12,623 nt of DNA from Promethearchaeota archaeon (GTDB lineage Archaea > Asgardarchaeota > Lokiarchaeia > Sigyniarchaeales > SOKP01), in assembly GCA_048941265.1 (NCBI GenBank), contig JBHLNT010000119.1:1-12623 (forward strand), written 5' to 3'. The notes under the pieces are model-generated. The model ran no database searches and was not told where the DNA came from. It saw only the letters and a program-made list of their open reading frames with translations. The first letter of the stretch is position 1. The number at the start of each line of letters is the position of its first letter. The position numbers and the translations under genes were made by a program. Below are positions 1 to 12,623 of the stretch, piece after piece.

Positions 1-280
1 AATCAAATTAATATATATTTTAAATTATATTTTTAAACAATTTAAAGCTTTAAATTGTTAATGCAACGAATAATTAATGTTGCGTATTATTTTTATTGAC
101 TGAATATATTGATTTATGTACATATTTTGTGTTAATAATCAATAAATGAAATCCTTTTTTAAAAAAGTTACACTCTTAAGAAAAGATTGAATAGTAACAA
201 CTAATTAAAATATTTAAATTAAAAAGACGAGATAGAAAGTACGGAAGTTCAATAAATTAGCACCTTTATTAAATTTTTTA

Positions 281-1675
281 TTAGTACTTTTTTTTTTTAA
301 GTGCGTTTGTAAGTTCTTTTAGTTTTTTTGAAATTTGTAGCTTAAAGACGTGATTTTCTTCCAATTTTTTAAACTCATCTGGCAATTTTTTTATATTTTC
401 TTGATAATATTTTTGAGTTTCTTGTAAATTAGGTGGTTCATAAATTAATTCACCCTTTTCCATAATTGGAATCAGTAATGGTTCTGAATTAGAAGGTGTC
501 GGTTCATCATCTAGCATTAAAACGTCTTCTTTAAACATTCCTCTATTATCATATATTCTATAGATTTGTTTTTTTCCAGGATAGGTTATTTTATCCTCAC
601 TGATTTTAATTTTAGGGGACCCATTATATTCCATTAATTTATAAACAGCCGCAAGTGTTGGATCATCTCGAGATGTGGCTAATTCTGTGCCTATGCCAAA
701 AGCATCTATTGGGGCATTTTTATCAATAATATCTTTTATTTTATATTCATTTAAATCAGAACTTGCAACAATTAGGACATTTTTACAGCCATTTTCATCT
801 AAAATTATTCGAACCTTTTTTGCATGTTCTATAAGGTCTCCCGAATCTATTCTCACACCTCGTATAGTATTTTTATACTTACAGACTTTTTCTGCGGCCT
901 TTTCAGTATCGTAGGTATCAATTAACATTATTGATTCTTCCCCATAGATATCATAATATGCATCAAAACTATCTATTTCCTTGTCAAATTTCTGTATAAA
1001 ACTATGTGCCATTGTACCGCTAGAATTAATTCCTAATTCTATATCAGCAACTACATTACTTGTTCCATTGAAGCCTGAAATATAGCTTGCTCGTGCTGCA
1101 TAAACACCTGCAAGCGGACCATGTGATCGCCTTGTACCAAATTCGAGGAGAACTTTATCTGGAGCTATATTCTTAATTCGAGATGCTTTAGAAGCCACAA
1201 TAGTTTGAAAATTAATAACATTCAATAAATAGGTCTCAGCTAATTGCGCATGAAATATAGGTCCTTGAACTCTCATAATTGGTTCATTGGGGAAAAAAAA
1301 ATTCCCTTCTTTCATCGAAACTACATCTAAATTAAATTTAAAATGAGGTAGATATTCATCAAAAAAGCTGGAATCTATATTCTTAAAAACCTCTTTTTTC
1401 CTCAAGAACTCGATTGTTTTAGGAGTAAACTTTGCATTTTGTAAATAGTAAATAACTTGTTCTAATCCCGCAAAGATTAAATAATTTCGATTTTTAGGAT
1501 ATTTTCTTACGAAGAGATCAAACACAGCAATATCATCTTTCTCAGTTCGATTATTTTTTAAATTATACTGATAATATGCTGCTCCCATTGTCAACTGATA
1601 GAAATCTGTCGCGAGAATCATATTAATATCATTTAAAAATCCTGATTTCAAGTCTTTCACCTTCATTTTATACAA
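281..1675 (-). CDS. pncB: Nicotinate phosphoribosyltransferase (NAD salvage)
   Basis: Family motifs TDFYQLTM, EFGTRRSH, GTSNV, GTMAHSFIQ (phosphorylated His), LIDTY, GVRIDSGD, FGIGTEL, VYKL, K..PGKK. The ORF starts at TTG 1675; ATG at 1666 is an equally plausible start. Confidence 0.96.
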   Translation of the reverse strand: MYKMKVKDLKSGFLNDINMILATDFYQLTMGAAYYQYNLKNNRTEKDDIAVFDLFVRKYPKNRNYLIFAGLEQVIYYLQNAKFTPKTIEFLRKKEVFKNIDSSFFDEYLPHFKFNLDVVSMKEGNFFFPNEPIMRVQGPIFHAQLAETYLLNVINFQTIVASKASRIKNIAPDKVLLEFGTRRSHGPLAGVYAARASYISGFNGTSNVVADIELGINSSGTMAHSFIQKFDKEIDSFDAYYDIYGEESIMLIDTYDTEKAAEKVCKYKNTIRGVRIDSGDLIEHAKKVRIILDENGCKNVLIVASSDLNEYKIKDIIDKNAPIDAFGIGTELATSRDDPTLAAVYKLMEYNGSPKIKISEDKITYPGKKQIYRIYDNRGMFKEDVLMLDDEPTPSNSEPLLIPIMEKGELIYEPPNLQETQKYYQENIKKLPDEFKKLEENHVFKLQISKKLKELTNALKKKKY

Positions 1676-1825
1676 AAATTATAGTAACTTAAATTATAAT
1701 ATGATAAGTTGATTATTTAATATAACCTCATAGCAATTTCCTATTAATTTAAAAAATTTGACCTATAATCCTTGAGAATAAATAATTAAAAAAAAAGTAT
1801 ATTTAATAATTTTACATCGATTTTC

Positions 1826-2656
1826 TTATTCTTTAGGTACTATTTTAATCTCTTGAGGAGTAATATTAATTCCCATTTTTTCAAATCCTTTAATTAAACG
1901 TTTATTAACGTTGTCCATTCCTGCTTCCAATATTAATGATAGAAAAACGAAAAATAGAATCAATACGAGTGGATCGATGAAAATTATAAAATAATTTTGA
2001 ATTGTTACTCCTTGCTGAGCAAATGTATATATAATCAATATATAAGTAATAATAGTTGAAATACCAACATATCCCTTAAATACAGTAGAATAAAATCGAC
2101 CTACACTTTCAATATCAGGAGTTACCCTGGTCTTATACTTATTTAGATTTAATGAACACATCAGCCCTGCAGAATCTAAAATCCAAATGGGTGTGATTAT
2201 AAGTATAGCGATAGGAGCTCCAACTATTATTGCTATCCATTCAATCATTGCGGGAAGACTGGTCTCATCCGATCTTACAGCAAATAGATGATTAAATTCT
2301 CCTAAGAGGGCTATATAAATCGCAATATTAATAGCCAGTAATCCGGGATAAACACTACGAATTATGATTCTTGAACCTGTGATCTTTTTCTCTGGATCAA
2401 TAAGAAAATACTCATATCTGTTTAATTTCATTAATTTATGAATGGAAATAAAAGCTTTTGCAATTAAATGCCCAATAAAATACATTAATATCATTATTAC
2501 TATTGGAATTACCATAACTAATATATAATCTGAAATTGCGCCCCCGGGATATAATGGAATCAAGTCGCCTTCAAAAGGAATGAGTAACAAAAAAGCAAAG
2601 CCATACACAATAATTAGCAATGAAAGAATTACTGGCCCTATAAATCTTTTTTCCAT
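1826..2656 (-). CDS. Uncharacterised polytopic membrane protein (about 6 TM helices)
   Basis: 276-aa ATG ORF with several long hydrophobic stretches (e.g. GPVILSLLIIVYGFAFLLLIP, ILVMVIPIVIMILMYFIG, WIAIIVGAPIAILIITPIW, GISTIITYILIIYTF). No family recognised. Confidence 0.8.
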   Translation of the reverse strand: MEKRFIGPVILSLLIIVYGFAFLLLIPFEGDLIPLYPGGAISDYILVMVIPIVIMILMYFIGHLIAKAFISIHKLMKLNRYEYFLIDPEKKITGSRIIIRSVYPGLLAINIAIYIALLGEFNHLFAVRSDETSLPAMIEWIAIIVGAPIAILIITPIWILDSAGLMCSLNLNKYKTRVTPDIESVGRFYSTVFKGYVGISTIITYILIIYTFAQQGVTIQNYFIIFIDPLVLILFFVFLSLILEAGMDNVNKRLIKGFEKMGINITPQEIKIVPKE

Positions 2657-2922
2657 TTTATAACACTAATTTAGTAAAAATATATTTGAAAAGATAATAA
2701 AATAAAATTATATAAACTTGATCCAATTTCTTTCTTGCCATTAGAGTCAAAAGATTATATCTTAAAGTTTTAATTTTTCAGAACACTTGATCTCTTTTCA
2801 GAATGCCTATAAAAATTGAATCTTTAGTTTAATATTATTTATTTTAACTTATATCATATGAAAACTATTTTATGTTATAATATTGGGATGAGGTACGTAT
2901 AGTTTTATGAATTCCGCTTTAA

Positions 2923-3885
2923 TTATTTAAGTTTTTCAATTTTTCTTATATTTTTTACGATATACATTCGTAAGAAATTATCTCGTGTGAGTTTTCCATT
3001 CGCACTTATTTTTTCGCCTAATTTCAAATTATTCTCATTATGAAGTTTTTCACTTAATCTTAGATTTAATGATTCTACTGATTTTATATCTTCCTCTTTA
3101 TATTCACTTTGTTTTTGAATTCTGGGTCCTATTTTGACATTTTTAAGCGAGGTAAGGTAATAAATTGTGATATTTCCCTGAAAATCTTGTTCTTTTTTCT
3201 CTAAATTTGCGATTTCGCCCTCATATACGGTAATACTATTATTTACTAATTCCATAAATTGAAAATCTTCTGAGCTTTTATCTACTAATCTCATAGCATC
3301 TGTTTTTTCTCCCTCTTCTTCGCTAGGTAATTGTCCCCTCAATACAATAGAATCTATTCTTTCCTCAAAATCCTTTGGTAACGCTGTTAAATTCCAATCT
3401 TTTAAGGTAAAATACCCCTCTTTTAATGAAAATATAAATCCCACCCAGAAATGATTGCAAAAACCCATATTTGATCCAATTCTACAATCACAATCCCGCT
3501 CTGGATTATCAATATTATTCTTTGTTATCGATAAAAACGATGTAATTTCCCAATTAAAACCTTTAAATTTAGTTTCAATTTCATGATTATCTGGGTTCAC
3601 AATTCGAATAGAGTCAATCGATTCTCTATCCTGCCCATTTATTTTTTTAATAGCTAGATCAATCTCCTTGGAAACAATCTCTATTTCTTTCTCCTTGAGT
3701 AATTCTTTCATTTCTTCTTCCGATAATGAATCTAAAATAAATTCAATTATTTCAGCCTTTTTAAATTTTGAGTAACCTACTAATTGAAAATCTTTACAGA
3801 TCTGTTTTAATTCTTTGACATTTAAAGATTGTAATAAGTAGCTCAGATATGTATTATCATCAATCTTGCGTGTCATTTTTTTCAA
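2923..3885 (-). CDS. SWIM zinc-finger protein with N-terminal HeH (Rho-N/SAP-like) domain and putative C-terminal OB fold
   Basis: LQSLNVKELKQICKDFQLVGYSKFKKAEIIEFI fits the Rho_N/SAP helix-extension-helix pattern. CDC-x8-CNH fits the SWIM CxC...CxH pattern. The C-terminus is beta-rich (ITVYEGEI...LKLGEKISANGKL). Likely start is ATG 3876 rather than TTG 3885. Confidence 0.75.
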   Translation of the reverse strand: MKKMTRKIDDNTYLSYLLQSLNVKELKQICKDFQLVGYSKFKKAEIIEFILDSLSEEEMKELLKEKEIEIVSKEIDLAIKKINGQDRESIDSIRIVNPDNHEIETKFKGFNWEITSFLSITKNNIDNPERDCDCRIGSNMGFCNHFWVGFIFSLKEGYFTLKDWNLTALPKDFEERIDSIVLRGQLPSEEEGEKTDAMRLVDKSSEDFQFMELVNNSITVYEGEIANLEKKEQDFQGNITIYYLTSLKNVKIGPRIQKQSEYKEEDIKSVESLNLRLSEKLHNENNLKLGEKISANGKLTRDNFLRMYIVKNIRKIEKLK

Positions 3886-4007
3886 GCCCGAAAAATTAAA
3901 ATATATATACTATAAACATTAAAATGTCTTTCAATTAATAATTCGAAAATCAGATTTATAATTATAACGTTTTCAAAACATAATAGAAATAGATGTAATA
4001 ATTAACA

Positions 4008-4502
4008 ATGAGGCCAGAAGAAATCAAAAAAAATGCAGACTTTTTAATAAAAACGCTGCCGGGTATGGAAATTCCAGGTGCCGTTAGATTCAAATGTAAA
4101 TACAAGCATATGGTCGAATTAGCAAAATGCTTTGGAATTAATGATCCATTATATATTGGACCAAAAGAAAATGGAATTATTGCATGTCCTGCATTTGCAA
4201 ATGCCTTTTCCGCCAAGCTCTATGTAAATATGGCGCAAATTATCTTACTTCAAGATGGTAAACAACGTGGTCTAGTTATGGATTTTAAAAAATTACTTCA
4301 TGCTGCCAATGAATATGATTGGGAGGATTGTGTGAAAATAAAAGCGGGGGATATTCTCATAATAAAAGGCAAAATTGGGAAAGTATGGGTAAATAATGAA
4401 ATGAGATTATTCGGGGAAATTTTGCAATCCATACAAAATCAAAGAGGAGATTTGGTTTGTAAAGTAAAATCTGTTGCAACAATAGCTCCTGGAGGGTATT
4501 AA
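4008..4502 (+). CDS. MaoC/hot-dog fold dehydratase, HadA-like (MaoC_dehydrat_N-type) subunit
   Basis: LAKCFGINDPLY...IIACPAF and LLHAANEYDW...IKAGDIL match the non-catalytic HadA/FAS1-N-like hot-dog pattern. It lies 1 bp upstream of a MaoC gene. Confidence 0.75.
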   Translation: MRPEEIKKNADFLIKTLPGMEIPGAVRFKCKYKHMVELAKCFGINDPLYIGPKENGIIACPAFANAFSAKLYVNMAQIILLQDGKQRGLVMDFKKLLHAANEYDWEDCVKIKAGDILIIKGKIGKVWVNNEMRLFGEILQSIQNQRGDLVCKVKSVATIAPGGY

Positions 4503-4503
4503 C

Positions 4504-5061
4504 TTGGTTAAAATTAAAGATGTAAAAGTTGGACAAGAAATAAGGAATGAGTTTGATCAAATTACACGAGAATTGGTAAAAAAATACTCTAAACTAGGCG
4601 GCTTTGCAAAGTTAGCGTCCAATCCAATTCACGATGATGATGAAGAAGCTAAGAATGCAGGGTATAAGGGAGTTATCGCTCACGGATTATTCAGTTTCGG
4701 ATTTATAACTAAATTATTCGATGATTTTATTGAAAAGGGAAAGTACGGAAAATTAATTAAAATAGGTGTCGAAATGAGACATCCAGTACGATGTGGAGAT
4801 TTATTAGTTACTGAAGCCGTTGTAAATAAAATGGAGGGGAAACGAGTATACTTTGATGTTATACAGAAAACCATAACAAAAATACGTATTGAGATAAATG
4901 GAAAAGTTACAAAACAATTTGAAGCTGAGGAAAGGGATTATATTTCAGAAAAAGATTACGCTAAAGGGTATATTAAGAGAAAAGAAATTGATGAGGGAAC
5001 CCTATATTTTAGAGAAAGGATAAATAGCCCCGGATATGCTGTAGTAGAATTATTTGATTAA
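4504..5061 (+). CDS. MaoC family (R)-hydratase/dehydratase-like protein, HadB-like subunit
   Basis: NPIHDDDEEAKNAGYKGVIAHGLF hydratase-2-type motif and MRHPVRCGD. TTG start with a GGAGG SD-like sequence (4491-4495) inside the 3' end of the upstream gene. Confidence 0.85.
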   Translation: MVKIKDVKVGQEIRNEFDQITRELVKKYSKLGGFAKLASNPIHDDDEEAKNAGYKGVIAHGLFSFGFITKLFDDFIEKGKYGKLIKIGVEMRHPVRCGDLLVTEAVVNKMEGKRVYFDVIQKTITKIRIEINGKVTKQFEAEERDYISEKDYAKGYIKRKEIDEGTLYFRERINSPGYAVVELFD

Positions 5062-5292
5062 TTTTTCAATTGCAGGACAATTAAAAGCTATAAATGATCG
5101 ATTTCGAACAAGATGTTTAACTAAATCTCGGATTTTAATAATTTATTTATTAAATAATAACTAAATTTGAAAATATTATTAGTGTGATAATATTTAAATA
5201 CGCGAAAAGATGTTTGTCTAAGAACAATATTTTATTAATTAAACAAGTATTTGAATAAAAATTAAATAGCCATAAAAGGTGAACATAAAGAA

Positions 5293-5499
5293 ATGCCGGC
5301 TTTATTTGGTGATTTTTTCCGTCATTTATTCCAAATTAAGTTTGGGGAAGAAATTAGTATGAGTGCATTCGATTTCGAAAGATCATTTCATAATTATTTT
5401 ACTTATGAAAAAAAACCCCATGGAAAATATAAATGGGGCGAAATTGACAACAAATCTTCAAAAGATTTCAAAAAGTCGCTTAAAAAATTCTTCGAATAG
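5293..5499 (+). CDS. Small hypothetical protein (68 aa, aromatic-rich)
   Basis: ATG ORF with AGGTGA SD-like sequence at about 5277-5282. It fills an otherwise empty intergenic gap and is followed by T-rich tracts. Confidence 0.6.
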   Translation: MPALFGDFFRHLFQIKFGEEISMSAFDFERSFHNYFTYEKKPHGKYKWGEIDNKSSKDFKKSLKKFFE

Positions 5500-5622
5500 A
5501 TGAGGAAAACAAATTTTTAAAAATTTATTTATGTTAGTTTTACTCTTTTTATTATTTTCTCTTTTTATATGAAACTGTCTAGAGGTTTAATTAATTTTAA
5601 TAATTTAAATGTAAAGTGTAAA

Positions 5623-5645
5623 TTTTATATGTTCATGATCATGAA
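5623..5645 (+). promoter_or_regulatory. Putative TATA box (TTTTATAT) followed by a perfect 14-bp palindrome TTCATGATCATGAA
   Basis: TTTTATAT at 5623-5630 with a purine-rich upstream BRE-like stretch. The palindrome at 5632-5645 lies about 30 bp upstream of the HEAT gene start. Confidence 0.45.
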
Positions 5646-5676
5646 GTTATATGATAAAAAAATCTTCTTGTGAAAT

Positions 5677-6591
5677 TTGACGTCATTTGACTCGATATTT
5701 AAAGATATAAATAAAATAAGCAAAAGCGAAGCTATTGAGCGGCTCCATATATCATATTCCATTGCAGATTCCAAAAAAACTAGAATTAAAATTTTAGAAA
5801 TGTTAAATGAGTTACAAGATAAGACTCATTTTGAAGAAATTGAAAATTATTTCATTTCCGATGAAGATCCAGAAGTAAGGATAGAGGCTGCTAAATTATT
5901 AGCATTTAATTATAATGAAAGAAAAGCAAAAGCAATCCAACCATTGATTTGGGTTTTAGAACATGAAAAAAAGAATGAGCTTAAACTAACAGCGATTAGA
6001 TTATTAGTGCCATTAGCCTATCGGAGGGAGTATAGGAGCCTAATTATTGAAAGTTTAAAAAAAATGTTAAAAAGTAGTGAGGATAATCTTAAGATAGAAG
6101 TTATCGAGTCTTTGGGATTTCTTAAGGAAGAATCTGCAGCAACAGATTTTGTAGAATTGCTAAAATCTTCGAATAAACAGATTCGGATAAGCGCGATTGA
6201 AGCATTAGATAGTTTAAATCATTATCCCAAAACAGCAACACAGTACTTATTAGATAGCCTTGGTTTAGATAATTACATTTTATGGAGATATGCCTTTGAA
6301 ACTCTTAAAAAGAAATTAAATCTAAATCTTTTAATTGAAAAATTATTAAAGATCTTGGAGGAGACTAAAGTTAACGACGATGATCTTAATATTGGATATT
6401 TACGACGTGGAATAATTAAAGCTTTAGGAGAACTTGGCGATAAGCGAGCTGTTAACTCTTTATTAAATGCTCTAAAAGATTGGCATTATTGGGTAAGGGA
6501 AGAAGCTGTGAGTGCTTTAGATAAGATTGAGCCTAAATGGAAAATTAAATATAGAACGAAACTTAAAAAAAATAATATTAATGTTAAATAA
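5677..6591 (+). CDS. HEAT-repeat (PBS lyase-like) protein
   Basis: Repeated units DEDPEVRIEAAKLL, SSEDNLKIEVIESLG, SSNKQIRISAIEALD, LRRGIIKALGELGDKRAVNSLLNALKDWHYWVREEAVSALDKI. TTG start. Confidence 0.9.
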   Translation: MTSFDSIFKDINKISKSEAIERLHISYSIADSKKTRIKILEMLNELQDKTHFEEIENYFISDEDPEVRIEAAKLLAFNYNERKAKAIQPLIWVLEHEKKNELKLTAIRLLVPLAYRREYRSLIIESLKKMLKSSEDNLKIEVIESLGFLKEESAATDFVELLKSSNKQIRISAIEALDSLNHYPKTATQYLLDSLGLDNYILWRYAFETLKKKLNLNLLIEKLLKILEETKVNDDDLNIGYLRRGIIKALGELGDKRAVNSLLNALKDWHYWVREEAVSALDKIEPKWKIKYRTKLKKNNINVK

Positions 6592-6636
6592 TGAACCAAC
6601 CTTGTACATTTTTAAATAAAAAAATGTGAGTGCAAA

Positions 6637-7506
6637 ATGGGAAATTTATTTAATGAAATTGAAGAGAAATATATCGAAACAAACGGAGTTAAGCTTCATA
6701 CCGTTTTAATTGGTAAAGGAGAGCCCCTAATTCTGCTTCATGGATTTCCAGAATTTTGGTATTGTTGGAAAGATGTGATTCCGGGGTTAAAAGATAAATA
6801 TAAGTTAATTATTCCTGACATGCGAGGCTATAACCTCTCTGATAAGCCGGAAGGTGTTGAAAACTATTCATTGAAGATTCTTGTTGATGATATCAAGGGT
6901 TTAAGTGAAAAATTGAATTTAGGCAAGTTCTATCTTGCGGGACATGATTGGGGTGGAGTGGTTGCATGGGGATTTGCTGAAAAATATCCTGAAATATTAA
7001 AAAAATTGGTAATACTTAATGCTCCCCATTTAATCATATTTAATAATCTATTAATGAAAAAGCAAGATAAGACGCAAGTAAAAGCTAGTGGGTATATATT
7101 TAGATTTTTACAACCTGATGGAGAGAAATTTCTTTTCGAAAAAGATTTTCAAGCTCTAAAATTCGCAGTATTCGGAATGGCAACAAATAAAAAGGCATTT
7201 AGCGACTTTGATAAAGAAAAGTACGTAGAAGCCTGGTCTCAACCTGGCGCAATAACCGCGGGAGTGAATTATTATAGAGCAAGTGCAGCAAATCAATCTG
7301 TTGCTGACCAATGGAACGGTATAATAAACGTCCCTACCCTAGTTATTCATGGAATGAAAGACATGGCATTAACACCTAAAATATTAGATGGATTGGAAGA
7401 ATATGTAAAAGATTTAAAAGTCGTCAGGATCGAGGATGCTTCACATTGGGTATTAGTAGATGACCCGAAATCAGTAATTTCGAACATTTTAGAATTTATA
7501 AGTTAA
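6637..7506 (+). CDS. Alpha/beta hydrolase, epoxide hydrolase-like
   Basis: HGFPE oxyanion motif, DMRGYNLSDKP, nucleophile GHDWGG (Asp), lid tyrosines (GYIF, NYYRA), acid GMKD and catalytic ASHWV. Confidence 0.92.
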   Translation: MGNLFNEIEEKYIETNGVKLHTVLIGKGEPLILLHGFPEFWYCWKDVIPGLKDKYKLIIPDMRGYNLSDKPEGVENYSLKILVDDIKGLSEKLNLGKFYLAGHDWGGVVAWGFAEKYPEILKKLVILNAPHLIIFNNLLMKKQDKTQVKASGYIFRFLQPDGEKFLFEKDFQALKFAVFGMATNKKAFSDFDKEKYVEAWSQPGAITAGVNYYRASAANQSVADQWNGIINVPTLVIHGMKDMALTPKILDGLEEYVKDLKVVRIEDASHWVLVDDPKSVISNILEFIS

Positions 7507-7606
7507 AAAGATTACATTTATATCTGAGCTACTTCATAATTTTAACAAGAGATAATTTTAACTAATACAAAAAACTATTTTACTTGAAAAAAAAAAAAAT
7601 AAAAAT

Positions 7607-8071
7607 ATGTCTGAAAAAGAATTTAGTTGGACTATAAAACTTGATTGGCTTAATATCCTAAATCAATTAGGTTTAGAATCAATACATCAGATTCCAGAGG
7701 AAAAGAGAGATAAGGCAATTAAGAAACTTACAAAAAATTTTGGAACTCAAACATTATTAGATTTAGAACCCTCAGAATTAGACACTCTTGTTGTCGATGA
7801 ATTAAAGGAATTAATGAAAAAAGAACTATTCCTCAGGCAAAAAAAACAAGAGAAGATACAACAAGAAATGCGAAGCAAATTTGTGCCTTTTAAGCAAGGT
7901 GGTATTATAAAAATTGATCCAAGAGATTTTAAAGACTTGGATGTTGATTCTGATAATCCTGAGGATTTTTTAAAAGCATTATACAAAAAACTCATGGGTG
8001 AAAATGATAGTGATGATGAAGATGACGAAAATGATTCATACCATGAGGATAGCACTGGCTATTATATCTAA
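7607..8071 (+). CDS. Hypothetical protein with coiled-coil segment, acidic tail and C-terminal YYI (HbYX-type motif)
   Basis: 154-aa ATG ORF with protein-like composition: charged helix ELKELMKKELFLRQKKQEKIQQEMRSK and tail ENDSDDEDDENDSYHEDSTGYYI. An oligo-T tract follows the stop. Confidence 0.8.
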   Translation: MSEKEFSWTIKLDWLNILNQLGLESIHQIPEEKRDKAIKKLTKNFGTQTLLDLEPSELDTLVVDELKELMKKELFLRQKKQEKIQQEMRSKFVPFKQGGIIKIDPRDFKDLDVDSDNPEDFLKALYKKLMGENDSDDEDDENDSYHEDSTGYYI

Positions 8072-8078
8072 ATTCTTA

Positions 8079-8094
8079 TTTTTTTTTAAAAAAA
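8079..8094. terminator. Bidirectional archaeal oligo-T terminator (T9 followed by A7)
   Basis: TTTTTTTTTAAAAAAA lies in the 35-bp gap between convergent stops at 8071 (+) and 8107 (-), giving a U-tract on both transcripts. Confidence 0.6.
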
Positions 8095-8106
8095 GCTTCA
8101 TTATTT

Positions 8107-9279
8107 CTAAAAAAAATTATCAATCGACATTAATGGGTTCTTAAATTTCTGATATATTCTTACTCCTACTAGAGGTAAAATTTCACATATAATCCTACTT
8201 ATGCATTTTTCATCAATTTTACACGATTTTACAGGTTTAATTCCTTTTAGTAATAAGAATAAGATTGGTACTTTGGGATCAGAGGGTGCCAAATTAGTTC
8301 TTAAATTTTTTAATAAATTTTCTAATTTCTGAACAATAAAATTGTTCATTTTTTCCTTGTCTTTAAATTGTGCGTTGAAGTAGATGGTTTTCCAAATATA
8401 TTTTCTGTTATTTAACCTAATCGGATAAACCTGTTTAATAAATTTGTTCTTATTTGAAACTTTTACAAAAAAAATCCCTCGTTTATATGAAAAATCAGCT
8501 GAACAAGCAGCTTCAGAAGAACCAGGATTATATATCCAATCCTCTAAAATAAATTGAAGATGAAAATGACCTAAAGCTAAATAATCTACGCGATCCTTTA
8601 AAATTTGTACTTTCTGAAAATCAATTCCAGGTACATTTTCCATTTGACCTTGAATACCAAAATGTTGTAGTAAAATATGAAACAATCCATCGTCCACCTT
8701 AATTGCATCTCTAATTTTAAGGAGATATTCTTCTGGTTTTTGACCAAGATATCGCGTCCCATATATCATGGCAGATTTAACTTGTATTTTCCCCCCTTTT
8801 TTTAATGTAAAATCATAGTTCGAAAAAATTTGTTCTGGGGGGTCCTCAATATTCCCGTCGAGAAGTATTACCAATCCTAAACTTGCTAGGAATTTCAACC
8901 AAGATTGACCATGATTAACATTAGTACCTTTTGAATATTTTCTAATATCATGGTTTCCTTCAATTGTGATAATAGGAATCGATCCTTTGGTAGTACTTTT
9001 GAAATCTCTCAAAATATTAACAATTTTTGTTAATTGTTCTGGCAATACTTCAAGCGAAGTAAAAACATCACCCCCTAATATTATAAACTCGACTCTTTTA
9101 CTTATGGCAAGAGTTAAGATCTCTTGAAATGCTCGAATATAGTCATCAGCACGATGAGGATTGCGATATTGTTGACAACCAAGATGAATATCGCTCGCAT
9201 GTATGAATTTAAATGAGGAAATATTAGATAACGAGCTTTTTAACTTATGAAAGTTAGTTTCACTTGTCATAGAATTCAA
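8107..9279 (-). CDS. mre11: Mre11/SbcD-family DNA repair nuclease (metallophosphoesterase)
   Basis: All five phosphoesterase motifs are present: HASDIHLG, GGDVF, GNHD, LQH, GHFH, plus YNPGS. Likely start is ATG 9270. It may be a paralog rather than the canonical mre11. Confidence 0.85.
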   Translation of the reverse strand: MNSMTSETNFHKLKSSLSNISSFKFIHASDIHLGCQQYRNPHRADDYIRAFQEILTLAISKRVEFIILGGDVFTSLEVLPEQLTKIVNILRDFKSTTKGSIPIITIEGNHDIRKYSKGTNVNHGQSWLKFLASLGLVILLDGNIEDPPEQIFSNYDFTLKKGGKIQVKSAMIYGTRYLGQKPEEYLLKIRDAIKVDDGLFHILLQHFGIQGQMENVPGIDFQKVQILKDRVDYLALGHFHLQFILEDWIYNPGSSEAACSADFSYKRGIFFVKVSNKNKFIKQVYPIRLNNRKYIWKTIYFNAQFKDKEKMNNFIVQKLENLLKNLRTNLAPSDPKVPILFLLLKGIKPVKSCKIDEKCISRIICEILPLVGVRIYQKFKNPLMSIDNFF

Positions 9280-9460
9280 TGATGGGTGTAACCTATATAA
9301 AAACGAAATCCCTGTTAAAATAGTAATAGTTATATTGAATTAAAGACTTTTATCTCAACTCTTTTTCAATTTTTCCCGTCTTTCTTTGCCATTTTTTTCT
9401 CCTAATATGAGTTGCACTTTGCATAAAAAATGAATTCTAACAAAATAATTTTAAAAAATC

Positions 9461-9479
9461 AAAAAAAAAGAAAAAAAAA
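9461..9479 (-). terminator. Oligo-T terminator after cdhC
   Basis: A9-G-A9 on the + strand reads as two T9 tracts on the - strand, about 20-40 nt downstream of the cdhC stop. Confidence 0.55.
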
Positions 9480-9500
9480 TTTCAAAAGGTAATTGATTTA

Positions 9501-10934
9501 TTATTTCTTTCTGCCTTTAGGCTCGATTTTTTTAATTATAATCGAATCCGCGTGAATTTTACAATTTTTTAGGATTACTTTAAATCCACCAACACCACCA
9601 GCACCAGGAATAGTCATCCCTACAGTTCCCATGGGAACCATAGCACCTTCTTCTTCCCATTCTTCCTCTTCTTCTTCCCCTCCGACTGCAGCTTTAAAGC
9701 CCTCAGTTTCCATAATTGGATGTTCTACTTTTATTATCCAATCCCTTAATTCGTTAATGTCATTAGCCTCATTCTCAGTCGCAATTTTATCAACTAAATC
9801 AGCTGGAAGAAATTCCGCTACTCTTTCTTTAACTGAAGAAGCCATCCAAACAACTGTTTCTATTCCACTCTTTAAACCATCCTTAATACCATCGTATAAT
9901 TGATATTTGGGTGAAATTATATACTGAAAGCTAATACCATTAAATCCAGGCATTTGTTTTCCCCCACCCGTCTGATTAGCCATTGCACTGAACGGTAATC
10001 CATTTATTGCTACATCACCATAACTTCTATCAACAATACCATGACCATTTACTTCAGGTATATAAAAATCAATCGCTTCAAAACAACCACAGGAAGTATG
10101 AGGGTATTCCATTCCCGAATAAAGATATATTCTATCTATTTCTCCTAGCGAACGTTTCTTTAATGTTTCATTTACTCCTGTAAATTCACCAGCCAATTCA
10201 TTTAAGCATTCACCCGGTTTTACTTCAAAAAGAGGTCCTTTCGGGTCTACGCGAGATGCTGCTCTTGCGTCAAACCAAGATATCGAACCACACAAACTCA
10301 TTCGATTTGGAGTAATGATACAAGCATGTGTAGGTGCGAATGATTGACAAAGGACACACCCATAATACATATCCACATCTTCATCATTTATGCTCCGAGC
10401 CCTCTCATCTCTTGCGTTATATACGCTCATTGCCATTTCATATGGCTTTTCTATTTCTTTGGGATCAGTTATGATTGTAACCATTGCTTTCTTTATAATT
10501 GGTAATTCTGCTTTATATAGTCTAATTAGTACAGTGCCTAGCATTTCGAATGAATTAAAGCCTTTTTCAAATGCAGATTTAGAAATTCTCATCCAATTTG
10601 TATACCTTTGGTTAAGATGCATAATTCCATTAACAAAATTGCAAAATTCATGAACTCGCCTTTCGAAAACGGCTTCCAAGTCTTCTTCTAACTCTGGGCC
10701 AGCAACTTCCACTAGAATACCAATTGGATGGGTTGACCCCTCTTCCATATCCTTAAGATCGGGACCAATTATTTTAATTTGTCCATCTTTAATTTCTTTA
10801 TCTGGCTTCACACGTACGAGTTCAAAATGCTTTTCCATCTTAGGTCCACCGAGTTCTACGTACATTTGCTTTGCACGTATTCGTTCCCCCTCATAAACTG
10901 GTCCTACATCCACAGGGATATCTGAAAAACTCAT
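9501..10934 (-). CDS. cdhC: Acetyl-CoA decarbonylase/synthase (CODH/ACS) complex beta subunit, acetyl-CoA synthase
   Basis: N-terminus PVDVGPVYEGERIR..MYVELGGPK, ERRVHEF.N...GIMHLNQR, A-cluster cysteines GCVLCQSFAPTH, SLCG, HTSCGCFE, and the archaeal C-terminal GGFKVILKNCKIHAD motif after an acidic linker. GAGGAG SD upstream. Confidence 0.97.
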   Translation of the reverse strand: MSFSDIPVDVGPVYEGERIRAKQMYVELGGPKMEKHFELVRVKPDKEIKDGQIKIIGPDLKDMEEGSTHPIGILVEVAGPELEEDLEAVFERRVHEFCNFVNGIMHLNQRYTNWMRISKSAFEKGFNSFEMLGTVLIRLYKAELPIIKKAMVTIITDPKEIEKPYEMAMSVYNARDERARSINDEDVDMYYGCVLCQSFAPTHACIITPNRMSLCGSISWFDARAASRVDPKGPLFEVKPGECLNELAGEFTGVNETLKKRSLGEIDRIYLYSGMEYPHTSCGCFEAIDFYIPEVNGHGIVDRSYGDVAINGLPFSAMANQTGGGKQMPGFNGISFQYIISPKYQLYDGIKDGLKSGIETVVWMASSVKERVAEFLPADLVDKIATENEANDINELRDWIIKVEHPIMETEGFKAAVGGEEEEEEWEEEGAMVPMGTVGMTIPGAGGVGGFKVILKNCKIHADSIIIKKIEPKGRKK

Positions 10935-11007
10935 ATTTTATAACTCCTCACTTTTTTTTCAATATTTTTAATTTATTTGTTGATTTATAAATTTTCAATT
11001 ATTTATT

Positions 11008-11544
11008 TTATAGGTTTTCAATGATTTTTTCCAAATATTCTTTCCATTCAGAGTTGCTTATATTTGGTAGGCTGAATCTTGCGTTAGGATGAGCGTATTT
11101 GTCTAGATCGATTGTTCGTACCCAATTTGTAAAGTTTTTTAACCGACTTAAAGTTTGACTTACATAATAAACAATGTGCCCGCCAAAAATAGCCATAGCA
11201 TATTGTCCCTTCCCATCGAGACCTTTCCAGTTTTTATCGCTTAGTCTATCTGTAATATTGATTAAAGACATGTCAGTTAGCAGATTTTCATCAATTTTAT
11301 CCTTTAAAAATTTATGAACATGTCCAGTCGCAATTACGGGGCATTTAAGTTTTTCGGCAATTTCTACGAAATAATCTAACGCTAATTTTCCATTAAGCGT
11401 CATATTTTTGGTTAATGATTCCGAGCCAATGACAAACACTTTTTTCTTCGGAGACTTTAAAAGATTCGCCATTACTACTGGATCGGGAACTGTTGTTCCC
11501 ATTTCTGGTCCAGGTATGTTTGCTTTTTGGTATGGTCTTGCCAT
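11008..11544 (-). CDS. cdhB: CODH/ACS complex epsilon subunit
   Basis: PYQKANIPGP N-terminus, WKGLDGKGQY, YYVSQTLSRLKNF and LDKYAHPNARFS are typical of CdhB. It lies directly upstream of cdhC. Confidence 0.92.
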   Translation of the reverse strand: MARPYQKANIPGPEMGTTVPDPVVMANLLKSPKKKVFVIGSESLTKNMTLNGKLALDYFVEIAEKLKCPVIATGHVHKFLKDKIDENLLTDMSLINITDRLSDKNWKGLDGKGQYAMAIFGGHIVYYVSQTLSRLKNFTNWVRTIDLDKYAHPNARFSLPNISNSEWKEYLEKIIENL

Positions 11545-11580
11545 AATTAATCAATTTCGACTCTTTTTTTAAATAATTGC

Positions 11581-11588
11581 TATATAAA
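11581..11588 (-). promoter_or_regulatory. Putative TATA box (TTTATATA) for cdhB-cdhC
   Basis: Reads TTTATATA on the - strand, about 37 bp upstream of the cdhB ATG. The background is AT-rich, so certainty is moderate. Confidence 0.45.
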
Positions 11589-11634
11589 TTGTATAGTTTT
11601 GAAAATTGTACCTAATTAAAAAACATTATTTTTA

Positions 11635-11669
11635 ACAGTAAATTCAAAATAACACAGTTAATTCAAAAT
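11635..11669. repeat. Direct repeat ACAGT(A/T)AATTCAAAAT x2
   Basis: Copies at 11635-11650 and 11654-11669 are 15/16 identical with a 19-bp period, in the cdhB/cooT divergent intergenic region. Confidence 0.7.
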
Positions 11670-11788
11670 TATAAGTATCGATATTAAATAAAAAAACTGA
11701 AATATTCAAAAAAAAATAATTTCTTTGAATGATTAGTTTAATTAAAACTAAATTATTGATAACAAAAATGGGAGGGATATAAATAGCA

Positions 11789-12088
11789 ATGTGTGAATTC
11801 AAGATTGTGCGAAAAAATGATGGTTCTCAAATAATGGAGGATATTGTAATTATAAATTATACAGAAGATAATGAAATTGTATTTAAGGATGTGTTAGGAA
11901 TGGCCGAAATAGTAAAATCTGCATTGATTTTGGATGTAAACACTATGAATCAGACATTAATTATAGTGGAACATCCGATAATCAAGAACTTTATTGGATT
12001 GATGAGAAATTTAACTGATAAAAATAAAACAAAAGAAATGATAGAAGATATTATCAGTCAGCTTAATGCATTAAAAAAATCTCTTTAA
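11789..12088 (+). CDS. cooT: CooT-family nickel-binding CODH/ACS maturation protein with C-terminal helical extension
   Basis: N-terminal MCE (Cys2 is the Ni ligand in CooT), IMEDIV, DVLG pattern. GGGAGG SD upstream, and it is adjacent to cdhB/cdhC. Confidence 0.8.
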   Translation: MCEFKIVRKNDGSQIMEDIVIINYTEDNEIVFKDVLGMAEIVKSALILDVNTMNQTLIIVEHPIIKNFIGLMRNLTDKNKTKEMIEDIISQLNALKKSL

Positions 12089-12165
12089 GTAAATTTTAAA
12101 ATAAAAATTAAAAAAAAAGAATCAAGAATATTTCCTGATTTTCTCCTGAATCTTATTTGTGTAGT

Positions 12166-12468
12166 TTATTTTTTTGGCGGCAAGATTTCGATTTCCATGC
12201 TTGAAACATTACTTTTCGATCCATCTCTATTAGTTATTTCTTCTGAATCGATTAAAACCTCACCATAATTGGCACCTTTAATGAAATTATTCCTTAGAAT
12301 TTCAGCAACATCAACAGCTCGACTAATAGATTTACCTCTTGCGAGTAGTCTAACTGGTCGGTTATCATTTAGAATAACCATTGCCGCTAGGACATAATTA
12401 ATGGATCTTTTTTTGCCAATAAAAACCTTTGAGTCATCTTTTATCTGCTTTTTAGCCAAAATTGACAC
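12166..12468 (-). CDS. albA: DNA/RNA-binding chromatin protein Alba
   Basis: VFIGKK..NYV, LARGKSISRAVDVAE and SNVSSMEIEI are hallmark Alba motifs. The start is either GTG 12468 or TTG 12459, in which case AGGTG serves as SD. Confidence 0.93.
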   Translation of the reverse strand: MSILAKKQIKDDSKVFIGKKRSINYVLAAMVILNDNRPVRLLARGKSISRAVDVAEILRNNFIKGANYGEVLIDSEEITNRDGSKSNVSSMEIEILPPKK

Positions 12469-12623
12469 CTTTTTTCCATGAGTATTTAACTATTCAAAAT
12501 TCTCCTTTCGAAATTTTTCCAATTTTCTATCTGCTAATTTATTAAAACAATTATCTTTAGATAATTAATTTTTATAAACTTAGATTTTGTTTAAAGATTT
12601 TGTTATTTTAAGTTTTTGTAAAA

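Follow-up and report, generated by a model that had tools for sequence, protein, structure and literature searches.

Does a small Asgard archaeal protein that ends in Tyr-Tyr-Ile belong among the partners of the 20S proteasome? Archaeal 20S partners known so far are few, namely PAN, Cdc48 and PbaA/PbaB, and the HbYX (hydrophobic-Tyr-X) tails of PAN and of archaeal Cdc48 insert into pockets between the 20S alpha subunits. The question is raised by a 154-aa open reading frame located in a contig of 12,623 nucleotides (JBHLNT010000119.1, assembly GCA_048941265.1), the whole of which was analysed here and is referred to as the window. The initial annotation of the window placed an ORF ending in Tyr-Tyr-Ile at 7607-8071, and we found it exactly there: codons 8060-8068 read TAT TAT ATC and are directly followed by the TAA stop at 8069-8071. 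The gene is present as a single copy in its own assembly (5.0 Mb, 91% complete).

The gene content of the window is archaeal and includes genes for CdhC, CdhB, CooT, Alba, NAPRTase, a MaoC pair, a HEAT-repeat protein, an alpha/beta hydrolase and an Mre11-like phosphoesterase. The HEAT-repeat gene (5677-6591, + strand) does lie two genes upstream of the ORF on the same strand, as initially annotated, with the alpha/beta hydrolase gene (6637-7506, + strand) located between them. The G+C content of the window is low, at 0.25-0.38.

Two alignments were used to divide the protein into segments. A1 contains 45 sequences and served both for the analysis of conservation and for the AlphaFold2 model, and A3 is a broader profile that covers three subfamilies. 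The resulting features are as follows.

7607..8071, + strand: whole gene, with an ATG at 7607 and 154 codons before a TAA stop.
7607..7879, + strand: folded helical head, residues 1-91 (AlphaFold2 pLDDT 78-95 over residues 1-90).
7817..7879, + strand: long Lys/Arg/Glu/Gln-rich helix, residues 71-91 (from the model and from A3 columns 70-100).
7886..7936, + strand: middle motif P-F-K-x-G-G-I-I-K-I-D-P-R-D-F-K-D, residues 94-110 (from conservation; pLDDT ~50).
7958..7993, + strand: short amphipathic helix P-E-D-F-L-K-A-L-Y-K-K-L, residues 118-129 (a weak helix in the model; conservation).
7997..8044, + strand: acidic low-complexity tether, residues 131-146 (pLDDT <50).
8045..8068, + strand: terminal docking-type peptide E-D-S-T-G-Y-Y-I, residues 147-154 (stop codon directly after; the last three residues are Hb-Y-X).

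The ORF had been labelled an orphan, which turned out to be wrong. A search of a 5.8-billion-protein collection returned 177 relatives at E <= 0.01, and of 101 genomes sampled from its own GTDB family (hereafter f1), 91 carry a match, mostly as one copy, with 33/36 high-quality genomes and 13/13 genera represented. The best 120 of these 177 relatives are 55-92% identical, are nearly all 149-158 residues long, and are named only 'hypothetical protein' by every source; their MAG labels are Promethearchaeota/Lokiarchaeota, with a few Thor-, Hermod- and Hod-labelled. The family is narrow, as an exhaustive search among 1.84 billion cluster representatives recovered 22 proteins at E <= 0.001. Viral contigs yielded zero relatives, and zero longer fused forms were seen among 8000 scored candidates. 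Among the papers listed for HbYX, the 20S proteasome or ATP-independent activators in Asgard and other archaea, none deals with the family in its title or abstract.

When 301 Asgard genomes were searched with the family profile, 61/68 genomes of f1 and 0/7 genomes of the sister family f2 gave a match. Outside f1 the profile matched just two bins, G271 and G317; both are 7-9% contaminated, and one of the two copies is nearly identical to f1 members, so that these matches are likely contamination. The broader A3 profile matched 93/102 genomes in f1 and 6/10 in f2, and 0/8 genomes in four other families of the same class. Members of the third subfamily (~25-30% identity) were found in metagenomes and in a single NCBI record, Promethearchaeota archaeon CR_4. 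The gene is thus distributed over two GTDB families within a single order, plus one more Loki-type MAG record; apart from the two contaminated bins, no other Asgard family was found to carry it. Because it is confined to a few Loki-type lineages, the gene says little about eukaryogenesis. Furthermore, the gene was not found in several high-quality f1 genomes, such as G011 (99% complete), G054 and G089 (both 100%). Since several complete f1 genomes do without it, the gene is dispensable or replaceable.

We then compared the C-terminal ends. In A1, D148 is invariant, and E147, G151, Y152, Y153 and I154 are each found in at least 90% of the 45 sequences. Among the best 120 of the 177 relatives, 112 end in YYI and 6 in FYI, with the stop codon immediately after; the two exceptions are an apparent read-through past GYHI (P0021) and an apparently truncated or frameshifted end (P0115). 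All five f2 homologs that were read carry D-P-G-A/S-S-F-Y-M/-L at the extreme C-terminus (FYM, 2; FYL, 3). The twelve third-subfamily members end in MYI (7), MFI (3), MFT (1) or MDI (1), so that M-[Y/F]-I is found in 10/12 and the consensus D-P-x-x-S/T-M-Y-I in 7/12, and in the CR_4 homolog the motif is likewise located at the extreme C-terminus. Hence, the penultimate Tyr is found in 118/120 proteins of the own family, 5/5 of f2 and 7/12 of the third subfamily. It is replaced by Phe (4/12) or Asp (1/12) in the third subfamily and by His in P0129 and P0021. At position -3 the own family has Y or F, f2 has F and the third subfamily has M, and the last residue is I, M or L, rarely T, across subfamilies and fixed within each of them. 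Read together, Y, F or M at the hydrophobic position, I, M or L at the end and a retained Tyr follow the HbYX rule.

The whole architecture is common to the three subfamilies, although identity to the protein of the window is just ~21-28% (A3), and in each of them a short acidic run precedes the Hb-Y-X end. This end is retained across subfamilies that differ in their linker, in the last residue and in gene neighbourhood. The initial annotation had suggested that homologs of a genuine proteasome regulator would keep the penultimate Tyr of an HbYX end while the tail varies, and this is the pattern that we observed: [Y/F]YI was kept in 118/120 relatives on tethers of 19-38 residues with a net charge of -11 to -2. 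Hb-Y-X-type ends also arise by chance, as among the 3441 ORFs of the same genome with 150 aa or more, 55 carry one (1.6%), and among these 55 just the ORF of the window has at least 8 D/E in the 22 residues before the end. A single Hb-Y-X end would therefore be unremarkable, and it is because the ending is kept across three diverged subfamilies that the feature lies far beyond chance.

The genome that carries the gene also encodes the proteasome system to which such an end could be addressed. It contains two alpha and two beta 20S genes, two PAN-like ATPases that end in LYM and IYS, three Cdc48 paralogs that end in LYR, LYR and LFI after acidic residues, and three PAC2 genes (PF09754, PbaA/PbaB-type) that end in YYQ, YFQ and LYI. 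We extended the comparison to 30 PAC2 ORFs from 13 genomes of the family (3-5 PAC2 matches per genome), which were picked crudely by position and length. They end in YYQ (8), YFQ (6), YFR (6), LYI (6), LFM (1), YYR (1), LYR (1) and ILE (1), the last being probably a neighbouring gene. Since PAC2 proteins end in YYQ and LYI, both Y-Y-x and x-Y-I are in use by this 20S-binding family in the lineage.

The receptor side is conserved as well. In the canonical alpha subunit, P18, G20, E26 and K67 are invariant in 26/26 orthologs of the family, and by our own mapping these would correspond to the Pro17 turn, Gly19, Glu25 and the pocket lysine (Lys66). This invariance indicates just that the receptor exists. 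According to the structural description in PMC7077846, the YYA end of PA200 inserts between alpha5 and alpha6, where both Tyr side chains bond Gly19 and Glu25 and displace the Pro17 turn, which makes Y-Y-x a proven HbYX variant. PbaB of P. furiosus is reported to bind and activate the archaeal 20S particle independently of ATP by means of flexible HbYX 'tentacles'; its C-terminal tripeptide is required for 20S binding and for an activation of ~3-fold, which depends on the alpha pocket lysine (PMC3605417). A complex of residues 95-154 of the protein (A1) with the canonical alpha subunit in triplicate (alignment A2) was predicted with scores of 0.19 and 0.28, where the mark is 0.32, in runs without controls; this outcome weighs neither for nor against binding.

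From the architecture, the conserved end and its likeness to the 20S partners encoded in the same genome, we infer that the protein docks on the alpha ring. Our main reading, to which we assign a probability of about 0.5, is a tethered adaptor or regulator that docks on the 20S particle independently of ATP. The protein would be a cytosolic tethered adaptor in which the helical head (residues 1-91) with its basic helix is followed by the middle motif and by a charged, disordered tether that carries the docking peptide at its C-terminus. Its last three residues, with their free carboxylate, would insert between 20S alpha subunits, and the head would deliver a client, or else a partner for anchoring, while the tail fills a pocket. 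In doing so the tail would compete with the tails of PAN, Cdc48 and PAC2 proteins, and it could possibly aid gate opening. Because it has no AAA+ domain, the 154-aa protein would not unfold or translocate substrates; at most, it would dock, act on the gate by opening or blocking it, or be a competitor of the PAN and Cdc48 ATPases.

The predicted structure agrees with such a build. The AlphaFold2 model (on A1) contains helices at residues 7-11, 14-21, 31-45, 47-52, 55-69 and 71-91; over residues 1-90 the pLDDT is mostly 89-95, and it falls below 50 at residues 94-104, 111-113 and 131-154. The small helical N-domain, charged helix and disordered acidic tail that had been claimed from the sequence were thus matched by the model, and the terminal motif is predicted to sit on a flexible tail able to reach the alpha ring. 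In the head, W8 and W14 are invariant, and L12-D13-W14-L15-x-I17 and E65-L66-x-x-L69-x-x-K72-E73-L74 are nearly invariant (A1); the basic helix closes the head in all three subfamilies. P118 and K127 of the short amphipathic helix are also nearly invariant.

No Pfam or NCBIfam family matched the protein at E <= 0.01, which bears out the claims that it lacks AAA motifs and any resemblance to PAC2. Searches with the head gave no match at E <= 0.001 in Foldseek against the PDB (best E 2.6), a best Z of 5.1 in VIA-align (48,161 chains searched), a value not above the noise for helical bundles, and no usable match in the ESM Atlas. Several ECF sigma-2 domains were matched by VIA-align at Z 4.0-4.5, also within helical-bundle noise, and eukaryotic uS19 proteins, the best matches of the PDB sequence profile, were non-significant (E 0.14-0.3); we rejected both. 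The head as modelled has no recognised known fold. The initial annotation would have been undone by a match to a known unrelated family, and none was found in Pfam, NCBIfam, the fold searches or the PDB sequence profile.

The protein was also compared with known systems. Like PbaB, as described in PMC3605417, it is ATP-independent and non-AAA and carries an HbYX-type tripeptide on a flexible C-terminal segment. However, it has no match to PF09754, the same model that finds three PAC2 genes elsewhere in the genome, and its head of ~90 residues is predicted to be all-helical, in contrast to the three-layer alpha-beta-alpha PAC2 fold. Its tether is also far more charged. PbaB is reported to be a tetramer (PMC3605417). 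The protein of the window has one tail per chain and, as a monomer, would fill 1/7 pockets.

The likeness to PA200/Blm10 lies in the Tyr-Tyr-X end, which is an HbYX in PA200 according to PMC7077846, and in the equivalent alpha residues, which are invariant in the lineage. In contrast, PA200 is a HEAT-repeat dome of ~1800 residues that caps as a monomer, and the protein of the window has 154 residues without detected HEAT repeats; the HEAT gene of the window is separate and belongs to a common family. PAN and Cdc48/VAT share with the protein the type of tag and its extreme C-terminal position, but differ in their AAA+ domain, as no AAA family was matched in these 154 residues. Domains of PI31, PA28 and PA200-Blm10 or HEAT-like repeats were not found in the protein either (Pfam, E <= 0.01).

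Two bacterial systems follow a comparable logic. Bpa/PafE, an ATP-independent proteasome activator, is a small all-helical protein with a disordered tail whose penultimate Tyr enters alpha-ring pockets. It forms a large ring of four-helix-bundle protomers. The protein of the window shares the design logic, but Bpa occurs in actinobacteria rather than in an Asgard archaeon. Bpa chains were absent among the Foldseek and VIA-align matches listed and among the PDB sequence matches, bearing in mind that small helical domains are poorly discriminated by such searches. SspB-type adaptors of AAA+ proteases likewise bind cargo with a folded head and carry, behind a long and flexible linker, a short docking peptide at the C-terminus, but SspB docks on the ClpX N-domain via a different peptide. 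Here the likeness is an analogy of architecture alone, with no relationship in sequence or fold.

Several points count against 20S docking. Eight fixed residues (E-D-x-T-G-Y-Y-I) and a fixed last residue exceed what HbYX needs, and this could mean a different receptor. The non-Tyr exceptions, the single tail per chain, the lack of proteasome neighbours, the patchy presence of the gene and the 1.6% chance rate were also counted on this side.

The C-terminal peptide could accordingly serve as a docking tag for a receptor other than the 20S alpha ring, such as a domain of Cdc48 or another AAA+ machine that binds substrates or cofactors, a translation factor or a lineage-specific protein, to which the head would deliver something. 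We regard this as doubtful, yet as the strongest of the alternatives. In addition to the specificity of the eight-residue end, with its last residue fixed per subfamily, the restriction to a few Loki-type lineages is what would be expected for a lineage-specific partnership. Furthermore, in one relative genome the middle module forms the end of a 249-residue protein with an N-terminal CDC48_N domain (Pfam E 5.4e-14) and an acidic end without YYI. The other subfamilies have a related hydrophobic strand followed by a D-F/L-K motif at the position of the middle motif (A3), and this low-confidence segment may fold on binding. However, when G-G-I-I-K-I-D-P was considered as the first strand of a Cdc48 N-domain (G-x-G-I-I/V-R-I/L-D-P), the profile of residues 92-132 placed Cdc48 at E 2.3 among noise, a non-significant likeness, and the candidate was rejected.

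Gene neighbourhoods were compared as well. In f1, an alpha/beta hydrolase gene adjoins the gene in 19/29 loci; f2 neighbours are SDR, C92 peptidase and MBL, or eIF2-gamma, MBL and AlaRS; and the CR_4 record reads L31e, eIF6, prefoldin, FtsY, family gene, PFK. Translation genes are thus found nearby in two subfamilies (eIF2-gamma and AlaRS; L31e, eIF6 and FtsY), which would suit a receptor in translation, but the neighbourhoods differ in every subfamily. None of the f1, f2 and CR_4 loci has a proteasome, PAN, Cdc48 or PAC2 gene beside the family gene. As an operon partner the hydrolase was rejected, being absent in the f2 and CR_4 loci, and we read its presence in f1 as gene order shared by close relatives. 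The functional link to the HEAT-repeat neighbour, which the initial annotation had raised as speculative, was abandoned too: HEAT_2 is common, matching 37 times across the own genome, and the subfamilies do not share a conserved neighbourhood.

The searches made for another receptor brought up no candidate. PDZ domains, whose class II ligands end in hydrophobic-x-hydrophobic-COOH, are the main other receptor class for such C-termini, and the PDZ models PF17820, PF13180 and PF00595 gave 0 matches in the own genome (91% complete), with controls positive in 12-14 of 14 genomes. In five near-complete relatives that carry the gene, no PDZ match rose above the curated cut-off, with two sub-threshold matches in genus g8. 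A search for PUB domains gave no match, but as its control was likewise silent, this result is uninformative. To our knowledge, the 20S alpha pocket is the sole receptor for conserved Hb-Y-X C-termini in archaea, which argues for 20S docking over another receptor.

The tether allows yet another explanation, in which the charged disordered region acts as an acidic chaperone or mimic for basic or nucleic-acid-binding proteins such as histones, Alba or ribosomal proteins, perhaps auto-inhibited by the basic helix of the same protein, and the aromatic end is a mere anchor. In the own family the tether is indeed strongly acidic, with a median net charge of -7 and a median D+E fraction of 0.48 (114 of the 120 relatives parsed); the basic helix 71-91 lies ahead of it, and the window contains an Alba gene and a DNA-repair-type phosphoesterase. 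However, bulk acidity is not kept, since the tether of the third subfamily is mostly Lys-rich with a short acidic run before the end (A3). Because the length and sequence of the tail vary and this third tether is Lys-rich, selection acts on the end and not on bulk charge. Conservation is seen in the tripeptide and in its exact placement at the terminus, and the stop right after the motif in 118/120 (best of 177) points to recognition of a free C-terminus. We therefore consider an acidic chaperone unlikely. Least probable of all is that the terminal peptide marks the protein itself, or cargo bound to its head, for degradation or turnover, which would make the protein a substrate or substrate shuttle of an archaeal protease: a disordered tail would suit as an initiation site, and in bacteria C-terminal non-polar tags behind a disordered stretch serve as degrons, but we know of no archaeal degron of the C-terminal Hb-Y-X kind, the motif resembles the regulator docking tags of the same genome and no known degron, and the proposal overlaps with 20S docking if the protease is the 20S particle.

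Taken as a 20S docking adaptor or regulator, the protein is a credible case of an unrelated protein family with an HbYX-type docking design that is restricted to Loki-type Asgard archaea. A further-reaching proposal, which we put forward tentatively, is that the protein founds a new family of ATP-independent 20S partners that is specific to Lokiarchaeia and has no relationship to PAC2, PI31, PA28, PA200 or Bpa. In such a family, a novel helical head would recruit a client or an anchoring structure, and the tethered Hb-Y-X would open the gate or block it, competing with PAN, Cdc48 and expanded PAC2 paralogs. Should the tail bind another receptor instead, it would point to a new archaeal module for the recognition of C-terminal peptides. 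If the founding-member reading is true, this would be the fourth unrelated archaeal family with the same tag, and the alpha-ring pocket would be a shared hub open to newly evolved proteins. Loki-type Asgard archaea would then possess a proteasome network with multiple regulators, nearly as complex as that of eukaryotes but of independent origin, and an unexpected layer of proteasome regulation would exist in the archaea closest to eukaryotes.

The window holds the following genes besides the main gene, which encodes the protein ending in YYI:

2923-3885, (-): 320-residue protein with a Rho_N/SAP-like domain
5293-5499, (+): 68-residue ORF without a family match
8107-9279, (-): Mre11-like calcineurin-type phosphoesterase
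9501-10934, (-): CdhC, CODH/ACS cluster
11008-11544, (-): CdhB epsilon subunit, CODH/ACS cluster
11789-12088, (+): CooT, CODH/ACS cluster

We found the 68-residue ORF again close to the main gene at loci L006, L013, L021 and L023, which belong to further genomes of this family, and it probably represents a true small gene. The Rho_N/SAP-like domain of the 320-residue protein lies at its N-terminus (Pfam E 2.8e-7), and the protein also bears a C-x-C-x9-C-x-H pattern, which we take to resemble a SWIM zinc finger. The phosphoesterase scored far under the Mre11 equivalog cut-offs (88.5 bits vs 600), no Rad50 gene was seen within the window, and in other genomes its place is taken by CdhC or by a roughly 480-residue protein with a PHP domain. 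The CODH/ACS cluster is consistent with the Wood-Ljungdahl pathway; close to the C-terminus of the window's CdhC, six Glu residues follow one another.

In other subfamilies, the main gene lies near translation-related genes at three loci: eIF2-gamma and AlaRS at L102 (genome G267), a putative AlaX/DHHA1-like ORF, judged by eye alone, at L098 (G316), and L31e, eIF6, prefoldin and FtsY, in that order, at L134 (CR_4 record). A PDB profile search with the main protein also returned weak matches to eukaryotic uS19 (E 0.14). Taken singly, none of these neighbours or matches is significant.

Only two matches to the main family were found outside the order:

2242-2694 of contig C267, genome G271
3029-3298 of contig C363, genome G317

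The score of the G271 copy (E 1.5e-64) is of the kind that members of the family itself give, and both bins show 7-9% contamination. Bin contamination is therefore a likelier explanation for these two matches than true presence.

Further genes elsewhere relate to the main family or to known 20S partners:

3069-3818 of locus L045 (genome G005, contig C137), (-): P0142, 249 residues, CDC48_N domain plus the middle module of the main family
63281-65512 of contig C331, window's own genome, (+): Cdc48 paralog ending L-F-I
679-2394 of contig C167 and 9431-10246 of contig C212, own genome: three PAC2 (PbaA/PbaB-type) genes

P0142 joins an N-terminal CDC48_N domain (Pfam E 5.4e-14) to the middle module of the main family at its C-terminus, where the module reads I-K-I-D-P-R-D-F-R-D-L-D, followed by a helix and an acidic run; its last residues are acidic and the YYI tag is absent, and we saw this fusion in a single genome only. 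Among the three Cdc48 paralogs of the window's own genome, Phe replaces the usual penultimate Tyr in the one ending L-F-I, while the other two end LYR. Two of the PAC2 genes form a tandem pair with the endings YYQ and YFQ, and the third ends LYI. Since this genome holds three PAC2 genes and its relatives show 3-5 matches each, the PAC2 repertoire is expanded in this lineage.
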